Shown: in pieces, positions 1-64,000 of the stretch | Position numbering within the stretch: the first letter of the stretch is position 1 | Layout of the letters: each line of letters starts with the position of its first letter | Origin: Candidatus Omnitrophota bacterium | GTDB lineage: Bacteria; Omnitrophota; Gorgyraeia; Zapsychrales; Aceulaceae | Reading direction: 5' to 3' | DNA length: 64,000 nt | Assembly (NCBI GenBank): GCA_029564765.1 | Contig: JAKQPK010000023.1 | Coordinates: forward strand, 11,479-75,478 | Notes under the pieces: generated by a model | What the model was told of the DNA's origin: nothing | Database searches by the model: none | The model's input: only the letters and a program-made list of their open reading frames with translations | Program-made: the position numbers and the translations under genes

Positions 1-15
1 GCTTTATCATATCTT

Positions 16-1389
16 TTATGCCTTTTGCAAATATTCATCGATCTCTCTGGCCGCCTTCTTGCCTTGCGCGAGCGCCTGCACAAGCGGCATCACGCCCTGC
101 GTGACTCCGCCGGCAGCAAAAACACCTTTCAAGTTTGTCGCGCACTGATCTCTTTTCACGGCAAGACATCCTTGCTTGTTGACCTTTAATCCGCCACCCA
201 AGCGCGTAAACGACGTGTTCGCTTCGTAAAGCCCGCAAATAACGACCGTATCCGCGTCAATAATAAAATCCGAATCCTTGACTGGCATCAATATCCAGTC
301 CCCATCCTGATCAGCAAAATCAAGCCGCGCGCAGCGCACACCTGCAACAGCACCTGTTTTATCTTGCGTGATGTCCACAACTTTGGCAAAACCCTCCCAT
401 GTCAAGCCTTCCTCCTGAGCGAGTATCTTTTCTTCTTCCGGAAATGGCAGTTCATCATCGCTTCCTTCGTGCACGAACGTAACTTTTTTACCTAACCGTA
501 AAAGAAGCCGACCGCACTCCATCGCATCAAGACTGTTACCCATCACGATAACCTTTTGCCCCAAAAACGGTAGAACAGCCTTTGCAGGTTCATAACTGGA
601 CAAAAAATTCACACGGAACAACAATTCCTGGCCTGTGATCACACCTTTGATGCTGCGGTCCGCGGCTTGCGCGCCTGTTTCAAAACCAAGGCCTGTGGCG
701 ATCAAGACCGCTTGAAAATCATTGAGCAAAAACTCTGTGATCATCTGCTCCTGCCCGATCAAGGTGTTATGAACGTACGCTGTCCCCAGCGATCGCACAT
801 AATCGATCTCAGCGTCTAAAACTTTTCGCGGCAGATGAAAATCACACGCGGCATAACGCAGCATGCCGCCATTTTTATCCAGCGCGTCAAAAACTGTGAC
901 GCTATGGCCGTCCTCGATCAGGTTCGCGGCCGCCATCAATCCTGCCGGACCACTACCAATAACCGCGACTTTCTTAGCGCTCTTATTGCTCGCCTGCGCG
1001 TTAAAGATCTCTTGTAAACGAACATTACCCAGATCGAACGCCGCGCGCTCCAAACTCTTGATCGCGATCGGCTGACCGCCGTCTTTGCTAAAAATACACG
1101 CTTTTTCACATGGTGCTTCGCACAGTCGTCCGCAGATACCTGTAAGGCTATTGTCTTCGCGCAGCTTCTGAAGTGCTTTTGCAAGGTCTCCTTCACGGAT
1201 AAGGCGGATAAATCCTGGAATATCCACGCCCAAGGGACAAGCCTTCACGCATTCAGGCTGCGAACATTGCGGGCAACGCTGCGCTTGCAGCATGGCTTGT
1301 TTTTTATTAAAACTGAGGACGGCTTCCGAAAAATTCTTAATGCGCTTTGTCGCAGGCTGAACATTCATAGATGTTTTGTTATTCTTCAT
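16..1389 (-). CDS. NAD(P)H-dependent oxidoreductase large subunit, GltD/NfnB/SudA-like (glutamate synthase small-chain family)
   Basis: 457 aa; N-terminal Cys clusters (CPQC...CVKACP...C..LC..C) then two Rossmann GxGxxG/A motifs (VAVIGSGPAGL; VIVMG) typical of GltD-like proteins. ATGA start/stop overlap with the upstream subunit gene. Confidence 0.78.
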   Translation of the reverse strand: MKNNKTSMNVQPATKRIKNFSEAVLSFNKKQAMLQAQRCPQCSQPECVKACPLGVDIPGFIRLIREGDLAKALQKLREDNSLTGICGRLCEAPCEKACIFSKDGGQPIAIKSLERAAFDLGNVRLQEIFNAQASNKSAKKVAVIGSGPAGLMAAANLIEDGHSVTVFDALDKNGGMLRYAACDFHLPRKVLDAEIDYVRSLGTAYVHNTLIGQEQMITEFLLNDFQAVLIATGLGFETGAQAADRSIKGVITGQELLFRVNFLSSYEPAKAVLPFLGQKVIVMGNSLDAMECGRLLLRLGKKVTFVHEGSDDELPFPEEEKILAQEEGLTWEGFAKVVDITQDKTGAVAGVRCARLDFADQDGDWILMPVKDSDFIIDADTVVICGLYEANTSFTRLGGGLKVNKQGCLAVKRDQCATNLKGVFAAGGVTQGVMPLVQALAQGKKAAREIDEYLQKA

Positions 1390-2177
1390 ACGATACGGCT
1401 CTCTTCTTTTTTCTGATAAAAATCAAGATCAAAAACTTCTCCATCAAAAATACATCCTTGCGCGGACATCAAAACGTATTCCTTGCCCACCTTGACCTCA
1501 TCTGTCCCACAAAATCCGATACCACTTAAAGCGAAAGGCTTAACGATCACACTGACCTTGATCTTATGTTGACGGCACAAGGATACGACATCCTGCATGT
1601 TCGCGGTATCCGCAGCGACATAGACTTGGCTAATAGCATGCCCTGCGATCGCCTGAGATAACATATCAGCGACACTTCCTTTTTTGCCTGCCGATCCATC
1701 AGCTGTAACAACGAATGCGCTATGGCAGCTCACACGCATCGCCGGCTCAAGGATAATGGTTTTCCGTGTAGACGCGCTCAAGATGCCAAAAACCTTATTT
1801 CCTTTTTTCTGATAATGCCGGCATACAGGCAAGACCTGAGCGATACCAAGCTCGTGGCCGACACCGACGACGATTCCTTGTGCATCCTCAAGGACAGGAT
1901 CGCCCAAAGGCCCTAAGACCGCGTGAACCTCCTCGTTGATCGCAAACCCACCAAATGCCTTTTCTGATAATGTTCGTTCATTAAAAATAAGCGTGATGGC
2001 ATTTTTCTGGACACTGGCCTCAACGATGGGAAAAGCCAAGCACTGCGACCTCTCCGTTGGCATCACAACAACAAATTGTCCCGGCTTTGCCTTTTGAACG
2101 ATAGACGGAGCTACGATGTCCATGCGCTTGGTTTCAGGCGCGATAATTTGTTTACTTAAGACTCGAAATTCACTCAT
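1386..2177 (-). CDS. oxidoreductase FAD/NAD-binding electron-transfer subunit, NfnA/SudB/PyrK-like
   Basis: 263 aa; ferredoxin-NADP-reductase-like fold signatures. Immediately precedes and is translationally coupled (4-nt overlap) to the GltD-like subunit, the gene order seen in NfnAB/SudBA. Confidence 0.65.
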   Translation of the reverse strand: MSEFRVLSKQIIAPETKRMDIVAPSIVQKAKPGQFVVVMPTERSQCLAFPIVEASVQKNAITLIFNERTLSEKAFGGFAINEEVHAVLGPLGDPVLEDAQGIVVGVGHELGIAQVLPVCRHYQKKGNKVFGILSASTRKTIILEPAMRVSCHSAFVVTADGSAGKKGSVADMLSQAIAGHAISQVYVAADTANMQDVVSLCRQHKIKVSVIVKPFALSGIGFCGTDEVKVGKEYVLMSAQGCIFDGEVFDLDFYQKKEESRIV

Positions 2178-2947
2178 AATGGTAAGTTAAAGAATTTTTT
2201 GGCATTCGCGTTCAAAACGTCTGCCGCTTTTTTCTTGTCTAGACTTTTAAGTTTAGCATAAACGTCAAGCGTAAAGAATACATCTTTTGGCCCAGCCTTA
2301 AAACTTTTTTCTTCGCTTAAGCGATACACGACCGGCGTATCCGTCTCGATCATGGTCTGCTCAATGGGTGCGAACTTCATAGCCTCCTGAAGCTGCGGGC
2401 TATAAAAAAGCGCTGGCGTCGCCGAGACAAGATATCCGCTTGCCAAAATATCTTGTAGGACATCCAGCGGCCCGCTGTACCAGTGAAAAACCGCGCGCGT
2501 CATACCGGACGCTTTTACCATATCAAAACATTCCCGCCACGCTCCTCGGCTGTGAATGATAACAGGAAGGTCGAATTCTTTAGCCAAATCCAGCTGCGCT
2601 TGAAGCACTTCACACTGTTGTTTTTTGCGCTCATCGCTTTTCTTGACCATCGGATACCAATAATCAAGTCCAATTTCGCCGATCGCCACGGCCTCGCTTC
2701 TGTGCTCACGGATGAACTGAAGCGTTGGCTCAATTTGCGGTGTAATGATATTGCCGGGATGAATGCCAAACGCCAGGAAAATCTTTGGCATTTTCCACTC
2801 TTTGGCGAGTTTCAAATGGATCTTGTTCGCGGCCAAGTCAACGCCCGCGGCAATGACCGCGCAAACGCCCGCCTCTGCTGCCTCGCGCAATTGCGCCGGC
2901 GCGTCATCGGTATGATCTAAATGGGCGTGGGTGTCAAGAAGAGTCAT
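2174..2947 (-). CDS. tatD: TatD family metal-dependent DNase/hydrolase
   Basis: 257 aa; N-terminal LLDTHAHLD metal-binding motif plus internal EIGLDY and HSR motifs of TatD/YcfH. 4-nt overlap with the downstream gene. Confidence 0.85.
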   Translation of the reverse strand: MTLLDTHAHLDHTDDAPAQLREAAEAGVCAVIAAGVDLAANKIHLKLAKEWKMPKIFLAFGIHPGNIITPQIEPTLQFIREHRSEAVAIGEIGLDYWYPMVKKSDERKKQQCEVLQAQLDLAKEFDLPVIIHSRGAWRECFDMVKASGMTRAVFHWYSGPLDVLQDILASGYLVSATPALFYSPQLQEAMKFAPIEQTMIETDTPVVYRLSEEKSFKAGPKDVFFTLDVYAKLKSLDKKKAADVLNANAKKFFNLPL

Positions 2948-2983
2948 GGTTAAAATGAAGTATTAAATTTCTGTAACATTAAA

Positions 2984-3703
2984 TCAAAACGTAATCCATT
3001 CTTTCCTATGATTAACATTCATCCTTATAAGGTTGATTCTTTTGCCAAACAAGTTTTTCATCTGATCAAAAATTCCAGCGTCTATATTACATCCACAATA
3101 TACTTTTTTAATGCCACAATCTAAGTGGTAATGCTCCTTTTTCTGAATGACCCTAAATTCCTTTTCATATTTCCAATGAGCTAATTTTGTCGTTAAGGCA
3201 ATTAGAGATTGTTCGTTAGCTATTTTAGATTTAGGGCCATGAATTATTTCCGGCAAATCTTCTTTATAATCAACTTGAAATATTCGTCTTTTAGTATCCT
3301 TTGGAATTCGATGACGTTCTCTTCCCGGAGGTGTTTTTACCATCAGAACATCGTCATCAGGCACCTCTATTTCAATGGCTATTCCGGCACAGCTATCCGC
3401 ATAATGCGCCCAGAGAAGAACGTCATCATTTTTCTCTGAAAGGCAACAGATCCTCTTGTTTTTCACAAGAGTATTTATTTTCTCAGCCTTTGGATCTGAA
3501 CTTGAAGAACTTTCATATTCACCACGGACCAAAGACCCTGCTGGTGACTTCTCTCTTTTAATACCCGTCAGATATCTCAAGCTAAACATCCCCTCAAAAG
3601 GATCGTTTAACTTATCGATGCTTGCGCAATAAAGCCGCTTATTCAACAAAATATCGTACACGTGACCAAGATTACTTAAAGACTTATATTTATATAGTTT
3701 CAT
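2984..3703 (-). CDS. DUF2971 family protein
   Basis: 239 aa; signature elements of DUF2971: N-terminal LYKYKSL, LNDPFEG, ICCLSE...LLWAHYADSCAGIAIEI and C-terminal HWKYEKEFRV (EkEwR-like). Lies in an AT-rich stretch. Confidence 0.6.
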   Translation of the reverse strand: MKLYKYKSLSNLGHVYDILLNKRLYCASIDKLNDPFEGMFSLRYLTGIKREKSPAGSLVRGEYESSSSSDPKAEKINTLVKNKRICCLSEKNDDVLLWAHYADSCAGIAIEIEVPDDDVLMVKTPPGRERHRIPKDTKRRIFQVDYKEDLPEIIHGPKSKIANEQSLIALTTKLAHWKYEKEFRVIQKKEHYHLDCGIKKVYCGCNIDAGIFDQMKNLFGKRINLIRMNVNHRKEWITF

Positions 3704-3745
3704 TTTGTTGTGCCGGGTTGGAATCTAAAAACTCTAAACAACGCT

Positions 3746-5023
3746 CTACTGCCCTAGCAAGGTATTTTCTTCTTCATCCCAGGGACGTTCAGAAGTAGTT
3801 TCGTATTGGTCATGGGATTTGGGGTTGATATATCCGTTGCAAGTCTTATCATTGACTCTGATTTTTTTCTTAATCCATCCCAAGCGCATCATGCAGTCAG
3901 CAACGCGCCTCTGCCTGCCACGGTCGAAGTCAGAGGAGAAACCCTTCAAGCATTCTGTCCAAATATCAATGCTTCTTACCTTGGCCTTGCCGATAAGATA
4001 TTTCTCGATGGAGTCCTTCCAGCTATCAAAGGCATCAGGAGGACCTTGCACGTCTTCGGCATGCGAAAAAAGATATTCCAGAGCGATATTCCATTGCTTC
4101 TGTGTAGGATAATGGCTTAAAACAATCCCGCTGTTCAAAGCGCATTTTTGAATATTAATATATTTGATCAGCTTGTTATTTTTTATTGTTATTTGAGAAT
4201 CATTAATCACTAGAACCGATGTGTTTTTATCTTGCCTAAGTAATTTTACGATGCCAAAGGTATTGACAGCATTGACAGTATCCTCATCGCTCTGAAGACT
4301 TTCAGTTTTACATGAAGAAGGCAGAACATCTTCAGCATTTAAAAAAAGATGTTCAAGGGCACGATGCCATTCACCTTGCTCTGGAGAATGGCTCAGAACA
4401 ATCCCCTTGTTCAAAGCAGACTTCTGGATATTGCTGTATTTCATTATCTTATTATTTCTTATCTCAATTTCATGGCCATTTATTATCAAAATAGAAGTAT
4501 TATTACTTTTCTTCATGAGCTTTGTGATACCGAAGGTATTCACGTCAGCTTCTTCATCCTGAACAATATAAGATGCATCACCGGAAACTTTGACAGGAAT
4601 ATCTGTGATCCTGGAAAGCGAACCATCAGCATTATATCTAAAAAACTTTATTTCGGTCTCAGAAACAACAACGCCAAACAAAGCTCTCGCTACTGCAAGA
4701 TAGGAAACAAGTTGATGCTCAGTGTCCTTGTCCGCTTTTATCTTAATTTCAGCAATGATCAAGGGGGTTCTTTTATCGCTTAAAACTACGATGTCCGCGC
4801 GTTTCTTAGTGATGCCGATCTGGATAGGGTATTCTGTGATAACGGAAATAGGATCATAATTGTAATGCAAAACAAGCTTAACAAGAAACAACTGTCTCAC
4901 TACTTCCTCCGGCGTAGCCACTCGCTCGCTGGTGAAGTATTTGCTACAAATACTGCAAGCTCCTGAACCTTTTTCCGTTATAAGAATTCTGGACAAAAGG
5001 TCTGGTCGCATTGACCAAATCAT
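3746..5023 (-). CDS. HsdR-N-like PD-(D/E)xK nuclease-fold protein with two internal ~92-aa tandem repeats and a VirE/primase-C-like C-terminal tail
   Basis: 425 aa. The N-terminus (EYPIQIG...RADIVVL...PLIIAEIK) matches the type I restriction enzyme R-protein N-terminal (PD-D/ExK) domain pattern D...(E)xK. Residues ~156-233 and ~246-325 are two copies of the same unit (VNTFGI.KL....NTS.L.IN...I.I.NNK..KY.NIQK.ALN.GIVLSH.P.Q..W..ALE.LF..AEDV). The C-terminal RRVADCMMRLGWIKKKIRVNDKTCNGY resembles VapE/P4-primase C-terminal segments. AT-rich; SD aaggag upstream. Confidence 0.5.
   Translation of the reverse strand: MIWSMRPDLLSRILITEKGSGACSICSKYFTSERVATPEEVVRQLFLVKLVLHYNYDPISVITEYPIQIGITKKRADIVVLSDKRTPLIIAEIKIKADKDTEHQLVSYLAVARALFGVVVSETEIKFFRYNADGSLSRITDIPVKVSGDASYIVQDEEADVNTFGITKLMKKSNNTSILIINGHEIEIRNNKIMKYSNIQKSALNKGIVLSHSPEQGEWHRALEHLFLNAEDVLPSSCKTESLQSDEDTVNAVNTFGIVKLLRQDKNTSVLVINDSQITIKNNKLIKYINIQKCALNSGIVLSHYPTQKQWNIALEYLFSHAEDVQGPPDAFDSWKDSIEKYLIGKAKVRSIDIWTECLKGFSSDFDRGRQRRVADCMMRLGWIKKKIRVNDKTCNGYINPKSHDQYETTSERPWDEEENTLLGQ
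4049..4558 (-). repeat. in-frame ~276-nt tandem duplication inside the 3746..5023 CDS (two protein repeat units)
   Basis: Two collinear DNA segments (~4049-4288 and ~4325-4558) encode the two 80-92-aa repeat units; aligned stretches are visible at nucleotide level (e.g. ...aacaatcccgctgttcaaagcgcatttttgaatatt... vs ...aacaatccccttgttcaaagcagacttctggatatt...). Confidence 0.7.
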
Positions 5024-5052
5024 AAGACATATCTCCTTTTAATTTAATAAGA

Positions 5053-5070
5053 AACCCCTAAAACCTTTCT
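5053..5070 (-). promoter_or_regulatory. conserved upstream motif copy A (AGAAAGGTTTTAGGGGTT), 30 nt upstream of the 3746..5023 CDS start
   Basis: Gene-sense reading: ggcAGAAAGGTTTTAGGGGTTtcttattaaattaaaaGGAGATATgtcATG. Confidence 0.5.
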
Positions 5071-5072
5071 GC

Positions 5073-6044
5073 CTAAATCAACAAGTTCAAAATAACTTTG
5101 ATCAACAATTCTTTTTCTTCCGGCTTGCTCGCGGCAACCATAAGGGTCAAGGCGACCAACGCGTTGTCATCAATTCGCTTACTGCCGTCTTTGCGTAGAA
5201 GAATACCGTTTTTCTGCAAGAAACAGATAAAAAGTGCCGCCGCGATACGCTTGTTACCGTCAACAAAACTGTGGTTTTTTATAACGAAATACAATAAATG
5301 CGTAGCTTTTTCTTCGACCGTCGGATAAAGATCCTTTCCTCCAAACGTTTGATGGATAGCGTTGATGGAGCTTTGAAAACTCTTGTCCTTTTCCCGGCCA
5401 AAAAGCGGAAATTCCTTGAGCTGCTGTTTCATGGCCTGGATGATATTTTGAGCATGTTCATAAGTAAAAGCGAACCGAACTTGCCTTGTTCCCTTAGGGG
5501 AAGAAACCTTTTGATGATCGTAACCATCTAAAATATCAAGCGCGCGGCCATATTCTGCAATGACCTTGATCAACCCCTTAGTCTCATCGGATAGGCTATC
5601 AAGCTGGATGACGTTGCCTAAAAGCTTAATAGACCGCTGCAGTTCGAGATATTTATGTTCGGCAGTTTTCAACCGCTTTTCATTGATCGTATAGCCATCG
5701 ACCAAATGCTTCTTGAGCACCTTTGTGGCCCAGATACGGAAGCGGGTTCCATTCTTTGATTTGACACGGTATCCAACTGAGATAATGACATCGAGATTAT
5801 AGAAATTGGCTTCATAGGATTTCCCGTCAGAAGCAGTTATCCGGAATTTCCGGATAACTGCCTTTTTCGATAATTCTTGTTCCTTAAAAATATTCTGGAT
5901 GTGCTCATTGACAGTTCGCATGTTTCTACTAAATAACACAGCCATCTGTTTTTGGGTAAGCCAGACAGTCTCTTTTTCAAGATGAACTTTCAGGTCTTTG
6001 CCATACAAAACAACTTGACCCTTTGAAGCTTCATTGTTGATCAT
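5073..6044 (-). CDS. RhuM-family N-terminal domain fused to Fic/Doc-family domain (Doc-type motif)
   Basis: The table ORF runs to 6137, but the start is taken as ATG 6044 (MINNEASKGQVVLYGKDLKVHLEKETVWLTQKQMAVLF, a typical RhuM N-terminus) with a GGAG-type SD upstream. The C-terminal half carries HSFVDGNKRIAAALF, matching the Fic/Doc core HxFx(D/N)GNKR. Confidence 0.62.
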   Translation of the reverse strand: MINNEASKGQVVLYGKDLKVHLEKETVWLTQKQMAVLFSRNMRTVNEHIQNIFKEQELSKKAVIRKFRITASDGKSYEANFYNLDVIISVGYRVKSKNGTRFRIWATKVLKKHLVDGYTINEKRLKTAEHKYLELQRSIKLLGNVIQLDSLSDETKGLIKVIAEYGRALDILDGYDHQKVSSPKGTRQVRFAFTYEHAQNIIQAMKQQLKEFPLFGREKDKSFQSSINAIHQTFGGKDLYPTVEEKATHLLYFVIKNHSFVDGNKRIAAALFICFLQKNGILLRKDGSKRIDDNALVALTLMVAASKPEEKELLIKVILNLLI

Positions 6045-6060
6045 GTCAATATCTCCCCTC

Positions 6061-6079
6061 AACCCCCAAAAACCTTTCT
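6061..6079 (-). promoter_or_regulatory. conserved upstream motif copy B (AGAAAGGTTTTTGGGGGTT), 17 nt upstream of the RhuM-Doc start
   Basis: Gene-sense reading: gggAGAAAGGTTTTTGGGGGTTgaggGGAGATATtgacATG. Shares both the motif and the GGAGATAT SD-like block with copy A. Confidence 0.5.
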
Positions 6080-6081
6080 CC

Positions 6082-6525
6082 CTACCCTCTACTCTCCAAG
6101 ATGAAAGTGACGGGCCCGTCGTTAATGAGTGCCACATCCATCATGGCGCGGAATTGGCCGGTTTGAACCTTTTGGCCAGCGCTTTTAAGCGCATCGACAA
6201 ACGCGTTATAAAATTCTTCACCTTTTTGCGGATCCGCGGCCGCATCAAAAGAAGGGCGCCTGCCTTTTTCGCAGGCGCCCAAAAGTGTAAATTGCGAAAC
6301 GACCAAAAATTCCCCGCCGACTTCGGTAATAGAACAATTCATCTTGCCCTGAGCATCTTCAAAAATGCGAAGTTCAATAAGCTTTCTGACAAGATAGTTG
6401 ATATCATCTGCTGTGTCTTCTTTGGCAACGGCTAAAAAAACCAATAACCCTTTGCCGATACGGCCCACCACCTGGCCGCCCACCGTGACACTCGCCTCTT
6501 TGACCCTTTGCAAAACGATACGCAT
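6082..6525 (-). CDS. dtd: D-aminoacyl-tRNA deacylase
   Basis: 147 aa; MRIVLQRV start, SQFTL and NDGPVTF motifs characteristic of Dtd. Confidence 0.85.
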   Translation of the reverse strand: MRIVLQRVKEASVTVGGQVVGRIGKGLLVFLAVAKEDTADDINYLVRKLIELRIFEDAQGKMNCSITEVGGEFLVVSQFTLLGACEKGRRPSFDAAADPQKGEEFYNAFVDALKSAGQKVQTGQFRAMMDVALINDGPVTFILESRG

Positions 6526-6951
6526 AAATATTATTCCTTATATTTTTATTAAATGATTATAGGGTACTTACCCTTTCAGGTCAACACTGGCAAGGGAAGC
6601 GAGAAAATTGATAAAAATCAATGTATCCTCTTTGCGTAAGGCGTGCTGTCATTATCCCTCGCTCAAACATCCTTCGCTCGCCTGTCTTTTCCAAACAGCT
6701 GCGGAATACAGGCGGCTAAGGAAACTCGCGAACGGACAACGCCAGCACGCTCTCTGACCAGGGTAAGCGAAAAAAGATTATCTTTTTGAAGCAGGACGTT
6801 GTTGAGGTTTCACTGCTGGCGATAAAGTGAAACCGAAAAGTCGAGTAAATTTTTCACGCTGGGGAAAATTTACATTCCTGAGAAGAAAAGATAATCTTTT
6901 AAGACCCCGCGTCGTCCCGCCTAAGTGGGACTCCTGGGACAAATTCGCACG

Positions 6952-6990
6952 CTTAAGTTATGTCACCCAGAGAGGTATCCGTAACTTAAG
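6952..6990 (+). promoter_or_regulatory. 11-bp-stem inverted repeat upstream of the Hel308-like gene
   Basis: CTTAAGTTATG-N17-CGTAACTTAAG (one G-U pair), ~45 nt upstream of the ATG. A TTGACA-N17-TACAAG promoter-like sequence follows at ~7001-7029. Confidence 0.35.
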
Positions 6991-7035
6991 CGCTCATTTG
7001 ACACCCCTATTCTTTTGTGTTACAAGTAAGGACTT

Positions 7036-9228
7036 ATGTCCGATGTCCGCAAAACCTTACTGGAATACCAATTCCCCGAAAGCGTTATCGATGCCGTCAC
7101 TTCCAATGGCATAAAGAAATTCTATCCACCGCAGGCGCAAGCCATCAAGCACGGCGCCTTAGATGGCAAAAGCCTTCTTTTAGCAATTCCCACAGCTGCT
7201 GGAAAGACGTTTGTCGCTGAGCTATGCATGATCAAGTCCATCATCCAAAACGGCGGACGATGTCTTTATATTGCACCCTTAAAAGCTCTAGCGAGCGAGA
7301 AGTTTAACGATTTTCAGAAAAAATATGAGCCTTTAGGAATCCATGTCGGCATTGCAACAGGCGATCTGGATAGCCCCAGCAAAAGCTTGAATCGTTATCA
7401 AATATTGATCGCCACCGCCGAGAAAGTGGACGCGCTATTGCGTTCCCGCGCTAAATGGCTTATTGATAATCTTTCGGTTGTGGTCTTAGATGAAATTCAT
7501 TTCATCAACGATGAATCCCGCGGTCCAACGCTTGAAATTCTCACCGCGCGCATCAAACAGCTGAATCCTAACGTTCAGCTTCTTGCGCTGAGCGCTACGG
7601 TCAAGAACGCCAGCGAAATGGCGCAGTGGCTGAAGGCAGAATTCGTGGAAAGCACCTGGCGGCCCGTGCCGCTACGCGAAGGGGTTTATTTTAACGAAGA
7701 AATTGTTTTTGACGGGTTTGGCAGGAAGGCTATTCACGAAGACGAATTTCCAGATGACTTGACCAAACTGACGCTGGATACTTTGCGCGGCAAAGGACAA
7801 GTGTTGGTGTTTGTCAACAGCCGCCGCTCGGCGCAAGCCTCCGCGTTATTGCTTGCAAGCCCGGTGTCGGAGCTTCTCAAACCTAGCGAAAAAGAATTGC
7901 TCAAGGAGCTTTCACAACAAGTCGTCAAAGGAAGCGGTGAAGCGACAAAGATTTGCCGCAAGCTCTCTAATGTCTTAGAACACGGCGTTGCTTTTCACCA
8001 CGCGGGGCTTCGGCCAGAACAACGCAAGATCATTGAAGACGCGTTCCGTCAAAATTTGGTCCGTGTCATCTGCTCTACGCCAACGCTCGCGGCCGGAGTG
8101 AACCTCCCTGCCCAGCGCACTATCTTGCGCGACACCAAACGCTACGAATCAGGGCTTGGCGCCGCTTACATTCCGGTTTCCGAATACAAGCAATGTGCCG
8201 GACGTGCCGGACGGCCCGGCTACGATGATTTTGGTGAAGCGGTCATCATCGCGAAAACCTTTGCCGAGTCGCGGCTTCTCTTTGAACGCTACATTGAAGC
8301 CGCCCCTGAGCCTGTCATTTCTAAATTAGGAAGCGAATCGGCCTTGCGCATCCACATCTTGGCTTCTATTGCCGCCGGACACGTGCACGATATCAATGAG
8401 ATGTTTGAATTCATCTCGCATACATTTTTAGCCCACCAAAAACTCACGGGCAACTTGATCGAGCTTATCAGCAAGATCTTTGATTTCTTGGAAAAACACG
8501 GACTTATTGAAAAAAGCGGATTTCGGTATTTCGCAACAGCCTTTGGTCAATGTGTAAGCCGCCTGTACATTGACCCCATCACAGGCATTATGCTCCATCA
8601 AGGCCTCGCGAAAGCCCATCGGACCGGCGGATATTCGGCAACAGGATTATTACACCTTGTTGCCTGCTGCCCTGACGCGGAAAGGCTTGCGAGCATCACA
8701 AAATCTGACTATGAACAACTGGAAGGATTTATGTCTTCTTGTGGGGATGAATTTATCGTGACAGCGCAGGATTTTCCTGATCTGGAGGATTTCTTTTTTC
8801 AATTGCGTGTTCTAAAAACAACGCTTCTCTGGTCGCAATGGATCGATGAAACAAAAGAAGATGATCTCTGTGATCGTTTTAATGTCGGGCCAGGCGATAT
8901 TCACCGTCATGTAGAATCCGCGCAGTGGATCCTCTATGCAGCCTCCGTTATCGCTGAACTTTTTAAATTTAAACGCCTCACCTTCGCGACCGATGACCTC
9001 AAACGCCGCATCCAATACGGTATTCGCGAAGAACTCCTCGATCTTGTCCTCTTAAAAGGCGTAGGACGCATTCGCGCGCGCAATCTTTTCTCCAAAGGAT
9101 TTAAAAAGCTTTCTGATCTTCGCCTGGCACCCCTCGATGATATCGCCAGTGTCCCGCAGATCGGCAAGGCTCTTGCCAAGGATATCCTCAATCAAATTCA
9201 AAATTTCAAAGTCAAAAGTCAAAAATAA
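7036..9228 (+). CDS. Ski2/Hel308-family DEAD/DEAH-box DNA helicase
   Basis: 730 aa; Q-motif region (FYPPQAQAI), Walker A AIPTAAGKTFVAE, DEIH box (VVLDEIHFI), SAT, helicase C motifs (HHAGL, QCAGRAGRPG), and a C-terminal ratchet/HhH-like domain arrangement typical of Hel308. Confidence 0.8.
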   Translation: MSDVRKTLLEYQFPESVIDAVTSNGIKKFYPPQAQAIKHGALDGKSLLLAIPTAAGKTFVAELCMIKSIIQNGGRCLYIAPLKALASEKFNDFQKKYEPLGIHVGIATGDLDSPSKSLNRYQILIATAEKVDALLRSRAKWLIDNLSVVVLDEIHFINDESRGPTLEILTARIKQLNPNVQLLALSATVKNASEMAQWLKAEFVESTWRPVPLREGVYFNEEIVFDGFGRKAIHEDEFPDDLTKLTLDTLRGKGQVLVFVNSRRSAQASALLLASPVSELLKPSEKELLKELSQQVVKGSGEATKICRKLSNVLEHGVAFHHAGLRPEQRKIIEDAFRQNLVRVICSTPTLAAGVNLPAQRTILRDTKRYESGLGAAYIPVSEYKQCAGRAGRPGYDDFGEAVIIAKTFAESRLLFERYIEAAPEPVISKLGSESALRIHILASIAAGHVHDINEMFEFISHTFLAHQKLTGNLIELISKIFDFLEKHGLIEKSGFRYFATAFGQCVSRLYIDPITGIMLHQGLAKAHRTGGYSATGLLHLVACCPDAERLASITKSDYEQLEGFMSSCGDEFIVTAQDFPDLEDFFFQLRVLKTTLLWSQWIDETKEDDLCDRFNVGPGDIHRHVESAQWILYAASVIAELFKFKRLTFATDDLKRRIQYGIREELLDLVLLKGVGRIRARNLFSKGFKKLSDLRLAPLDDIASVPQIGKALAKDILNQIQNFKVKSQK

Positions 9229-9366
9229 AATCAAAAAGCAGATCAAGCTTTAAGATCCAAGATTCAAGAAAACAAAACGATCAAAATTGACTTCTTGCCA
9301 GTAAATTTATTATTTTTTTCCCGTCTTTTACCTTTTGAATTCTGACTTTTGAATCTTGACTTATTC

Positions 9367-10110
9367 TTATCGTTTGTGGTTAAGAAAGCGCGCGCTTTTC
9401 ATGTGCCGCTCAAGATGATAGACAAGAAAATTGTTGAGGATAAACTTGAGCTCTTTTTGGGTTAGAGCGGTAAGCCTAAGGCGTAGAATATTTTTCCATT
9501 CACCTTTTTCGATATGCACAAGCGACGCGATAGTCCCGCGTGAAACGTGTGTGGCGGCGTGATCATTACCATAACAGTTCTCACAAATAAGCCCGCCGAG
9601 CTTCATGCTAAAATGCATCTTCGGCGATATCTTAGCCTGGCAAACGACGCATGAATCCAAATACGGACGAAAACCCGACAACAACAAGATCTTGATCTGA
9701 AAGACATGCACAAGCTTGCTGACATCATCCGTATCCTCAAGGGTGTGAAGGTACCTTAACAGCAGATCATAGATCAGTTCGTTCTTTTCCTCCATTGGCA
9801 TAATGGAATCAACAAGCTCAAGGGCGTAGCTCGCCGCCAGAGTACGCTTGATGTCCTGACGGATCTTGAAAAAAAACGCCTTAAGATCGCACTGACCTAC
9901 CAAATGCAATTCCGCGTCACGGTGAAAATAATAGACGATATCATTAACGGAAAATTGATCGATGTTGCTACCGAATTTTTTGTGATCCTTGCGGATACCT
10001 TTAAGGACCCCCTTGATCTTGCCGTGATCACGGGTAAAGAAAGTCGCGATACGACTGGTTTCGCGAAAATCAAAACGTTTCAGGACGATACCTTCGGTTT
10101 TTAAGATCAT
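9367..10110 (-). CDS. recO: DNA repair protein RecO
   Basis: 247 aa; N-terminal OB-fold region (EGIVLKRFDFRETSRI) and a C-terminal Cys4 zinc motif (CVVC...CENC) typical of RecO. Last gene of the conserved phoH-pgpH-ybeY-recO block. Confidence 0.8.
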   Translation of the reverse strand: MILKTEGIVLKRFDFRETSRIATFFTRDHGKIKGVLKGIRKDHKKFGSNIDQFSVNDIVYYFHRDAELHLVGQCDLKAFFFKIRQDIKRTLAASYALELVDSIMPMEEKNELIYDLLLRYLHTLEDTDDVSKLVHVFQIKILLLSGFRPYLDSCVVCQAKISPKMHFSMKLGGLICENCYGNDHAATHVSRGTIASLVHIEKGEWKNILRLRLTALTQKELKFILNNFLVYHLERHMKSARFLNHKR

Positions 10111-10547
10111 TTCTTTTTTAGGCGGGCTAAAACGGCTTTTTCTTTGGCACGCATGCGCGTGATATCTTTGGCGCTATGGTCATCAAAACCCAACAGATGC
10201 AAGATGCCGTGAATGATATACAACAAAAGCTCATCAGAAACGGTCGTCTTGAAAACCTTCGATTGGCGCTTAGCGGTGTCCGCCGAGACGACCACCTCGC
10301 CATACAGACCATGGGCGCGCCCGATACAGCTTGAGGCCAAATTAAACGCGAGGACATCTGTTGCGTAATCGTGCTTTAAATATTTTTGGTTCAAAGATTT
10401 AATATGAGAGTCGCTGACGATCGCGATAGAAAGGTCCGCGGCGGCAATGCCTTCATGAGAAAGGAACTTCTTAACCTTGGCTGCTATCAGGTGAGGGCGT
10501 AAGGGAATTCGCGTCTGGAGGTTTCGAACGTCGATTTGCGTTTTCAT
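10107..10547 (-). CDS. ybeY: rRNA maturation endoribonuclease YbeY
   Basis: 146 aa; conserved H..HG.LHL.G.DH zinc-binding motif (HGILHLLGFDDH). Confidence 0.85.
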   Translation of the reverse strand: MKTQIDVRNLQTRIPLRPHLIAAKVKKFLSHEGIAAADLSIAIVSDSHIKSLNQKYLKHDYATDVLAFNLASSCIGRAHGLYGEVVVSADTAKRQSKVFKTTVSDELLLYIIHGILHLLGFDDHSAKDITRMRAKEKAVLARLKKK

Positions 10548-11937
10548 TCTTTCTCTCAGGATATTTAACGCGCGTATGATACATCGCGCTTAGAACGCGT
10601 GTGAACGTCATGCCGATCACTTCCAGGTCCTTAAGCGTCAAACTGCATTCATCCAGCTGACCGTCAATAAATTTATTGTTGATGATCTTACGTACGGTTT
10701 CATCGATACGCGGAGGGGTCGGCTCTTCCAGCGCACGACAAGCGCCTTCTACAGAATCCGCCAGCATCATAATGGCGGTTTCGCGGGTCTGAGGCTTTGG
10801 CCCTGGATAACGGAAAGTCTGCTCGTCGATCGCCTCCCCTTCCCGAGCTTCAGAGATCGCCTTTTGATAGAAATAATGCATCAAACTTTTTCCATGATGC
10901 TGCTGGACAAAATCAATGATCGCCGGATGAAAGTGATATTTTTTCGCGACCTCAACACCATTGATGACATGATTAAAAATGACCAGGCGGCTCATCGTTG
11001 GCTCAAGGTTATCATGTTTGCTGGACTCAAAGATCTGGTTCTCGACAAAATATTCCGGCTTGTCGATCTTGCCGATGTCATGGTAATACGAACCAACCCG
11101 GCACAAAAGAGCGTTGGCACCAACGGCGTTGGCAGCGATCTCAGCCAGATTGCCAACCAACAAGCTATGATGATATGTCCCAGGGGCCTCTAGGATCATC
11201 CGCTTCAATAAAGGATGGTTCAAGTCTGACAACTCCAAAAGGCTAAAATTCGTTATAACACCGAACAGATATTCAAAGACCTTCAGTGTGGCGATCACGA
11301 TCATAGCCGAGACCAGGCCGTTGATGAACAGCGGCCGAAAATAATCCAAAAGAAAATGACGGCTGAAGATGAAATCTGGGAAGGGATTCAAGAGCGTGAC
11401 ACAGAGGACCTGAAAAATACTGATAAAGAATCCCGCGTTGATCAGCTCGCTGCGCGTACGCGCGTTGCGAACCCTCAAAGCGCCAACGACGCTCGCGATA
11501 AAATAGATCACAGCGATATCGAGGCGATTGCCGGCGACCAACCCGGTCAGAATGCTAGCGGCAAAGGACATCAACAGCGCCAAGTAAAGATCATTATAAA
11601 GGATAATGACCAGAAGCCCAACCGCGGAAACCGGGATCAACAGATTGGAATAAAACGCGTACCGATTGGATGTGTACGCTAAGAAAAGAAGGATCGCGAG
11701 CAAAAATCCAAGGTTGAGAAAAAGGCGGTAATCGGACTTGCGCGCAAGAACACAATAGACACCTAAGACCAGCAAGAATAGCGGGATCGCCAAGGAGAGC
11801 TTGGCGATATAGCAAAACACGGTCAACGCCACGAATAAAACACTTAGAATGATGGCGTTAGCTATGCGTAAATTATTTAGAATTCGATTTTTCATACGCC
11901 TCAATAATGCGCTGAACAAGCTCATGGCGGACAACAT
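10471..11937 (-). CDS. 7TM-HD membrane phosphohydrolase (PgpH/YqfF-like HDIG protein)
   Basis: 488 aa; multiple N-terminal TM helices, then an HD domain (HHSLLVGNLAE...YYHDIGK). Conserved position between phoH and ybeY. 3' end overlaps ybeY by 77 nt and 5' end overlaps phoH, so exact ends are uncertain. Confidence 0.7.
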   Translation of the reverse strand: MLSAMSLFSALLRRMKNRILNNLRIANAIILSVLFVALTVFCYIAKLSLAIPLFLLVLGVYCVLARKSDYRLFLNLGFLLAILLFLAYTSNRYAFYSNLLIPVSAVGLLVIILYNDLYLALLMSFAASILTGLVAGNRLDIAVIYFIASVVGALRVRNARTRSELINAGFFISIFQVLCVTLLNPFPDFIFSRHFLLDYFRPLFINGLVSAMIVIATLKVFEYLFGVITNFSLLELSDLNHPLLKRMILEAPGTYHHSLLVGNLAEIAANAVGANALLCRVGSYYHDIGKIDKPEYFVENQIFESSKHDNLEPTMSRLVIFNHVINGVEVAKKYHFHPAIIDFVQQHHGKSLMHYFYQKAISEAREGEAIDEQTFRYPGPKPQTRETAIMMLADSVEGACRALEEPTPPRIDETVRKIINNKFIDGQLDECSLTLKDLEVIGMTFTRVLSAMYHTRVKYPERKNENANRRSKPPDANSLTPSPDSSQG

Positions 11938-12826
11938 CTTCGCCGGTCAAATAGACGAACTTTATCCCATCGACATCCTTCAGGATCTTCTCCGCGGAAA
12001 CAAGCCCAGGAAGCTCGCCCGCCGGTAAGTCGCTCTGCGTGATGTCGCCAGTAATAACAGCTTTGGAATCAAAGCCGAGACGGGTCAAGAACATCTTCAT
12101 TTGGTCCTTCGTGCAATTTTGCGCCTCATCCAGGATAACGAACGCGTCATTTAAGGTGCGTCCGCGCATGTAAGCCAGCGGAGCGACCTCGATGATGCCT
12201 TTTTCGGCATACTGATCGACCCTTTCGGCCTCGATCATGTCATAAAGCGCGTCATATAATGGACGCAAATATGGTGAAACTTTTTCCACCATATCGCCCG
12301 GCAAGAACCCTAAACTTTCTCCCGCCTCAATGGCAGGACGGGTCAAGATGATACGACGAACCAACCCTTTCTGAAGGGCGTTGACGGCCATCGCCATGGC
12401 CAAATATGTTTTTCCTGTGCCGGCAGGCCCAATACCAAAAACAATATCGCTCTTCTTGATGGTCTCAACGTATTCGACCTGGCCTTTGGTCTTAGGTGTA
12501 ACGACCGAACCTTTTTTGGCCGCGACAGGGATCTTGCGCTTTGAAAGGGTTTTAAAATCAAAGCCTTGACCTGGATCAGCCAAGCGTAAAGCATAGATAA
12601 TATCATAGCGCTTGACATCTTGGCCTTTCTGGACGAAATCCATCAAGTAGTCCATCAAGCCGGAAACGCGATCGATCTTCTCTTCACTGCCAACGACCCG
12701 AAGGCCTTCTTGGATACGAAAGATCTGGATCCCCAACTCATTCTCGATCAGCTTGAGGTTCTGATCGTATTTTCCGAAAATAAGCTGAAGGTCCTGATTA
12801 CTTGTCAGTTTAAGGATGCGCTCCAT
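11873..12826 (-). CDS. phoH: PhoH family ATPase
   Basis: 317 aa; Walker A GPAGTGKTYLAMAMAV and an N-terminal KH-like region; PhoH-like. Confidence 0.85.
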   Translation of the reverse strand: MERILKLTSNQDLQLIFGKYDQNLKLIENELGIQIFRIQEGLRVVGSEEKIDRVSGLMDYLMDFVQKGQDVKRYDIIYALRLADPGQGFDFKTLSKRKIPVAAKKGSVVTPKTKGQVEYVETIKKSDIVFGIGPAGTGKTYLAMAMAVNALQKGLVRRIILTRPAIEAGESLGFLPGDMVEKVSPYLRPLYDALYDMIEAERVDQYAEKGIIEVAPLAYMRGRTLNDAFVILDEAQNCTKDQMKMFLTRLGFDSKAVITGDITQSDLPAGELPGLVSAEKILKDVDGIKFVYLTGEDVVRHELVQRIIEAYEKSNSK

Positions 12827-12832
12827 ACGGCA

Positions 12833-13363
12833 TTAATTCTGCGGAACGCGAATGACTTTTCCTGGCTTGATACGATCAGGGTTCGTCAGAACGTCCTTGT
12901 TAACTTGGTAAATATCATTCCAGCGGCCATAGGTGCCGTAGAATTCTTTGGAGATCTTCTGCAGTGTATCCCCTTCTTTGATCTTATAATCGACAAAGGT
13001 CGCTTTTTTCTCAACGACAACAGGCTCTGGGGCATCCGGCAAAACGATCGCTCTTGGCTTGACCGTGCTGCGGGTTGTAAAATTTTGCTCCGTGTAGACC
13101 TCCGAAGAGACACTGCTTGTGTCCGTCTTGGTGGCGGTGTCGATCTTTTTAGGATTGGTCACGACTTCCAAAACATATGTTCGACGGGTTTGCTTGACAT
13201 CCCCACGGTCTGCTTGCGGGCATGCGCCTTGGATACATCCCGCATTGCCGGTCATCTCCTGATCAACGCGTCCACGATCCTGAACATAGGTCCTCATTGT
13301 GCAACTGGCCAAAAAACATGCCACGACAACGATCGCGATCCTTGCGAAAAGACGATTTAACAT
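12833..13363 (-). CDS. LysM domain lipoprotein
   Basis: 176 aa; signal peptide with lipobox (LASC) and a C-terminal LysM motif (DYKIKEGDTLQKISKEFYG...W..I...N). Confidence 0.6.
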   Translation of the reverse strand: MLNRLFARIAIVVVACFLASCTMRTYVQDRGRVDQEMTGNAGCIQGACPQADRGDVKQTRRTYVLEVVTNPKKIDTATKTDTSSVSSEVYTEQNFTTRSTVKPRAIVLPDAPEPVVVEKKATFVDYKIKEGDTLQKISKEFYGTYGRWNDIYQVNKDVLTNPDRIKPGKVIRVPQN

Positions 13364-14763
13364 TACTCTCCTCCTTTTTTATTAATAGAGATAATTCCCA
13401 ATTCTTTCAATTGCTTACTATCAACTTCCGCCGGGGCTTCTGTCAACAGACAACTTCCTTTTTGTGTCTTAGGAAAAGCGATCACATCACGGATCGAATC
13501 AAGGCCCAAAAGGATCGCGACTAATCGATCAATACCATACGCCACGCCGGCATGCGGTGGAGCCCCATAGCGAAAGGCCTTGAGCAAGAAACCAAAACGC
13601 TTCTCCGCCTCCGCTTCATCAAAACCTATTATATCAAATATTTTCTTCTGTACATCTTGTTTGTGAATACGTATCGATCCGCTACCGATCTCGCTGCCGT
13701 TTAAAACCAGATCATAAGACCTGGAACGGATCTTATCGAACTGTCCGCTTTCCAACAACGGTATATCCTCCTGACAAAATGACGTAAAAGGATGATGCTC
13801 GCTTTCCCAGCGCTTTTCTTCTTCATTATATTTAAAGAGCGGGAAATCCACAACCCAAAGAAAAGAAAATTCCTCGCCTTGCTTGCGGGTGTCAGGTTTG
13901 TCGCTTTTGTATTGGGCCATGGCTTGCGCGTGCGTCATGCGCGGGAACGGGATCGCGATATCAACGCCCTTCACCTCTTTCATGATCTTTTGAAAAAGCC
14001 GTTCGGTCAAGCTAAACACATCTTCCTCTGTCACGAACGACATCTCCATATCCAGTTGCGTAAATTCTGGCTGACGGTCCGCGCGCAGATCCTCGTCGCG
14101 AAAACATTTCACGATCTGGTAATATCGATCAAGGCCGGAAACCATCAAGATCTGCTTGAACAATTGCGGTGATTGCGGAAGCGCGAAGAAAGTTCCTGGA
14201 TTAAGCCGCGAAGGCACTAAAAAATCCCGCGCGCCTTCCGGTGTGGACTTGGTCAGGACAGGCGTTTCAACTTCTGTGAACTGCTCGGCGTTCAGAAATT
14301 GACGAATGCACGAACAGATCTGATGGCGAACTCGTAAGGCCTGCATGACCTTTTGCTTGCGCAGGTCCAGATAGCGGTACGCCAGGCGAAGTTCTTCCGA
14401 CGGCTCAGCGGCATTATCATCGATCTCGAACACAGGCACTTCTGAAACGTTCAATATCTCAAGCGCGGTCGCGCACAACTCAATGTCGCCTGTTGCGACA
14501 TCCGGATTGACGTTCTTATCAGGGCGCACATTTACCTTACCGGTAATACGGACAACGAATTCCGGGCCGAGTTTTTGCGCTTCATCATGCGCTTGTTTAC
14601 TTACCGACGGAACAAAAACGACCTGCGTGATGCCATAGCGATCTCGAATATCAATGAAGATCAATTTTCCATGATCCCGGCGCTTGTGCACCCAACCGCA
14701 CAGCGTGACCTCTTGATCCTTAAATGTTTTGTTTAATTCCCCGCAGGTGTGTGTTCTTAGCAT
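13363..14763 (-). CDS. aspS: aspartate--tRNA ligase, bacterial-type class II motifs but lacking the GAD insertion domain
   Basis: Start taken at MLRTHTCGEL (14763), the canonical AspRS start. Motif 2 is FRDEDLRADRQPEFTQLD and motif 3 is GAPPHAGVAYGIDRL. The sequence goes from SDKPD almost directly to WVVDFPLF, so the ~130-aa GAD insertion of E. coli-type AspRS is absent. Confidence 0.85.
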   Translation of the reverse strand: MLRTHTCGELNKTFKDQEVTLCGWVHKRRDHGKLIFIDIRDRYGITQVVFVPSVSKQAHDEAQKLGPEFVVRITGKVNVRPDKNVNPDVATGDIELCATALEILNVSEVPVFEIDDNAAEPSEELRLAYRYLDLRKQKVMQALRVRHQICSCIRQFLNAEQFTEVETPVLTKSTPEGARDFLVPSRLNPGTFFALPQSPQLFKQILMVSGLDRYYQIVKCFRDEDLRADRQPEFTQLDMEMSFVTEEDVFSLTERLFQKIMKEVKGVDIAIPFPRMTHAQAMAQYKSDKPDTRKQGEEFSFLWVVDFPLFKYNEEEKRWESEHHPFTSFCQEDIPLLESGQFDKIRSRSYDLVLNGSEIGSGSIRIHKQDVQKKIFDIIGFDEAEAEKRFGFLLKAFRYGAPPHAGVAYGIDRLVAILLGLDSIRDVIAFPKTQKGSCLLTEAPAEVDSKQLKELGIISINKKGGE

Positions 14764-14850
14764 AAATGAGCACCTTATCTTATAAAGCACAACGAACATC
14801 ACGTTTGCTGTGCGAATCTATTCCAACGCCTTAGGACATCGGAATAAATA

Positions 14851-16176
14851 TCATGTTAATACTAATTTCTTTATTTTCTCGACTATTTCTTCGCGTGAGA
14901 TCTTCTCTTGGCTGCCGGTCGTCATATCTTTGAGCGTGACGGCATTTTGATTCATTTCATCCTCACCCAGGATACAGACATAGCGCGCTGATAATTTATC
15001 CGCAAGGCGCATCTGACTTTTAAGGGATGCGGTCTTGTAGCTCATATCGCTTGCCAACCCTTGCTGCCTTAGCGTGTTCATGATCTGAAATGCACTCTCG
15101 AACGCTTTATCGTCGATAGGCGCAACAAAAACATCAACACCTCTAGCTTGAGGCTCTGGCACCGCTTGCCGTGCCAAGATAATACGTTCCATCCCCAATG
15201 AAAATCCTACCGCGTCAACACCTTCTGAGCCTCCAAGTTCTTGAACGAGCCCGTTATAGCGACCCCCAGCGCCTAAAGCATCCTGGCTTCCAAGGCTTGG
15301 GCTTGTGATCTCAAAAACAACCTGCGTATAATAATCCAAACCCCGCACCAAGGTCGGCACTTCCTGAAAAGAAACGCCCAAAAGACCCAAGGCCTTTTTG
15401 ACTTGCGCGTAATATTCCTGGGACTGCTGAGAAAGAAGCGAAACGCCAAGCTTCAAGCCTGCAACGATCTTTTGGCATTCCTGATTTTTACAATCGAGGA
15501 CGCGAAAAACATTGCGATCCAGCCTTTGCTGACATGTCGGACATAGTGACGCTTTTTGATCACCGATCATTTCACGCAAGACAGTGGACACGTTCTGTTT
15601 GTCCTCAAGAGAGCCAAGTGTGTTGATCTTTAAGACATGATCCTTAACGCCGAACGCTTTTAAAAGCGCGACGCTCAACCCCATGATCTCCGCGTCTAGA
15701 TAAGGCGACGCGCTATTAGGGCCTATAGCCTCAACACCGATCTGATAGAACTGACGTAATCTTCCCTTTTGCGGACGCTCGCCGCGGAACATCGGCCCTA
15801 TATAAAAAAGCTTTGTCAGGGCTTCTTTGCGATCAAGGCTATTCTCGATATAGGAGCGAACGACTGAAGCTGTTCCTTCTGGTCTTAATGAAAAGATCTT
15901 TGAGGATTGTCCGCTTTCCCCTTCACGCTGATTAGGCTGCAGGGTAAGCATTTGCTTTTGCACCACATCACTTGTTGCCCCCATGGAGCGAGCAAAAAGT
16001 TCTGTTTCTTCAAAAACGGGCGTACGGATCTCTTGATAATGATAAAGATCAAAAAGGGAGCGCGCCTTGGCCTCAATATCCTGCCATAAACGCACCTCTT
16101 GAGGCAGTATATCGGCGGTACCGCGCGGTAAAGAAAATTTATTCTGGTTGGCCATAAATAACTTTTGTATAGGCAC
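14851..16176 (-). CDS. hisS: histidine--tRNA ligase
   Basis: 441 aa; HisRS motifs (RGTADILP, FRGERPQKGRLRQFYQ, GGGRYDGLV-like GGRYNGLV). The start may be the GTG at 16176 or the ATG at 16155. Confidence 0.85.
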   Translation of the reverse strand: MPIQKLFMANQNKFSLPRGTADILPQEVRLWQDIEAKARSLFDLYHYQEIRTPVFEETELFARSMGATSDVVQKQMLTLQPNQREGESGQSSKIFSLRPEGTASVVRSYIENSLDRKEALTKLFYIGPMFRGERPQKGRLRQFYQIGVEAIGPNSASPYLDAEIMGLSVALLKAFGVKDHVLKINTLGSLEDKQNVSTVLREMIGDQKASLCPTCQQRLDRNVFRVLDCKNQECQKIVAGLKLGVSLLSQQSQEYYAQVKKALGLLGVSFQEVPTLVRGLDYYTQVVFEITSPSLGSQDALGAGGRYNGLVQELGGSEGVDAVGFSLGMERIILARQAVPEPQARGVDVFVAPIDDKAFESAFQIMNTLRQQGLASDMSYKTASLKSQMRLADKLSARYVCILGEDEMNQNAVTLKDMTTGSQEKISREEIVEKIKKLVLT

Positions 16177-16185
16177 AAGGGCGGA

Positions 16186-16212
16186 GTTCTCTCCGCCCTT
16201 GTGATCATGTTC
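16186..16212 (-). terminator. stable hairpin between HU gene and hisS (terminator/attenuator-like, no clear U-tract)
   Basis: CAAGGGCGGAG-ttctc-TCCGCCCTTG perfect 11-bp stem immediately downstream of the HU stop and abutting the hisS start. Confidence 0.4.
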
Positions 16213-16230
16213 AATTGTAATAAATCAAAG

Positions 16231-16503
16231 CTATTTAATTCTCATTTTCATTTCCAAGCCAGGCTTGAAAACGACGACTTTTCTCGGCGGGACAGGAACT
16301 CCTTCTCCGGTACGAGGGTTGCGTCCAAAACGGGCCTTGCGTTCTTTGATCTTGAACACGCCAAAATTACGCAACTCAACCTTCTCAGAGCGGATGAGGC
16401 TATCAATAATGGCGTCAAAGGTCTTTTGAACGACTTTCTTGACATCCACCTGCTTGATGCCGGTCATATCCGTGATCTTAAGGACAATGTCTTTTTTTGT
16501 CAT
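16231..16503 (-). CDS. HU/IHF family DNA-binding protein
   Basis: About 90 aa from MTKKDIV; RNPRTGE...PPRKVVVFKPG arm motif of HU/IHF. Confidence 0.8.
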   Translation of the reverse strand: MTKKDIVLKITDMTGIKQVDVKKVVQKTFDAIIDSLIRSEKVELRNFGVFKIKERKARFGRNPRTGEGVPVPPRKVVVFKPGLEMKMRIK

Positions 16504-16563
16504 TAATGTTACCTCCAAGTCCTAAGTATAGTATCAACAAGAGGTTATAGTGTCAAGGCAAAA

Positions 16564-19500
16564 TTAGACCTCTAAAGAGATCTTTTCCTCCCCCAAGATC
16601 TCTTTAAGATGGTCGATCAATGTTTCGCTTGGCTGAACAAAAAGGCTTTCTCCTACAAGGATCTGAACCCGCTTGTGCTCATTAGTGTTCAGATGCAGAT
16701 GCACAGGGATCTTTCCGGGAAAACGAGACAATCTGTCCTTGAGCGCTTCCATGGCTTTTTCATCTGTACCAGACAGATCAAGGCTGATATTTTTAATGGA
16801 TTGATATGCTTCTTTAACGCCACGGATCTCTGCGACAATGATTTTAGGGGCTTCTTCACGAAAACTGACACGTCCCCGCAAAACGACCACAGCGCCCTCC
16901 TTTAAATTGGCCGACACTTCTTGATAGGTCGATGGAAAAACAACAGCCTCGATCTCGCCTTCTAAGTCTTCGAACTTCAAGATAGCCATACGCTCGCCGG
17001 TCTTGCGCGTATTGGTCAGCTTGACATGGCTGATCAGGCCGATCAATTTTACTTCCTGACCTTCCGTGGCTTTCACAAGGTCCTTGGTCGAATAATCTGT
17101 AAACTCTTTGATCTCAGTTTGATAATGCGACAGAGGATGTCCTGTGATATAGAAGCCGAGAAGCTCTTTTTCATCCGAAAGGGTCTTCATTTTTGGCCAT
17201 TCTTCAATATCAGGATAGCTTTCAGCGTCTGTCTTAAAATCATCCATACCTTGCATGTCAAAGAACGAGAACTGTCCTGTGCTGCGTTCTTTTTGTGCCT
17301 GAGAGCCGGACTCCAAAGCTTTGTCCAAAACATCCATCATCTGGGAGCGGCGCAACCCAAAAGAATCGAACGCCCCGCATCGAATCAAACTTTCAATGAC
17401 CTTACGGTTGGCTGTGCGCAGGTCCACGCGCTTACAAAAATCAAAAATGTTCGCGAACGGCCCTTCCTTACGCTGTTCAACAATGGATTCAATGGCGGCC
17501 GCGCCGACATTCTTAACCGCAATGAGCCCAAAGCGGATCGCGCTCTCACCTTCGGCACTAAATTCTTTTTGGCTCGCGTTGATATCCGGCGGCATGATCT
17601 GAATGCCCATAGCCTCGGACTCTTTCACATATTCGACGATCTTGTCGGTGTTATCCTTTTCTGAGGTCAAAAGCGCGCACATGAATTCTGTTGGAAAATT
17701 GGCCTTCAGATAGGCGGTACGATAGGAGATCAACGCGTACGCGGCTGAATGACTGCGATTGAATCCATATCCGGAAAAATAATCAATGAGATCGAACAAG
17801 CGGTTGGCCAAAGGTTCCTTGATATTAGATGCCTTTTTGCACCCCGCGACAAAATCCGCGCGCGTCTTATCCATGACCTCCGTCTTCTTCTTGCTCATCG
17901 CGCTTCGCAAATGATCCGCTTGTGTCATCGTGAATCCCGCCAGATCGCTTGCGATCCTCATAACTTGCTCTTGAAAAATAATAATGCCATAAGTATCTTT
18001 AAGGATCGGTTCAAGCTTAGGATGATCGTAGCGGATCTGCTGGCCTTCACGTTTACGCCGGATATAATCTTCCAACATGCCGCTTCCAATAGGCCCAGGA
18101 CGGTAAAGCGCTAAAATAGACACTAGATCCTCGAACTGGTTCGGCTTGATACGCTTTAAAAGGTCTCGCATCCCCGAACTTTCCAATTGAAAAATACCAA
18201 AACTGTTCGCCTGGCCAAGGAGCTCATACGTTTTCACATCGTCCAGCGACGCGTTGTTGACATCCACATCCACACCCTTGATGGCCTTGACGAGCTTCAC
18301 GGTCTTGTCAATAACGGTCAAGGTCTTAAGCCCCAGAAAATCCATCTTCAAAAGCCCGATCTTAGCGATCCCGTTCATATCATAGCCGGTCGTGATCTGA
18401 TCGTCGCTTGTCTTAAAAAGCGGCACATGTTCGGTCAAAGGCTTATCCGAGATCACAACGCCCGCCGCGTGCACAGAGGCATGGCGATTGAGGCCTTCAA
18501 GGACCTTGGCGGTCTCGATCAATTTCGCGACCTGTTCACTTTGGTCGCAAAGTTCCCTCAACTGCGGCTCACGCTTTAAGGATTCTTCGATGGTGATCTT
18601 AAGTTCGTTGGGAATTAACTTCGCGATCTTGTCCACATCCGGATACGGCATGCTCATAACGCGCCCGACATCGCGGATGGCTGCGCGCGCCTGCATCGTT
18701 CCAAAAGTAATGATCTGCGCCACAGAATCTTTGCCGTATTTGTTGGTAACGTATTCAATGACCTCCGGACGTCGTTCATAGCAGAAATCAATATCAATAT
18801 CAGGCATCCCCAGACGGTCAGGATTCAGAAAGCGCTCGAATAAGAGCCCATAACGCAACGGATTCAAGTCCGTGATCCCTAGAAGATAACTGACCAAACT
18901 TCCAGCCGCTGACCCTCGGCCAGGGCCAACGGGGATCCCATTCTGCTTCGCGAAATGGATAAAATCCCACACGATCAAAAAGTAACTGATAAATCCCATT
19001 TTTTTGATAATGGCTAGTTCGTGCGTGAGGCGCTGTTCAATATCAGGAGTTACCTCTTTAAAACGCTTCTTCAATCCTTCCTGGCACAAATGCAATAGAT
19101 ATTCATCCTTGGGCTGGCCTGTGGGAATATCATAACGAGGCAAGTGGATCTTTTTGAAATCAAGTTCGAGGTTACATTTTTCAGCGATCTCGACCGTACG
19201 CGTGACAGCGTCAGGCGCGTAGGAAAAAGCCTTTTTCATCTCTTCCGGGCTTTTAAAATAAAATTCATCACTGGACATGCGCATACGATTGGGATCATCC
19301 AATGTCGTCTGCGTTTGCACGCAAAGAAGCGCTTCATGGGCGGCAGCTTGCGGACGCTCGAGATAATGGACATCGTTGGTGGCAACTAAGGGAATATTCA
19401 ATTCCTTGCTGATCTTGATCAGTCCTTCGTTGACCGGTTTTTGCTCAGGGATGCCGTTTTCCATGATCTCTAAATAAAAATTGCCCTTGCCAAAGATCTG

Positions 19501-19998
19501 CTCAAGTTCATCTGCCGCCTTCAAGGCCGCGTTGTATCCTTCATTACGCAACGTCCAAGCGACTTCCCCTTTTAGACAAGCGGATGTTGCCAGAAGCCCC
19601 TGTGCATGGCGCGACAAGATCTCTTTATCCATCCTTGGCTTGTAATAAAATCCTTCCAGATACGCCGCGGAAACAAGCTTTAAGAGATTGCGGTAGCCCT
19701 GCTCATCTTTGGCAAAAAGGACAAGATGCGAAATACCTCTTTTACCCTGCGCGGGGCTTTTATCAAATCGGCTACCCGGAGCGATATAGCATTCACATCC
19801 GATGATTGGCTTGACACCGGCTTTGACCGCCGCCTGATAGAATTCAATAGCGCCAAAGATATTCCCATGGTCCGCGATCGCTAAAGCGGGCATGCGGTAT
19901 TCAACAGCTTTTTTTAAAAGTTCAGGGATACGGCAAGCGCCGTCTAAGAGGCTGTACTGCGTGTGGACATGGAGGTGGACGAAATCAGTATGGTACAT
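16564..19998 (-). CDS. dnaE: DNA polymerase III alpha subunit
   Basis: 1144 aa; PHP domain start FVHLHVHTQYSLLDG, polymerase core, and a C-terminal OB fold. Confidence 0.9.
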   Translation of the reverse strand: MYHTDFVHLHVHTQYSLLDGACRIPELLKKAVEYRMPALAIADHGNIFGAIEFYQAAVKAGVKPIIGCECYIAPGSRFDKSPAQGKRGISHLVLFAKDEQGYRNLLKLVSAAYLEGFYYKPRMDKEILSRHAQGLLATSACLKGEVAWTLRNEGYNAALKAADELEQIFGKGNFYLEIMENGIPEQKPVNEGLIKISKELNIPLVATNDVHYLERPQAAAHEALLCVQTQTTLDDPNRMRMSSDEFYFKSPEEMKKAFSYAPDAVTRTVEIAEKCNLELDFKKIHLPRYDIPTGQPKDEYLLHLCQEGLKKRFKEVTPDIEQRLTHELAIIKKMGFISYFLIVWDFIHFAKQNGIPVGPGRGSAAGSLVSYLLGITDLNPLRYGLLFERFLNPDRLGMPDIDIDFCYERRPEVIEYVTNKYGKDSVAQIITFGTMQARAAIRDVGRVMSMPYPDVDKIAKLIPNELKITIEESLKREPQLRELCDQSEQVAKLIETAKVLEGLNRHASVHAAGVVISDKPLTEHVPLFKTSDDQITTGYDMNGIAKIGLLKMDFLGLKTLTVIDKTVKLVKAIKGVDVDVNNASLDDVKTYELLGQANSFGIFQLESSGMRDLLKRIKPNQFEDLVSILALYRPGPIGSGMLEDYIRRKREGQQIRYDHPKLEPILKDTYGIIIFQEQVMRIASDLAGFTMTQADHLRSAMSKKKTEVMDKTRADFVAGCKKASNIKEPLANRLFDLIDYFSGYGFNRSHSAAYALISYRTAYLKANFPTEFMCALLTSEKDNTDKIVEYVKESEAMGIQIMPPDINASQKEFSAEGESAIRFGLIAVKNVGAAAIESIVEQRKEGPFANIFDFCKRVDLRTANRKVIESLIRCGAFDSFGLRRSQMMDVLDKALESGSQAQKERSTGQFSFFDMQGMDDFKTDAESYPDIEEWPKMKTLSDEKELLGFYITGHPLSHYQTEIKEFTDYSTKDLVKATEGQEVKLIGLISHVKLTNTRKTGERMAILKFEDLEGEIEAVVFPSTYQEVSANLKEGAVVVLRGRVSFREEAPKIIVAEIRGVKEAYQSIKNISLDLSGTDEKAMEALKDRLSRFPGKIPVHLHLNTNEHKRVQILVGESLFVQPSETLIDHLKEILGEEKISLEV

Positions 19999-20181
19999 GT
20001 TTTAGGCCAAGGATTACGCTCCCTGGGTTTAATGAATACAAAAAATCAAATAAATATGATTACAGAGATTTTCAAATGGTTCAGAAGATTAAAAAATAAT
20101 GATGGATCGTTAAAATATTTTTCAATCGTTGTAATGTTTCTTTCAATCTCTGCGATCTTGCTTAATCACTGCAATCAATCT

Positions 20182-21726
20182 TTATTCCCATTCGATCGTG
20201 GCCGGAGGCTTTGAGCTGATATCATAAACAACACGATTGACACCCGGTACTTCATTGATGACACGGTTCGCGATACGGCCCAGAAGATCATGTGGTAAAT
20301 GGACCCAATCCGCGGTCATACCATCAACACTGTTAACGCAACGGATCGCCGCTACGTTCTCATACGTACGCTGATCGCCCATAACGCCAACGGATTTGAT
20401 CGGCAACAAAATAGCGAATGACTGCCAGACCTGTTCATAAAGCCCAGCTTTTCGGATCTCTTCCAGGACCCTTTCATCTACTTCACGCAAGATATCCAGC
20501 CTTTCCTTTGTGACTTCGCCAACGATACGAATGGCTAAACCAGGACCAGGGAACGGCTGGCGCTTGATGATCGTGTCCGGAACACCTAAATGTTTTCCGA
20601 TCTGACGAACTTCATCCTTAAAGAGCTCACGAAAAGGTTCTACGAGCTTAAGCTTCATTGTTTTCGGCAATCCACCAACGTTGTGATGGCTCTTGATCGT
20701 GGCCGATGGGCCTCCGATCGGTGAAAAAGACTCAATGACATCTGGATACAATGTCCCTTGGCCCAAGAATTCAAAACTCTTGCTGCGGCTAGCGGCCTCC
20801 TGAAAGACCTTGATGAATTCATCGCCGATGATCTTGCGTTTTTGCTCAGGATCCGTGACGTTCTTTAACCTCTGCAAGAATCTTTTTTGCGCGTCCACGC
20901 ACACTAAATTCATCTTAAAGTTCGTCTTGAACGTTTTCTCGACAGAAGCGACCTCATTCTTACGCAGCACCCCGTTGTCAACAAAGATACAATGCAAATT
21001 CTTGCCAATCGCCTGATGCAGCAAGACAGCCGCGACCGATGAATCAACGCCGCCGCTTAAGCCCATGACGACCTTTTTATCTTTAACGGTCTCGCGGATC
21101 TCTTTGATCTTTTCCTTGATGAATTTGTCCATGGTCCAGCGGGCCAAACATCCGCAGACCTGAAAAACAAAATTGGTCAACAGCTGTGTCCCGCGCTGAG
21201 TATGAACAACTTCGGGGTGGAACTGAACACCATAAATTTTCTTCTGAGGATTAGCGATCGCCGCGTTGGGCGTTGAGAGCGTGTGCGCGATAGAACGGAA
21301 TCCCGCGGGGAGTTTTTTGATCTCATCACCATGGCTCATCCAGGATGTAATGTTACTCGGCAGATTATAAAAAATATCTTTAGGGCTATCGATAAAAAGT
21401 TCCGCGCGCCCGTATTCTCGCTCCTGGGTCTTGACAACCTTGCCTCCATGCATATGGGTGATAAGCTGGGCACCGTAACAAACACCTAAGATCGGCAGTT
21501 TCAGCTTGAAAATATCCTTGTGCGGTAAAGGTGCTCCTTTATCATAAACGCTCATCGGACCGCCTGAGAAGATAAGACCTTTGGGATTGATCTTGGCGAT
21601 CTCCTCCGGGGTGATATTGTACGCAACGATCTTGCTAAAAACCTTGCTTTCGCGGACCCTGCGGGCGATCAGCTGCGTGTACTGCGACCCAAAGTCCAAA
21701 ACCAAAATGATGTCTTTACTTCTCAT
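20182..21726 (-). CDS. guaA: GMP synthase (glutamine-hydrolysing)
   Basis: 514 aa; class I GATase N-terminus ([20 protein letters not shown]; G.CYG catalytic Cys), ATP-PPase SGGVDSSV motif, C-terminal dimerisation domain ending ...TIEWE. Confidence 0.9.
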
Positions 21727-21803
21727 GTCTTCAACCGCCTTTTCGTGGTTCGCGCTATGAGTTTTGCGCTTTGACTTTTAACTTCTTTTTTCTGAATTCT
21801 AAA

Positions 21804-22964
21804 TTATTTTCCCATGCCGATACGCTGGCCGATCTGGAACACCTTTCCCTCGGTCTGGATCGAAGGAGCGATGATGATCTCAACGTCCTGCATTTCCTTG
21901 ATGTTGCTCGCGCCCAATGATCCCATAGATGTGCGAAGAGCGCCGACTAAATTCTGTGAACCGTCATCCACCTGTGCCGGCCCTAATAGGATCTGCTTAA
22001 GCGTTCCTGTGGTGCCGACTTTTACGCGCGTTCCACGAGGAAGATTGGCATTCGATGTCGCCATGCCCCAGTGATAACCGCGTCCCGGAGCTTCTTGCGC
22101 TTTGGCAAATGCAGAACCGACCATGACCGCGTCCCCGCCTGCGGCAAAGGCTTTGCAGATCTCGCCGCCAATACGCATGCCTCCATCGGTAATGATCGGA
22201 ATATAGCGGCCTGTTCTCTTATAAAAATGATCTCGCGCTGCCGCGCAGTCAACGGTAGAAGTGATCTGAGGAACGCCGATACCTAAAACGCCGCGCGTGG
22301 TGCATGCAGCGCCTGGCCCAACCCCAACAAGCAGGCCAGCGATCCCCTCCTCCATAAGCTCCAAGGCCACCTCATAGGTGACCGCGTTGCCTAAAATAAC
22401 AGGGGTTTTCATTTCTTCACAAAAATTCTTGATATCTAAGACTTTGTATTCCGTGGAAACATGTTTGACCGTCGCGACTGTGGATTGGACCACAAAGACG
22501 TCGCAACCGGCTTCTTGGGCAATGGCGCCAAAACGTTTGGCGTTCTGCGGGATACAGCTGACGAAGGCTGGGACCTTGCCTTTTTTGATCTCATCTACTC
22601 GTTTGGCGATCAATTTTTCTTGAATGGGAGGAAGATACAGATCTTGCAAAAGTTTGGTGGCGTGCTCAGGTGTGGCATCCGCGATCTGCTTTAAGACTTC
22701 ATTAGGATTTTCATATCGGGTTTGAACACCGTCGAGGTTAAGGACCGCGATACCGCCGAGCTTTCCCATCGCGACCGCGAAATCAACACTCACCACCCCA
22801 TCCATGGCCGCGGCCATGATCGGGACCTTGAACTTCATCTTGTCTAAAGCCCAGCTGATATCAACTTCGTTAGGGTTAACGGTTTGACGGCCAGGAACTA
22901 AGGCGATCTCATCAAAACCATAGCATCGTCTTGCTCTGCGTTCGATTCCAATCCACTCTGCCAT
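21804..22964 (-). CDS. IMP dehydrogenase-family protein lacking the CBS/Bateman subdomain
   Basis: Start taken at MAEWIG (22964), preceded by a gaaggagg SD 8 nt upstream; the table ORF extends to 23021. Catalytic loop GVGPGAACTTRGV with the IMPDH Cys is present. There is no ~120-aa CBS pair between the N-terminal barrel strands. Adjacent to guaA. Confidence 0.72.
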   Translation of the reverse strand: MAEWIGIERRARRCYGFDEIALVPGRQTVNPNEVDISWALDKMKFKVPIMAAAMDGVVSVDFAVAMGKLGGIAVLNLDGVQTRYENPNEVLKQIADATPEHATKLLQDLYLPPIQEKLIAKRVDEIKKGKVPAFVSCIPQNAKRFGAIAQEAGCDVFVVQSTVATVKHVSTEYKVLDIKNFCEEMKTPVILGNAVTYEVALELMEEGIAGLLVGVGPGAACTTRGVLGIGVPQITSTVDCAAARDHFYKRTGRYIPIITDGGMRIGGEICKAFAAGGDAVMVGSAFAKAQEAPGRGYHWGMATSNANLPRGTRVKVGTTGTLKQILLGPAQVDDGSQNLVGALRTSMGSLGASNIKEMQDVEIIIAPSIQTEGKVFQIGQRIGMGK

Positions 22965-23028
22965 GAAACTACCTCCTTCAATGAACACTTGACTTACGTC
23001 TCCGTCGGTGACGTAAGTCAACCGTGTG

Positions 23029-23062
23029 AATTAATCCCGTGCGGCTGCGGCCTAGCAGCCGA
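23029..23062 (-). promoter_or_regulatory. perfect 11-bp inverted repeat in the leader of the guaB-like/guaA operon (operator or RNA hairpin)
   Basis: TTGACTTACGT-N10-ACGTAAGTCAA, upstream of the SD-supported start at 22964. A second hairpin, cggctgc-ggccta-gcagccg, lies 15 nt further upstream. Confidence 0.4.
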
Positions 23063-23145
23063 ACAGGGAGTCTACCTTAAATGTCAATTTTACGATAAAA
23101 AGTGAATAATACAATATACTTATATAGTATAAAAATGTCAATGAT

Positions 23146-23177
23146 AAAAAAGGTGATGGCTGTAAACAGCCATCACC
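23146..23177 (-). terminator. rho-independent terminator after the secreted-protein gene
   Basis: Perfect hairpin GGTGATGGCTG-taaa-CAGCCATCACC followed on the minus strand by a T6 run; 50 nt downstream of the stop at 23228. Confidence 0.75.
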
Positions 23178-23227
23178 TTTCCTTTATCCATTCCTTTTTG
23201 ACATTTTCAGCTTCTTTTACCAAAAAA

Positions 23228-23977
23228 TCACGGGGTCAGCCCCTCTTTAGCGGAAGGAGATATCCAATCTAAGTCGTGACCTTTCTGAAGCTGTTCTTTA
23301 TAAAGCTCTATTTGCTTGGCCCGATCCTCTATCCAGCAATTTGCCTGCTGGTCTCTTATGTAAACCCAAAACCTGCTTTCTCCGCCAATATTACCATAAC
23401 CCCAAAAGTTCCAACCACCCTCATTTGTATCTTGAGGCCAGCTGTCGCCAAAGAATTTCTGCCCGCTCATCTCCTTGACCCATCTCCCATCGTGAAACTC
23501 AGCCATACGATACCCAGGCCCAAATTGACGGCTACATAGGTCATTGGCCTGATCAAGGCTTGTAAGCGTATTTCCAACAACAGGGGGTGTGAGCTGAAGT
23601 TCTCCTTCAAGCCAGCCGCGGTAAGATTCTTTTACCCAGCTATGATCTGAACCATCAAGTTCATATCCCGGTCTTGGGGCTCCTGTCTTTTTTACGCACA
23701 GAATAGGCAACGCCCTGCTGCACGGGGTGTCGCCTACATACGCATTGCATGAACCCTCAAATTCAGTGCTTGGTTTTCCATGACAGCCTACCAGGTCAAT
23801 GCCAAAACGGTCATCATGTCTTTCCTTCCCCCAGGTAAGCCCGAACTTCTCACCGGCATCATCCTGGAAAGGATCGTCCAAAATCTCTCTCTGACAAAAC
23901 CCATTGATCGCATACGATAAGGACAAAAACAAAGAAATAATGAGTAGAAACGTGATCTTTTGTTCAAATTTTCCCAT
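23228..23977 (-). CDS. secreted Cys-containing hypothetical protein
   Basis: 249 aa; N-terminal signal peptide (ITFLLIISLFLSLSYA), several Cys, Trp-rich C-terminal half (WNFWGYGN). No family recognised. Followed by a strong terminator. Confidence 0.4.
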   Translation of the reverse strand: MGKFEQKITFLLIISLFLSLSYAINGFCQREILDDPFQDDAGEKFGLTWGKERHDDRFGIDLVGCHGKPSTEFEGSCNAYVGDTPCSRALPILCVKKTGAPRPGYELDGSDHSWVKESYRGWLEGELQLTPPVVGNTLTSLDQANDLCSRQFGPGYRMAEFHDGRWVKEMSGQKFFGDSWPQDTNEGGWNFWGYGNIGGESRFWVYIRDQQANCWIEDRAKQIELYKEQLQKGHDLDWISPSAKEGLTP

Positions 23978-24018
23978 TCGTACGCCTCCTTTTTTACCGC
24001 AACCGACAGCGATAAAAA

Positions 24019-24315
24019 CTATTTGTATTCACAAAGATAGGCCGCGTCTTCGGTCGTCTTGACCTTAAAAACAGATTTGGCTGGAACATCAAAAGATGAT
24101 CCCGCGCCAAAATCTTCCCATTCTTCGTATGCTGGCAGATAAACAGACATCATGCCGGCGATAACCGTCATGGCCTCCGGGCCATCAGTATTAAATTCAT
24201 ACTCACCCGGTTCAATAACACCCACGGTTTTCTTACCCTCAGCTGAATTAACGACCAACGACTTGACCTTCCCTTCAAAATACTCATTGACTGTAACCAC
24301 GACTATGACCCCCAT
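24019..24315 (-). CDS. ppnP: pyrimidine/purine nucleoside phosphorylase PpnP (YaiE/UPF0345/DUF1255 family)
   Basis: 98 aa; close motif agreement with E. coli YaiE (NEYFEGKVKS..., GEYEF.T...E.MTVI.G, C-terminal YLCEY). Confidence 0.7.
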   Translation of the reverse strand: MGVIVVVTVNEYFEGKVKSLVVNSAEGKKTVGVIEPGEYEFNTDGPEAMTVIAGMMSVYLPAYEEWEDFGAGSSFDVPAKSVFKVKTTEDAAYLCEYK

Positions 24316-24439
24316 TTAAATTGATTATAACAATACCCAACACCTTAAATTATTGTACTGATTGAATGAAAAAAATCCAGAGGAAAAATTAACTGAGGCC
24401 ATAACTTACGGAGCAACAGCGCTCGTAAGTTATCCAGCC

Positions 24440-24561
24440 GAACTTATTTCGAGCCAAAGGCGAGGAGCAAATGAGCGCCAAATTGTTCATGCGAACTTAT
24501 TTCGAGCCGAAGGCGAGAAGCAAATGTGCACCCAGATCCACTGGCGAGGAGCCAGTGAGCA
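24440..24561 (+). repeat. non-coding direct repeat, 53-bp period, two full ~39-bp copies plus a partial third
   Basis: gaacttatttcgagccaaaggcgaggagcaaatgagcgc (24440-24478) and gaacttatttcgagccgaaggcgagaagcaaatgtgcac (24493-24531), then gcgaggagccagtgagcac. Preceded by hairpin taacttacg-N13-cgtaagtta (24402-24432). Period is not a multiple of 3 and no ORF is maintained. Confidence 0.6.
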
Positions 24562-24626
24562 CACAAGTTGAAAAGAAAAGATTGGGACACTTCTATCAAA
24601 ACCCCTTATCCGCCAACGGTTTATTT

Positions 24627-24647
24627 AGAAACGTTCTAGGGTTTTTT
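24627..24647 (+). promoter_or_regulatory. conserved motif variant copy D (AGAAACGTTCTAGGGTTTTTT) inside the non-coding stretch
   Basis: Plus-strand copy, 19/21 identical to copy C. A weaker relative, gggggAGAAAGTTCTAAGC, sits at 24941-24960. Confidence 0.4.
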
Positions 24648-25082
24648 CCGCTAACCTTTTATTCACAAACAACGAACAACGGTAACAACGAAAATGTGCC
24701 AGGCACTTTTTAGTGTAAATCAGCTGATAGGCAGAAGGTTAAAGCTATTTCACCTTAACCCAGAAACGGAAATATTTAGCCTTTACAGGATAAATCGTCT
24801 TCCCATTCCTAATGATGTACCGGCAGAATACCAAGCGGCATCCCGGACGGTATTCACATTGTCCAGCCATATGCTGACCCTCCTTTCTAGCGAAGGTTTT
24901 CTCACCTCCAAGCCCATTTTGTAATTTTCAAAAAGGGGCTGGGGGAGAAAGTTCTAAGCTAAAATAGAAGATCATCAAAAGGACGACCCATCTGCCTATC
25001 AGCAATATTCAAAGAACTCCGAATTCCAGGGACACGTACAAAATTAATTAGGTACGTATCCCCTGACTCCTTGTAAGAATTT

Positions 25083-26339
25083 TTATCGAAAACTTGTTAT
25101 TTCATTAAATATTTCAATTGCAAAATTATCGGTCATTCCGGCAATGAAATCAATAACAGATTGTGTATAGCTTCCTTTGTCTGCCAAAACATACAATATT
25201 TCATTATTATATTTATTTCCTAAACTACGAAACTTTGGATACGACATTGGCCAGCTCCTAAGGTCCGACCGTCCCTTTATCCACGCCAAGAAATTTCTTT
25301 GCAATATTGGATAAACTTTTAGACTTTTTTTGATGCTCTCGTATGAATCTCTTTGCGCATAAGCCCTCATCAAAACCTCAAAAACTAACTCTATAACAAG
25401 CTTCGCATACTTTTTATACGCTTGCAATCTTTCGCTGCTATAGATATTTCTATAGTTGTACTCGGTCAAAGAAGTCATTACTTTTGAATACTTTTCTGTG
25501 AACCGTATGCCATTTTCTGGGCTGCTAGCTCTACATAAATCAATGATAAATCCATGCATTAAAGCTGTGTTGCTTATCTCGCGAATTTTTTCTTTTTTTC
25601 CAACTATATCATTAACTATGGCTTTTAATTCTTTGAGCTGCTGTTTCCTTAAAATATCTAACCGCACAGCATCTTCAATGTCTCTGCCTATATATGCAAT
25701 TCGATCGGATATCTTTACTACGCATCCCTCCCATGTAAAAGGAGTAAATAACCCTTTTTCTTGGATAGTCGCCAAATCTATTGCTTGTTCTCTTGGATAA
25801 ATCGTATTTCCTCTATCTTCCCCACAATGCAGCAAGATTCCGTCTCTCACTGCATAGGTTAACAATAAATTCTGGAAAACATCATTTTGATCAGGCAAAA
25901 TTTCAATTTGATCAGCAAATCGTAAACTATTTCGTTCATGCCAAAATTTAGCGCTCAATTTATCTTTAGTAATTTCCTCTAATACTTCTTCACCAGCATG
26001 ACCAAAAGGAGCGTGCCCAAGATCATGACCCAAAGCTATTGCATTAGTTAATTCAGTGTTTAAGCCAAGAAAATTAGCAATTGTATAACTGACAGCAACA
26101 ACATGATTAACATGCTCAATCCTGGTACAAATATGGTCGTTTTTTGTAGCAAAAAAAACTTGTGTTTTATGCTTTAATCTCCGAAAAGCCGTACAGTGAA
26201 GTATCCGATTATAATCTCGCGCAAATTCGCTTCTTATCTCTGGATCGCGTGAATACAATGAATGCTGTCGCTTAATAGCATTTTCCCATTTTCTATTTTT
26301 CTCATACATTCTGACAGAAAAAAATGAGTCTTTTCCCAT
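25083..26339 (-). CDS. dGTP triphosphohydrolase-family HD-domain protein, divergent second paralog
   Basis: 418 aa; motifs (RILHCTAFRRLKHKTQVF, HVNHVVAVS, GHDLGHAPFGHAGEEVLEE) are collinear with the canonical dgt-like gene at 43009..44214. Sits in an AT-rich segment. Has the conserved upstream motif and a GAGG SD. Confidence 0.72.
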   Translation of the reverse strand: MGKDSFFSVRMYEKNRKWENAIKRQHSLYSRDPEIRSEFARDYNRILHCTAFRRLKHKTQVFFATKNDHICTRIEHVNHVVAVSYTIANFLGLNTELTNAIALGHDLGHAPFGHAGEEVLEEITKDKLSAKFWHERNSLRFADQIEILPDQNDVFQNLLLTYAVRDGILLHCGEDRGNTIYPREQAIDLATIQEKGLFTPFTWEGCVVKISDRIAYIGRDIEDAVRLDILRKQQLKELKAIVNDIVGKKEKIREISNTALMHGFIIDLCRASSPENGIRFTEKYSKVMTSLTEYNYRNIYSSERLQAYKKYAKLVIELVFEVLMRAYAQRDSYESIKKSLKVYPILQRNFLAWIKGRSDLRSWPMSYPKFRSLGNKYNNEILYVLADKGSYTQSVIDFIAGMTDNFAIEIFNEITSFR

Positions 26340-26356
26340 ACAAAAACCTCATAAAA

Positions 26357-26372
26357 ACCCCAAAACGTTTCT
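26357..26372 (-). promoter_or_regulatory. conserved upstream motif copy C (AGAAACGTTTTGGGGTT), 18 nt upstream of the dGTPase-paralog start
   Basis: Gene-sense reading: gatAGAAACGTTTTGGGGTTtttatGAGGtttttgtATG, within the 34-nt gap between the ORF6N and dGTPase-paralog genes. Confidence 0.5.
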
Positions 26373-26373
26373 A

Positions 26374-26871
26374 TCAAAATCCAAGCTTACCCTTGGGCTT
26401 TTGCGGCTCTTCGAATAGATTTTTCAAAGCACTAAATACTACTTGAAATTGCTTGTCGTATTTCCTTTCCATCTCTTCGATTTTACGCCTGATATTAACA
26501 TTTGTTAAAGACATCCGGCGTAATTGGGTAAATGCGCGCATGATTTGAATGTTGACAGCGATCGCCCTATCGCTACTTAATACTCCCGAAAGCATCGCAA
26601 CGCCTTGCTCGGTAAAAGCTAAAGGCAAGTGGGGCGAAAATTTTAAGAATTTGAGGTGGTCGCAAATTGCGACCACCTCTTCTTTTTCTTTATTCGTTAA
26701 CTGGAACATAAAATCTTCCGGGAATCGTTTTTTGTTCCTTTTTACCTGCTCGTTGAGCCGTTTTGTTTGCACGCCATACAATAAAGCCAAATCGCTATCC
26801 ATCATGACTTTTTTGCCCCGAATGAAGAATATCTTGCTGGTGATAGCCTCAGCTGAAATTAAATTAGGCAT
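26374..26871 (-). CDS. ORF6N (KilA-N-related) domain protein
   Basis: 165 aa; IFFIRGKKVMMDSDLALLYGVQTKRLNEQVKRNKKRFPEDFMFQLT matches the ORF6N domain consensus. AT-rich. Confidence 0.62.
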   Translation of the reverse strand: MPNLISAEAITSKIFFIRGKKVMMDSDLALLYGVQTKRLNEQVKRNKKRFPEDFMFQLTNKEKEEVVAICDHLKFLKFSPHLPLAFTEQGVAMLSGVLSSDRAIAVNIQIMRAFTQLRRMSLTNVNIRRKIEEMERKYDKQFQVVFSALKNLFEEPQKPKGKLGF

Positions 26872-27054
26872 GACTGTTCTTCCTTCCCGCAGGATACGCT
26901 TCTGAGCTGAAAAAATAAGATTTCACGGATACATACACCGTTAGTCAGATATCTACTGCCAGACTTTTAGCTAATTTGATATATACCACTCACGTGTGTG
27001 GATGTCAAGAAATTTCCCCAGGTAGCCTCTAAATGTCTTGATCATTTATTGCTT

Positions 27055-27092
27055 CTCCAAAACAAAAGTGCCCCGACGATTTGTCGGGGCAC
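27055..27092 (-). terminator. rho-independent terminator downstream of groEL
   Basis: GC-rich hairpin GTGCCCCGAC-loop-GTCGGGGCAC followed on the minus strand by TTTTGTTTT. A second AT-richer hairpin (ttattccgacatttgtcggaataa, 27196-27219) lies closer to the stop. Confidence 0.7.
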
Positions 27093-27227
27093 TTATTAGT
27101 TACGCTTGTTTTGTAGATAGACGATTCAAGATGTTTTGCCTTTCTTAAAGGAGATCCCGCGGCTACTTGTCTGCCTTCGGCAGAAAAGCAGCCTGGGATA
27201 ATTTATTCCGACATTTGTCGGAATAAA

Positions 27228-28895
<1,668 letters not shown>

Positions 28896-28917
28896 CTAAG
28901 ACAGGTTAAATGGTAAA

Positions 28918-29226
28918 TTATTTCTTGCCTTTTTCAACATTGATAACAGCTAACACATCTTCTTCGCGCATGATCAAAAGATCTTCGCCGTCCTTGGTCT
29001 TGATCTCTGTGCCGCTATATTTTCCGTAGAGCACGCGATCGCCTTTCTTTAATTCTAAAGCCTGGACATTGCCGTTCTCAAGGACCTTGCCTTTGCCGAC
29101 AGCAACGACTTCGCCCTCTTGAGGCTTTTCCTTCGCTGTGTCTGGAAGGATGATACCGCCCTTGGTCTTTTCTTCAGCCGCCAGCGGTCGCACAATAACT
29201 CTGTCGCCCAATGGTTGAATGTTCAT
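28918..29226 (-). CDS. groES: co-chaperonin GroES
   Basis: 102 aa; [12 protein letters not shown]...KTKGGIILP motifs. CIRCE operator upstream. Confidence 0.9.
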
Positions 29227-29269
29227 TCCTCTACCTCCTTGATTGTGTTGTTAAGTGTTGAACTTGCGG

Positions 29270-29296
29270 TTAGCACTCTTAATTTACGAGTGCTAA
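29270..29296 (-). promoter_or_regulatory. CIRCE operator (HrcA binding site) upstream of groES
   Basis: Exact TTAGCACTC-N9-GAGTGCTAA inverted repeat, 44 nt upstream of the groES start. Confidence 0.9.
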
Positions 29297-29324
29297 ATAT
29301 ACAAAAAAATTTTTTTGTTGTCAA
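29296..29324 (-). promoter_or_regulatory. sigma-70-type promoter of groES-groEL
   Basis: On the minus strand: TTGACA - 17 nt - TATATT, immediately upstream of and abutting CIRCE. Confidence 0.7.
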
Positions 29325-29330
29325 GTTTTT

Positions 29331-30698
29331 TTATGCCCATGGCAAAAAATAACGCACGGCATGGCAATATAAAAAGGAAAAAATATTTAGCCCGATCAAG
29401 AACAAAGAACAGGCCAGCACGATAACGCCCGCGCGCAAATACGGACGCGCGAACTGAATGATCCCGACGGAAAAGATTACCGCGATAGGCGCGATCACAG
29501 GATACAGATAGCGGCCTTGCGGCTGGTATTTGATCATCATGACATACGCGATAATGGATACGATCTCCAGCGCGATCGCCAACCACAAAAAAGGAAACGT
29601 ATGTCCTGGAAAGCCGATCTTTTTTTGCGCGGACCCTACCCCAGCCCCAACAATCCCGGCCGCCAGCAACCCTCCCGAAAGAATATACAATAACCGCGGC
29701 AGTTGAATCGTCATCCAGCCAAACACACCCCAGAATGATGAATAGCAAAAATACAAAAGATATCCAACGCTCCAACGATAACCTGCTTGGTTGAGAAAAG
29801 AAAAAATATCGCGCTCGACAACAAAAGCCGGCGCCTGCGCCAGAAATTCTTTTAACCGCTGTGTGTATGCAGCATATCCGAAAAGATCCCCGTACAAAAC
29901 AGCGTTACGCACAAAAAACCATCCACTAGCCACCAGACAGACAGCGCCAGCGATCGCTAAAAAACGCCAGCGCCTTTCACGAGGCAGAGAAAAAAGAAGG
30001 AACAAAATACTCGCCGCGATAACGCTGTAGCCAGATATCTTTGATAAGATACCACACCCCAGCCCCGCCCCCAAAGCGATCGCCGCGCGCGCGGACCAGC
30101 GCGTATCCAGCGCGTAAAACCAAAGCCTGACGATCAAGGTCGCGATAAAGGCGGTGATGATATCCGGATTCATATAAGCGCTTAAAAAAGTGAATTGCGG
30201 TAAGAATGCGACGAATATAGTGGATAACTTTTGGAATGCTCGGTCGTCGGGGCGCAGCTTCTTCGCGATATCGTAAACCAGCAAGACGATCCCAACGGCA
30301 CACAGCGCGGATAAAAATCTGGCAAAATAAAAAATTGGGACCCCAGGAAAGAAATGGCCAAATTTTAAGAACATACCCATAAGGATATGCGGGCCGCAAG
30401 GCCACATCATATAGACAGGTTTTAGTTCGTACAAAAAAATGTTCTGGAACATACCCGACTGCTGATGATACGCGACAAGCTCATCAGTAATAGGAAGGCG
30501 TGTGGCGATCGATGAAAAATAAAAATCTTGATCCAGAGGTAAGACCGGGATACGGTTGCGCGCGGCCACAAAAGCAGCCAGGCGATAATGATCATATTCA
30601 TCTGGAGCGCCATTAAAGGGAATAGAGAATATCCACACGAGGCTGTTGAGAAAAACAGCGCCGATGACAACAAGGATAAAGATATCAATCTTTGGTCG
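29331..30698 (-). CDS. polytopic membrane glycosyltransferase, GT39/ArnT/PMT-like
   Basis: About 455 aa; many TM helices with a DE-containing first loop (NGAPDEYDHYRL). Start uncertain: the table ORF runs to 30809 and overlaps coaX by 125 nt; the GTG at ~30698 is a guess. Confidence 0.5.
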   Translation of the reverse strand, partial: RPKIDIFILVVIGAVFLNSLVWIFSIPFNGAPDEYDHYRLAAFVAARNRIPVLPLDQDFYFSSIATRLPITDELVAYHQQSGMFQNIFLYELKPVYMMWPCGPHILMGMFLKFGHFFPGVPIFYFARFLSALCAVGIVLLVYDIAKKLRPDDRAFQKLSTIFVAFLPQFTFLSAYMNPDIITAFIATLIVRLWFYALDTRWSARAAIALGAGLGCGILSKISGYSVIAASILFLLFSLPRERRWRFLAIAGAVCLVASGWFFVRNAVLYGDLFGYAAYTQRLKEFLAQAPAFVVERDIFSFLNQAGYRWSVGYLLYFCYSSFWGVFGWMTIQLPRLLYILSGGLLAAGIVGAGVGSAQKKIGFPGHTFPFLWLAIALEIVSIIAYVMMIKYQPQGRYLYPVIAPIAVIFSVGIIQFARPYLRAGVIVLACSLFLIGLNIFSFLYCHAVRYFLPWA

Positions 30699-31470
30699 CA
30701 CAGAAGGCCAGCAGCAATCCTTTAAGGACGAGGTCAGGTTCGAATTTATCAACACAGCGCTTAAGCGATGTTCCCATAAAGTTCCCATAGCCGCCCGTGA
30801 GGATGACAATGGCGCGCCGTGAGAATTTTTTCTTCATCTTGGCAACAAGGCCTTCGATGAGCGCGGTGTAGCCATGGAACATACCGCTTAAAATACTTTC
30901 CTGCGTGTTACGGCCGATCAAATAGGATGGCTTTTGGATCTTGACTTGCGGCAACAAGGCCGTATGCTCTGCTAACGCCCTCAAAGACAAACGGATGCCG
31001 GGCACAATGACTCCCCCTTCATACGCGCCTTGCGCGCAGACAACATCCATGGTCAGCGCTGTTCCAAAATCGATGACGATCGACGGAGATCCGTAAAGCA
31101 TTTTGGCGGCGTACGCGCACGCCAACCGGTCTTGGCCGACCTGGCGGGCCGCGCGATAATTATTCTTGATCGGAATACGCAGATTTTTTCCAGCGACAAG
31201 GACCTTTCCTTGAAATGAACGCGCGAAAACTTTTTGCACAAGCCTTAAGGCAGATGGTACAACACTGCAAACAAGAACAACAGACAGCTTTGGATATTTT
31301 CGTTGTAAGACATGAAGCATTTTTTCCACGTGGCGGCTAAAAAGCTTTTGGCTCACGCTGGTTTCGATCCTGTGACGGTCCACGGCACGCGCTCCTTTAA
31401 AAACGACAAAGGAGGTCATCGTGTTCCCGATGTCGGCCGTTAAGATATATGTTTCCTGTGATGTGAACAT
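30685..31470 (-). CDS. coaX: type III pantothenate kinase
   Basis: 261 aa; ILTADIGNT N-terminal motif and DFGTA..MD / ILTGG motifs of the Bvg accessory factor/CoaX family. Confidence 0.8.
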   Translation of the reverse strand: MFTSQETYILTADIGNTMTSFVVFKGARAVDRHRIETSVSQKLFSRHVEKMLHVLQRKYPKLSVVLVCSVVPSALRLVQKVFARSFQGKVLVAGKNLRIPIKNNYRAARQVGQDRLACAYAAKMLYGSPSIVIDFGTALTMDVVCAQGAYEGGVIVPGIRLSLRALAEHTALLPQVKIQKPSYLIGRNTQESILSGMFHGYTALIEGLVAKMKKKFSRRAIVILTGGYGNFMGTSLKRCVDKFEPDLVLKGLLLAFCATKD

Positions 31471-33209
31471 TAGAGTTTCTCTAAAGCTGTTTTGGCTGCT
31501 TCAAAGCGCGGCTCGATCTTCAAGGCTCGCGTGAACATATCCCGTGCTGCGCTTACCTTCCCCTGTTTCTGGTAAACCAAACCCATTCCATAATAAAGCC
31601 AAAAGTAGTTTTTGTCCATATCTTGCCCGGCCTGAAAATAAGCCAGGGCTTTTTCGTGTTCTCCCAGAAAATGGTGAGTGACACCCAAATTATAATAATG
31701 GGACACGCTATTTTGATCCAGCCGAAAGGCGCTAGAAAATTCGATAAGAGCCAAGTCGTGTTGACCCATTAGACCATAAAGCGTCCCTATGGCACTGTGA
31801 AGAGCGATCTTTTGCGCATCAGGCCTTTGAAGCGCCTGACGATAGGCCTCAAGAGCTTTGTCATAATAAGCACTTCCATGATACGCGTAAGCATCGCCTA
31901 GGTAGTGGAATGGCTTAGCGCTTCGAGGTGTTTTCTGGCAAGTATCCGACCATAGGGTCACATCGTTGCGCCAAATATAATTGCGTGACGCGGAAGCCTG
32001 TCCATACAACCCTAAGACAAGAACAAGCCCTATCCCTAAAATCATCTGCTCTTGGCGCGCGTCGTGCTTCGATAAGCGCTTAGAAGCCTCCACGATCACC
32101 CATGCCAAAAAAAAGCAAAAGGAAACTGAAGGAAGGTACATGAACCTTTCCGCGAACAATCCCCCGATCGGAATGATGTTTGAGATCATAAAACTGGTGA
32201 TGAAGAAAAAAAGAGCGAAGAATGATGCCAAACGGTAACGCTTGGCCATCGTTATCGCGAAAGACAAAATACTGCCGACAATGAAAAAGGACAGGAAGAT
32301 CTCCACAGCCGAAAGCGTTTCTGGCTGCGGCAAAAGATAAAAAGCTGACAAGCGAAAAGGATAGATCAGGATCCAAAAATAATTTAGAAATGTTTTCGCG
32401 AACATAGCCACTTGGGCCAGGACCCCGCCATCAGAAATGATGTTAAATCCTAGATTCAAATGCCAAAAACCTAATGCCGCGGCTTTCTGCATCACAAAAA
32501 CTCGAGCTGCTATATAGCAGGCTGCCGGCAGCACGAACCACGCGTACCGCATCAATCGACGCGCCAGATCCCTGAAACGAAATTCCGCGATAAAGTAAAG
32601 ATCGTAAAGCACAAAAATAGCCGGCAATACGATCGCTTCTTCCTTGGCAAAGATCGCGAGAAAACAAAAAACAACAGAAAATAAAAAATATTTCTTATCT
32701 CCAGTCTTGGTACTCTGCAGAAAGAACCAAAACGACAACAATGATAAAAAAGACGCCAGGACACCCATATAATTAAAGATCGGCGCAACCGCTTCTACAT
32801 GAATGGGGTGGACCGCGAAAATAAGCGCTGTTATCAAGCCTGTTTTTTTGCTCAAGGCCATCTGACTGATCAAAAGAAAAACAAGAAATGTAGTCCCCAG
32901 ATGCAAAAGCAGACTGGTCAAATGCAATCCAAAAGTGTTCAACCCCCAGAGCTGATACATCAACATCAAAAAAAGCATCGACACCGGACGATAATAGCCG
33001 CTGGGCTTGGCGATCGGTGTCACGACCGCGACATCACTGGTCAAGACCTCCGGCAGATTCGAGAAATTGCGGATAAACTCATTATCCTTGATCAAATAAT
33101 GGTCATCATAAACAAAGCCATTAGAAAGCGCGTTGCCAAATACCACGAAGACCGCAACAGCCAAGATCCCTAGGTATACCCAATTATTTTTTGCGTTCCA
33201 CATGCCCAT
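31470..33209 (-). CDS. membrane protein with N-terminal PMT/TMTC-like multi-TM domain and C-terminal TPR repeats
   Basis: About 580 aa from MGMWNAK (the table ORF starts at 33296 and overlaps uvrB). FVYDDHYLIKDN motif, then ~10 TM helices. C-terminal TPR-like repeats (YLGDAYAYHG..., YNLGVTHHFLGE..., YGMGLVYQKQGK). Confidence 0.55.
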   Translation of the reverse strand: MGMWNAKNNWVYLGILAVAVFVVFGNALSNGFVYDDHYLIKDNEFIRNFSNLPEVLTSDVAVVTPIAKPSGYYRPVSMLFLMLMYQLWGLNTFGLHLTSLLLHLGTTFLVFLLISQMALSKKTGLITALIFAVHPIHVEAVAPIFNYMGVLASFLSLLSFWFFLQSTKTGDKKYFLFSVVFCFLAIFAKEEAIVLPAIFVLYDLYFIAEFRFRDLARRLMRYAWFVLPAACYIAARVFVMQKAAALGFWHLNLGFNIISDGGVLAQVAMFAKTFLNYFWILIYPFRLSAFYLLPQPETLSAVEIFLSFFIVGSILSFAITMAKRYRLASFFALFFFITSFMISNIIPIGGLFAERFMYLPSVSFCFFLAWVIVEASKRLSKHDARQEQMILGIGLVLVLGLYGQASASRNYIWRNDVTLWSDTCQKTPRSAKPFHYLGDAYAYHGSAYYDKALEAYRQALQRPDAQKIALHSAIGTLYGLMGQHDLALIEFSSAFRLDQNSVSHYYNLGVTHHFLGEHEKALAYFQAGQDMDKNYFWLYYGMGLVYQKQGKVSAARDMFTRALKIEPRFEAAKTALEKL

Positions 33210-35169
33210 ATTTTTTGAGCTCCGTGATCTTATCCCGCAGAAGGGCCGCTTTTTCAAACAATAAATTACGTGCCGCAAGCTCCATGTCGCGCTCAAGATC
33301 TACGATCAATTCTTGCAAAGCCCTTTCTTCGCCATCTTGTCCGACAACTTCATCGACGATCTCATCGGCTTTACTGTACTGCTCGATCCCCTGACGGATC
33401 GCCTTCTGGATGGTTTGCGGCGTGATCTTGTGCGTCTCATTATACGCCAACTGAATGGCGCGGCGGCGTTCGCATTCTTGGATCGTAGCCTTCATAGCCG
33501 CGGAGATCTTGTCCGCGTACATAATGACCATGCCGTTGACATGACGCGCGGCTCGTCCTGAAACCTGGATCAAAGATGTCTGGGACCGCAAAAAACCTTC
33601 TTTATCCGCGTCCAAGATCGCGACTAGCGAAACCTCCGGAAGATCAAGGCCTTCACGTAATAGATTAACCCCAACCAAGCAATCAAAATTCTTCATGCGT
33701 AAATTTTGCAGGATCTTAGCGCGATCAATGGTCTCAATATCGCAATGCATATACTTAACCTTGATCTTTTGCTTCTCGAGATACGCCGCCAAATCCTCGG
33801 CCATTCGCTTGGTCATCGTGGTCACCAACGCGCGTTCGCTTTTTTTGACACGCTGCTTGATCTCGCGAACCAGATCGCTAACCTGGTCCTTACTGGAGCG
33901 AACACTGATCGGCGGATCCACGATCCCTGTTGGCCGGATGATCTGCTCAACGATATGGTCCTTACTTTCCTTGCGTTCAAACGGACCTGGCGTTGCTGAC
34001 ACATAAATACGCTGGCCGATCGCGCCTTGGATCTCCGGGAATCTCAAGGGGCGGTTATCCAAGCAAGACGGCAGGCGGAATCCATGCTCGACCAAGGTTT
34101 GCTTACGCGCTCTATCGCCTTCGTACATGCCGTTAAGTTGAGGGATCGTTACATGCGATTCATCGATGATCGTCAAAAAATCCTTCGGGAAATAATCGAT
34201 CAGCGTGAATGGACGGCTTCCCGATGGACGCCCTGATAAGGGGCGAGAATAATTCTCGATGCCGTGGCAATAACCCACCTCTCGCAGCATCTCCATGTCA
34301 TAGCGTGTCCGCGATTCCAATCGCTGCGCCTCAACGAGCTTTCCCTTTGCTTTCAAAAACGCTACATGCTCTTGCAATTCTTTATCGATCAGGGTAATGC
34401 CACTCTCGATCGTCTGCGAAGGCATAATAAAATGCTTAGCAGGATAAATAGCGATCTTTTCCAGGCTGACCAAGACCTTTCCCGATACAGGATCGATCTG
34501 GGCGATACGCTCAACCTTGTCCCCAAAGAATTCCACCCTGACCGCGTCCCGTCGGTAAGCCGGAAAAATCTCGACAACATCCCCGCGCACGCGAAATTTT
34601 CCCCGCGTCAGCTCATAATCATTGCGCTCATATTGAATATCCAAAAGCTGGCGTAACGCCTCATCGCGGTCCAAGGCCTGGCCTTTTTCGAGCCAAAGCA
34701 ATAATTCTTTGTAATCATCCGGAGAACCTAGGTTGTAGATACACGAAACGCTTGCCACGATGATCACATCCCGCCGCGTGATCAGCGATGTGGTCGCGGC
34801 TAAACGCAATTGGTCCAACTGGTCGTTGATCGAGGCATCTTTTTCGATATAAACGTCTGTTTGGGGGATATACGCTTCCGGCTGATAATAATCATAGTAG
34901 CTGACAAAGTATTCGACAGCATTATCCGGAAAGAACTCCTTAAATTCGCCGTATAGCTGGGCTGCTAGGGTTTTGTTGTGGGAGATCACCAATGTCGGAC
35001 GGTTCACGGCTTCAATGACATTCGCGAGCGTGAATGTCTTACCGCTTCCGGTCACTCCCAGCAGGATCTGGGCAGAGATATCCTGGCGAAGATGGGCAAC
35101 GATCTGCTGCGCGGCTTTTTGCTGTTCGTCAACAGGCTTAAAAGGACTTTTTAAGACAAAACGATTCAT
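33184..35169 (-). CDS. uvrB: excinuclease ABC subunit B
   Basis: 661 aa; Walker A GVTGSGKT, DESH box (IIDESHVTIPQ), helicase motifs, and a C-terminal UVR domain (ALLRDKITELKK). Confidence 0.9.
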   Translation of the reverse strand: MNRFVLKSPFKPVDEQQKAAQQIVAHLRQDISAQILLGVTGSGKTFTLANVIEAVNRPTLVISHNKTLAAQLYGEFKEFFPDNAVEYFVSYYDYYQPEAYIPQTDVYIEKDASINDQLDQLRLAATTSLITRRDVIIVASVSCIYNLGSPDDYKELLLWLEKGQALDRDEALRQLLDIQYERNDYELTRGKFRVRGDVVEIFPAYRRDAVRVEFFGDKVERIAQIDPVSGKVLVSLEKIAIYPAKHFIMPSQTIESGITLIDKELQEHVAFLKAKGKLVEAQRLESRTRYDMEMLREVGYCHGIENYSRPLSGRPSGSRPFTLIDYFPKDFLTIIDESHVTIPQLNGMYEGDRARKQTLVEHGFRLPSCLDNRPLRFPEIQGAIGQRIYVSATPGPFERKESKDHIVEQIIRPTGIVDPPISVRSSKDQVSDLVREIKQRVKKSERALVTTMTKRMAEDLAAYLEKQKIKVKYMHCDIETIDRAKILQNLRMKNFDCLVGVNLLREGLDLPEVSLVAILDADKEGFLRSQTSLIQVSGRAARHVNGMVIMYADKISAAMKATIQECERRRAIQLAYNETHKITPQTIQKAIRQGIEQYSKADEIVDEVVGQDGEERALQELIVDLERDMELAARNLLFEKAALLRDKITELKKYGHVERKK

Positions 35170-35195
35170 GCCGCAACGATCTTTCGCACGACCTC

Positions 35196-35672
35196 TTACA
35201 ACTTTGCGTTCGTGCTGTTAATGGACTTCTCGATCTCGGCGAACACTTTTTGAACAAGCCCGTCATTCTTATAGCTTTCCATGTTCTTGATCGCCACGGA
35301 AAGAACGGAATAATAACGGACCTCGATCTCAACTTTTTCATTGTTTTCTTTGATCAGAACGTTGAGCATCGTATAGCGGGAGCTTAAAAACATAGATGTC
35401 TGGCGCACATTCGTGAACAAGATCACTTGATGGGGTTGAGCCTCCGCGGCCGCTTTATCACTCTCAAAAACAACAGGATTAACCTCTCGCGTGATCTTCC
35501 AGCCAAGCCGTTCAAGCGCGTGTGTCGTCGCGGTCACGGCCTTGTCATAGCTCGTATAAAATTCCTGACGATAAGGGTTCTTGTCTTTAAGATATTGAGG
35601 CATCTGGACCGTTATACATCCTGCCAAAACTAATGTGCTGATCAGCATCAACGAATGAATATGTCTTTTCAT
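35196..35672 (-). CDS. lipoprotein, hypothetical
   Basis: 158 aa; signal peptide plus lipobox (LVLAGC); no recognised domain. Confidence 0.4.
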   Translation of the reverse strand: MKRHIHSLMLISTLVLAGCITVQMPQYLKDKNPYRQEFYTSYDKAVTATTHALERLGWKITREVNPVVFESDKAAAEAQPHQVILFTNVRQTSMFLSSRYTMLNVLIKENNEKVEIEVRYYSVLSVAIKNMESYKNDGLVQKVFAEIEKSINSTNAKL

Positions 35673-35683
35673 AGAAAATCCTC

Positions 35684-35995
35684 CTAACAGATTTTACCGT
35701 GTTTATAGGGACGGTTTTTATTCTTTTCGGTCTTTTTAATGATCTCCTGGGCGATATCGATCTTTAATCCACCGCAGAGATCGAACAAACGGATAAAGGT
35801 GTCCGCGATCTCCTCTTTAAAGTTCGCGCCATCTTGCACGCGATAGGATTCCATGGCTTCCGCAAGCTCGGTAACGATCAGCATCAGGGCTTCGCCTAAA
35901 TTCCTCTTTTCATCCCAAAAACCCTTTTCTACCGCGATATTGTGGCACAGGGATGCCCATTCGTCCAAGGTCAATGTTCTCAATTCCTTTGTCAT
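35684..35995 (-). CDS. MazG-like nucleotide pyrophosphohydrolase (all-alpha NTP-PPase) domain protein
   Basis: 103 aa; EW...IAVEKGFWDE...ALMLIVTELAEAMES pattern of small MazG/NTP-PPase proteins (E.E.E/D metal ligands). Confidence 0.5.
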   Translation of the reverse strand: MTKELRTLTLDEWASLCHNIAVEKGFWDEKRNLGEALMLIVTELAEAMESYRVQDGANFKEEIADTFIRLFDLCGGLKIDIAQEIIKKTEKNKNRPYKHGKIC

Positions 35996-36008
35996 CTTTT
36001 TTCTCGTT

Positions 36009-36674
36009 TCAATGATTTGTTATGAACGCCGCCATGTCTTGCGCGAGCGGGGCTTGTACATGCGCATCTTTTTTGGTGATCGGATGACGCCATGCCAGCG
36101 AAGCGGCATGCAAAGCTGTTCGACGGAATTTCAGGTCAAAATCTTTCGCGAATGCGTATTTGCGCTCTCCCAGCAAAGGATGACCGATCATACTAAAATG
36201 GATACGGATCTGATTGCTGCGGCCGGTCTTAATAAAGACTTCAACGATGCTGTAGCCGGTCTTTTGCTTTAAGACGCGGTATTCTGTGATCGCCGTTTTC
36301 GGCCTAGCAAAGCGATCATGCCGCCTTTCATCAAAGCTCATGACAGGACGATCGATCACGCCCTGCTGTTGGCGCATTCTTCCATGCGCAAAAGCGATAT
36401 ATTGTTTTTTCACAGAACGTCCACGAAACGCATCCATCATCAACTGCTGATTTCTTTTTCCACGGGCAAAAAGGATCACGCCAGAAGTATCACGATCTAG
36501 ACGATGACAGGGATACAGGGCGCCTTCTCCGGCCTGAGGGGGGCACTGCTGGTTGACGATCTCGGTCAATGTTTTCTTTTCATCAGGGGCAGGGACAACC
36601 AAAAGTCCGGCGGGTTTATCAAAAACATAATACCATGGATCTTGATACAAAATATCGACCGGCTTCACTCCCAA
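36009..36674 (-). CDS. RluA-family pseudouridine synthase
   Basis: 221 aa; catalytic HRLDRDTSGVILFAR motif; no S4 domain, so RluA/TruC-like. Confidence 0.8.
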   Translation of the reverse strand: MGVKPVDILYQDPWYYVFDKPAGLLVVPAPDEKKTLTEIVNQQCPPQAGEGALYPCHRLDRDTSGVILFARGKRNQQLMMDAFRGRSVKKQYIAFAHGRMRQQQGVIDRPVMSFDERRHDRFARPKTAITEYRVLKQKTGYSIVEVFIKTGRSNQIRIHFSMIGHPLLGERKYAFAKDFDLKFRRTALHAASLAWRHPITKKDAHVQAPLAQDMAAFITNH

Positions 36675-36703
36675 TCCCCTTTAAACATCCAGCAGGATGA
36701 TCC

Positions 36704-36879
36704 TATCCTGATGCCTGCGGCGTATCGCGGTCCTCATCCTCGAACTGCGCCTGCAAAACATCAACAATATAATTCAATTTCTTAATGATAATGATCGGAA
36801 ACACGACCAACCATACCTGGAATGCCAAAGACAAAATAGCCTGAAAATACGTTATGGATACTGTCAAATTGCTTTCCAT
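36704..36879 (-). CDS. possible small membrane protein (58 aa)
   Basis: Hand-translated ORF MESNLTVSITYFQAILSLAFQVWLVVFPIIIIKKLNYIVDVLQAQFEDEDRDTPQASG, below the table cutoff. One predicted TM helix. No SD check possible; speculative. Confidence 0.2.
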
Positions 36880-36907
36880 GTCAGATCATCTTTCGGTTTA
36901 GGAGCGC

Positions 36908-37279
36908 TCAGCTTGAAGTTTGATGCTCAAGAAGGGTCGAGATATATTCCGCGATCACCTTCTTATCGCGGTCCTGCACATCATTGAAGTAAATGGCGAC
37001 ATTGAAATTATTTTGCTGAGGGTAAGGCTCAGTGCGGACAACAACGCCTGAACAAGAAACTTTTTTCGTGGATAACTTATTATTGCGCCTGAGCGGCAAA
37101 AGAAGCTGCACCTTAAGCTTAGTCATGGGCTCTAAATACTGACTGACCGTACAATAAGCCCCAGAACAGCTTAAATTCTTGCTTTCTGTTACGATATCAA
37201 AATCTTCACTAGATATCTTAAGCGGAATATTATTCTCGATGCGAGGACTTCGTCGTCTTTCCTTGCTCGACATGATCAA
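36908..37279 (-). CDS. PilZ domain protein (c-di-GMP receptor-like)
   Basis: 123 aa; RRSPRIE (RxxxR) and NLSCSGAY (D/NxSxxG) c-di-GMP binding motifs. Confidence 0.6.
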   Translation of the reverse strand: MIMSSKERRRSPRIENNIPLKISSEDFDIVTESKNLSCSGAYCTVSQYLEPMTKLKVQLLLPLRRNNKLSTKKVSCSGVVVRTEPYPQQNNFNVAIYFNDVQDRDKKVIAEYISTLLEHQTSS

Positions 37280-37296
37280 AACTTTACCTCTTTAAT

Positions 37297-37474
37297 TACT
37301 TATTGTTCTCTTGGCCTTCATCCTGCTTGGCTTGTTGCGCCTTTGCCCAGCAGTTCTTATTGCAATAATAATGGCCGTTACGATAATAACGCTTTGCCTT
37401 CTTTAAAGCCTTCTTGCAGGCCGGACAATTCTTAACAACCTCTACCTCTTGGGGTGCAGCTGCTTCATTTGCCA
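37297..37474 (-). CDS. possible small zinc-ribbon protein (59 aa)
   Basis: Hand-translated ORF MANEAAAPQEVEVVKNCPACKKALKKAKRYYRNGHYYCNKNCWAKAQQAKQDEGQENNK between the two PilZ genes. CPAC...C..NC resembles YHS/TRASH-type metal-binding ribbons. Below the 60-aa table cutoff. Confidence 0.3.
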
Positions 37475-37529
37475 TGGTACAATTGTACTCCTTTCTTCAT
37501 AAAAATCACGAAAATTCTTATATTTGAGA

Positions 37530-37886
37530 TTATTTTATCTGATTTGATATCACGAACTTACGGATATTTTGCTGCTGGTCATCGCCCTGGGTCGCGAACT
37601 CGATACCGAGCTGATAGCGGTCAGATGAGGGAACTCGGTGCGACCAAGCGACATGCCCTTTCATAGAGAACACCTGAGATCCTTGGGTCAAGCGGAATTC
37701 AAACGCCATAGGCGTATAAGGCCTCACAAAATTTTCAAAATTGATCCGTAAACCACCCTCACTAATATCCTTTGCCAAGCACCCTCCGCTTTCTGGAGAT
37801 CCAGAGAAGTGAAATGATATAGGCTCTCGAAAGTCTATTCTTGGGTATTTACGTCTTTCGCTATTATTGCTCTCTGAAGAAAACAT
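37530..37886 (-). CDS. PilZ domain protein (c-di-GMP receptor-like)
   Basis: 118 aa; RRKYPRID (RxxxR) and DISEGGLRI (DxSxxG) motifs. Confidence 0.6.
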   Translation of the reverse strand: MFSSESNNSERRKYPRIDFREPISFHFSGSPESGGCLAKDISEGGLRINFENFVRPYTPMAFEFRLTQGSQVFSMKGHVAWSHRVPSSDRYQLGIEFATQGDDQQQNIRKFVISNQIK

Positions 37887-38013
37887 GCCACTTTCCCTTG
37901 TTAAAAGGTCCCGTGGCTAATAAAAGTATAACATAATTTATTTTACTGACAACGACTTTTATTCTCTTTTTAATGCCTTTACCAAAGATACACCTCATGT
38001 TATAATTTGCACC

Positions 38014-38814
38014 ATGTATAAAGAATTTTACGGGCTTAAAGAAAACCCGTTCAATGTCACTTCTGATCCATCTTTTTTCTTTTCCAGCACGTATCACGCC
38101 GAGGCATTCTCTCATTTGGTCTATGGGATCCAACAGCGCAAGGGTATCATCTTGATCACAGGTGAGATCGGAACAGGAAAAACTACACTTTGTCGGGCAC
38201 TCCTAAACCGCCTTGACCAGCAAACGAGGACAGCGTTCATCCTCTACCCCAATTTCTCTGAAGTCCAGCTCTTGCAGATGGTTATAAAAGATTTCGGGAT
38301 CCAAACAAGCTCCAGCAATAAAGCGGCTATCATCAACGCCTTAAATGAATTTTTACTAGGGGAAACGAACAAAGGCCACAATGTTGTTTTGATCATTGAT
38401 GAGGCTCAAAACCTTAAAGCCAGCCAGCTTGAACAGATCCGCCTTTTATCGAACCTTGAGACCGAAAAAGAAAAACTTCTTCAAATCATCCTTGTTGGAC
38501 AACCAGAATTATGTGAAAAACTAAGGCTTCCCTCCTTGCGGCAGCTGAACCAGCGCATCACCATTCGCAACCATATCAAACCTTTAGAAAAAAAAGAGCT
38601 CAAAGGCTACATCCAGCACCGCCTTCACATCGCCGGCGCGCAAAAGGACGTATTGTTCACGGATGAAGCCTTAGAGGAGATCTTTCTTTGCTCCATGGGT
38701 ACTCCCCGGCTAATTAACATTATCTGTGATCGGGCACTTTTGGCAGGGTTTGTCGCTGAGACATGGACGATCGACTACAATATCATCAAGAAATGTATTG
38801 AGGAAATCACCTAG
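38014..38814 (+). CDS. ExeA/GspA/MshM-like AAA ATPase
   Basis: 266 aa; FYGLKENPF N-terminus, Walker A GEIGTGKTT, Walker B VLIIDEAQNL, LQIILVGQPEL - the ExeA-family (PF13401-type) pattern. Confidence 0.7.
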   Translation: MYKEFYGLKENPFNVTSDPSFFFSSTYHAEAFSHLVYGIQQRKGIILITGEIGTGKTTLCRALLNRLDQQTRTAFILYPNFSEVQLLQMVIKDFGIQTSSSNKAAIINALNEFLLGETNKGHNVVLIIDEAQNLKASQLEQIRLLSNLETEKEKLLQIILVGQPELCEKLRLPSLRQLNQRITIRNHIKPLEKKELKGYIQHRLHIAGAQKDVLFTDEALEEIFLCSMGTPRLINIICDRALLAGFVAETWTIDYNIIKKCIEEIT

Positions 38815-38815
38815 T

Positions 38816-39322
38816 ATGAGCATTATTAATGATGCTTTAAAAAAAACACAGCAAAATTTTGAACATCGAAAAAGAGTCTTAGTTCCAGGAAGCGGCACTG
38901 AGAAAACAACAGGAAAGTTCTCTGAGATCACAGGCGCGATCATCATCGCAAGCTTCATGGCCTCTTTGCTGGTCTTTACTCTTGCTTTCTTTTTTGCCCC
39001 CAAGGAAAAAAAGGTCATTCTTCCAGCTACCCCAGAAGACAAGGACATAACAACCGCTTCATTCACGCCTCCAACATCCTCTGTTGGTCCTCTTTCCGTA
39101 CCAAAGATCATAGCTAAAGATCCAGACCCCAAGAACCAAGTCGCTGGCTTAACGCTTAACGGGATCGTACAAATGGGTGAAGGCTATGTTGCTTTGATCA
39201 ACAACCGCATCCTCAAGGAAGGCGATAGGATCGACAATAAAAAGATCTTGGGGATCTATAGCGATCACGTGAAAGTTTTTTATGATGGAGATGTTGTGAT
39301 CCTGAGGCGGGAAAAATTCTAG
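38816..39322 (+). CDS. membrane-anchored GspB/GspC/PilP-like protein
   Basis: 168 aa from MSIINDALKK (ATGA-type coupling with the ExeA-like stop). One TM helix. C-terminal beta-rich segment (LTLNGIVQMGEGYVALINNRILKEGDRI...VKVFYDGDVVIL) resembles the GspC HR / PilP domain. Confidence 0.4.
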   Translation: MSIINDALKKTQQNFEHRKRVLVPGSGTEKTTGKFSEITGAIIIASFMASLLVFTLAFFFAPKEKKVILPATPEDKDITTASFTPPTSSVGPLSVPKIIAKDPDPKNQVAGLTLNGIVQMGEGYVALINNRILKEGDRIDNKKILGIYSDHVKVFYDGDVVILRREKF

Positions 39323-40407
39323 GCGCTTACCTGACGGATCGCGCGTTCAATAAGAGCGCAAGGGATCCCCTCGCGCACCGTGGCCCTGCCCAATCCCTGC
39401 AGCAGAACAAATCGGTTCTTTTTTGAGATATTCTTTTTATCATGTGCCGCGGCGTTCATGATAGCGCGCGCGCTGACACCTTTTATGACCGATGGTAATC
39501 CAGCGGCTGTCAAAAGTCGTTCAAGCTGTTGGTGGTCGCTTTCTGAAAGTAATCCTCTTTGCACCGATAAATAAGCCGCCATGCGCATACCTAAAGCGAC
39601 CGCTTCACCGTGCTGATAGCGTCCGTATCGACAAGCCGTCTCAATACCATGCCCTAGGGTATGGCCGAAATTCAATATCGTTCGCACGCCAAGGACTTCT
39701 CTCTCATCTTTAACGACAATACGTGCTTTGATCGCGCTGCAACGCGCCACGACGTATTCCAAGGCCTGCGCATCACGCGATAAGATCCTAAAAAGATTTT
39801 TCTCGATGAACCGCAACAAAGAACAATCACAGATCGCGCCATACTTGATCGCCTCTGCCAAACCATTGCGCAACTGGCGATCGCTCAATGACCCTAAGGT
39901 CATAATATCGCTGAGCACAAAACGTGGCTGATAGAACGCGCCGACCAGATTCTTGCCGGCAGGCAGATCGATAGCTGTTTTTCCACCGATCGCGGAATCA
40001 ATCTGGGCTAAAAACGTTGTTGGGACCTGGACGAGCGCAACGCCACGCTTGTAGATCGCCGCGACAAAACCAGCAACATCACCGACCACGCCACCGCCCA
40101 AGGCAACAATGAATACCTTGCGCCCGACATCAAATTTGGCGATCTTGGCGATCAGCTCAAACGCTGTCTTTTGGGATTTGCTTTTTTCCGTATCCGCCAC
40201 ATCCAAGAAAGTCGCACTGATACTGCTGGACGCCAATACCCTCTTAAGCCGTGAGCCATAAAGCCCACGCACCACTGGATTACTGATAACGATCGCGTCG
40301 GATCCTATGCGGGCGTCCTTGGCCATGCGTCCCAGCATGGACAAAGCGCCTGAACCGACAACGATCGGATAACTTCTTTCTTTTAAAGCAACGCTGATCT
40401 TTTTCAT
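39319..40407 (-). CDS. aroB: 3-dehydroquinate synthase
   Basis: Start taken at MKKISV; NAD-binding GGGVVGDVAGFVAA, and metal/substrate motifs of DHQS. Confidence 0.85.
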   Translation of the reverse strand: MKKISVALKERSYPIVVGSGALSMLGRMAKDARIGSDAIVISNPVVRGLYGSRLKRVLASSSISATFLDVADTEKSKSQKTAFELIAKIAKFDVGRKVFIVALGGGVVGDVAGFVAAIYKRGVALVQVPTTFLAQIDSAIGGKTAIDLPAGKNLVGAFYQPRFVLSDIMTLGSLSDRQLRNGLAEAIKYGAICDCSLLRFIEKNLFRILSRDAQALEYVVARCSAIKARIVVKDEREVLGVRTILNFGHTLGHGIETACRYGRYQHGEAVALGMRMAAYLSVQRGLLSESDHQQLERLLTAAGLPSVIKGVSARAIMNAAAHDKKNISKKNRFVLLQGLGRATVREGIPCALIERAIRQVSA

Positions 40408-40418
40408 ATGATCACTTT

Positions 40419-41027
40419 CTATGAAACACCAAGTAGGCGCCCTAGCAGGCGCACCACAGGCCAAAGAATATAATCAAGGATGCGAAAATATAATAACAAA
40501 AAAATGATGATCATGCCATACCTCTCTATTTGCGCGTAAGAACGCGCTAAAGAGTAAGGCAGGATCCCCATGACAAAACGTGATCCATCCAACGGCGGGA
40601 TGGGTAGCAAATTAAAAACAGCTAAAACCAAATTGATCACAACGCCCGTTTGTAGAACATAGTTCATGTTGCTAGAAAAAGGAAGGCGCAATAACAAGGC
40701 CGCAACTGCGGCTAAGGCCAGATTAACCAGAGGCCCGGACAGGCCCACCCATATCATGTCTTGCTTGGGATTTCTTAGCGCCATAAAATTAACCGGGACA
40801 GGTTTAGCCCACCCCAAAACGATCGGTGACCTCATAAAAAGAAGAAGAGCCGGCACAACAATAGTCCCGATCGGATCGATGTGCGGCAAGGGATTGAGCG
40901 TTAATCGCCCCGCAAGTTTAGCTGTGGAATCTCCTAAGCGGTATGCAACCCAACCATGCGCACATTCATGCAGGATAACAGAAAAGAATAAGATAAATGG
41001 GATCGCTAATAGGTGATAAATGTCCAT
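40419..41027 (-). CDS. M50 family (site-2 protease-like) membrane metalloprotease
   Basis: 202 aa; HExxH in a TM helix (LHECAHGW) and a downstream LDG motif (PIPPLDGSRF). Confidence 0.7.
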   Translation of the reverse strand: MDIYHLLAIPFILFFSVILHECAHGWVAYRLGDSTAKLAGRLTLNPLPHIDPIGTIVVPALLLFMRSPIVLGWAKPVPVNFMALRNPKQDMIWVGLSGPLVNLALAAVAALLLRLPFSSNMNYVLQTGVVINLVLAVFNLLPIPPLDGSRFVMGILPYSLARSYAQIERYGMIIIFLLLYFRILDYILWPVVRLLGRLLGVS

Positions 41028-41076
41028 GAGGCGATAGCTATTCCCGAACGAGGGCTTACAAGAAATGATCTAAAAA

Positions 41077-41307
41077 CTACTTTGCTTTCGACTCAGCCCC
41101 TGCAGCTGCGGCAGGTGTTTCAGCTTTGGCGGCCTTTGTTTTCTTGGTCTTGATCTTCAGGATCTTGGTCTTGGGCAAACCTGTTACAGATTGATTATCT
41201 TGCCATTTGCCTTTTTTCATCAAGCCCTTAATGCGCTGAATACGCGAAAGAACTGTTTTCTGTTGAGCGCCAGCTGTGTCGATCTTTAATGATGGATGAA
41301 TGGACAT
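41077..41307 (-). CDS. small basic protein with Lys/Ala-rich histone-like tail
   Basis: 76 aa; conserved-looking core (TVLSRIQRIKGLMKKGKW) then KIKTKKTKAAKAETPAAAAGAESKAK. Family not recognised. Confidence 0.35.
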   Translation of the reverse strand: MSIHPSLKIDTAGAQQKTVLSRIQRIKGLMKKGKWQDNQSVTGLPKTKILKIKTKKTKAAKAETPAAAAGAESKAK

Positions 41308-41308
41308 G

Positions 41309-41905
41309 TTATAATCTCCTTACTAAACAATCTTTGTATTTATCTTTGAGCTTCCCTAAAAAAGTTTTAGCGGCCTGAGAATCGACAAAGCGGCCAACAC
41401 AGACAATGATATGCTTGCCCTTAGAAACAACGAATGTTTCATATCCTTTTTTCTCTAAGGCGGCGGCTTCTTTTTCCGCGTACTTCTTAGATACAAACGA
41501 CGCAAGCTGTATCGTATAAAAGTTTTGCGGAGCCTCGACTAGAGCTTGAGGCATTTTGTCTTCAGGAGCACTAGCTGTTTCCCGAACGTCAGCAACGGAA
41601 GCCGCTGGTATCTGAGGCTGGATCGCTTTCCTTTTTTCTACCGGCTGATCAGCTACGACTGGTTGAACTGCGATCTTGCGCGCGACTGCCACAGGCTGAG
41701 CAGAAGCAACACGTTTTCCTTTCTCAACACCGACAGAGAAAGATACGATAATAGCGAGAAAGATAAAAACAGTCAAGACAATAATATTTTCCGCGCTCAA
41801 TGTCACATTCGACAAGATAAAACGCGATACAGCCGATTCGGATGATGATTTTCGATCGGCATTCGAAAACAATTCAAATTGATCTTGTTTATAATTAATA
41901 TCCAT
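41309..41905 (-). CDS. SPOR domain membrane protein (cell-division/peptidoglycan-binding)
   Basis: 198 aa; one TM helix; C-terminal SPOR-like fold pattern (YTIQLASF.....A...A..L...G....VV..G.HIIVCVGRF). Confidence 0.6.
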   Translation of the reverse strand: MDINYKQDQFELFSNADRKSSSESAVSRFILSNVTLSAENIIVLTVFIFLAIIVSFSVGVEKGKRVASAQPVAVARKIAVQPVVADQPVEKRKAIQPQIPAASVADVRETASAPEDKMPQALVEAPQNFYTIQLASFVSKKYAEKEAAALEKKGYETFVVSKGKHIIVCVGRFVDSQAAKTFLGKLKDKYKDCLVRRL

Positions 41906-41920
41906 AAATGTATTATAAGG

Positions 41921-43003
41921 TTATGAGCCTATCATGCTCAAGTATTTTCTAAATTTTGTTTGAGAACACAGCTCACAAAATACCTTAACGACCTTCGGGT
42001 CGAACTGCGTCCCGCTCTTTTTCAGGATCTCTTGCCTCATGCGCGGCAATGAGACTTTTCGCTTGTAAGGCCGCTGGACCATCATAGCTTCTGCGGCATC
42101 AACCACAGCCATCACGCGCGCACCCAAAGGGATCTCCTCCGCGCAAAGCCCCGATGGATAACCTTTGCCATCGTAACGTTCATGATGATACAAAATAATC
42201 GGAAGGACAGGCTTTAAGAACGCAACAGGCTTGATCAATTCAACACTTTTCTCAGGATGCCGACGGATCTCTCTGAATTCAGCAGGTGTCAATCGCCCTT
42301 GCTTGCGTAAAATATGATGCGGAATGTCAATGGAGCCAGCATCATGCAAGATGCTCGCATATTCTAGGGCCGCAATATCTTTTTCGTTCATTCCCATTTC
42401 TTGAGCCAGAGATTGCACGATCTTGTAATATGCCGGCGCGTGCTGACAAAATTCTTTCACGCCTTGCTTCGCGAAAAACTTTCCCATAGATCGAATACTA
42501 TCAAGAATGACCTTCTGCTGGAGCTCTTGCAATTGCAAATTACGCACAGCGATAACGACCTCTTCCGCAAGAACAGTTAACACTTCCCTGTCAAAATCCT
42601 CGAATGGTTTCTGTGCCGGCTTACGCCTCATAAAAATGGCACCGATGTTCTCCTCGCTGACAAGAGGTAGGCCGATAAATCTCTCGCGAATAATGGTCGC
42701 GCCCTTGACCACGCTGCGCTCGTCCTTGGTTGCCTTGGCCAGATCGGCTTTGCGCTCATAAAGAATATTGATCTTGCCGTTAAAAACAGCGATCAACTTT
42801 AAATGTTTTCCCCTGTCATCTAAGACGTGAACACACGACGAACTAGCGCCCACCAGCTGGCAGATAATGCGCGTGAGACGGATCAAAAGCTCCTTGGTGC
42901 TATATGTGGAGTTGACCAAGCGGTAGACCATGTGGACCGCAGCGATGACACGCTTGTATTTTTCTTTTGAAGAAATATTATATTTGATTCTATGAGGGCT
43001 CAT
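41921..43003 (-). CDS. GAF domain-containing HD-GYP phosphodiesterase
   Basis: 360 aa; HD (ILHDAG), YHHERYDGKGYP (GYP) motif. Predicted c-di-GMP hydrolase. Confidence 0.7.
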   Translation of the reverse strand: MSPHRIKYNISSKEKYKRVIAAVHMVYRLVNSTYSTKELLIRLTRIICQLVGASSSCVHVLDDRGKHLKLIAVFNGKINILYERKADLAKATKDERSVVKGATIIRERFIGLPLVSEENIGAIFMRRKPAQKPFEDFDREVLTVLAEEVVIAVRNLQLQELQQKVILDSIRSMGKFFAKQGVKEFCQHAPAYYKIVQSLAQEMGMNEKDIAALEYASILHDAGSIDIPHHILRKQGRLTPAEFREIRRHPEKSVELIKPVAFLKPVLPIILYHHERYDGKGYPSGLCAEEIPLGARVMAVVDAAEAMMVQRPYKRKVSLPRMRQEILKKSGTQFDPKVVKVFCELCSQTKFRKYLSMIGS

Positions 43004-43008
43004 AAGTT

Positions 43009-44214
43009 TTACGAAAGTTTTTGATATTCTTCCAAAGCCACACGATCCGTCATGTCAGCGATGAAATCACAGATAATCTCTTTTTCTGTTTCTTTAGAAT
43101 ATTTTTTATCTGGATCATAAATGTCATACGGGAGCTGACGAGGGTTGCTACTGTAGATATCGAACAGCCGGTGGATCACACGCTTGGCCTTTGTGGTCAT
43201 GCGCTCAACCAGGTAGTGATGATACAGCTTTTTATTTAGGATCTGCTGGAGTTCATCGCGCTCCTGCGCCATCACAGCGCTGAACTTTATCGAGAAATCG
43301 CTGGTCTTTTTAACATCATTAACGGAACCGAAATGATGCTGCGTGATCTCCTTATCAGAAGTCTCAAGAAGGTCCTTAACTTGAATATCGATCAAGGTCT
43401 TGACGATCAAATTCCGCTCTAAGGCTTCATTGCCAATCGGTGTCGACGGCTGAAGGCCAGCGATCGTCCTTGACCATAAGGCGCTCGCGCTAAGATCCTC
43501 TTTACGAATATATCCGGAAGCCAACCCATCATCAATATCATGATTGAGATATGCTAGCTCATCGGCAACGTTGACGATCTGCGCTTCCAAGGTCGGGAAT
43601 TCATTGAGCGACTGATCGCCTAGTGATGGTGCGTCATAGGTCGTTTTATGCTTGAGAATGCCAACAAGCACTTCCCGTGTTAGATTCAACCCATCAAAGG
43701 CCGGATAGCGTTTTTCCTTAGTAACGATCTCAAAGCTTCTCTTGTTATGATTAAACCCCTTGCTTGTTTTGGCCTGAGAGATAAAACGCAAGAATTCATC
43801 AATCTTATTCCCACTCATGATCTCATCCAGCGCCTTTTCTCCAGCGTGTCCAAAAGGAGGATGGCCAAGATCATGCGCTAAGGCGATCGCCTCGATCAGG
43901 TCCTCATTGAGCATCAAGCTGCGGCCGATCGTGCGAGCGATCTGAGCCACCTCGATCGTATGCGTAAGTCGTGTACGATAATAGTCCCCTTCGAAGATCG
44001 GGAAAACTTGAGTTTTGTATTCGAGGTTACGAAAAGCGCGCAAATGAACGATGCGGTCACGGTCCCTCTGGTAGCATGTGCGGGTCGGATGGCCCGGCTC
44101 TGCAAAAAAACGGCCAGCCGAATCCTTGCTGTGCATCGCATAAGGGGCTAAAACAACATCCTCAAGCTTTTCGATTTCTTCTCTGGTCCTCACGACATAG
44201 CTCCTTAAAGACAA
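43009..44214 (-). CDS. dgt: dGTP triphosphohydrolase-like protein (canonical paralog)
   Basis: 401 aa; RDRDRIVHLRAFRNLEYKTQVF, THTIEVAQI, AHDLGHPPFGHAGE motifs of the Dgt subfamily. GC content like the core genes. Confidence 0.8.
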   Translation of the reverse strand: MSLRSYVVRTREEIEKLEDVVLAPYAMHSKDSAGRFFAEPGHPTRTCYQRDRDRIVHLRAFRNLEYKTQVFPIFEGDYYRTRLTHTIEVAQIARTIGRSLMLNEDLIEAIALAHDLGHPPFGHAGEKALDEIMSGNKIDEFLRFISQAKTSKGFNHNKRSFEIVTKEKRYPAFDGLNLTREVLVGILKHKTTYDAPSLGDQSLNEFPTLEAQIVNVADELAYLNHDIDDGLASGYIRKEDLSASALWSRTIAGLQPSTPIGNEALERNLIVKTLIDIQVKDLLETSDKEITQHHFGSVNDVKKTSDFSIKFSAVMAQERDELQQILNKKLYHHYLVERMTTKAKRVIHRLFDIYSSNPRQLPYDIYDPDKKYSKETEKEIICDFIADMTDRVALEEYQKLS

Positions 44215-44668
44215 CGGTCATTGATTGCGAAATAACCTTAGTGCCCGCAGTGACGGGCATAAAATTAACATCCCCTTTCCACCGAGGAACAATGTGAATG
44301 TGAAAATGGTTCGGAAATCCTGCTCCAGCTAAACGACCAACATTGATCCCAATATTATACCCTTGGGGCTTTAAAACCTTATCCAAAAGAGCCTGAGCGT
44401 ATTCTAGCGTGTCTAAAAGATCTTGCTTTTCAAATTTCGTAAGTTTTCTTAATTCTCCAACATGGCGGTACGGGATCACCATCGCATGTCCATTGTTGTA
44501 TGGAAAAATATTTAAGACAGCGAAGCAATGTTGGCTGCGCTTGAAGATAAGGTTCTTCTTATCCTTTTGTTCAGAGTGGATACGACAAAAAACGCATCCC
44601 TTCTTTTTTTGATCGATCGCCGTGACATACGCGCTGCGCCATGGAGCCCAAAGACGTTTATTGTTCAT
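44162..44668 (-). CDS. HIT family (histidine triad) protein, GalT/Ap4A-phosphorylase-like
   Basis: 168 aa; N-terminal WAPWR.Y motif and histidine triad FHIHIVPR. Confidence 0.7.
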   Translation of the reverse strand: MNNKRLWAPWRSAYVTAIDQKKKGCVFCRIHSEQKDKKNLIFKRSQHCFAVLNIFPYNNGHAMVIPYRHVGELRKLTKFEKQDLLDTLEYAQALLDKVLKPQGYNIGINVGRLAGAGFPNHFHIHIVPRWKGDVNFMPVTAGTKVISQSMTVVFKELCREDQRRNRKA

Positions 44669-45140
44669 CGATCCTCACGATCGTGGCTGTGATCTTATCG
44701 GTAATATCCAAAATGCCGTATGAGCGGTACGGCGCAAACACCGTATCGGTAATGCTCCCAGGATTAAAAAAAAGAACGCTCCCGATCTTTTCATTAAAAG
44801 GATGATGCGAATGGCCAAAAACAACAGCATCAACCTTCTGGTCCTTGAATTCTTTTTGAACACAAGCTAACAAACGGTCCGGATGCCCTTCTCCGTGGAA
44901 AACTCCGATCGTGAAAGCTCCACAACGGATCAACTGCGTACGCGCAAGCTGTCCACGAAGCTTCCCATCATCCATATTACCATGCACAGCTTTGATCTCG
45001 TTAATTTTCTGGAGCTGGCGCAAAGATTCTTCGCAGCAGATATCACCGGCATGGATAATAAAATCCATCTTCTTAAGGTCCGCGACCGCAGAAGTAGGGA
45101 TCGGACGTGAATGCGTGTCTGAAATAACCCCGATCCTCAT
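44658..45140 (-). CDS. YfcE/MJ0936-family metallophosphoesterase
   Basis: 160 aa; MRIGVISDTH, GDI, GNMD, GHSH metal-ligand motifs. Confidence 0.75.
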   Translation of the reverse strand: MRIGVISDTHSRPIPTSAVADLKKMDFIIHAGDICCEESLRQLQKINEIKAVHGNMDDGKLRGQLARTQLIRCGAFTIGVFHGEGHPDRLLACVQKEFKDQKVDAVVFGHSHHPFNEKIGSVLFFNPGSITDTVFAPYRSYGILDITDKITATIVRIDEQ

Positions 45141-46768
45141 AGCGCGATGTATGGTTTATTGTACATGTTCAACAAGAAATTAAGCTCCTTTTCATCCCAG
45201 ATCCACATGCGTTCCTGAAGCGCTCGCAAACGTAAAGGATTCCCGAGATCCCTTAAAGAGATAATGACCTGTTTACGCGGCTTCCCCTCGACCTTTTTGA
45301 TCTCATCAAGCAAGGCGTTCATATCGTTCTCCGACAGGTCTTTGTCATGCAGCATCACGATCCATGGCCCATCAGGAGCATAGGCCTTGATGACATCCAT
45401 TTCTGCTGTCGGCGACATGGCCATCCTTGTCGATTTAAACTTCTCAAAAGACGACAGACGATAGCGACGGCCATGCACATGGAACGTTTCGTCATTAAAA
45501 CAGCTGAGCAGCTCGATCACGCGCACTGAGAGATCCTTTTGTGATGCCAAATGAAAGGCATTAACGTTATGCGCAAATTCTTCACGGAACAAGATCCTCT
45601 CTTGCTGGGGATCAAAGCCGACAAAATTTAAGCGACGCTTGAGGATGTACTTGATCCAATAACGGAACAATTTGTCTTTTAAATAATAAAATCTTCCGCT
45701 GCGCTCAACGAGCCCTAACTCGATCAGATGTGACAACTTTTGCTTGATGATAATCTTTTTTCTGCGTTCGTGAACGCAAACGATCTCATCAAGGCTGTTC
45801 TTTTGCTCTGCCAAGGCGATCAACAAGCGCAGCGTTGCTTCATCGTCTTTCGGCCAGGACAAGCTTTCGACTAGGATCTCAAAATGACGGCTCAAGACAC
45901 CCCAGCGGTTAAAGATCGTGTTCTCTACAGCGTAGGACAAAAACGGCAAAAAGATCTCGGCTTGGCGGTGAAGCTGGCACAACTGGTTTAGCTGAGAGAT
46001 CAAAATGTTAAGGTACAGCGGATGCCCACCGGTAAAATCAACTAAGAAATTTTTTAGCTGATCTTTGATCTGAAAATCCTTTAAATGACTCTCCATAAAC
46101 TCCTTGCTGGTCTTCATGGAGAATGGTTCAACGTCGACGATCTCAAAATGACCAAACAAAAGCGACAATTTTTCAGTGAGGATCTTGCGCGCAACTTCCT
46201 GTAAGGAGCTTGCCATGAAATAAAGGCATCGTTTTTGGGTCATGATCCTCTTGCCAAGCTCCTGAAAAGCTTCATCAATATCCAAATGATCCAAATAATG
46301 GAATTCATCAAAAAGAATAACGCAGAACTTGCTCGTTTCAAGCGTGAAGATCTCCGGCAGCGACACCAAATGCTCATAAGCCTCAACAAAACGTTTTTTC
46401 TCGCTGAGAGCCTGGACCTGCTTGATGGCGGCAAAGGTTTGGGGCAGGCGATGTTGCGTGGTCTCTAACAATAAAGCTAGGTCATGATGCAGCGCAAGGT
46501 TCTCGCTTTTCGCGAAATTGTACAGAAGGCTTGTTATAAAATTGGTAGCCAGATACGGAAAATCTTTTCCCTTGAAATTAACATAAACAACGATCAAATC
46601 CTTGTCATCAAGATCGTGAATAAATTTCTGAAGCAAGGACGTCTTGCCGATATGCTCCGGGCCGATGAAGGCAACGTTCTGACGATAGCCGTCCTTGAGG
46701 TCCAAGACGCGTTTTTTTAGAAGGCCTAAGACTTCCTGTCGCCCAAAAAAATTCTTATCAATATCCAT
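45137..46768 (-). CDS. ATP-binding protein, archaeal-ATPase (PF01637)-like with C-terminal extension
   Basis: 543 aa; FFGRQEVLGLL...VAFIGPEHIGKTSLL (Walker A), Walker B-like ILFDEF. Remainder unassigned (DUF234-like region possible). Confidence 0.5.
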   Translation of the reverse strand: MDIDKNFFGRQEVLGLLKKRVLDLKDGYRQNVAFIGPEHIGKTSLLQKFIHDLDDKDLIVVYVNFKGKDFPYLATNFITSLLYNFAKSENLALHHDLALLLETTQHRLPQTFAAIKQVQALSEKKRFVEAYEHLVSLPEIFTLETSKFCVILFDEFHYLDHLDIDEAFQELGKRIMTQKRCLYFMASSLQEVARKILTEKLSLLFGHFEIVDVEPFSMKTSKEFMESHLKDFQIKDQLKNFLVDFTGGHPLYLNILISQLNQLCQLHRQAEIFLPFLSYAVENTIFNRWGVLSRHFEILVESLSWPKDDEATLRLLIALAEQKNSLDEIVCVHERRKKIIIKQKLSHLIELGLVERSGRFYYLKDKLFRYWIKYILKRRLNFVGFDPQQERILFREEFAHNVNAFHLASQKDLSVRVIELLSCFNDETFHVHGRRYRLSSFEKFKSTRMAMSPTAEMDVIKAYAPDGPWIVMLHDKDLSENDMNALLDEIKKVEGKPRKQVIISLRDLGNPLRLRALQERMWIWDEKELNFLLNMYNKPYIAL

Positions 46769-46780
46769 ACCCTTGACCTT

Positions 46781-47437
46781 TTATGGCAAAAAATACAATG
46801 GATTCTTCGCTATAGAATCCTTTCGGATCTCAAAATGTAAGGACGCCAAACTGCTATGGCCCGAAGCAAGCGCTATAGCTGTCTGTGACGTCACATGTTC
46901 ACCAACGGAAACCAACAGTTTGGCGTTATCCGCATAAACGGTTTGATAACCATCTCCGTGACTAACGATCAGTGTCGGGCCATACCCGATCAAATGGTCC
47001 GCGAAAACAACCTCCCCTCCTCTGGAAGGGAACACCTGCTGATCAGGCTCAGACTTGATATCGATCCCATTGTTCACGCCAAATCTTGATTTTGGATCCC
47101 CAAAAAAAGAGACGACCTTCCCGCGGATCGGCCATTTAAAATCATCGTCACTAAAAGCTTCTTCACGAGAAACGACGGATCTTTCAGTAGTTGCCTGGGG
47201 AATAAAGATGAGCTGATTCTGCTGAATATGCGCGGCATCTGGAATGCTATTGGCTCTTACTATCTCCTCGACGCTAATGCCATACGCCTGGGAGATACGC
47301 CATAAGGTTTCTTTCGGCTTGACCTTATGATAAATGCCCGCTGGCCGCTTAAACGCCTCAGTGCGCATAGCTTCATGAGGCGTTGCGCAACCAGAAAGTA
47401 TAAAACTTGCTACAACGATCCCAGCAAGAAAAGATCT
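46781..47437 (-). CDS. LysM domain-containing M23 family peptidase (NlpD-like lipoprotein)
   Basis: Start taken at MRSFLAG so the CDS does not run through the tRNA. Lipobox LSGC, LysM (YHKVKPKETLWRISQAYGISVEEIVRAN), and M23 motifs (GIDIK, HLHFEI). Confidence 0.7.
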   Translation of the reverse strand, partial: RSFLAGIVVASFILSGCATPHEAMRTEAFKRPAGIYHKVKPKETLWRISQAYGISVEEIVRANSIPDAAHIQQNQLIFIPQATTERSVVSREEAFSDDDFKWPIRGKVVSFFGDPKSRFGVNNGIDIKSEPDQQVFPSRGGEVVFADHLIGYGPTLIVSHGDGYQTVYADNAKLLVSVGEHVTSQTAIALASGHSSLASLHFEIRKDSIAKNPLYFLP

Positions 47438-47465
47438 CATTATTATGACCATAGTAATAAATACG

Positions 47466-47537
<72 letters not shown>

Positions 47538-47541
47538 AATA

Positions 47542-47964
47542 TTATAAATTTCTTCCCAAAATCTTTTGTTCTAACGAGTAAATTCGATAACGTATTTCTT
47601 TACAAGAAGCGGAACTCTTCCGATCCGCCAACTTCAAAAACTCCTCAAGGACCCGCACCGATTCCTTCACGCGCTGTGAATTCGCCCAAAAAATGTCCTT
47701 CACGGTCTTGCGCGTGAGCTCCGGCTTTGTTGTGATGGTCCGCCCAACATCATGACGGCTATCACGTACAGCAACCAAACAATGTTTAAATGCTAAAGAA
47801 CCTACACCTGACAAAGCATGCCGCAACGTTTTATATTGTCGCGCTAAACAGGGATCGTCCAGGACAAACCGTGTAATATCTTCGCAGACCCTTAACCCTT
47901 CTTTCGCTCGATTAAAATTCGCATCTAAAACACGTAAAACTTTCTTTTCGGCTACAAGGCGCAT
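47542..47964 (-). CDS. hypothetical protein (possibly ThiE-related small protein family)
   Basis: 140 aa; LRVLDANFNRAKEGLRV...ITRF motif that I associate with short thiamine-phosphate-synthase-related proteins. Assignment uncertain. Confidence 0.3.
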   Translation of the reverse strand: MRLVAEKKVLRVLDANFNRAKEGLRVCEDITRFVLDDPCLARQYKTLRHALSGVGSLAFKHCLVAVRDSRHDVGRTITTKPELTRKTVKDIFWANSQRVKESVRVLEEFLKLADRKSSASCKEIRYRIYSLEQKILGRNL

Positions 47965-48440
47965 TGCGTTCGGATCTTATTAATAATGTTCGTTGTCGAA
48001 AAGCCAGGGATATATCTTACAAGCTGTACACGGCCACCGCGTGCCTTCACAATATCCTCCCCGACAACGGTTTTGTTTTTCCAATCCGCACCTTTTACCA
48101 AGATATCTGGCTGCACGGCTTGGATAACCTGATAAGGAGTAGGATCAGAAAATATCGTCACATAATCCACGCAGGCCAAAGCGGCTAAAACACGAGCCCG
48201 CGCTTTCTGGGGCTGGATAGGGCGTCCCGCGGATTTGATACGGCGGACGGATCGGTCGCTATTAAGCCCAACGACCAAAATGTTATCTTTTGATTTAATC
48301 TTCTCTAAATAGCTAACATGCCCAAGATGCATGAGATCAAAGCACCCATTCGTAAAGACGATCTTCTTGCCCGCTTTGCGCGAAACGACGATCTTCTTTT
48401 TAAGCACAGCAAGCGATACGATCTTATATTCTGTTTTCAT
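47952..48440 (-). CDS. D-glycero-beta-D-manno-heptose 1-phosphate adenylyltransferase (RfaE domain II-like cytidylyltransferase)
   Basis: Start taken at MKTEYK; FTNGCFDLMHLGH nucleotidyltransferase motif. Confidence 0.75.
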   Translation of the reverse strand: MKTEYKIVSLAVLKKKIVVSRKAGKKIVFTNGCFDLMHLGHVSYLEKIKSKDNILVVGLNSDRSVRRIKSAGRPIQPQKARARVLAALACVDYVTIFSDPTPYQVIQAVQPDILVKGADWKNKTVVGEDIVKARGGRVQLVRYIPGFSTTNIINKIRTQCAL

Positions 48441-49009
48441 GATGCCTGAAAATAGTCCTCGATTAGCTCGCAAAGGATGTGCGCTAAACAACTGTGTGCT
48501 TCTTGCACACGCGCGGTATTCCGGGAGGGAACGATCAAGCTGATATCCGTCAGCTTAGCGACCTGGCCCCCATCGTTGCCGGTCAAAGAGATCGTCTTCA
48601 TTCCGATCTTTTTCGCGGCTTTGATCCCCTCAACAACATTCTTGGAATTCCCGCTGGTCGACAACCCCACCGCAATGTCCTCGGATCGACCGAGGCCTTC
48701 GATCTGCCTAGAGAAAATAATATCGAATGAATAATCATTACCAAGCGCTGTAATGATCGACGTATCCGTGGAAAGCGCGATCGCGGCTAAAGATCTGCGC
48801 TCTCTCTGGAATCGACCGATGAATTCCGCGGCAACATGCTGACTATCTGCCGCTGAACCACCATTGCCAAACAAAAGGATCTTGCCTCCCTTTTCCAACG
48901 ACTGGATCATGGCCTTGGCCGCGTGCTCGATCTGCAAACTATTACACGCTAACGTTTGGCGTTTTACCTCTATTGATTCATTGAAGATCCGCTGAATATT
49001 GTCTTGCAT
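48437..49009 (-). CDS. gmhA: phosphoheptose isomerase (SIS domain)
   Basis: 190 aa; GNGGSAADSQH SIS motif. Confidence 0.85.
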   Translation of the reverse strand: MQDNIQRIFNESIEVKRQTLACNSLQIEHAAKAMIQSLEKGGKILLFGNGGSAADSQHVAAEFIGRFQRERRSLAAIALSTDTSIITALGNDYSFDIIFSRQIEGLGRSEDIAVGLSTSGNSKNVVEGIKAAKKIGMKTISLTGNDGGQVAKLTDISLIVPSRNTARVQEAHSCLAHILCELIEDYFQAS

Positions 49010-49018
49010 ACCCTTACC

Positions 49019-50041
49019 TTATTCCGCAAAAAAAACACGGGCCATTTCGTACATGCCCATGTCGATCGTTTTACGTTTTTCGATAGCTGCCGCGATAGGG
49101 ACAGATTGGATCATATTGTTGTGAAGGCTGACCATGTAGCCAAAGCGCTCCTCCTTGATAAGCTCAACAGCGCCAACGCCAAAACGAGTACCGATCAGGC
49201 GATCATACGCGGAGGGCGTCCCTCCCCGCTGAATATATCCTAAAACGCTCACACGAGTTTCATAGCCTGTTTTTTGTTCTATCGCCTGAGCGATCATCTC
49301 CCCGATCCCGCCAAAACTATGCCCACAATCGACTTTCTCGCGGAATTCTGGATGATCCTTACAGTGAACCCCTTCGGCTACAACAATGATCGTAAATGTC
49401 TTGCCTCTTTTATGCCGACTATGGATCGCATCGCACACCTCTTGAATTCCAATAGGTATTTCTGGGACCAAGATAATATCCGCTCCGCCAGCAATCCCTG
49501 ATTCCAAGGCAACCCAGCCTGTATGTCTTCCCATAACCTCAATGACCATGATTCGATGATGACTTTCAGCGGTCGTATGCAAACGGTCGATGCACTCCGT
49601 GGCTATGTTGACCGCGGTGTCAAAACCAAAAGCGTAATCCGTACCTGATAATGAGTTGTCAATCGACTTTGGCACACCGATCACTTTCATGATCTTCTTT
49701 TTATAAAACTCTAGCGCAACGCGCAGTGTTTCTTCTCCCCCAATGACGATCATGGCATCAATGCCGCTACGCTTATAATTCTCAGCAATCTTTCGTATCT
49801 GCTCGGGATCGTCCAAAGGATTGATACGACTTGTCCCCAAAATCGTTCCACCACGATCAAGAATACCAGAAATTGCCTTGGGATCAATGACCTTCATATC
49901 ATTGTCGATCAGTCCAAGCCATCCATTCTTGATGCCAGTGACGACATAACCTTCTTGAATACCTTTACGCACAACAGCACGGATCACAGAATTGAGCCCA
50001 GGACAATCTGCTCCACCGGTTAGGATACCAATCTTTCGCAT
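49019..50041 (-). CDS. pfkA: 6-phosphofructokinase
   Basis: 340 aa; GILTGGADCPGLN and MVIEVMGR motifs. Confidence 0.85.
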   Translation of the reverse strand: MRKIGILTGGADCPGLNSVIRAVVRKGIQEGYVVTGIKNGWLGLIDNDMKVIDPKAISGILDRGGTILGTSRINPLDDPEQIRKIAENYKRSGIDAMIVIGGEETLRVALEFYKKKIMKVIGVPKSIDNSLSGTDYAFGFDTAVNIATECIDRLHTTAESHHRIMVIEVMGRHTGWVALESGIAGGADIILVPEIPIGIQEVCDAIHSRHKRGKTFTIIVVAEGVHCKDHPEFREKVDCGHSFGGIGEMIAQAIEQKTGYETRVSVLGYIQRGGTPSAYDRLIGTRFGVGAVELIKEERFGYMVSLHNNMIQSVPIAAAIEKRKTIDMGMYEMARVFFAE

Positions 50042-50059
50042 ATCAATGCTCCTGTGATG

Positions 50060-50671
50060 TTATTTGCGGTATCCTTTGAATGGAACGCTCATATCAGAAA
50101 AATCCTTTCGGTCAGATTCAGAGCCAGAAGAATCTTTTTCAGATTGCGTCATGATCTTGGTGATATGGATCCTGACGATCACATTTTCTTCGAGGCCAAG
50201 GATCTCTTGAATGCGGCTTTTTACCAAGTCTTGGATGCGTGATGTCATGTCAGGAATATTGCTTTCTGCCTTAAGAACAAGCCGACATGTCACGTCAATG
50301 CCTTTTTTAGTCGCTCTCACGGATGATCTTACCTCTTTGACCTCTGAAACCCGCAAGACAGTTCTTTTGATCATATCTTCCAGTGCCACCAGCGAGATCG
50401 TGACACGTCCTGACGGATTTTCAAAAGCAATAGTACGCTCTTTTTGTTGCACCCCTAAAATAATACGAGAAAACAAAAAACCAACAAGAACAGCTGTCAC
50501 GCTGACAATAATGATCGCGATACAAATATTCCTACTCTGGTAGGCAATATTCAAAAAATAAGTCAATTCTTCGAACTTAATGCGATGAACCGCAAATGAA
50601 ACAGCCACCGCCGCAACAAATGTAATGATGGCTAAATAAAAGAACATCGCGATATGTGTTAGGACTCTCAT
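50060..50671 (-). CDS. Asp23-family membrane anchor protein (AmaP-like)
   Basis: 203 aa; N-terminal TM helices followed by an Asp23/Gls24-like domain (VALEDMIKRTVLRVSEV). Overlaps the next gene by 4 nt. Confidence 0.5.
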   Translation of the reverse strand: MRVLTHIAMFFYLAIITFVAAVAVSFAVHRIKFEELTYFLNIAYQSRNICIAIIIVSVTAVLVGFLFSRIILGVQQKERTIAFENPSGRVTISLVALEDMIKRTVLRVSEVKEVRSSVRATKKGIDVTCRLVLKAESNIPDMTSRIQDLVKSRIQEILGLEENVIVRIHITKIMTQSEKDSSGSESDRKDFSDMSVPFKGYRK

Positions 50672-51027
50672 TGCTCGATCCCTCCTTTGATGCCTTGAAT
50701 ATTAATATGGATGTCTTTGAGTTGAATATCCGTCATCCTTTCAACGGTATCACGAATGGCTTCTTGCAAATAACGTGATGCTTCTGGAATATTGATGCCT
50801 AAGCGGGCGCACACTCTCGCCTCAACGCTAACCTCGTTATCACGATCGATCTTAACATCGATCGCAAAATTCTTTTGAGGGGCGAACAACTTAAGGAATC
50901 GCTGGCCTAGATGATCCGCCGCCAAAGACATGCCTTCTGTTTCTTGCACGACAGATGCTACGATATCGGCCAGAGCTCTTTTATGAATATGGATGGACCC
51001 GTAATCGATTTTTTGCTCTTCGCGCAT
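50668..51027 (-). CDS. Asp23/Gls24 family envelope stress protein
   Basis: 119 aa; ALADIVASVVQETEGM motif typical of alkaline shock protein 23. Confidence 0.7.
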   Translation of the reverse strand: MREEQKIDYGSIHIHKRALADIVASVVQETEGMSLAADHLGQRFLKLFAPQKNFAIDVKIDRDNEVSVEARVCARLGINIPEASRYLQEAIRDTVERMTDIQLKDIHINIQGIKGGIEQ

Positions 51028-51052
51028 CAGGATGTCTCCTTATTAGATAGGA

Positions 51053-52414
51053 TTATTTTGGAATTTCGTGGTCTGGCTTTATTAAATGCTCAAGAAAGTG
51101 AGTGTTGACATTGCCTTCCAGGAATAACGGATGCTGAAGTATTTGCTTATGAAAGTTGATAGTTGTCTTGATAGGCGCAACATAAAACTCATCAAGCGCG
51201 CGCATCATGATCTTAATGGCTTCTGTTCGGGTTTTGGCATGCACAATAAGCTTGGCGACCATTGAATCATAGAATGGGCTGATCACATAATTCTGATAAA
51301 TATGCGTGTCCACTCTAACGCCTGGGCCTCCAGGAAGATTCAGTTCTTCAACCTTCCCAGGGCAAGGCATAAAATTATTGGCAGGGTCTTCCGCGTTGAT
51401 GCGGCATTCAATAGCTGCTCCCTGGATCTTAACGTCCTCCTGCTTGATCTTAAGCTTTTCGCCTGAGGCAACGCGAATTTGTTCTTTAACAATGTCAACA
51501 CCTGTGATCATCTCGGTCACAGGATGCTCGACTTGAACACGGGTGTTCATTTCCATAAAATAAAAGGACCCATCTCCGTCAAGCAAAAACTCTATGGTTC
51601 CAGCACCGCGATAGTTTACTGCTTTAGCCCCACGGACCGCGAGCTCTCCCATTTTCTTACGTAATGAGGCGCTTAGCGCAGGCGAAGGAGCCTCCTCCAA
51701 AAGTTTTTGATGACGCCTCTGAATACTGCAATCCCTCTCACCAAGATGAATAATATTGCCATGATGATCGGCTAGGATCTGGATCTCAATATGACGCGGA
51801 TTGGTAATATATTTCTCGATATAAACATCAGGGTTCCCAAAGCTTGCTTCCGCTTCTCGCTGGGCCATAGTCAGAGAGCTAACCAAGGTCACATCATTAT
51901 GACAGACCCGCATACCTTTGCCCCCACCGCCCGCTGTTGCCTTAATAATCACAGGATATTTGATCTTTTTCGCGAGTTTCAGGGCTTCATCTTTACTCTT
52001 AATGATCGACTCACCGCCTGGCGTGACTGGAAGGCCAGCCTTGACCATCACGGTTCTTGCGGTCACTTTATCTCCCATGGAGCGCATCGCCTCAGGCGTA
52101 GGCCCGATAAAAGCGATATGGCATGATTCGCAGATCTCCGCAAAATGAGGATTTTCAGCTAAAAAGCCATACCCAGGATGAATGGCCTCGACATTAGTGA
52201 TCTCAGCTGCTGAAATAATGGCGGGAATATTAAGATAGCTTTCTTTGCTGGCCGCGCGACCGATACACACAGCCTCATCAGCGAACTGCACATGAAGTGA
52301 AGTACGATCAGCTTCGGAATAGACAGCGACCGTAGCAATGCCAAGCTCTTTACATGCGCGTATGATGCGAAGAGCGATCTCCCCTCGGTTAGCTATAAGG
52401 ATCTTTGAGAACAT
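51053..52414 (-). CDS. accC: acetyl-CoA carboxylase biotin carboxylase subunit
   Basis: 453 aa; [14 protein letters not shown] start, ATP-grasp motifs. Confidence 0.9.
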
Positions 52415-52418
52415 ATGA

Positions 52419-52889
52419 TTAGACCGGCTCGATCACGAACAACACTGTGCCAAATTCAACAGGCTCAGCATTGTCGACTTTAATATCAACGACTTTTCCG
52501 CGAACATCAGACTTGATCTCGTTCATAAGCTTCATGGCTTCAAGGATACACACAACCTGGCCGACTTCAATGACCTGCCCAACATCCACAAAAGACGGAG
52601 CGTCCGGCGATGGGGCGCGATAAAACGTCCCGACCATAGGAGCTTTGATCTCTTTAAGGCCTTTTCCTGAAGGGGCTTCTGGCCTCACAACTTCTGGGGT
52701 CTGATTTGACGCCGGGACAGGGGCTGCTACGGAAGGACGATATTCTACCGCGGGTGAAGACATAACAACAGGGGCCCCTAAAGGACCTTTTTTGATCTTC
52801 AGTTTTGACCCTTCCCGTTCGACCTCGACTTCCATGAGGTCATTCTCATTCATCAGAGTGACGATTTCTTTGATCTCTTTCAAATTCAT
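52419..52889 (-). CDS. accB: acetyl-CoA carboxylase biotin carboxyl carrier protein
   Basis: 156 aa; biotinylation motif EAMKLMNEI. Confidence 0.85.
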
Positions 52890-53452
52890 TTTCGTATCCT
52901 CTCGACATAAACACCGTTTCTTGTGTCAACCTTGATCCATTCCCCTGACTCAACAAATAAAGGCACTTGAACATCAGCGCCCGAGTCGATCTTCGCTGGC
53001 TTTGTTCCTGAGCGGGCTGAATCTCCTTTGAGGCCTGGTTCGGTTTCAACTACTTGCGCCTCAATAAAATTAGGGAGCTCGACCTTCTGGATGCGCCCTT
53101 CATACAAAAGACCCTTCACAACAAGATTATCCTGAAGATATTTAATATCGTTACCGATAAGATCCTGTGTAACAGCGACTTCTTCATAGGTTGTTTGGTC
53201 CATGAAATGCAAATCAGTGCCTGACTTATAAAGATATTGAAAATAGCGTTCTTCCAGGAAAACTTCATCCAATCGTTCAGAACTTTTAAATGTCCGCTCG
53301 ATAACAAGATTGGTTTTCAGGTTACGAAGACGCACGCGAACAAAAGCGCTACCTTTTCCAGGCTTTACATGACTATACTCATTAACAACATAAATATTGC
53401 CATCAACGCGAAGGCCTAAACCTGCGGTGATTTCGTTGATCGTGATTGCCAT
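52886..53452 (-). CDS. efp: elongation factor P
   Basis: 188 aa; KPGKGSAFVR motif with the modifiable Lys. Confidence 0.9.
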   Translation of the reverse strand: MAITINEITAGLGLRVDGNIYVVNEYSHVKPGKGSAFVRVRLRNLKTNLVIERTFKSSERLDEVFLEERYFQYLYKSGTDLHFMDQTTYEEVAVTQDLIGNDIKYLQDNLVVKGLLYEGRIQKVELPNFIEAQVVETEPGLKGDSARSGTKPAKIDSGADVQVPLFVESGEWIKVDTRNGVYVERIRK

Positions 53453-53478
53453 TTTATTATTTCTTTAAATATTTATAT

Positions 53479-54528
53479 TTATATTAAACCACTTAAAACC
53501 TTGGCTCCCTGAGAAGTCACAAGGACCATGTCTTCGATACGGACACCAAATCGACCTGGGATATATACTCCGGGTTCAACGGTCAACACCATTCCTTTTT
53601 CTAAAACGGAAGGGCTGCGAGGAGACAATCCCGGCTTTTCATGCACTTCCAACCCTATACCGTGCCCAAGAGAATGGCTAAAATACGCACCTAACTTCTT
53701 TTCCTTCAGGAAGTTTCGCGCACAACTGTCTACATCCTTGGCGAGAACCCCTGGCTTGATCTGGGCGATCGCTAAACGCTGCGCCTGAGCGACAGCTTCG
53801 CAAACTTCCCTCACAAGATGCGGTATTTTACCCAAAAAGAACATACGTGTCAAGTCAGACTTATAGCCATTGACCTCTATCCCCATATCGACGAGAACAA
53901 GGTCATTCTTTTTGATCTTTCGATCCGAAATACGTGCGTGCGGAAGACAAGAATTCGGACCTGAAGCTATGATGGGTGGAAAAGAAAAGATCTGCTGGTG
54001 CCTGAGGACAAAACGCTCAAGCTTTTCTAGGATCTGGTGTTCTGCTTGACCCGGGCGAATGATCGTTTTAAGATATTGATAGCATTCATTATGAAAACAA
54101 AGGGCTTTTCTGATCGCGGCGACCTCATTCTCCCGCTTAACAGCCCTGATATTTTCAATAAGCCCTTGCGTACCGATCAACCTAACTTTACGGGTCAAGG
54201 CCTTCTTGAGCCTGCGAAACGAGACAACAACAAGATGGCGTTCATCGAAACCCAAAGAATGCACTTTCCTCTTGGATACCAGATCTGCCACAGAATCAAA
54301 AGCGCTCTTTTTACATTCAACCACATTGATGCGGCCAAAATGACGCCTGGCATCCAGGCTGTAGCGGCTGTCCGTCAGATAATAGACATGTCGAGGCAAG
54401 ATCAAAAGCCACGACTCCTGACAGGGATAGCCTGTTAGATACCTGATATTCACATCGTCTGTGACAAGAAAAGCGTCAATTGAATATTTGGCGAAAGAAA
54501 GCCTTAATTTCTGGAGGGAAGCGTTCAA
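53479..54528 (-). CDS. M24 family Xaa-Pro aminopeptidase
   Basis: 349 aa; creatinase-N-like N-terminus, and M24 metal ligands in DLVLVDMG...HSLGHGIG...EPG context. Confidence 0.8.
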
Positions 54529-54965
54529 TTCTTAATAGACTCTAATATTGCTTGGAGGCCTAAAACATAGCTATAGGGACCGAATCCGCAGATCTGCCCT
54601 CTGCACACTGCTGAAATAAGCGATGTTTGACGGAATTCCTCTCTGGAATAGATATTCGACAGATGGATCTCAACAGCTGGAAGGTTAATGGCGGCAATCG
54701 CATCGCGAATAGCCACGCTTGTGTGAGTATACGCGGCAGGATTAATGAGCACAGCCTCAAAACCCTGAGCAGGAGCTTTGCCAATAGTATCAACGATCTC
54801 CCCCTCATGATTCGTCTGAACGATCTCGAGGCTTACCTTATTTTCCTTAGCAAATTCCTGAAGCATTCGATTGATCTCATCTAATGTCATTTTTCCATAA
54901 ACATTTGTCTCACGCATCCCCAGAAGATCAAGATTAGGTCCGTGGATCACAAGTATCTTTTTCAT
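54525..54965 (-). CDS. aroQ: type II 3-dehydroquinate dehydratase
   Basis: Start at [16 protein letters not shown]; HEGE and [16 protein letters not shown] motifs. Confidence 0.85.
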
Positions 54966-55134
54966 AAAAACCATCCTTTTGTTTGCTAATTTTCTGACTA
55001 GGCATTAACGCCACAATATCTTGATTAAAGCTATATTCTTTCTGGCACTTGTTGCACTGTAGCTTATCCTCTCTCATCGTCAACTGATCCTGACAGCCAG
55101 GACAAGCAAGCGCATCAAGAAATTCTTCGTTCAT
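54934..55134 (-). CDS. Trm112 family protein
   Basis: 66 aa; LACPGCQ...L.C..C...Y pattern. Short overlap with the aroQ start. Confidence 0.55.
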
Positions 55135-55140
55135 TACTCC

Positions 55141-55434
55141 TTACGTCTTTTCTGGAACATCTTTAACATATTTCAGTTGTAACTCATAGATAGAAGAGTC
55201 CAAGAGCCCTTCTTCTGCCTGTGAAACATTGCCCTTGGTCTTATCTCGTAGCAAAATGAGGGTATCGATCAGCAGTTTCGCCTGCTCCAGGTTCTTTTCT
55301 TTCTTTCCGCTGAGGGGATTTTCGATCTCTCCTAAGAAAACCATAGCCTGAAAGGCTAAACTGGCGATATACCCAAAAAAATCTAATGTTGGGGGCTGAG
55401 AGTTTTCTTGCGCAAAAACATTCGTCTGATCCAT
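55141..55434 (-). CDS. DUF1844 domain protein
   Basis: 97 aa; FFGYIASLAFQAMVFLGE motif typical of DUF1844. Confidence 0.45.
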   Translation of the reverse strand: MDQTNVFAQENSQPPTLDFFGYIASLAFQAMVFLGEIENPLSGKKEKNLEQAKLLIDTLILLRDKTKGNVSQAEEGLLDSSIYELQLKYVKDVPEKT

Positions 55435-55485
55435 AGCATGTAGAATAACATCGCTTATATATTATGTCAACAAAACCGCCAAAAC

Positions 55486-56160
55486 TTACTCGACCTCGTA
55501 AGAAATGATAACATTAAAAGATAATTCCGGATACTGCAGGTCCGATGGAAATGGAGGGAATGGATTTGATTCTTCAATGCTGCGCATACTGATCTGCCGC
55601 AAATACTGATTAGCGCGGGTTCTCTCTTCGATGATCTTGATCCGCTTAAGCGAGCCTTGCGAATCAAGCATAAAGGTCAGATATACTTCTCCTGACTCAA
55701 ATCTTTCATAATTGGCATATGCACGGTCCCGAATACGGCTGCGGACAATTTGATAATAGTTAATGTAAACGGGATTGTTGATCTGCTGGGCCTCTACGGC
55801 AGGGACGCTTACTTTTCTTTTTTGAGGTTTCTGGTTAACGACCTTGGCTTTTTGTCCTTGATGCAGAAAATCATCAGACAGTTTAGACATGTCTTTCATA
55901 AAAGATGAAATACTCTTTTGCTCCTGCAAAGAAGCCTTAGCTGCCTGCAAAAGATCGACCTTCATCCCCTTCACAGGTGCAGGCGTAGTGTCCGGAATCT
56001 TTTTTTCTAACTTGATCCCAGGATAAACAACCTCGATCATCTTGACGGTCTTCGCCTTAAGCCGCATCTGCGCATATGACATGTTCCACAGAACGCCAAT
56101 ATGAATAAGAAGTGAAACGATCAGGGTATAAGTAAAGATCCTATTTTCCATAGATTTCAA
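55486..56160 (-). CDS. TonB C-terminal domain-like membrane protein
   Basis: 224 aa; N-terminal TM anchor, Pro/Lys linker, C-terminal TonB-like segment (YP..S........VIISYEV). Confidence 0.5.
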   Translation of the reverse strand: MKSMENRIFTYTLIVSLLIHIGVLWNMSYAQMRLKAKTVKMIEVVYPGIKLEKKIPDTTPAPVKGMKVDLLQAAKASLQEQKSISSFMKDMSKLSDDFLHQGQKAKVVNQKPQKRKVSVPAVEAQQINNPVYINYYQIVRSRIRDRAYANYERFESGEVYLTFMLDSQGSLKRIKIIEERTRANQYLRQISMRSIEESNPFPPFPSDLQYPELSFNVIISYEVE

Positions 56161-56163
56161 GAC

Positions 56164-56841
56164 CTATCGCTTAGGCCCAGAGGCCAACAACTCCTTAATG
56201 ATGTAGCGCAGAAAACGAAGCGTGTCGCGGAAAGGATTGATCTTGCTTAATTCATCGCGGTAGATCGTTTGGATAGGAACAGCGTGGATCTTAAATCCAT
56301 GACGACTGGCTTGAATGAGGACCTCTGTCTCGATCTCAAATTCTGCGGACTGCAACGTCATGGATCTTAAAACATCGATCCCGATGTAGCGGAATCCACA
56401 CTGAGAATCTGGGACTTTCTGGCCGCAAAGCAATGAAATGGTCCATGACATAAAATGATTGACGAGAAAACGTAACCAAGGCATACGGCGACAATTAGAC
56501 ATGCGGTTTCCGCTGATCACAGAATCCGGGTATTCTTGAGCCTTACGCAGGAACACGTCAACATCCTCGATCGCGTGCTGTCCATCTCCGTCCATGGCGA
56601 TCACACCATCAAAACCACGTCCGACAGCATGCGCAAATCCGTCCCTAAGCGAAAGCCCTTTACCCTGTTTGCAGGGATGCGTGATCACTACCGCGCCTTT
56701 CTCTCGAGCGATATCCCCCGAATGATCCACTGAGCCATCGTCAATAACGACCACATCCCATCCGCGACCTTTCACCTGCTCGACAATACGTCCGATCGCG
56801 CGCGATTCATTAAAGACGGGGATGATGATGCATATTTTCAT
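56164..56841 (-). CDS. GT2 family glycosyltransferase (polyprenol-phosphate sugar synthase-like)
   Basis: Start at MKICIIIPVFNE; DDGSVD and DGDGQH motifs. Confidence 0.75.
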   Translation of the reverse strand: MKICIIIPVFNESRAIGRIVEQVKGRGWDVVVIDDGSVDHSGDIAREKGAVVITHPCKQGKGLSLRDGFAHAVGRGFDGVIAMDGDGQHAIEDVDVFLRKAQEYPDSVISGNRMSNCRRMPWLRFLVNHFMSWTISLLCGQKVPDSQCGFRYIGIDVLRSMTLQSAEFEIETEVLIQASRHGFKIHAVPIQTIYRDELSKINPFRDTLRFLRYIIKELLASGPKR

Positions 56842-56842
56842 A

Positions 56843-57703
56843 TTAGTCGATCCAAAATTTCTGGAACATATACCATTGTGTGGGATTCCGGCGAATAGCG
56901 CCTTCAATGATCTTGACACATTCCCGTAAAATTTCTTTTTCTGTTTGTTCTGTTGGGCTTTCAGGGGGATAGATCGGTGGTTCGATCGTTAACGTGAAAT
57001 GATCATTTTCTTCACGCGTAAGGAACGCTGGAATGATCGCGGCCCCTGTCTTTAAAGCGAACGCGGCTGGTCCTTTAGGGATACGTGTTTTCTTTCCAAA
57101 AAAGTCCATGATCTCCCCAGTGGCGTTAAAATCCCTATCTCCCAGCAAAGCGACCAGGCGGTTACCCCGTAGGCCACGAATACATTCACGGATCGCAACG
57201 TTGTTTGGGACAATGGTCAGGCCTTGCGATTGACGCTGCTCGTTAAAAAGATTGTTCACAGAACGCTCTTTGTGCGGCAAGGCAACCGCAATCAAAGGAT
57301 ATCCCAAACGGCTGATGATAAATCCTCCCAGCTCCCAATTCCCGACGTGCGCCGTTAAGACTATAGCACCCTTGCCCTTCTTGAGAACTTGCGGTAAGTA
57401 TTCTAAATTCTTAATCACTACGTTCTTTTCGATATACGCTTTGTCAATTTTTCCTGTAACATAAAAAAAATCGATCAGATATTTCGCGAAATCCCTGAAA
57501 ACCTGCCGCGAAAGCCTCGCTAATTCATCATCAGCAACCGGAGCCGGAAGAATGACTCGCAAATTATTCTTAACGCATCGCCTGTCACGCGCAGAAAGAT
57601 AATAATGGATATCCGAAAGAAAACCCGCGACCTGATAACTTAATCGCAGCGGAAGATTCTGTACGAGGAACTGTCCAAGCTTATAAAGATAATACTGGAT
57701 CAT
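56843..57703 (-). CDS. lysophospholipid/lipid A acyltransferase family protein (LpxL/HtrB-like)
   Basis: 286 aa; H(x4)NWE motif (AHVGNWELGG). Confidence 0.65.
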   Translation of the reverse strand: MIQYYLYKLGQFLVQNLPLRLSYQVAGFLSDIHYYLSARDRRCVKNNLRVILPAPVADDELARLSRQVFRDFAKYLIDFFYVTGKIDKAYIEKNVVIKNLEYLPQVLKKGKGAIVLTAHVGNWELGGFIISRLGYPLIAVALPHKERSVNNLFNEQRQSQGLTIVPNNVAIRECIRGLRGNRLVALLGDRDFNATGEIMDFFGKKTRIPKGPAAFALKTGAAIIPAFLTREENDHFTLTIEPPIYPPESPTEQTEKEILRECVKIIEGAIRRNPTQWYMFQKFWID

Positions 57704-58818
57704 GATTCAAGTGCAAGTTTCGCGATGTCAATAGCGGCATTCGGCTTGCCATGCGCCTTGGCAGATTGACGCATGTCATGAAGCCTTTCAGGCGATTCTA
57801 AAAGCCTGCGAACGCTATCGCCGATCGCTGCAAGATCGTTAACTTGAACGGCAACGCCTTTCTTAAGCAATAGCTCGGTATTGCGTGCTTCCTGTCCTGG
57901 AATAGGATTAACAATGACCATAGGCAATCCTTTAACAAGACATTCAGCAGTTGTCATGCCCCCTGGCTTAGTGATCACGAAACTCGCTATCTCCATCAAC
58001 TCATGCACATTATCAACATATGATAACGGCATAACTTTTTGTCCATGCGGAAACTTTATCATCTTGATGATCTTCAATGTCTTTTTGTTAATGCCGGTCA
58101 AAATGATAAGCTGAAAAGGATTCTTGAGTTGTGCCAACGCTTTTACGATCGTCTTAATAGGCCCCAGGCCATGGCCTCCGCCCATCACAAGGATGACCGG
58201 AGTATCTAGATCAAGCCCTAAAGATCCTGCGACACGCGCTTTATCTGCTGAAGAAGCGAACTTAGGGTCAGCGGGAATACCATAAACTTTAATACGCTCT
58301 TTGCTGATACCTTCTTGCACAAGACGATAAGCTGCCTCTTGGGTCGGAACGATATAATAATCAACTTCCCCATGAACCCAGTAGTGATGTGGCGCGAAAT
58401 CTGTCAGGACGCCGATCAATTTAACGGGATACTTATAGCGTTTTTTAAAATCCCCGACCATCCCGCAAGGAAAAGCCTGGGAACAAATGACGACTTCGGG
58501 ATTGAACTTCTTGAAAAGTTTTGCCAATCTGGCGTGGCGAGAATTGTTGAGGATTTTCTTTATGGTCCCTGTTTTTTTGATCACGCGAGGGTTATCATAA
58601 AGATATTCCCATATCTTGGGGCGCCGCTTGATAATATTCATGTAGATAGCATTAGCGATCTTCTCCAGCACAGGATAGACATAGGCGAATCCGTTAATGT
58701 TCATCGTTTCGACATCAGGACGAATGATCCTCAGCGCATTTTCGATCGCGACTGTCGCGCGGTGATGTCCCGAAGTGCGCGTAATATGCATCAAAAGAAC
58801 TCTTGGATGATTGCTCAC
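57700..58818 (-). CDS. GT28-family diacylglycerol glycosyltransferase (MGDG synthase/UgtP-like)
   Basis: 372 aa; MGDG-synthase-like N-domain and a C-terminal GT-B motif (ITKPGGMTTAECLVKGLPMVI). Confidence 0.7.
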   Translation of the reverse strand: MSNHPRVLLMHITRTSGHHRATVAIENALRIIRPDVETMNINGFAYVYPVLEKIANAIYMNIIKRRPKIWEYLYDNPRVIKKTGTIKKILNNSRHARLAKLFKKFNPEVVICSQAFPCGMVGDFKKRYKYPVKLIGVLTDFAPHHYWVHGEVDYYIVPTQEAAYRLVQEGISKERIKVYGIPADPKFASSADKARVAGSLGLDLDTPVILVMGGGHGLGPIKTIVKALAQLKNPFQLIILTGINKKTLKIIKMIKFPHGQKVMPLSYVDNVHELMEIASFVITKPGGMTTAECLVKGLPMVIVNPIPGQEARNTELLLKKGVAVQVNDLAAIGDSVRRLLESPERLHDMRQSAKAHGKPNAAIDIAKLALES

Positions 58819-59054
58819 AGGTCCTCAACGATGGCGACAGCCTGACCAATGGACGCTTCTTGGCCAGCTGGCACTAAAATTGTTCTTAAGATACATTTTT
58901 TTTCACAAGGCACATTGAACAAAGCTTTATCCGCCTCAAGCTCAAAAAAGTCTTCTCCCTGAGACACAACATCCTCTGGCTTGTAATGCCATTCGGCAAT
59001 GGTCACTTTGTCGATACCGTCGCCCAGAAAAGGCACTTTAATTTCTTTTGTCAT
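58815..59054 (-). CDS. lipoyl/biotinyl attachment domain protein
   Basis: 79 aa; ELEADKA motif in a single hybrid-barrel domain. Overlaps lipB by 17 nt. Confidence 0.5.
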   Translation of the reverse strand: MTKEIKVPFLGDGIDKVTIAEWHYKPEDVVSQGEDFFELEADKALFNVPCEKKCILRTILVPAGQEASIGQAVAIVEDL

Positions 59055-59697
59055 GGCAGATATCCATCATTTTCAGGTCAAACTTTTTAGCCAGCTGATC
59101 AAGGATCTCTTGCTTAACCAAGTCCATTGAAGCATCAGCCTTAAGCTCGCGAGCAATGGAGGTCATGGTCACATCAAGGCCGCACGGCTTGACCAAAGAG
59201 AAAGGACTCAAGTCTGTGCTGACGTTCAGACCGATCCCGTGATACGTAACCCACTTCTTAACTCCGATCCCTATTGAGGCGATCTTTTTTTCTCTGACAA
59301 AAACGCCTGTATAGCCGTTAAGTCTATTAGCCACTATACCAAAATATTTCAATAAATCAATAACGACATCCTCGAGTTTATAAAGAAATCTTTTTAGGTC
59401 GCGCAAAGGCTCTTTAAGAAAGAAAATAGGATAGGCGATCAACTGTCCAGGCCCGTGGAACGTCACATCCCCTCCTCGGTCCGTTCGCAGGATATCAATG
59501 CCTTGCTGACGGATCGATCCCGGGTCTAATAACGACCCACCTTCCCGCGCTAAGCGACCCAAGGTAAAGACAGGCCTGTGCTCGCAAAGGATAACAGTAG
59601 GGATACGTTCATCAAGGACCTTGCGAACAGTTTGCTGTTGGATGTGATAGGCAGAGAGGAAATCTATGAGCCCTAGATCTATGATATGACACTGCAT
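59038..59697 (-). CDS. lipB: octanoyltransferase
   Basis: 219 aa; RGGDVTFHGPGQ motif and catalytic Cys region (KPCGL). Confidence 0.85.
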   Translation of the reverse strand: MQCHIIDLGLIDFLSAYHIQQQTVRKVLDERIPTVILCEHRPVFTLGRLAREGGSLLDPGSIRQQGIDILRTDRGGDVTFHGPGQLIAYPIFFLKEPLRDLKRFLYKLEDVVIDLLKYFGIVANRLNGYTGVFVREKKIASIGIGVKKWVTYHGIGLNVSTDLSPFSLVKPCGLDVTMTSIARELKADASMDLVKQEILDQLAKKFDLKMMDICHDKRN

Positions 59698-59748
59698 AAA
59701 CGGATCAAAAATTGGGCAACAAATTCTTGGAACAGGGTTTCAGTGAGA

Positions 59749-60843
59749 TCAAAATGATTTCAGCTTTTGGCAGATCGCGTCCGCCATCTCTTGGGTACCG
59801 ACGGCTGAAGGATCATCACGGTTAGGCTTCAGGTCATAGGTGACGAATCGGCCCTCCTTGATGACTTCTCGCACAGCGCGCTCAAGTTTTTGAGCGGCAG
59901 CCGTCTCCCCTAAATGATCAAGCATCAATGCTCCAGAGAGAATGGTCGCTGTCGGGTTGACCTTATTTTTTCCAGTATATTTCGGAGCAGAACCATGGAC
60001 AGGTTCAAATAAGGCGACAGTATCCCCGATGTTGGCGCCTGGGGCGACGCCTAACCCTCCAGCCAAGCCAGCGCAAAGATCCGAAATAATATCGCCGTAT
60101 AAATTAGGCAAGACCAAAACATCAAAGTTAGAAGCTCTCTGCACGAGCTGCATCGTCATATTATCAACGATCACATCTTCAAAAGCAACACGTCCTGCGT
60201 ATTCTTGCGCGATCGCGCGACCTGTCTGCAAAAAAAGCCCATCAGTAAACTTCATAATGTTCGCTTTATGTACGAGGGTCACTTTCTTGCGCCCATGCTT
60301 AACGGCATAATCAAATGCAAAACGAATAATGCGCTCTGACGCGTAAATAGAAATTGGCTTGATCGAAATGGCGGAATCTTGACGGATCTTCTTGGGTTGC
60401 AAATTGTTGATCTCTTGGATCAAATGCAAAGCATTCTGGCTCCCTTTCTCGAACTCGACTCCCATATAGAGATCTTCCGTGTTTTCCCGAAAAATAACAA
60501 GGTCCAAGGCTTTATCCTTACCCTGGGATCCTTCAAAGTATTTTGCGGGACGAACACAAGCAAAAAGGTCCAACTCTTGCCGCAACTGAACATTGACAGA
60601 GCGGAACCCAGTCCCGACGGGAGTAACGATAGGTCCTTTAATGGCAACCTTGTTACGCCTAACGGATTCAATGGCTTGCGGAGGAAGAGGTGTGCCGTAT
60701 TGCTTGATAGCAGGCTCTCCAACCGCTTGCTCTTCCCAGTCAATACGGACGCCTGTGGTATCAATACACCGACGCATCGCCCACGCAACTTCTGGGCCAA
60801 TACCATCACCTGGAAGCAATGTCACTTTATAACTCATAAACAT
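59749..60843 (-). CDS. isocitrate/isopropylmalate dehydrogenase family protein (NAD-IDH or LeuB-like)
   Basis: 364 aa; LLPGDGIGPEV N-terminus and NLYGDIISD motif. Subfamily not resolvable by eye. Confidence 0.75.
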   Translation of the reverse strand: MFMSYKVTLLPGDGIGPEVAWAMRRCIDTTGVRIDWEEQAVGEPAIKQYGTPLPPQAIESVRRNKVAIKGPIVTPVGTGFRSVNVQLRQELDLFACVRPAKYFEGSQGKDKALDLVIFRENTEDLYMGVEFEKGSQNALHLIQEINNLQPKKIRQDSAISIKPISIYASERIIRFAFDYAVKHGRKKVTLVHKANIMKFTDGLFLQTGRAIAQEYAGRVAFEDVIVDNMTMQLVQRASNFDVLVLPNLYGDIISDLCAGLAGGLGVAPGANIGDTVALFEPVHGSAPKYTGKNKVNPTATILSGALMLDHLGETAAAQKLERAVREVIKEGRFVTYDLKPNRDDPSAVGTQEMADAICQKLKSF

Positions 60844-60849
60844 CCTTCA

Positions 60850-61914
60850 TTACTGAACGAGACGCTGAAATTCTTCGGGATTCTTTGCGTTATTAACCGC
60901 TTCTTCGTAGGAAATAATACCGGCCTGATATAGCTCTTGAAGAGATTTATCCATGGTCTTCATGCCATAGCGATGGCCTGTCTGGATGGCTGTTGGAAGC
61001 TGCTCGATGGCTTGCTCTCGGATCAAATGACGGATCCCTGGCGTTGCTACCATGACTTCAGAAGCCAGGATCCTTCCTGTGCCATCTTTGCGCGGAAGAA
61101 GTCTCTGCGAAACGACTCCTGCTAGACAGGAAGAAAGCTGGATCTTCACTTGCTCCTGCTGATGAGGAGGAAAAACGTCTACGATGCGTTCGATCGTCTG
61201 GGGAGCGTCAGGGGTATGCAACGTTGCCAATACAAGGTGTCCTGTCTCAGCAGCTGTTAAGGCCGTCGAGATCGTTTCGAGATCGCGCATTTCTCCAACT
61301 ACAATAACATCAGGATCTTGGCGCAAACAGCGTTTTAAGGCCTCAGAAAAAGAATGTGTATCGCTGAAGACTTCGCGCTGTTTAATGATAGATTTCTTGT
61401 TGTAGTGAATATACTCAATAGGATCCTCAATGCAAATGATCAAGTTCGCCTTCTGATTATTGATCAGATCGATCATGGCTGCCAATGTTGTCGTCTTTCC
61501 CATTCCGGTTGGGCCCGTGACAAGGACAAGCCCATCTTTCTTGAGGGCAAAATCACGTACAGCATTCGGAAGCCCCAGCTCTTCGATAGACGGCAGGAAT
61601 AAGGGAATGCGGCGCAAAGCGATCTCAACAGATCCTCGCTGCATATGCACATTCGCGCGAAAACGGTCTACACCTGGAAGTGCGATAGAAAAATCTAGCT
61701 CTAACTTCTTTTCGAATTGCTCTTTTTGGTCATCAGTAAGGAGACTGTAGATCATTTTCTTTAAAAAATCACGATCCATGGGATCTTGCTTCACAAGTGA
61801 TAGCTGACCGTTGATACGTAAGACTGGAGGGGTATCGTCTGTTAAATGCAGATCAGACGCATTGCGCTCACTTGTCAAGATCAATAAATCGCGGATATCT
61901 ACAGGTTTTGTCAT
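60850..61914 (-). CDS. pilT: type IV pilus retraction ATPase PilT
   Basis: Start at MTKPVDIRDLL (the table ORF extends to 62064). Walker A GPTGMGKTT, Asp box, His box, and AIRHLIRE-like C-terminal motif (GIRHLIRE). Confidence 0.85.
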   Translation of the reverse strand: MTKPVDIRDLLILTSERNASDLHLTDDTPPVLRINGQLSLVKQDPMDRDFLKKMIYSLLTDDQKEQFEKKLELDFSIALPGVDRFRANVHMQRGSVEIALRRIPLFLPSIEELGLPNAVRDFALKKDGLVLVTGPTGMGKTTTLAAMIDLINNQKANLIICIEDPIEYIHYNKKSIIKQREVFSDTHSFSEALKRCLRQDPDVIVVGEMRDLETISTALTAAETGHLVLATLHTPDAPQTIERIVDVFPPHQQEQVKIQLSSCLAGVVSQRLLPRKDGTGRILASEVMVATPGIRHLIREQAIEQLPTAIQTGHRYGMKTMDKSLQELYQAGIISYEEAVNNAKNPEEFQRLVQ

Positions 61915-61918
61915 AAGG

Positions 61919-63094
61919 TCATCCTCTTTGATTGTTTTGGAACCATTCCGCAAGTCGTCTTGTGCCCTCTTCAATACGTTCCATCGACGTCGCAAAGCCC
62001 AAGCGAATATAGTCATCGGCGCCGAAACTTGAGCCCGGGATGCAGGCGACATCCTTTTCATCAAGCACTTTCTTAGCGATAGTATCAGAATCTAACCCGG
62101 TCTTGCTGATATTACAAAAAACATAAAAGGCTCCCTCAGGATAGATATAATCGATCTGGGGTATCTGATCTAAACACTTAACAATAAAATCCCTTCTTTT
62201 TCGGAACTCTTCCTTCATCGCGTTCAGAGTACTTTCATCCGCATTTAAAGCTGCCAAGGCAGCGGCCTGGCTGATCGATGTTGGATTGGACGTGGAATGA
62301 TCTTGGATCTTAGCGACACTCTGGGCGATCTCTTTGGAGGCGCCCAGATAACCAATCCGCCATCCAGTCATGGCATAAGCTTTAGAGACACCATTCACGG
62401 TCACCGTTAGGTTATAAATATCCTTACCCAATGATCCTATAGAAACAAATGGTTCATTCGCGTAGCATAATTTCTCGTAGATCTCATCGCTGACCACAAC
62501 GATATTACGCTTCACGCAGACTGCCGCAATGGACTCAAGCTCTTTGCGCGTATAAACAGTCCCCGTCGGATTGGAAGGAGAATTAATAATAAGGACTTTT
62601 GTACTTGGAGAAATATTTTCTTCGAGCTGGCGAGCCGTGATCTTAAATTTTGTTTTTTCACAAGTTTCTAGGATCTTAGGCGTGGCCCCGGCAAGCTTGA
62701 CCATTTCTGGATAACTCACCCAAAAAGGAGCGGGTATCAAGACCTCATCTCCCGCGTCAACGAGTGCCTGCATGAGCGTATAAAGCGAATGTTTGGCTCC
62801 GCAGGAAACAACGATCTGATCCTTAGGATTGTAGCTGAGCTGATTATCGCGCTGAAATTTATTGGCGATAGCTTGTCGAAGCTCGATCGTACCACTGCTA
62901 GGAGTGTACTTGGTCAGGCCATTTTGGATGGCATCGATCGCGGCTTTCTTAATAAAATCTGGCGTGTCAAAATCGGGCTCACCAGCAGCAAAGCTCACCA
63001 CATCATGCCCCTGGGCTTTCAATTCTTTAGCCCTAGCTGTGATCGCTAAGGTTGTTGACCCAACCGTATTCTTCGCACGGAAAGAAACAGGCAT
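61919..63094 (-). CDS. class I pyridoxal-phosphate aminotransferase (aspartate aminotransferase-like)
   Basis: 391 aa; NPTG, PLP lysine motif SKAYAMTGWRIGY. Confidence 0.85.
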   Translation of the reverse strand: MPVSFRAKNTVGSTTLAITARAKELKAQGHDVVSFAAGEPDFDTPDFIKKAAIDAIQNGLTKYTPSSGTIELRQAIANKFQRDNQLSYNPKDQIVVSCGAKHSLYTLMQALVDAGDEVLIPAPFWVSYPEMVKLAGATPKILETCEKTKFKITARQLEENISPSTKVLIINSPSNPTGTVYTRKELESIAAVCVKRNIVVVSDEIYEKLCYANEPFVSIGSLGKDIYNLTVTVNGVSKAYAMTGWRIGYLGASKEIAQSVAKIQDHSTSNPTSISQAAALAALNADESTLNAMKEEFRKRRDFIVKCLDQIPQIDYIYPEGAFYVFCNISKTGLDSDTIAKKVLDEKDVACIPGSSFGADDYIRLGFATSMERIEEGTRRLAEWFQNNQRG

Positions 63095-63102
63095 AAATAT
63101 TC

Positions 63103-63702
63103 CTATTCGGGTTTCTTATTGCGGAATATATTCTTAATAACACCAGAAGCAGGTTTCACGGACTTTTCTCTGGCGACCCTTGGTGTCTTCTTGTCATCTT
63201 TTTTATCACGATGACTTTCTTTCTTCTTGGGATCGACAGCGTCCTTATCTTTGACCTCTTCGCGAATGACTGCGTCTGTGGCGAAAGGCTCTTTTTTATC
63301 CTTTGATGTCTTTTTGTCTGAAGGTTTAACGGTTTCTTTAGCGATCTTTTCCGTTAGTTCTAAAAGAACAAGGCTGGCATTATCTCCACGACGATTAACT
63401 CCTAAACGAATAATGCGGGTGTATCCTCCAGCACGATCTTTAAATTGCTTCGCGATCTCATTAAAAAGACGGCTAACGAGTTTATGATCACAAAGGATCG
63501 CAAAGGCCCGGCGCTTAGCAGCGAGCGTTCCTTCCTTACCCATTGTGATGATGCGATCAACGAGCTTGCGAGCTTCCTTAGCGCGAGATTCCGTCGTCTG
63601 AATGCGCTGATGAATCAGAACGGACTTCGCGATATCGCGGACCGTTGCAGCACGCCACATTGTTCTGCGCCCAAAGGCTTTTCCAGATTTTCCGTGTCTC
63701 AT
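63103..63702 (-). CDS. rplQ: 50S ribosomal protein L17 with Lys/Asp-rich C-terminal extension
   Basis: 199 aa; N-terminal ~120 aa are canonical L17 (MRHGKSGKAFGRRT...GGYTRIIRLG.RRGD). About 75-aa charged tail. Confidence 0.9.
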   Translation of the reverse strand: MRHGKSGKAFGRRTMWRAATVRDIAKSVLIHQRIQTTESRAKEARKLVDRIITMGKEGTLAAKRRAFAILCDHKLVSRLFNEIAKQFKDRAGGYTRIIRLGVNRRGDNASLVLLELTEKIAKETVKPSDKKTSKDKKEPFATDAVIREEVKDKDAVDPKKKESHRDKKDDKKTPRVAREKSVKPASGVIKNIFRNKKPE

Positions 63703-63708
63703 AGACTC

Positions 63709-64000
63709 TTATGCTTCCTTTTGTCTAAGTTTTTTTGCGTCAATTTTCATGCCTAGCTCAAGACCCATGGCTTTCAGGATCTCGTCGATCTCAGTAAGAG
63801 ACTTCTTGCCGAAGTTGCGGAAGCCTAAAAGCTCCGCTTCACTCTTGCGAACCAGATCTGCGATCGTCTTGATGTTTGATTCACGTAAGCAATTGGAGCT
63901 TCGAACAGAAAGTTCCAGTTCAGAGATCGGCAAACGTAATTTTTCATAAAGAGCTTTCTCCTCAGCGGAGATCTCTTCCTCTTCTTCCTCTTCTTCTGGC
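63709..64000 (-). CDS. rpoA: DNA-directed RNA polymerase alpha subunit, C-terminal part (gene continues past window end)
   Basis: Alpha-CTD motif [10 protein letters not shown]...I.DL; reading frame open to the window edge. Classical rpoA-rplQ order. Confidence 0.8.

Follow-up and report, generated by a model that had tools for sequence, protein, structure and literature searches.

The stretch of DNA analysed here, a window of 64 kb from an uncultured bacterium of the Candidatus Omnitrophota, carries on its minus strand an AT-rich accessory islet (2948..6081), defined by its GC content, by the adjacency of its flanks in relatives and by public contigs. The islet lies at the junction of two housekeeping genes: upstream dtd, which encodes D-Tyr-tRNA deacylase (6082..6525, minus strand; Pfam Tyr_Deacylase, 6.9e-60), and downstream a gene for a tatD-family hydrolase (2174..2947, minus strand; Pfam TatD_DNase, 5.3e-55). 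The gap is filled by three intact, co-directional open reading frames (ORFs) on the minus strand, separated by 36–49 nt, which encode a RhuM-Doc fusion, a 425-aa nuclease, and a DUF2971 protein. The GC content of the islet is 0.394, compared with 0.461 ± 0.020 for 3.1-kb windows of the 64-kb sequence, and GC3 is an outlier as well. Among the 49 ORFs of at least 150 aa, the DUF2971 gene ranks second from the lowest in GC, the nuclease gene third, and the RhuM-Doc gene sixth. Equally AT-rich 3.1-kb windows are few (5/609) and are found at ~23.8–24.2 kb; these five adjoin a second AT-rich locus at 25.1–26.9 kb.

Some 40 other species of Omnitrophota have dtd directly beside tatD, which indicates that the islet is an insertion. 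An earlier note on this DNA had described an AT-rich insertion of three co-directional, non-housekeeping genes between housekeeping flanks, and it was right on each of these points: the dtd–tatD segment is a foreign-looking insert at an otherwise closed junction. In the islet there is no integrase, tRNA site, or long terminal repeat. The same junction holds PADLOC candidates in a sister species (locus L008; PDC-S23 and PDC-M05A/B) and, in other species, at loci L030 and L045 (PDC-S01). The islet, with all three genes, was found on each of the 11 public contigs that encode an identical TatD protein. It is therefore fixed in the contigs examined and lacks the presence/absence polymorphism typical of fast-turnover islands.

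A duplicated 5′ region had also been reported for two of the genes, and it corresponds to a 24-nt direct repeat (21/24 identical; repeat family D4), one copy of which begins at the dtd stop codon and the other at that of the RhuM-Doc gene; both copies lead into GGAGATAT, followed by ATG. Copy 1 (TAGGGAGAAAGGTTTTTGGGGGTT; 6061..6084, minus strand) reaches from the stop codon of dtd as far as the ribosome-binding site that serves RhuM-Doc, and copy 2 (TAGGCAGAAAGGTTTTAGGGGTTT; 5052..5075, minus strand) likewise links the stop codon of RhuM-Doc with the ribosome-binding site that serves the nuclease gene. The window contains four occurrences of the core motif, where 0.31 would be expected. A promoter-like site, TTGACC-17-TATAAT (6556..6584, minus strand; 11/12 matches), is located upstream of dtd, and between the islet genes there is no promoter-like site of comparable strength and no convincing terminator. 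This site likely serves as promoter not only for dtd but also for the islet and tatD, which would then be co-transcribed, and transcription of the islet is probably driven by the dtd promoter.

The RhuM-Doc gene (5073..6044, minus strand) encodes a protein of 323 aa with an N-terminal RhuM domain and a C-terminal Doc-type Fic domain that contains the motif HSFVDGNKR. Its longest ORF spans 5073–6137 (354 aa), but calls on public contigs and the PADLOC profile alignment place the true start at the ATG at 6044. The RhuM-Doc/Fic assignment of the earlier note is borne out by Pfam (Virulence_RhuM, 84.5 bits, 9.6e-24; Fic, 48 bits, 2.2e-12) and by the PHROG ‘Doc-like toxin’ family (4.5e-18), while the score with the Doc model TIGR01550, 36 bits, is slightly below the cut-off of 38.65. 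The protein matches the PADLOC single-gene candidate PDC-S23 (5.7e-129, profile positions 18–323 of 327), named ‘virulence protein RhuM/Fic/DOC family protein’ by NCBI, with which it shares both domains and the Doc-type motif HxFxDGNKR. RhuM-DOC fusions were already described by Anantharaman et al. in 2013, and their classical setting is the type I restriction-modification (R-M) operon (PMC3710099); this context was also found for RhuM or RhuM-Fic genes at the metagenome loci L100, L108, and L136, whereas the gene described here lies inside a housekeeping operon. Plasmid homologues of the RhuM/Fic/DOC family, from many phyla, are 38–47% identical and stand solitary among unrelated neighbours. 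A PDC-S05 (RhuM-only) candidate and a PDC-M05 candidate protected Escherichia coli against phages (PMC12881386). Among the RhuM candidates, PDC-S05 is thus the one that was tested and PDC-S23 is a candidate family; the terms PDC-S23 and PDC-S31 do not occur in the literature searched, and both are candidates only.

The sister species has a RhuM-Doc orthologue at the same junction (88% identical). Between the two, dN/dS is 0.069 and dS 0.97, values similar to those of dtd and tatD; RhuM-Doc is under purifying selection, and sequence comparison indicates that it has been vertically inherited at least since the divergence of these species. Downstream of this orthologue, two unknown ORFs and an MNT/HEPN pair replace the nuclease and DUF2971 genes.

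The second gene (3746..5023, minus strand; NCBI start at 5011, 421 aa) encodes a 425-aa protein composed of a PD-(D/E)xK nuclease domain, two 73-residue modules, a winged helix, and an acidic tail. The HsdR-N-like nuclease domain proposed earlier was recovered by Pfam as HSDR_N_2 (66 bits; residues 38–143; 4595..4912, minus strand), with E64, D77, and E92-x-K94 as active-site residues. The AF2 model of this domain is well defined (pLDDT ~90), and its Foldseek matches include the BsaXI nuclease domain, which is structurally the best, 3ijm, Cas4, DrdV, and Card1. E64, D77, E92, and K94 are invariant across 11 family members and, judged by sequence, the catalytic site is intact. The family is small, with ~10 cluster representatives among 1.84 billion, and its full-length architecture is conserved among unrelated bacteria. 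The tandem-repeat domains noted previously are two 73-residue units (copy 1, residues 161–233, 4325..4543; copy 2, residues 253–325, 4049..4267; both minus strand) that are 63% identical (BLASTP E = 7e-34). Most relatives carry a single module and P0022 carries two. The module has no Pfam match and no PDB sequence match, its profile matches members of the nuclease family only, and AF2 yields no recognisable fold (pLDDT 60–70 for copy 1 and <50 for copy 2).

The closest known enzymes are modular single-protein defence nucleases, which couple a PD-(D/E)xK effector to a sensor domain such as a winged helix: type IV winged-helix fusion endonucleases (PMC11037411), and BsaXI, DrdV, and other type IIB/IIL enzymes, which have this nuclease domain in common with the 425-aa protein. 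The C-terminal winged helix of the 425-aa protein is its presumed specificity domain, comparable to their sensor domains. The protein lacks a methyltransferase, a helicase, and a target-recognition domain, and it is further separated from such nucleases by the family-specific module, in one or two copies and unmatched outside the family, and by a winged helix that appears related to VapE-type replicative helicases of phages and not to known modification readers. Relatives of the nuclease adjoin MNT/HEPN or HigBA-like pairs, lipoprotein genes, and transposase fragments; in the loci examined, none has DUF2971 or RhuM-Fic beside it.

Doc is a classical toxin of toxin-antitoxin pairs and HSDR_N_2 is an N-terminal domain typical of type I enzymes. 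The islet could thus be selfish baggage, consisting of addiction toxins or of a decayed type I R-M or mobile-element remnant, kept by post-segregational killing or by chance. The RhuM or RhuM-Fic genes downstream of HSDR_N_2 methyltransferase genes at 3 of 80 metagenome loci, the MNT/HEPN pair at the junction of the sister species, and the fixed, non-polymorphic state of the islet are consistent with this explanation. However, every ORF is intact, the dN/dS of RhuM-Doc is on par with that of the housekeeping flanks, and the family of the nuclease, full-length in unrelated bacteria, shows no variation in its catalytic residues. In addition, the 36–49 nt gaps are too small for a Phd-like antitoxin ORF, and remnants of a methyltransferase, a specificity subunit, or a helicase are absent, which together make this origin improbable.

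The winged helix of the nuclease (residues 333–401; 3821..4027, minus strand) is a domain of the kind that phage VapE-type helicases carry at their C-terminus, and it is followed by a disordered acidic tail, PWDEEEN (3749..3820, minus strand; pLDDT ~50, charge +2/−7), that the phage helicases also have by alignment. AF2 models the core as a winged helix (pLDDT ~89), with a charge of +10/−2 in the recognition helix and wing, and its top viral fold matches are phage ‘Virulence-associated E’ proteins. Against a profile of 120 VapE helicase C-termini it scores 98 bits. The core is 75% identical (77% at the nucleotide level over 209 nt) to P0005, a VapE-type helicase (phrog_1313, DNA helicase), whereas P0005 is at most 69% identical to the other phage helicases compared, and the nuclease winged helix shares only 22% identity with the corresponding part of the paralogue P0021. 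P0005 is encoded on a phage contig that also carries Endo VII, an SNF2 helicase, a DnaG zinc ribbon, and a T7-type portal, on which 11 TATAACA iterons occur in 270 nt inside an 860-nt non-coding region. By sequence, the winged helix therefore has a phage affinity. From the distribution of the domain, it appears to have moved from a phage helicase to the nuclease, and this capture would be old, since synonymous sites are saturated between the host and phage copies. The probable phage-helicase origin of this C-terminus was absent from the earlier note.

SaPI Rep helicases recognise the iterons of their origin through a winged helix at the C-terminus (PMC9371898). The nuclease C-terminus shares this fold with SaPI Rep/PriRep and with the PF05272 VapE-like helicases, and with the phage VapE-type helicases it also shares sequence homology and the acidic tail. 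By analogy, the VapE-type domain may be a DNA binder, although it could instead mediate protein contacts. Unlike the SF3 helicases, the nuclease has no ATPase/helicase core, its winged helix being joined to a nuclease instead, and this domain is chromosomal and outside any replication module. The same architecture might suggest a type IV modification-dependent endonuclease whose winged helix senses modified phage bases and not an origin or replisome: PD-(D/E)xK nuclease plus winged helix is the layout of characterised m6A-dependent fusion endonucleases (PMC11037411), the nuclease site is intact, and the 64-kb window encodes no methyltransferase core, which fits an enzyme without a cognate methylase. 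This reading is unlikely, given that the winged helix falls within the diversity of phage VapE helicase C-termini, that its acidic tail (PWDEE) is the same as theirs, and that SaPI Rep, in which the counterpart of this domain has been characterised, uses it to read origin iterons.

The third gene (2984..3703, minus strand) encodes a 239-aa protein whose DUF2971 assignment, made in the earlier note, holds in Pfam (24.8 bits, cut-off 22). It matches the PADLOC single-gene candidate PDC-S31 (3e-49) and phrog_1762 (1.2e-34), and its plasmid homologues, only 22–30% identical, are solitary among unrelated genes. A validated antiphage DUF2971 protein, Aristaios, is known from a Lactococcus plasmid; it has 316 aa and reportedly combines an ADP-ribosyltransferase-like fold with an abortive-infection phenotype (PMC11381338). 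By domain profile, the protein described here has the DUF2971 domain and the single-gene format in common with Aristaios and PDC-S31, but it is shorter than Aristaios.

The earlier note regarded the three genes as a single module. One co-operating, operon-regulated system, in which DUF2971 would sense and both the nuclease and the Doc kinase would act as effectors, would agree with their tight co-directional packing, the lack of strong internal promoters or terminators, the common 5′ motif before two of them, and the presence of the trio on every contig of this population. However, the sister species retains a constrained RhuM-Doc with a wholly different downstream cargo, nuclease homologues never adjoin DUF2971 or RhuM-Fic, and the plasmid homologues of RhuM-Doc and DUF2971 are solitary. 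Furthermore, PADLOC treats each of these two as a single-gene candidate, and the GC content of the three genes is unequal (0.36, 0.40, and 0.42). The genes are thus independent of one another, and a single system is very unlikely. The earlier interpretation holds only in part, since the three genes do not make up a single system. Its candidate defence/toxin content is upheld by the PADLOC matches, and its statement that no named system was present stands for the nuclease family, which is new, and fails for RhuM-Doc, known since 2013 and equivalent to PDC-S23, and for DUF2971, the domain of PDC-S31 and Aristaios.

The predicted proteins are best read as serving in defence or as toxins, and the segment is probably a small, horizontally acquired defence islet in the conserved dtd–tatD operon, made up of three independently acting modules, whose anti-phage function, targets, and triggers we infer. 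P1 Doc phosphorylates EF-Tu. In RhuM-Doc, the RhuM domain may be the sensing or regulatory part, and the activated Doc-type Fic domain would phosphorylate a translation factor, halt protein synthesis, and thereby provoke abortive infection. The DUF2971 protein would be an effector of the Aristaios/PDC-S31 type, probably also acting by abortive infection. The nuclease, the novel part of the islet and the sole unusual gene of the three, would be a single-protein enzyme steered by its C-terminal winged helix to cut phage DNA. Because phage and satellite SF3 helicases read origins with the same type of winged helix, it would bind the phage replication origin; alternatively, it may target the replisome, contacted via the shared acidic tail.

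The AT-rich segment at 2948-6081, foreign in composition, is inserted at a conserved gene junction. On its two sides lie tatD (2174-2947; Pfam TatD_DNase, 5e-55) and dtd (6082-6525; Pfam Tyr_Deacylase, 7e-60), both on the minus strand. In this Candidatus Omnitrophota metagenome-assembled genome the segment holds three intact minus-strand genes separated by gaps of 36-49 nt: a RhuM-Doc gene (5073-6137 as the longest ORF), a nuclease gene (3746-5023; 425 aa) and a DUF2971 gene (2984-3703; 239 aa). We place the true start of the 323-aa RhuM-Doc protein at position 6044 (ATG), the codon used by public gene calls and the point where the PADLOC profile alignments start. NCBI names the products DUF2971 domain-containing protein, HsdR N-terminal domain-containing protein and RhuM family protein (HOD12369.1 to HOD12371.1), and Pfam profile scores bear out every domain call made in the earlier note (DUF2971, HSDR_N_2, RhuM, and Fic). 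The AT-richness described there is also real: islet GC is 0.394, against 0.461 +/- 0.020 in sliding 3.1-kb windows, and its genes have the second, third and sixth lowest GC among the 49 long ORFs of the window. Only 5 of 609 such 3.1-kb windows reach values as low, all at about 23.8-24.2 kb, where they adjoin a second AT-rich locus at 25.1-26.9 kb. The islet is present on 11 of the 11 public contigs that encode an identical TatD, and is thus fixed in this population. We rejected a prophage or integrative-element remnant as its origin: the sole tRNA lies at 47.5 kb, there are no long terminal repeats, and the only similarity of the phage contig L007 to the window is a winged-helix segment.

The dtd-tatD junction has received other cargo elsewhere in the phylum. 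In a TatD scan with one genome per species, which yielded about 45 Omnitrophota loci, tatD directly follows dtd in about 40, with a gap of a few to about 250 nt, and these share the same divergent Hel308-like helicase upstream of dtd. In the window, this neighbor (7036-9228, plus strand) is a 730-aa Hel308/Ski2-like protein with an 'Archaeal helicase domain 4' and a helix-hairpin-helix domain; the gene is divergent from dtd and keeps its position across Omnitrophota, an archaeal-type helicase in a bacterial phylum. The gap is filled in four lineages: the window, its sister species L008 (the closest relative, with a 92% identical TatD), and the loci L030 and L045. In L008, the cargo comprises a RhuM-Doc gene, two ORFs without a family match and a wHTH-nucleotidyltransferase/HEPN pair that matches PADLOC PDC-M05A/B. 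In L030 (580-3453) and L045 (3925-7111), it consists of a secreted FGE-sulfatase-like protein of about 540 aa and an AAA_14/DUF4143 ATPase, the latter a PADLOC PDC-S01 match. These four filled gaps indicate that the junction is a recurrent landing site with mostly defense candidates as cargo. The FGE-sulfatase-like and AAA_14/DUF4143 pairing is itself unusual, and is kept in both species. The two L008 ORFs (2782-3270, 162 aa; 3434-4318, 294 aa), located between RhuM-Doc and the MNT/HEPN pair, have no Pfam or PADLOC match and are possibly uncatalogued defense genes. The helicase-dtd gap is enlarged at four further loci (L046, L047, L054, and L055), where it contains membrane or metabolic genes; as these are not defense genes, we rejected that gap as part of the hotspot.

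The earlier note had proposed that DUF2971, nuclease and RhuM-Doc form one unnamed module, and the rival explanation of a single three-component system draws on their adjacency in the islet. Comparison with L008 does not bear this out, since RhuM-Doc is found there with other downstream cargo, and neither DUF2971 nor RhuM-Fic genes occur in any fetched locus with a true member of the nuclease family. Relatives of the nuclease instead adjoin an MNT/HEPN pair (L003-L006), a HigA-like gene with lipoprotein genes and a transposase fragment (L088), or a HigBA-like pair with ISL3 fragments (L091). Similarly, plasmid homologues of RhuM/Fic/DOC (129 records) and of DUF2971 (12 records) each lie among unrelated genes, and PADLOC models both RhuM-Doc and DUF2971 as single-gene candidates. 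The three genes are therefore independent of each other and do not constitute one system. The statement that the combination matches no named system holds for the nuclease family, which is new, but not for RhuM-Doc and DUF2971, which are already catalogued as PDC-S23 and as PDC-S31 (the latter also as the Aristaios domain). The description of the segment as an uncharacterised defense or toxin module is thus partly supported: it is a defense or toxin islet, but neither a three-gene system nor wholly uncatalogued.

RhuM-Doc matches the PDC-S23 profile over its full length (PDLC04965, 5.7e-129; long-ORF residues 48-353 on profile positions 18-323 of 327), and two more PDC-S23 models match at 2e-122 and 8e-117. 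One polypeptide carries both domains, Virulence_RhuM (84.5 bits; Pfam cut-off 33.7) and Fic (48.1 bits; cut-off 24). Its translation contains HSFVDGNKR, which conforms to the Doc catalytic motif HxFx(D/N)(A/G)NKR and has K where Fic AMPylases carry a second G; the catalytic motif of the Doc domain is intact. A PHROG 'Doc-like toxin' family also matches (4.5e-18), while the score for TIGR01550 (DOC_P1), 36.0 bits, lies just below the curated cut-off of 38.65. RhuM-Doc shares this motif with Doc/Phd type II toxin-antitoxin systems but differs from them in having no Phd-type antitoxin gene beside it: its neighbors are dtd and the nuclease gene, and the flanking gaps of 37 and 49 nt contain no small ORF.

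The L008 RhuM-Doc, at the same position and 88% identical, is the orthologue. Its dN/dS (0.069) and dS (0.97) relative to the window gene are near those of the flanks (dtd, dN/dS 0.056 and dS 1.29; tatD, dN/dS 0.072 and dS 0.70), which, together with the shared position, argues that RhuM-Doc has descended vertically, with purifying selection acting on it, ever since the species diverged. Over the same period its downstream neighbors have been exchanged. A competing explanation is that the islet holds selfish toxin or relic genes; the Doc-type toxin motif speaks for it, this purifying selection and the intact ORFs against it.

P1 Doc phosphorylates EF-Tu. By analogy, RhuM-Doc may act as a self-contained toxin that blocks translation on infection. 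A 2013 study noted RhuM-DOC fusions and proposed RhuM to be a protein-modifying toxin (PMC3710099). A RhuM-only PDC-S05 candidate and a PDC-M05 pair lowered phage plating in E. coli (PMC12881386); the RhuM precedent in this phage assay concerns RhuM alone, and the gene described here is a PDC-S23, single-gene candidate. The DUF2971 protein scores above the Pfam gathering threshold (24.8 bits vs. 22) and matches PDC-S31 over residues 1-232 (PDLC04991, 3e-49). The terms 'PDC-S23' and 'PDC-S31' did not occur in the literature searched. Aristaios, a validated lactococcal antiphage DUF2971 protein, is reported to have an ADP-ribosyltransferase-like fold and an abortive-infection phenotype (PMC11381338). 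The DUF2971 domain is common to both proteins; by analogy, the protein here could be an Aristaios-like abortive-infection effector.

The duplicated 5' region reported in the earlier note is a 24-nt direct repeat (21/24 identical), one copy starting at the stop codon of dtd and the other at that of RhuM-Doc, and both then running into GGAGATAT and the start codon of the next gene. It contains a lineage-specific junction motif, a stop codon followed by AGAAA(G/C)GTTTT(N)GGGG, which occurs four times in the window vs. 0.31 expected. Three gene junctions carry it, all on the minus strand: after dtd and before RhuM-Doc (6062-6079), after RhuM-Doc and before the nuclease gene (5053-5070), and after an ORF6N (PDC-S05) gene and before a dGTPase-like HD gene (26355-26372; copy TAGAAACGTTTTGGGGTTT). 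The L008 islet has it at two to three junctions (2773-2788, 3330-3344, and about 1759), including ahead of each of the ORFs of 162 and 294 aa. Elsewhere, about 1.8 Mb of fetched related and unrelated loci contained none but one chance-like match, and viral contigs contained no exact 18-mer copy. Rfam found only the tRNA in the window and no family matching the motif, and no hairpin was visible by eye at the motif. The genes that follow it are RhuM-Doc, the nuclease, the dGTPase-like HD gene (PADLOC dGTPase model) and two L008 ORFs without a family match, all of which appear to be accessory. The motif may mark a cassette junction or act as a leader or operator common to these genes, or it may be nothing more than local ribosome-binding context. 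As for expression, a promoter-like TTGACC-17-TATAAT lies at 6584-6556, and no promoter-like site of comparable strength was found inside the islet; the islet genes probably ride on the dtd promoter.

The second AT-rich accessory locus (25083-26871, minus strand) consists of the ORF6N gene (26374-26871; PDC-S05, 1.4e-62) followed by the dGTPase-like HD gene (25083-26339; PADLOC dGTPase, 2.5e-52), the latter being the most GC-poor of the 49 long ORFs (0.352). Downstream of the groEL terminators, near 27000, lies a strong promoter-like site of the pair's own, TTGACA-N17-TATATA. The adjacent 767 nt (24316-25082) have no minus-strand ORF of at least 80 aa and no Rfam match; read on the minus strand, they contain two copies, of roughly 35 nt and about 55 nt apart (around 24430-24540), of CATTTGCT(T/C)CTCGCCTT(C/T)GGCTCGAAATAAGTTCG. 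On the plus strand, a copy of the junction motif with three mismatches lies at 24627-24644.

The 425-aa protein belongs to a very small family. An exhaustive HMMER search with its two repeats over 1.84 billion cluster representatives gave just 10 hits, one of them a low-complexity false positive, and a word-indexed search of 5.8 billion proteins gave four relatives with the same architecture. The same index, queried with the profile of the 73-residue repeat module, returned zero matches and missed even the query's own protein, which we take as a limit of the index; the exhaustive HMMER result was taken as valid. All family members are composed of a nuclease domain, one or two copies of the 73-residue module and a variable C-terminus. 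The nuclease domain matches HSDR_N_2 (PF13588, 66.3 bits, residues 38-143) and is modeled by AF2 at a pLDDT of about 90 (residues 10-140); its best Foldseek matches are the nuclease domain of BsaXI (type IIB), the restriction-endonuclease-like 3ijm, Cas4, DrdV, and Card1. Across 11 family members, E64, D77, E92, and K94 never vary; they form a D...ExK signature. Alignment and model together place the protein in the PD-(D/E)xK nuclease superfamily, with its predicted catalytic residues intact. The HSDR_N_2 domain is shared with type I HsdR, from which NCBI's domain name derives, but the motor domains and partner genes of type I systems are absent: Pfam found no SF2 motor (ResIII/helicase) domain in the 425-aa protein, and the window matches type I methyltransferases only via HSDR_N_2, with no methyltransferase core in 64 kb. 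A decayed type I restriction-modification locus was therefore rejected, the nuclease family moreover being kept at full length.

The internal repeat reported in the earlier note was recovered as two copies of the module (residues 161-233 and 253-325; 63% identity, E = 7e-34). They resemble each other more than either resembles the single copy of the closest relative (55% for copy 1), which points to a duplication within the window lineage. Pfam and PHROGs gave no match in the 425-aa protein, module included, beyond the nuclease domain; a PDB sequence search with the module returned noise (E of 0.37 or worse), and its profile found nothing in VapE helicases, in any fetched phage locus or otherwise outside the family. 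AF2 modeled copy 1 as three strands then two helices at a pLDDT of 60-70 and copy 2 at below 50, values at which we make no claim of a fold.

The C-terminus, by contrast, has an evident affinity with phage sequences. Over some 97 final residues it shares 70% identity with the C-terminus (residues 337-433) of P0005, a 433-aa VapE-like (PF05272) helicase that matches phrog_1313 'DNA helicase' over its whole length; identity is 75% over a 67-column core and 77% over 209 nt of DNA. P0005 is encoded on L007, which is a phage contig, with Endonuclease VII, an SNF2 helicase, a DnaG-type zinc ribbon beside the helicase, and a T7-type portal. The alignment is limited to the C-terminus, and the 425-aa protein has neither a P-loop ATPase/helicase core nor a PF05272 match, so that it shares a domain with VapE-like/D5-type SF3 helicases but is not a member of that group. 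A model built with 22 helicase C-termini as alignment has a core pLDDT of about 89 and a helix-strand-helix-helix-hairpin order, followed by a disordered acidic tail. Foldseek matches in the PDB (cohesin WHD, PadR, MarR, STIV F93, and Stf76) all have E above 1e-3 and thus indicate only the fold class, a winged helix. Among viral models, phage 'Virulence-associated E'/COG5545 proteins match best (3.6e-6), two of them at an rmsd of 1.3-1.4 A over 70-74 columns.

In the core, the window protein shares 75% identity with P0005, more than P0005 itself shares with any further phage helicase in the comparison (at most 69%), and the winged helix therefore nests inside the phage clade. The parsimonious reading of this nesting is that a specificity domain was captured, or replaced, from a phage of the P0005 lineage. 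Synonymous sites between the two are saturated and dN is 0.21, so that the event is not recent and the protein sequence has since been under constraint. In viral contigs, exact C-terminal peptide patterns found nothing, and a search with the helicase alignment found distant relatives of the C-terminus only (25-42% identity). Against a profile built from 120 helicase C-termini, the window protein reaches 98 bits and its relative P0021 reaches 43; the winged-helix core of P0021 is 22% identical to that of the window protein. The remaining family members were not significant with this profile, and Pfam gave no significant match to the C-termini of nine members. The C-terminus of another relative, P0002 (L003, 7017-8114), matches in Pfam, below threshold (E = 0.044, 14 bits), the Cch helix-turn-helix domain found in the SCCmec helicase (HTH_56), a hint that other family members may likewise carry C-terminal domains of mobile-element helicases.

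In SaPI Rep helicases, origin iterons are recognized by a C-terminal winged helix (PMC9371898). The recognition helix and wing of the window protein carry charges of +10/-2 and the acidic tail +2/-7. On L007, an 860-nt non-coding region (9572-10436) is dense in iterons: TATAACA occurs 11 times over 270 nt, in either orientation, and TATAAGTAAG four times; the 64-kb window has seven scattered copies of TATAACA. Judged by these repeats, replication may start in this region, which the VapE-type winged helix may in turn target. Charge, the SaPI Rep precedent and the L007 iterons make origin binding a reasonable hypothesis for the winged helix, and by the same analogy the winged helix or the acidic tail might deliver the nuclease to phage origin DNA or to the replisome. 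A rival explanation, for the middle gene only, is a type IV, modification-dependent enzyme. The nuclease-winged helix architecture is common to the winged-helix fusion type IV restriction endonucleases, which are reported to read m6A and to cleave in a modification-dependent manner (PMC11037411); the likeness is at the level of architecture, and the nearest relatives found for the winged helix are phage helicase C-terminal domains.

Origin or replisome mimicry, an undescribed immune strategy, is a reading that we put forward as speculative and rather unlikely. The 425-aa protein would be a standalone PD-(D/E)xK nuclease, targeted through the winged helix and acidic tail of an invader's helicase and cutting at origin iterons or the replisome; the variable C-termini of the family would record successive invaders, and L007-like podophages would be linked to Omnitrophota hosts. 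Within this mimicry reading, the C-termini would be of the VapE type here and in P0021 and, possibly, given a sub-threshold match only, of the Cch type in P0002.

Overall, the locus is an ordinary small defense islet, two of its three genes coming from already catalogued families. Its new part is the nuclease family with its helicase-derived winged helix, within an already known kind, the modular sensor-nuclease defense proteins. This very rare family has a specificity domain in common with phage replicative helicases; if the winged helix reflects targeting of a phage origin or replisome, the sensor-effector repertoire would gain a new logic, and such targeting would allow a sequence-based pairing of uncultured phages with their hosts. 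RhuM-Doc offers a natural case of a gene that, under strong purifying selection, has been kept as long as the adjoining housekeeping genes while the cargo next to it turns over. The dtd-tatD junction is a repeated insertion site for defense candidates in Omnitrophota, whose members are ultra-small uncultured bacteria with little-studied immunity.

Follow-up and report, generated by a model that had tools for sequence, protein, structure and literature searches.

Among the closest described counterparts of the gene reported here is Odn (Gp88), which Vibrio phage ICP1 encodes as an origin-directed nuclease (Barth, Nguyen & Seed 2021, eLife; PMC8263062). In Odn, a nuclease is fused to a DNA-binding domain that shares 42% identity with PLE RepA_N, and the chimera cuts the PLE origins in an iteron-dependent manner (PMC8263062). 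A second point of reference is provided by the self-loading helicases whose function has been studied, namely SaPI Rep, SCCmec Cch and NrS-1. In SaPI Rep, the origin iterons are recognised by the C-terminal winged helix (PMC9371898). Here we describe a bacterial chromosomal gene whose product joins a PD-(D/E)xK nuclease-fold domain to two copies of an undescribed unit and to a C-terminal domain homologous to that of phage VapE proteins. The best explanation we can offer, which we hold tentatively and would not yet call probable, is that the gene encodes a stand-alone modular DNA endonuclease directed against the replication origin of a phage or mobile element, and hence a host-side analogue of Odn.

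The gene lies in a 64,000-nucleotide stretch of a Candidatus Omnitrophota contig (JAKQPK010000023.1; hereafter the window) and forms an intact open reading frame that encodes 425 aa (Table 1). The position of the AGGAG motif favours the longer of the possible starts (MIWSM...), which also agrees with the ‘MxW’ N-termini of the homologues. An identical protein, called from M5, is present on three public contigs that represent three independent assemblies. The first 37 residues were modelled as a small beta-hairpin packed against the nuclease domain. A promoter and terminator scan gave matches no more numerous than in shuffled sequence.

Table 1 Features of the gene, its neighbours and the candidate target. 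Positions refer to the window, except in the last row, which refers to phage contig L001.
Feature	Residues	Position	Strand	Remark
Complete gene	1-425	3746..5023	(-)	includes stop codon, 3746-3748
Ribosome-binding site AGGAG		5033..5037	(-)	9 nt 5' of the ATG at 5023
N-terminal extension	1-37	4913..5023	(-)	conserved family-wide (M.W.L.P.LL...)
HSDR_N_2 (PF13588) PD-(D/E)xK nuclease-fold domain	38-143	4595..4912	(-)	Pfam
Putative catalytic residues	E64; D77; E92; K94	4832-4834; 4793-4795; 4748-4750; 4742-4744	(-)	
Linker 1	144-154	4562..4594	(-)	low model confidence; length differs between homologues
Unit 1 of the undescribed ~79-aa domain	155-233	4325..4561	(-)	self-alignment
Linker 2 (LPSSCKTESLQSD)	234-246	4286..4324	(-)	model confidence below that of unit and tail
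Unit 2	247-325	4049..4285	(-)	modelled as three beta-strands and three helices, pLDDT 92-97
VapE-type C-terminal domain	326-399	3827..4048	(-)	winged helix (a1-b1-a2-a3-b2-b3)
C-terminal peptide	400-425	3749..3826	(-)	low model confidence; contains acidic motif PWDEEENT
Upstream neighbour, RhuM + Fic/DOC protein		5073..6137	(-)	PADLOC candidate PDC-S23; not a conserved partner
Downstream neighbour, DUF2971 protein		2984..3703	(-)	PADLOC candidate PDC-S31; not a conserved partner
Candidate iteron region on L001		9600-9990		TATAACA and TATAAGTAAG iterons

The N-terminal domain matched HSDR_N_2 with an E value of 3.1e-18 and 66.3 bits against a gathering cut-off of 25, over profile positions 1-110 of 110. 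This was the sole significant Pfam match in the 425 residues, and no SF2 motor (ResIII + Helicase_C) was found. The homologues P0002 and P0004 likewise matched HSDR_N_2, and the residues E64, D77, E92 and K94 were invariant in all 22-24 family sequences covering those columns. The profile match and the conserved catalytic residues thus bear out the HsdR-N-type PD-(D/E)xK assignment made in the initial annotation, in which the quoted D...ExK residues correspond to D77 (in RADIVVL) and to E92 and K94 (in AEIK), all three invariant in the members bearing the domain. In PADLOC-DB v2, no named or candidate defence model matched over most of the protein length; the one match was confined to the N-terminal domain and aligned it with type I methyltransferase models over their first ~120 positions. 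The next-best matches of the protein were HSDR_N_2-bearing type I/IIG methyltransferases. Neither hsdM nor hsdS is adjacent, the neighbours being the RhuM-Fic, DUF2971, TatD and Dtd genes.

PD-(D/E)xK folds with intact motifs sometimes serve binding only, and many type I/IIG methyltransferases begin with an HSDR_N_2 domain whose role there is not established as catalytic. The protein could then be a non-catalytic DNA binder that competes for iterons with the helicase and in this way occludes a phage or island origin, or acts as a regulator. In that case the PD-(D/E)xK fold would bind DNA as well or mediate oligomerisation; the winged-helix tail by itself could block an origin. We consider this decidedly unlikely, as the four putative catalytic residues are invariant over about 25 divergent lineages, which favours retained catalysis and, with it, the endonuclease reading.

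The nuclease domain is followed by two collinear copies of a unit, which repeat every 92 aa (276 nt), align over 79 residues with no gap and contain every motif quoted for them in the initial annotation. The self-alignment scored 244, compared with 31 +/- 5 for 200 shuffles. The two copies share 59% of their amino acids and 65% of their nucleotides, with an identity of 48% at third codon positions. Since synonymous sites are saturated, the duplication is old and has been maintained, dN being far under dS. Consequently, of the earlier suggestion that the duplication was recent or conserved, the first half falls and the second stands, as selection keeps both copies. The claim that the repeat can also be seen in the DNA holds to the extent that two seed families (D1, D7) are spaced 276 nt apart, but the signal is faint and Tandem Repeats Finder reported nothing.

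By its sequence, the ~79-aa unit is an undescribed domain. Pfam gave nothing with an E value below 0.03 for the units of 27 members, a PDB sequence search with the unit gave no match below 1.8, and neither the whole protein nor the profiles of tail and unit found a meaningful match among PDB sequences. PDB Foldseek with the unit-plus-tail model returned nothing with E<0.05, a search in which weak unit-only matches could be masked. These results agree with the earlier failure to match the repeat to any domain. The possibility that the repeats belong to a propeller or tail-fibre fold was checked with AlphaFold, which instead modelled the unit as an independent, compact β3-α3 module; for unit and tail alike, pLDDT exceeds 90 along most of the length. 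MAFFT placed all homologue units onto unit 1, so unit 2 and the tail (aa 234-425) were modelled separately with AF2, with a mean pLDDT of 84.5 and values of 85-95 for most of the tail. The units, which the initial annotation proposed as possible DNA- or ligand-binding sensors, are mildly basic only (median pI about 9). A remote homology between unit and tail, which would make the pair a tandem winged helix, was rejected: the hhalign probability was <1%, and the beta3-alpha3 order of the unit is unlike the winged-helix topology.

The C-terminal part had been described as resembling the tail of VapE or primase proteins, and the comparison goes further, to clear homology with the phage VapE C-terminal domain. 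P0005, a VapE-like protein (PF05272) encoded on a phage contig, shares 70% identity over its last 97 residues with residues 325-421 of the bacterial protein, and the tail is 51% identical to P0006. The similarity begins at P0005 residue 337, and the Pfam VapE domain of P0005 ends at residue 339. The PF05272 P-loop core is absent from the bacterial protein, and the window contains no further VapE sequence. In both its recognition helix, GRQRRVADCMMRL, and its basic wing, IKKKIRV..GYI, the tail is near-identical to P0005. The modelled tail has the a1-b1-a2-a3-b2-b3 topology and is structurally similar to known winged helices. In a BFVD structure search, the best match was a phage VapE and the top matches were phage VapE/COG5545 proteins and primases, and all four metagenome relatives of the tail were VapE or Prim-Pol-VapE proteins. 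A tblastn search of cultured-phage genomes with the tail, the unit pair and the tails of two other members found no match, and IMG/VR pattern scans with tail and unit gave no confirmed relative. In our model, the tail was acquired from, or shares recent common ancestry with, a phage VapE-type helicase C-terminal domain.

Within a core of 75 aa, the tail and P0005 are identical at 83% of amino acids and at 52% of third codon positions, and 30 consecutive residues are identical. This difference indicates that purifying selection has long acted on the same surface in both lineages, and the saturated synonymous divergence from the phage tail means that the capture is old. Of VapE, nothing but the final 97 residues is represented, and the GC content is mosaic within the gene (0.36 in the units, 0.46 in the tail), as an accidental fusion or a functionless remnant of a decaying prophage VapE might look. 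We regard such an origin as very unlikely, to the point of being negligible: the reading frame is intact and has a ribosome-binding site, three independent assemblies carry the identical protein, dN is far under dS both for the unit pair and for the tail compared with the phage tail, and the three-part architecture is repeated across a family.

The contig that encodes P0005 (L001) also carries genes for a head-tail connector, endonuclease VII and a DnaG zinc ribbon, and it contains 11 TATAACA iterons inside 280 nt of a non-coding region of 28% GC, a candidate origin and target. Our model suggests that the N-terminal PD-(D/E)xK domain would cleave DNA, and that the C-terminal winged helix would recognise the target, which would be the same DNA that is bound by the phage helicase, presumably the iterons of the phage replication origin. 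The one or two units, carried on flexible linkers, would act as spacers or accessory DNA-contact modules between reader and cutter, and replication of the phage would be blocked by cleavage at its origin or close to it. We infer that the protein has nuclease activity, that its tail binds DNA and that the origin is the target, together with a part in defence and the function given to the units. Origin binding by a VapE-type C-terminal domain, in particular, would be an extrapolation from SaPI Rep, which belongs to a different helicase clade.

The conservation of the tail can be read in another way. In an arms race over a DNA site, phage escape would be expected, and the 83% identity that has been kept could instead mean a conserved protein partner. 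The tail would then mimic the helicase C-terminal domain in its protein contacts and bring the nuclease to the replication forks of the phage, or poison helicase assembly, through an adjacent ATPase protomer of the VapE hexamer or through a polymerase, primase or SSB docking on the acidic peptide. The C-terminal domain of SaPI Rep swaps onto the adjacent protomer and is needed for ATPase and helicase activity (PMC9371898). The acidic PWDEEENT motif is common to the bacterial protein and the phage VapE proteins, and this end of the protein is more suggestive of a peptide for protein interaction than of a DNA reader; that 30 consecutive residues are identical despite saturated synonymous sites is also better explained by a protein interface than by an arms race over a DNA site. 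However, DNA contact would predict a basic and conserved recognition helix and wing, as is seen here (RQRR, KKKIR), and the intact, conserved nuclease site requires a DNA substrate anyway. We think a replisome-directed protein unlikely, and retain origin-directed cleavage as our model.

An exhaustive profile search found the unit in only 25 clusters. A word-indexed search with a 4-unit profile found nothing, while the exhaustive search gave P0001 at 272 bits; a word-indexed search with the full family profile added P0029, the remainder being dominated by HSDR_N_2 methyltransferases. Nearly all members combine the nuclease domain with one or two units and a variable tail. The three-part assignment of the initial annotation thus holds, but the architecture it called unusual is not unique to this gene and defines a small family. 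Duplication of the unit arose independently in several lineages. Across the 62 loci examined, the unit occurred in family members only and not in phage VapE or primase proteins. Five of the ten tails tested matched the very C-terminal end (60-100 positions) of different phage primase/helicase PHROGs. Each match taken singly is weak (E values between 1e-5 and 0.02); the pattern fits exchangeable targeting modules. For P0021, we considered whether the tail copies the C-terminus of the adjacent Prim-Pol/DUF3987 protein, and found no similarity.

These observations would accommodate a broader and rather doubtful version of the model, namely a host-encoded family of ‘plug-in’ origin-directed nucleases whose C-terminal origin readers come from the primase-helicases of threatening phages or satellites and are joined repeatedly to the conserved cutter and the units, and in which the number of units gives the reach; the present gene would be its founding example. 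If so, the family would provide sequence-specific innate immunity that needs neither a methyltransferase nor a guide RNA, and unit number would set the distance from the recognition site to the cut. The ~79-aa unit, confidently folded and repeatedly duplicated, offers a clean case for studying the effect of module number in a nuclease.

The gene sits in a three-gene islet of low GC content, flanked by dtd and tatD, together with two PADLOC defence candidates (Table 1). The PDC families represented by these neighbours are candidate defence families only. No tRNA or Rfam element was found near the islet. Elsewhere, relatives adjoin PDC-S01, an HNH effector-like gene or an MNT/HEPN pair, and one member lies inside an island with AlpA and Prim-Pol/PriCT_1/DUF3987 genes. 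These contexts count in favour of our model. An all-against-all BLAST of the neighbours across loci identified no conserved partner gene, which indicates that the protein acts alone.

A solitary gene whose chromosomal settings are unrelated and have no neighbours in common could also be a selfish or inter-element weapon, either a homing-endonuclease-like gene or the cargo of a satellite or island that cuts competitors, with the units and the winged helix as DNA-binding modules arranged like beads on a string. Homing endonucleases typically vary in the copy number of small modules, so the variable unit number counts in favour of this possibility, as does the member inside the AlpA and Prim-Pol/PriCT_1/DUF3987 island. 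Odn itself descends from homing-endonuclease-like genes (PMC8263062). Against it, no intron, intein, integrase or pair of empty and occupied sites was seen in the loci examined, and the window islet holds two defence-candidate genes and no mobility gene. We consider a selfish weapon quite unlikely; it differs from the best explanation, a host-side defence endonuclease, in the beneficiary and not in the mechanism.

If the model is correct, capturing a replication-initiator domain from the enemy would be a general route to immunity genes, one that extends beyond a single Vibrio phage. It would also provide a testable rule, by which the phage targeted by a defence gene is the one whose helicase carries the matching tail, and a natural scaffold for retargetable nucleases.

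How does this protein compare with known systems? With HsdR and the HSDR_N_2-bearing type I/IIG methyltransferases it shares the N-terminal PF13588 domain and its E...D...ExK motif. In contrast to these, it is a stand-alone protein of 425 aa, with no SF2 motor, methyltransferase domain or HsdM/HsdS partner. Shedu (SduA, DUF4263) is likewise a stand-alone PD-(D/E)xK nuclease with swappable accessory domains, found in defence-island contexts; however, PADLOC gave no SduA match, the nuclease subfamily differs, and the accessory domains of the present protein are C-terminal and of another kind. The tethering of a PD-(D/E)xK cleavage module to one or more winged-helix recognition modules recalls FokI-type (type IIS) and Mrr-type (type IV) enzymes, and a design of this type would predict that the cut falls some way from the recognition site. 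No sequence relationship to these enzymes is detectable past the nuclease superfamily, and the present gene differs from them in having no cognate methyltransferase and in drawing its recognition module from a replication protein. To the VapE/COG5545 P-loop helicases (PF05272) the protein is related through its last ~97 residues, the part found after the Pfam domain in P0005, whereas it has neither the P-loop ATPase/helicase core nor the N-terminal domains of these helicases.

Odn and the present gene are both stand-alone genes encoding a single-protein chimera, in which a nuclease is joined to a DNA-binding domain that resembles the replication initiator of a rival element, the role of the VapE C-terminal domain as origin reader being here carried over from SaPI Rep. 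Pfam found neither T5orf172 nor RepA_N in the 425-aa protein, and the kinship with Odn is one of design, not of descent. Odn is encoded by a phage and acts against a satellite, whereas the present gene is chromosomal and bacterial and resembles a phage protein. The nuclease of Odn is a C-terminal T5orf172/GIY-YIG domain, in contrast to the N-terminal HSDR_N_2 PD-(D/E)xK domain here; the borrowed domain is RepA_N in the one and a VapE-type C-terminal winged helix in the other; and Odn has no counterpart of the repeated unit. Activity has been demonstrated for Odn and is predicted for the bacterial gene. The specificity of Odn imitates that of the initiator, and that of the bacterial protein would do so by analogy; if its tail does carry the specificity of the phage helicase, Odn would have in this gene its first counterpart from a bacterium.

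The target gene is a single uninterrupted reading frame of 425 codons. An AGGAG motif lies 9 nt 5' of the ATG at 5023, and translation from this ATG gives an N-terminus (MIW..P.LL) that agrees with the 'MxW.L.P.LL' with which homologues begin. Thus, the long start is likely to be the true one. An identical protein, called from M5, is present on three public contigs of at most 270 kb. Its NCBI record, assigned to a Candidatus Omnitrophota MAG, goes no further than the name 'type I restriction enzyme HsdR N-terminal domain-containing protein'. The gene is the central member of an islet of three co-directional genes, with the housekeeping genes dtd and tatD on its flanks and a GC content of 0.40-0.43 vs 0.46 across the window. 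The other two members, a RhuM + Fic/DOC gene and a DUF2971 gene, each match a PADLOC family of phage defense candidates. No integrase, tRNA or Rfam element was found near the islet. The longest ORF of the RhuM-Fic gene overlaps the 3' end of dtd, and its public annotation starts later (323 aa). The DUF2971 neighbor has no relative among the genes adjoining family members at other loci. A second low-GC stretch in the window (GC 0.39 for 24-26 kb), which may be another small defense islet, encodes an HD + HD_assoc (dGTPase-like) protein, an ORF6N-domain protein and a 249-aa ORF without assignment.

Coordinates of the target gene, its neighbors and the features of related loci
Feature	Sequence	Coordinates	Strand	Remarks
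Target gene	window	3746-5023	-	
RhuM + Fic/DOC gene	window	5073-6137	-	PADLOC PDC-S23, E=6e-129; directly upstream of target
DUF2971 gene	window	2984-3703	-	PADLOC PDC-S31, E=3e-49; directly downstream of target
dtd	window	6082-6525		
Second low-GC stretch	window	23228-26871	-	
Gap in second stretch	window	23978-25082		~1.1 kb, no ORF >=120 aa
Candidate origin	L001	9611-9983		non-coding, 28% GC
P0029 gene	L009	5481-6407		
Two-unit members	L016, L017	9980-11392		470 aa
One-unit homologue	L018	9980-11170		

The initial annotation had assigned an HsdR-N-type PD-(D/E)xK nuclease domain to the N-terminus, and this assignment holds: Pfam HSDR_N_2 spans aa 38-143 end to end (E=3.1e-18), and E64...D77...E92-x-K94 is invariant in all relatives possessing the domain, which AlphaFold models in the target with a pLDDT of about 88. 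The two internal repeats noted downstream of it are also real, as a gapless alignment of aa 155-233 with aa 247-325 scores 244, vs 31 +/- 5 for shuffles, the repeat period being 92 aa, or 276 nt. The units are 59% identical in protein, 65% in DNA and 48% at third codon positions, with a dN of 0.29 and a Nei-Gojobori dS that is saturated and therefore incalculable. This low third-position agreement, together with the saturated dS beside such a dN, shows that the duplication is old and that both copies are under purifying selection. Consequently, of the earlier proposal that the duplication is 'recent or conserved', only the second half survives. The 276-nt period said to be visible in the DNA was recovered only faintly, as two short seed pairs, and Tandem Repeats Finder left the unit repeat undetected.

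The unit had not been matched to a known domain. In the AlphaFold model, three beta-strands lead into a short helix and two longer ones (pLDDT 92-97, with less confident linkers), forming an independent compact 'bead' and not a piece of a larger known fold. Pfam gave no match below E=0.03 for any of 27 units, and no PDB sequence matched the 27-sequence unit profile below E=1.8. Foldseek against the PDB gave nothing below E=0.05, with a two-domain model as query, so that distant unit relatives may escape. Profile-profile comparison revealed no relationship between unit and tail. The units are mildly basic (median pI about 9), a charge that would allow contact with nucleic acid. The target contains an undescribed domain.

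When 1.84 billion cluster representatives were scanned exhaustively with HMMER, only 25 proteins matched the unit profile (E<=0.001). A word-indexed protein search missed almost all family members, and with the unit profile even the query's own cluster; its negatives for short domains are unreliable. Nearly all members share one plan, with an N-terminal extension, HSDR_N_2, a linker, one unit and a tail of 80-150 aa. Sorting homologues by copy number, as had been suggested, showed this one-unit plan to be the commonest, with two-unit members in at least six lineages (the target gene, P0021, P0029, P0038, L016/L017 and L020). For the target, P0029 and P0038, the nearest relative of each unit is the other unit of the same protein. 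In the proteins of L016 and L017 (Candidatus Tenderia, Chromatiaceae), the unit and its upstream linker are present twice, the copies being almost identical, while their near homologue in L018, a betaproteobacterial MAG, has one; this tandem duplication is very recent. Together, these observations indicate that duplication occurred repeatedly and at different times. The alternative that the target is a dead fusion is contradicted by this recurring architecture, the selection on the gene and its intact signals.

Two members depart from the plan. P0029, a relative of high GC content, combines two units with a tail but lacks HSDR_N_2. It is encoded downstream of a gene whose 1178-aa product matches AAA_22 faintly, a 137-aa ORF and a radical SAM gene. 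Hence, either the unit can occur in the absence of the nuclease domain or another protein may provide the nuclease in trans. In L020, a Nitrosomonadales MAG, a frame +1 ORF that is incomplete at the contig end has its units at residues 279-350 and 389-454, farther from the N-terminus than usual, and may contain a third degenerate unit or an insertion.

Member tails end in 'L..(L/K)G(F/W)...r..G....y.l', collinear with the VapE-type tail of the target. Of ten member tails compared with PHROGs, five matched phage families annotated as 'DNA primase' or 'DNA helicase', each time a different one and at its extreme C-terminal 60-100 positions; individually these matches are weak (E 1e-5 to 0.02), but the five together are hard to ascribe to chance. 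We read the tails as having diversified, or been exchanged, among helicase C-terminal domain types.

The VapE-type resemblance noted for the C-terminus of the target was borne out. Residues 325-421 share 70% identity with the last 97 residues of P0005, a 433-aa PF05272 VapE-like protein (DNA, 77% over 209 nt), and the similarity starts precisely where the Pfam core of P0005 ends, at residue 339. The 15-kb P0005 contig also codes for a head-tail connector, endonuclease VII, an SNF2 helicase and a DnaG zinc-ribbon protein, identifying it as phage. A second AlphaFold run (aa 234-425, alignment of 32 units and tails, mean pLDDT 84.5) modeled a canonical winged helix, a1-b1-a2-a3-b2-b3, at aa 331-399, and after it an acidic end of low confidence. 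Among viral models, the best Foldseek matches to the tail were phage VapE/COG5545 ATPases and primases (E 1e-5 to 1e-3), and all four relatives that the tail profile retrieved from metagenomes were VapE or Prim-Pol-VapE proteins, sharing the terminal 'WDEEEN' peptide with the target. GC varies along the target (3749-5023), with 0.41 in the N-domain, 0.36 in the units and 0.46 in the tail; the P0005 tail is also at 0.46, inside a contig of 0.39.

Over the 75-residue tail core, target and P0005 are 83% identical, with a 30-residue identical run, but agree at only 52% of third positions. The tail is thus no fresh transfer, and the shared domain has been kept nearly constant in bacterial and phage lineages. 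Both the wing (IKK.IR...GY) and the basic residues at the head of the recognition helix (GRQRR) fall within the conserved stretch. The main rival explanation is that the tail binds a phage protein and not DNA, for which such strong conservation in both lineages and the acidic end common to target and phage tails both speak.

We propose origin-directed action on P0005-like phages, by analogy with two precedents. SaPI Rep helicases recognize origin iterons through their C-terminal winged helix, whose deletion abolishes origin binding (PMC9371898). Odn of phage ICP1 shows that a nuclease fused to a copy of a rival's origin-binding domain becomes an immunity protein that cleaves origins (PMC8263062). 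By the same logic, the winged helix of the target would locate the origin of P0005-like phages, the PD-(D/E)xK domain would cut near it, and the units could serve as spacers or additional DNA contacts. On the P0005 contig, 280 nt of a non-coding stretch (28% GC) hold 11 TATAACA iterons, facing both ways, and four tandem TATAAGTAAG repeats come after them. This region looks like an iteron-type replication origin, and it is a candidate target site. A lesser alternative is that the protein blocks the origin without catalysis.

No neighbor gene is conserved across the relatives' loci, which indicates that the family protein works alone. The neighborhoods are often defense-like or mobile, including an MNT/HEPN pair, an AlpA + Prim-Pol/PriCT_1/DUF3987 island, a PDC-S01 ATPase with an HNH-effector-like gene and, judged by eye, a small toxin-antitoxin pair. 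A selfish or inter-element nuclease is a further, lesser reading beside origin-directed defense.

PADLOC has no model of its own for the target protein. Having neither motor nor M/S partners, it is no HsdR, and without a P-loop core it is no VapE protein. Its design is common to FokI/Mrr-type modular nucleases, and the closest in design is Odn, although the two share no common descent.

Follow-up and report, generated by a model that had tools for sequence, protein, structure and literature searches.

For integrons, prophages and some integrative islands, few in number, it is understood how defence genes arrive at hot spots beside core genes; for most small islets it is not. The locus described here raises this question, as a short motif, termed M below, recurs between the acquired genes of two islands in a genome of the uncultured phylum Omnitrophota. 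Does M mark the places where such genes are joined, or does it govern their expression? The initial annotation took the second view, according to which M looks like a cis-regulatory element shared by horizontally acquired genes that ties both islands into one regulon. In the 64-kb stretch of DNA that was analysed, referred to as the window, island 1 reads dtd, copy B of M, a RhuM-Fic/Doc fusion gene, copy A, a gene for a 425-aa protein with an HSDR_N_2 domain, copy E, a DUF2971 gene and tatD. Island 2 reads groEL, promoter P with an ORF6N-domain gene, copy C, a dGTPase-like HD phosphohydrolase gene and, further on, the inverted copy D and ppnP. All cassette genes lie on the minus strand: RhuM-Fic/Doc at 5073..6044 (PADLOC candidate PDC-S23/PDC-S05, GC 0.418), HSDR_N_2 at 3746..5023 (GC 0.401), DUF2971 at 2984..3703 (PADLOC candidate PDC-S31, GC 0.362), ORF6N at 26374..26871 (PDC-S05, GC 0.408) and the dGTPase-like gene at 25083..26339 (GC 0.352). 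GC content differs from cassette to cassette (0.35-0.42), and core genes have 0.46-0.49. The core gene dtd (6082..6525, minus strand) has its own promoter at 6584-6556, and its 3' end together with copy B forms the insertion point of island 1.

Four strong copies of M, A to D, were located where the initial annotation had placed them. Copy A (AGAAAGGTTTTAGGGGTTT, 5070-5052, minus strand) lies between the RhuM-Fic/Doc and HSDR_N_2 genes, 2 nt past the stop codon of the former (5073-5075) and 28 nt from the ATG of the latter (5023). Copy B (AGAAAGGTTTTTGGGGGTT, 6079-6061, minus strand) follows the dtd stop codon (6082-6084) by 2 nt and is separated by 16 nt from the RhuM-Fic/Doc ATG (6044). Copy C (TAGAAACGTTTTGGGGTTTTT, 26373-26353, minus strand) abuts the ORF6N stop (26374-26376), with 13 nt remaining to the ATG of the dGTPase-like gene (26339). 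Copy D (TAGAAACGTTCTAGGGTTTTTT, 24626-24647) is found on the plus strand, where it makes up the 3' half of a bipartite element of 62 nt, and the dGTPase-like gene is bracketed by C and D, which are inverted and both point inward. Two further copies are degenerate. Copy E (TAGAGCGTTGTTTAGAGTTTTT, 3748-3727, minus strand), between the HSDR_N_2 and DUF2971 genes, can be aligned to the others only with indels and scores under the matrix threshold; the HSDR_N_2 gene terminates at the TAG with which this copy begins, and the copy ends 23 nt from the DUF2971 ATG (3703). Copy D' (AGAAAGTTCTAAG, 24946-24958, plus strand), which bears out a weak variant proposed earlier at 24946-24959, differs from the motif by a deletion of 1 nt (GGGAGAAA-GTTCTAAG), as compared by eye with the related locus L144 (3393-3414, reference L144 3393).

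The consensus of M is TAGAAACGTTYTRGGGKTTT, with the variant AGAAAGGTTTTNGGGG in A and B; AGAAACG is commoner than AGAAAGG. Copies B, A, E and C each follow a gene on the same strand and begin 0-2 nt past its stop codon, and in the clade generally M usually starts 0-3 nt past such a codon. The stop-to-start spacers that hold M measure only 34-49 nt. Downstream of A and B a common block is present, as had been noted, and GGAGATAT can be identified as their Shine-Dalgarno region. Pattern and matrix scans also agree with the earlier observation that no copy stands 5' of any core gene in the window.

A matrix built solely from 13 copies of other genomes provides a non-circular test of whether M exceeds chance. 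Copies C, D and A scored 33.5, 31.2 and 25.2 bits, above the top score of 21.4 bits in 100 Markov-simulated windows; B scored 15.5 bits, within the simulated range. B is not above chance by the matrix alone: it differs in length by 1 nt, and an unrelated site at 13605 reaches 15.1 bits. The acceptance of B is based on homology to A and to the same-position copies in L144 and L194. For A, C and D, chance or composition is rejected by the simulations together with the matrix from other genomes; for all copies, B among them, it is rejected by recurrence across other genomes. The degenerate consensus gave 4 matches in the window against 0.71 expected, a circular comparison since the consensus was derived from those copies. 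The sequence AGAAAGG is complementary to the typical 16S 3' tail. A generic ribosome-binding-site effect was rejected, as core genes carry a plain AAGGAGG without the motif and the commoner variant of M is AGAAACG. M is thus a real, non-random motif, confined in the window to acquired AT-rich genes.

The set available for comparison was small, comprising about 20 in-clade copies from about 10 genomes, in the window and about 100 kb of related loci (designated L with a number). Most loci outside the window came from a metagenome scan with M itself as the query, the matches of which did not include the window's own contigs. L148 was left out of the clade set because its surrounding sequence looks unrelated. 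As judged from these sequences, M is specific to one clade of Omnitrophota, where it occupies junctions of accessory or defence genes between core genes. On related Omnitrophota-like contigs it was seen directly beside unrelated genes, namely HEPN, Schlafen/AlbA_2, Dam methyltransferase, Fic/Doc, HNH and NUMOD, and it links the equivalent islands of related genomes as well as the two islands of the window. Exact-pattern scans of viral and genome collections gave scattered single matches among those listed, most inside long ORFs; for the genome collection, the one relevant entry among the matches listed was L086, which is the L144 contig. Viral scans yielded 15 scattered matches to M and 2 to its bipartite form, both inside coding sequence, and viral relatives of the three proteins were essentially absent, on which basis a phage origin was rejected. 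Transfer of M together with the dGTPase or RhuM-Doc gene from outside donors was rejected too, since dGTPase homologues of other phyla (59-61% identity) and the RhuM-Doc of Ca. Aceula (76% identical) are without M.

M can also be seen to belong to a larger structure. The full element, about 62 nt long, consists of Box1 (GGGACACTTCT..), a 27-nt spacer of variable sequence, and M as the inner half. In the window it is inverted and stands at the far end of the dGTPase segment (24585..24647, plus strand), with Box1 (GGACACTTCTATCA) at 24585-24598, the 27-nt spacer, and then D. About 61 nt of this element are homologous to L150 2113-2173 and L165 2559-2618. The distance from Box1 to M is 27 nt in six of seven elements, although the spacer sequence varies. 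Direct arrays of M without Box1, each copy abutting a stop codon, are present in island 1 and L144.

Comparison with relatives shows what happens at these junctions. L144 carries dtd and RhuM-Doc (88% aa identity) followed by genes different from those of the window, and the 83% nucleotide homology between the two stops exactly at 5052, the 3' end of copy A. L168 keeps the synteny from groEL to ppnP but holds a Schlafen-like gene in that slot. In L194, where Dtd is 93% identical, the order is dtd, a first M, a 57-aa ORF, a repeated dtd end (about 45 nt), a second M and RhuM-Doc. The 3' end of dtd with M is thus duplicated directly around the 57-aa cassette (insert about 300 nt, repeat about 45-67 nt), and since the dtd end and M lie on both sides of the insert, window positions 6126-6060 are represented twice there. 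Illegitimate recombination, as opposed to site-specific integration, could in principle also produce such a duplication. A remnant of the leader of the L194 cassette was found at a different array position in L144, with homology ending at TAGAAA. The recurrence of M in related genomes at points of cassette insertion or exchange, where homology between genomes breaks off, suggests a junction site more than a regulatory switch. On these findings M would be an att-like site at which the cassettes of such a system recombine or are joined, in the manner of integron attC and dif modules, a reading to which we give slightly less than an even chance.

M could instead be a passive relic, with spacers that are alike by descent from one ancestral intergenic region, spread through homologous or illegitimate recombination, and with M itself functionless. 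Decay is indeed evident: same-position copies of B in L144 (1763-1790) and L194 (about 1324-1350) are degenerate, as are E and D', and the near-empty locus of L190 has a diverged M-like sequence after dtd. The lack of an enzyme among the neighbours at the loci examined would also be expected of a relic. Against this, the 20-nt core is identical at 19-20 of 20 positions between different species at unrelated junctions, beside unrelated genes and within surroundings that cannot be aligned (C and L150 3422-3452 match over 32 nt). The spacing between Box1 and M is conserved despite spacer variation, and the orientation at both cassette ends is consistently inward. A relic without function is thus very improbable.

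The regulatory reading of the initial annotation takes M as an operator, an element of an alternative-sigma promoter, or a 5'-UTR or intercistronic RNA signal that co-regulates acquired genes and would travel with the cassettes because their expression needs it. Thirteen of about 17 in-clade copies share the orientation of the gene that follows, many precede its ATG by 13-30 nt and stand directly 5' of the ribosome-binding site, and core genes of the window are without a 5' copy. M also co-occurs with a clearly functional portable promoter. This promoter P, of sigma70 type (TTGACA-17-TATATA, 26980..27008, minus strand), is located 5' of ORF6N, and this stretch of 34-38 nt also precedes other cassettes in L159 and L172. 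However, the distance from M to the promoter or start codon varies from about 4 to about 150 nt; M is inside operons at A, B, C and E, yet in L159 the cassette has its own promoter P, with M about 90 nt 5' of it. Four copies are inverted at gene 3' ends (D, L150 2155, L165 and L168 1440). Same-position copies decay while the downstream gene is kept, as seen for RhuM-Doc, still 77-83% identical in L144 and L194 behind a decayed M, and L195 has retained the 57-aa ORF and lost the M upstream of it. Neither a fixed position relative to promoter or transcription start nor conservation at the same position was therefore found, as a regulon would show.

The possible molecular forms of such a signal gave a similar picture. 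By inspection, M resembles no sigma70, sigma54 or ECF promoter with correct spacing, and the promoter scan placed no promoter at M. When folded as DNA or RNA, M stayed at the level of shuffled sequences whether or not Box1 was included (z from +1.3 to -2.45), except for L168, where z of -5.69 reflects an ordinary terminator hairpin. The alifold consensus of four full elements reached -4.7 kcal/mol with only 2 compensatory pairs, which is unconvincing as covariation. Rfam detected only tRNA-Gly in the window at the gathering threshold, and E-value scans of island 2 and six related loci gave nothing relevant. A riboswitch, thermometer or other RNA structure was rejected on this basis, and the same results weigh against a 5'-UTR RNA motif. 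An intrinsic terminator was also rejected: the T-run at the end of M pairs weakly with AAAACC of Box1 (in D, in the L150 element L150a and in L165), but the energies are at shuffle level and forward copies are without the Box1 arm. The dyad within M is not conserved in register, nor is the central CG, and a simple site bound by a dimeric protein is thereby disfavoured. What stands of the shared regulon is a non-random motif, confined to acquired AT-rich genes, that links both islands; its position relative to promoters is variable, copies are inverted, and relatives show decay. Co-regulation through M is accordingly regarded as unlikely to be its main function and as a weaker reading than the junction site. 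A secondary role in expression may still accompany M, as a start codon follows most copies at a distance of 13-30 nt.

The inverted brackets require separate consideration. Inverted 20-nt repeats surround gene segments of 1.3-1.8 kb in three genomes: C and D in the window, a single HEPN gene between inverted full-length elements in L150 (Box1-M on one side, M-Box1 on the other), and a Schlafen gene between a degenerate copy and a second copy of M in L168. Such pairs, and two conserved boxes at fixed spacing as is typical of transposon ends, would suit a terminal inverted repeat of a non-autonomous transposable unit, in which Box1-N27-M is the end to which a transposase binds, the gene for that enzyme lying elsewhere in the genome. 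In mobile insertion cassettes and MITEs, passenger genes are found between inverted repeats of insertion-sequence type, and the window C/D pair, L150 and L168 likewise hold a passenger gene between inverted copies with no transposase inside. The inverted repeats of L150, about 62 nt long, are flanked by GGAGCG and TGAGAT, with no target-site duplication by eye. No related or parent insertion sequence or transposase was seen at the loci examined, the arrays of island 1 and L144 are direct, consist of M without Box1 and place each copy at a stop codon, and the direct duplication of about 45-67 nt in L194 far exceeds a transposon target duplication. A transposable unit is hence decidedly unlikely. 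The same inverted repeats might also be phase-variation sites at which an invertase flips a defence gene, such as the dGTPase-like gene between C and D, off its promoter; Box1 bears a loose resemblance to one half of hix and gix, the recombination sites of Hin and Gin, which we do not count as evidence. This explanation is barely credible, as five same-species loci from different samples (L001-L005) are identical and show a single orientation of the C-D segment, the direct-repeat arrays are left unexplained, and no invertase gene is near at the loci examined.

The junction-site reading can next be set against known cassette systems. Chromosomal integrons stock anti-phage cassettes (bioRxiv 10.1101/2024.07.02.601686; PMC12614218), and their attC site is an imperfect palindrome whose single strand folds into paired R and L boxes, AAC...GTT, with extrahelical bases (PMC12614218). 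The islands resemble integrons in having arrays of small genes in one orientation, often promoterless and with many defence genes, and in a short conserved site between cassettes that reaches from the stop codon to shortly before the next start, with AAC-GTT at its centre. Cassettes in one orientation, with a site after each, were found in island 1, and the content varies among close relatives, L144 and L194 being different. In contrast to integrons, the loci covered have no intI, attI or Pc; Pfam lists of about +/-10 kb around both islands and of related loci, together with neighbour-gene scans, show no Phage_integrase or other recombinase domain. M is about 20 nt long (62 nt for the full element) without a supported hairpin, whereas the attC palindrome acts as folded single-stranded DNA; M has AAC-GTT but no consistent complementary upstream box. 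The core consensus of attC is GTTRRRY, and that of M is GTTYTRG. In addition, several arrays of one to three genes are placed at different core-gene hot spots instead of one array, and some M sites are inverted.

Modules flanked by pdif (XerC/XerD) sites occur in Acinetobacter plasmids (PMC6449649; PMC13141974), and dif is a 28-bp site of two 11-bp arms, with palindromic inner parts, around a 6-bp central region (PMC6449649). These modules share with the present islands one or two accessory genes, including toxin-antitoxin and Fic/Doc, short conserved and often inverted bounding sites, varied contexts and the absence of a recombinase from the module. The bounding sites are inverted in window C/D, L150 and L168, and direct in island 1, L144 and L194. 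Differences lie in the chromosomal position of M beside core-gene 3' ends, in the commonness of direct arrays and in the absence of the 11-6-11 architecture with palindromic inner arms. By inspection, 18 aligned copies show only a 4-bp dyad, TAGA..TCTA, restricted to copies with C at position 10 and shifted in register in the T variants. M therefore lacks the defining features of both attC and dif modules. Integrative elements that target gene 3' ends, such as tRNA-gene islands, carry a copy of that end in attP. L194 is similar in having the last 45 nt or so of dtd with M on both sides of the cassette, but its insert is only about 300 nt long and encodes no integrase.

If M is a junction site, individual accessory genes, for the most part candidates for anti-phage or toxin functions, would be inserted, stacked and exchanged just 3' of dtd, groEL and other such genes through recombination at the element. 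The site would be duplicated on integration, and every cassette would come to be bounded by M. M would abut the stop of the preceding gene, for which its TAG could serve, and the incoming ribosome-binding site and ATG would follow 13-30 nt 3' of M. Expression would come from read-through of an upstream promoter or, in some cassettes, from a portable promoter. We infer both a dedicated site-specific recombinase acting on the element and the position of strand exchange. Annotated neighbours, covered to about +/-10 kb in the genome of the window and to 2-8 kb at other loci, include no integrase, transposase or invertase. The retrieved contigs showed neither a circular intermediate nor an inverted variant, nor an empty site with one intact M. 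Direct and inverted arrangements coexist, and no one simple mechanism predicts both. Start-codon proximity and the orientation of most copies are equally expected of an expression signal.

More specifically, and only tentatively, the islands might represent an undescribed, integron-independent cassette system of an Omnitrophota clade, with its own site (Box1-N27-M) and a putative recombinase, which builds defence arrays behind dtd, groEL, dsbD, thi4, dnaJ and other genes. M is in any case a short, easily recognised sequence that marks defence islets in an uncultured phylum. If recombination at M is borne out, the motif would define a new cassette system, offer a simple tag with which novel defence genes can be harvested from Omnitrophota metagenomes, and point to a recombinase yet to be found; if M acts in expression instead, Omnitrophota would have in it their first described regulatory motif. 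Two further resemblances, which we do not count as evidence, link Box1 with the SP6 promoter core, and GGTGCGCATAA of L195 with the XerC arm of the E. coli dif site.

The proteins of the window have identical counterparts named Candidatus Omnitrophota by NCBI, and long contigs from anaerobic-digester metagenomes carry the same sequence. Two islands of cassettes, which are small accessory genes set between core genes, can be distinguished. Island 1 lies between dtd and tatD and reads dtd, B, RhuM-Fic/Doc, A, HSDR_N_2 protein, E, DUF2971 and tatD, where the letters denote copies of the junction motif M; a strong sigma70-type promoter occurs only upstream of dtd. Island 2, between groEL and ppnP, is composed of groEL, a terminator, the portable promoter P, ORF6N, C, a dGTPase-like gene, a 767-nt non-coding stretch with D' and D, and ppnP. 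Four island genes are candidate defence genes according to PADLOC (PDC-S23/S05, PDC-S05, PDC-S31 and dGTPase), and the fifth, the HSDR_N_2 protein, matches type I methyltransferase models through its N-terminal domain only. The GC content is low and individual to each cassette (0.35-0.42), compared to 0.46-0.49 in the flanking core genes. A Hel308-type ("archaeal helicase domain 4") DNA helicase, here in a bacterium, is divergent from dtd (7036-9228, plus strand), and this position is conserved in all related loci. The "non-coding" stretch of island 2 holds a 41-aa ORF (24745-24870, minus strand) with a strong ribosome-binding site, flanked by 16-nt inverted repeats at 24723-24738 and 24988-25003. 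Its product is one of a family of short basic proteins, about 40-50 aa long (..FCRYIxRNGKRIYPxxAKxFRFWVK..; 57 cluster representatives, E<1e-3), with no match in Pfam or PADLOC.

The four strong copies of M, A (5070-5052, minus), B (6079-6061, minus), C (26373-26353, minus) and D (24626-24647, plus), lie exactly where the initial annotation placed them, and its weak copy at 24946-24958, D', proved to be M with a one-base deletion. A, B and C each begin only 1-2 nt behind the stop codon of the gene before them. The first bases of the degenerate copy E (3748-3727) are the HSDR_N_2 stop codon, and its end is 23 nt short of the DUF2971 start. With up to 3 mismatches to the consensus, only A-D are found, 4 in 64 kb against 0.71 expected, a count that is circular as a test of M; therefore, a scoring matrix built from 13 copies of other genomes was applied to the window. 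Copies C, D and A (33.5, 31.2 and 25.2 bits) exceed the maximum of 100 Markov-simulated windows (21.4 bits). Copy B, whose length is off by one base, scores 15.5 bits and is not told from background by the matrix alone (15.1 bits for the top unrelated site, at 13605); it was accepted because of its homology to A and to the same-position copies in the related loci L144 and L194. The motif is real, and of more interest than a chance likeness.

The exact degenerate pattern of M (32-bit) has 15 scattered matches in viral contigs and no fewer than 118 in contigs of a collection with one genome per species. The matches come from all phyla, singly at each locus and mainly within long ORFs, which is the chance expectation for such a pattern. 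Those of the genome scan include two sets of conserved non-coding sites (L027, L047, L052, L124, L130, L138; and L032, L039, L068, L076) that carry the pattern by chance: a palindromic repeat in several Thermodesulfobacteriota MAGs and a conserved intergenic sequence in Nocardia, both unrelated to the M element. Neither ORF6N nor M was found upstream of the nearest dGTPase homologues (59-61% identity, other phyla), and M was not found at the RhuM-Doc of Ca. Aceula lacicola (76% identity). M is not widespread and did not come with the genes; these homologues indicate that it was added to them within this lineage.

The best-supported reading, to which we give slightly less than an even chance, is that M is an att-like junction site of a cassette system specific to this lineage. 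In L144, which is syntenic with the window from dtd and RhuM-Doc (88% identical) to tatD, M occurs 4 times, always on the same strand as the genes: as a degenerate counterpart of B, as a copy immediately 3' of the RhuM-Doc stop with an unrelated 150-aa gene 26 nt on, and as two copies upstream of a 294-aa gene. The nucleotide homology of 83% to the window extends from just upstream of B to precisely the 3' end of A (5052), past which the genes differ. A metagenome scan with the commoner M variant matched 36 loci, 7 of which were assigned to related organisms by GC match, synteny or common non-coding modules. M is intergenic and at a junction in all 7, with an accessory gene adjacent in 6, in a sample that is small and in part selected by M itself. 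The neighbours are a HEPN-like gene (L150), a Schlafen/AlbA_2 gene in the groEL-ppnP hot spot (L168), a Dam methyltransferase with further restriction-modification-type genes (L159), Fic/Doc with a 144-aa gene next (L172), an HNH endonuclease gene behind a DnaJ C-terminal-domain gene (L167), a NUMOD/DUF4379 gene behind thi4 (L183) and the trmO 3' end (L165).

A second conserved box, Box1 (GGGACACTTCT), precedes 7 M copies and runs on, in forward copies, into a small hairpin, CACTTCT-N3-5-GGAAGTG. The distance from the Box1 14-mer to M is exactly 27 nt of variable sequence in 6 of them and 26 nt in the seventh. The islets tend to have full elements at their outer edges, and M-only copies separate the cassettes, with the coding region upstream taking the place of Box1. 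M always runs 5' to 3' into the cassette or array; consequently, far-end copies are inverted (D in the window and those of L150, L165 and L168). Such inward-pointing copies bracket 3 single genes, HEPN (L150, with full elements at both sides), Schlafen (L168) and the dGTPase segment of the window. M as an inversion site is considered highly improbable, and M as a transposon end unlikely.

Among known systems, the closest to such a junction are mobile insertion cassettes, the dif modules of Acinetobacter (PMC6449649) and integron cassettes with their attC sites, which are now known to store anti-phage genes (10.1101/2024.07.02.601686; PMC12614218). Like all three, the islets are small accessory-gene modules delimited by short conserved sites, with contents differing among relatives. 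M falls short of their defining features. No integrase was found near any M locus examined, and M is not a palindrome of the folded attC type. It is also without the 11-6-11 Xer architecture of dif modules, and inspection by eye of the inverted pair in L150 showed no target duplication of the kind made by mobile insertion cassettes. Our search found no literature linking Omnitrophota to integrons or to such a motif.

The dtd locus was compared across relatives by way of Dtd orthologues. In L190-193 (Dtd 84%), dtd is followed by a 161-aa membrane protein and tatD with only a diverged M-like spacer, which is probably the ancestral state; L186-189 have other genes downstream of dtd and a weak M-like site. 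L194 (Dtd 93%) reads dtd, M1, a 57-aa ORF, a second copy of the final ~45 nt of dtd, M2 and RhuM-Doc. Both dtd-end copies (88% identity over 42 nt) align to window 6126-6060, so that relative to the window L194 has a ~300-nt cassette with the dtd 3' end plus M directly duplicated on both sides. This is the signature to be expected of integration at the dtd 3' end plus M. L144 has a 49-nt remnant of the leader of this cassette elsewhere in its array, with homology that stops at TAGAAA. Three independent comparisons thus place breakpoints within or at M. Also in L144, a duplicate of the first ~56 nt of tatD (4517-4575) stands ahead of a nucleotidyltransferase/HEPN pair (PDC-M05), suggesting that insertions of a second type occur where the islet meets tatD. 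L195 reads dtd, the 57-aa ORF, a RhuM remnant, a 157-aa gene (counterpart of the 161-aa gene) and tatD; between the 57-aa ORF and the remnant, GGTGCGCATAA (787-797) agrees at 11/11 positions with the arm of E. coli dif that XerC binds, possibly by chance.

Copies taken from different species and unrelated junctions (C, L144 2773 and L150 3451) are 19-20/20 identical, and same-position copies in related genomes have decayed: B has indels in L144 and L194 at a RhuM-Doc identity of 77-83%, both E and D' are degenerate, and L195 has lost M1 and retained the 57-aa ORF. This pattern fits derivatives of mobile elements, not an expression signal under purifying selection. A passive relic is a very unlikely reading of M.

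The initial annotation regarded M as a regulatory element uniting both islands in one regulon, which is partly supported and appears doubtful. The copies are real and mostly aimed at a nearby start codon, so M may contribute to expression. Against a regulon stand this decay and the following tests: fold energies around M, calculated for RNA and for DNA, do not stand out from shuffles except in L159 (z = -2.45 as RNA) and L168, an ordinary terminator hairpin; the four full elements give a weak consensus fold; Rfam scans of M regions returned no relevant family; and the promoter scan found no promoter at M. In L159, the cassette's own promoter lies about 90 nt downstream of M. The sigma70-type promoter P (TTGACA-17-TATATA, preceded by TGG; window 26980-27008, minus; L159 312-349; L172 940-977) is 88-91% identical upstream of 3 unrelated cassette genes, ORF6N in the window, the Dam methyltransferase and a Vsr-Dcm fusion, and represents a second short module common to several islets.

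Other repeats were observed in these loci. A REP-like family of about 80 nt, with a hairpin TAACTTACGGAGC..GCTCGTAAGTTA plus GCGAAYTTA..CGAAAGCGA, is tandem in the window (24395-24560, 6931-6961) and forms inverted copies on either side of the island in L144 (1660-1740, 4433-4513). It is inserted directly behind dtd in L144 and L184 (8439-8510), and splits the RhuM remnant of L195 (about 955-1015). Upstream of the Box1-M element of L150 (3500-3900, minus), three tandem repeats of ~120 nt each contain a terminator-like hairpin, a G9-G10 tract and a small GTGCCTGGCAC hairpin, which is also present at window 24697-24715 and L168 1400-1435.
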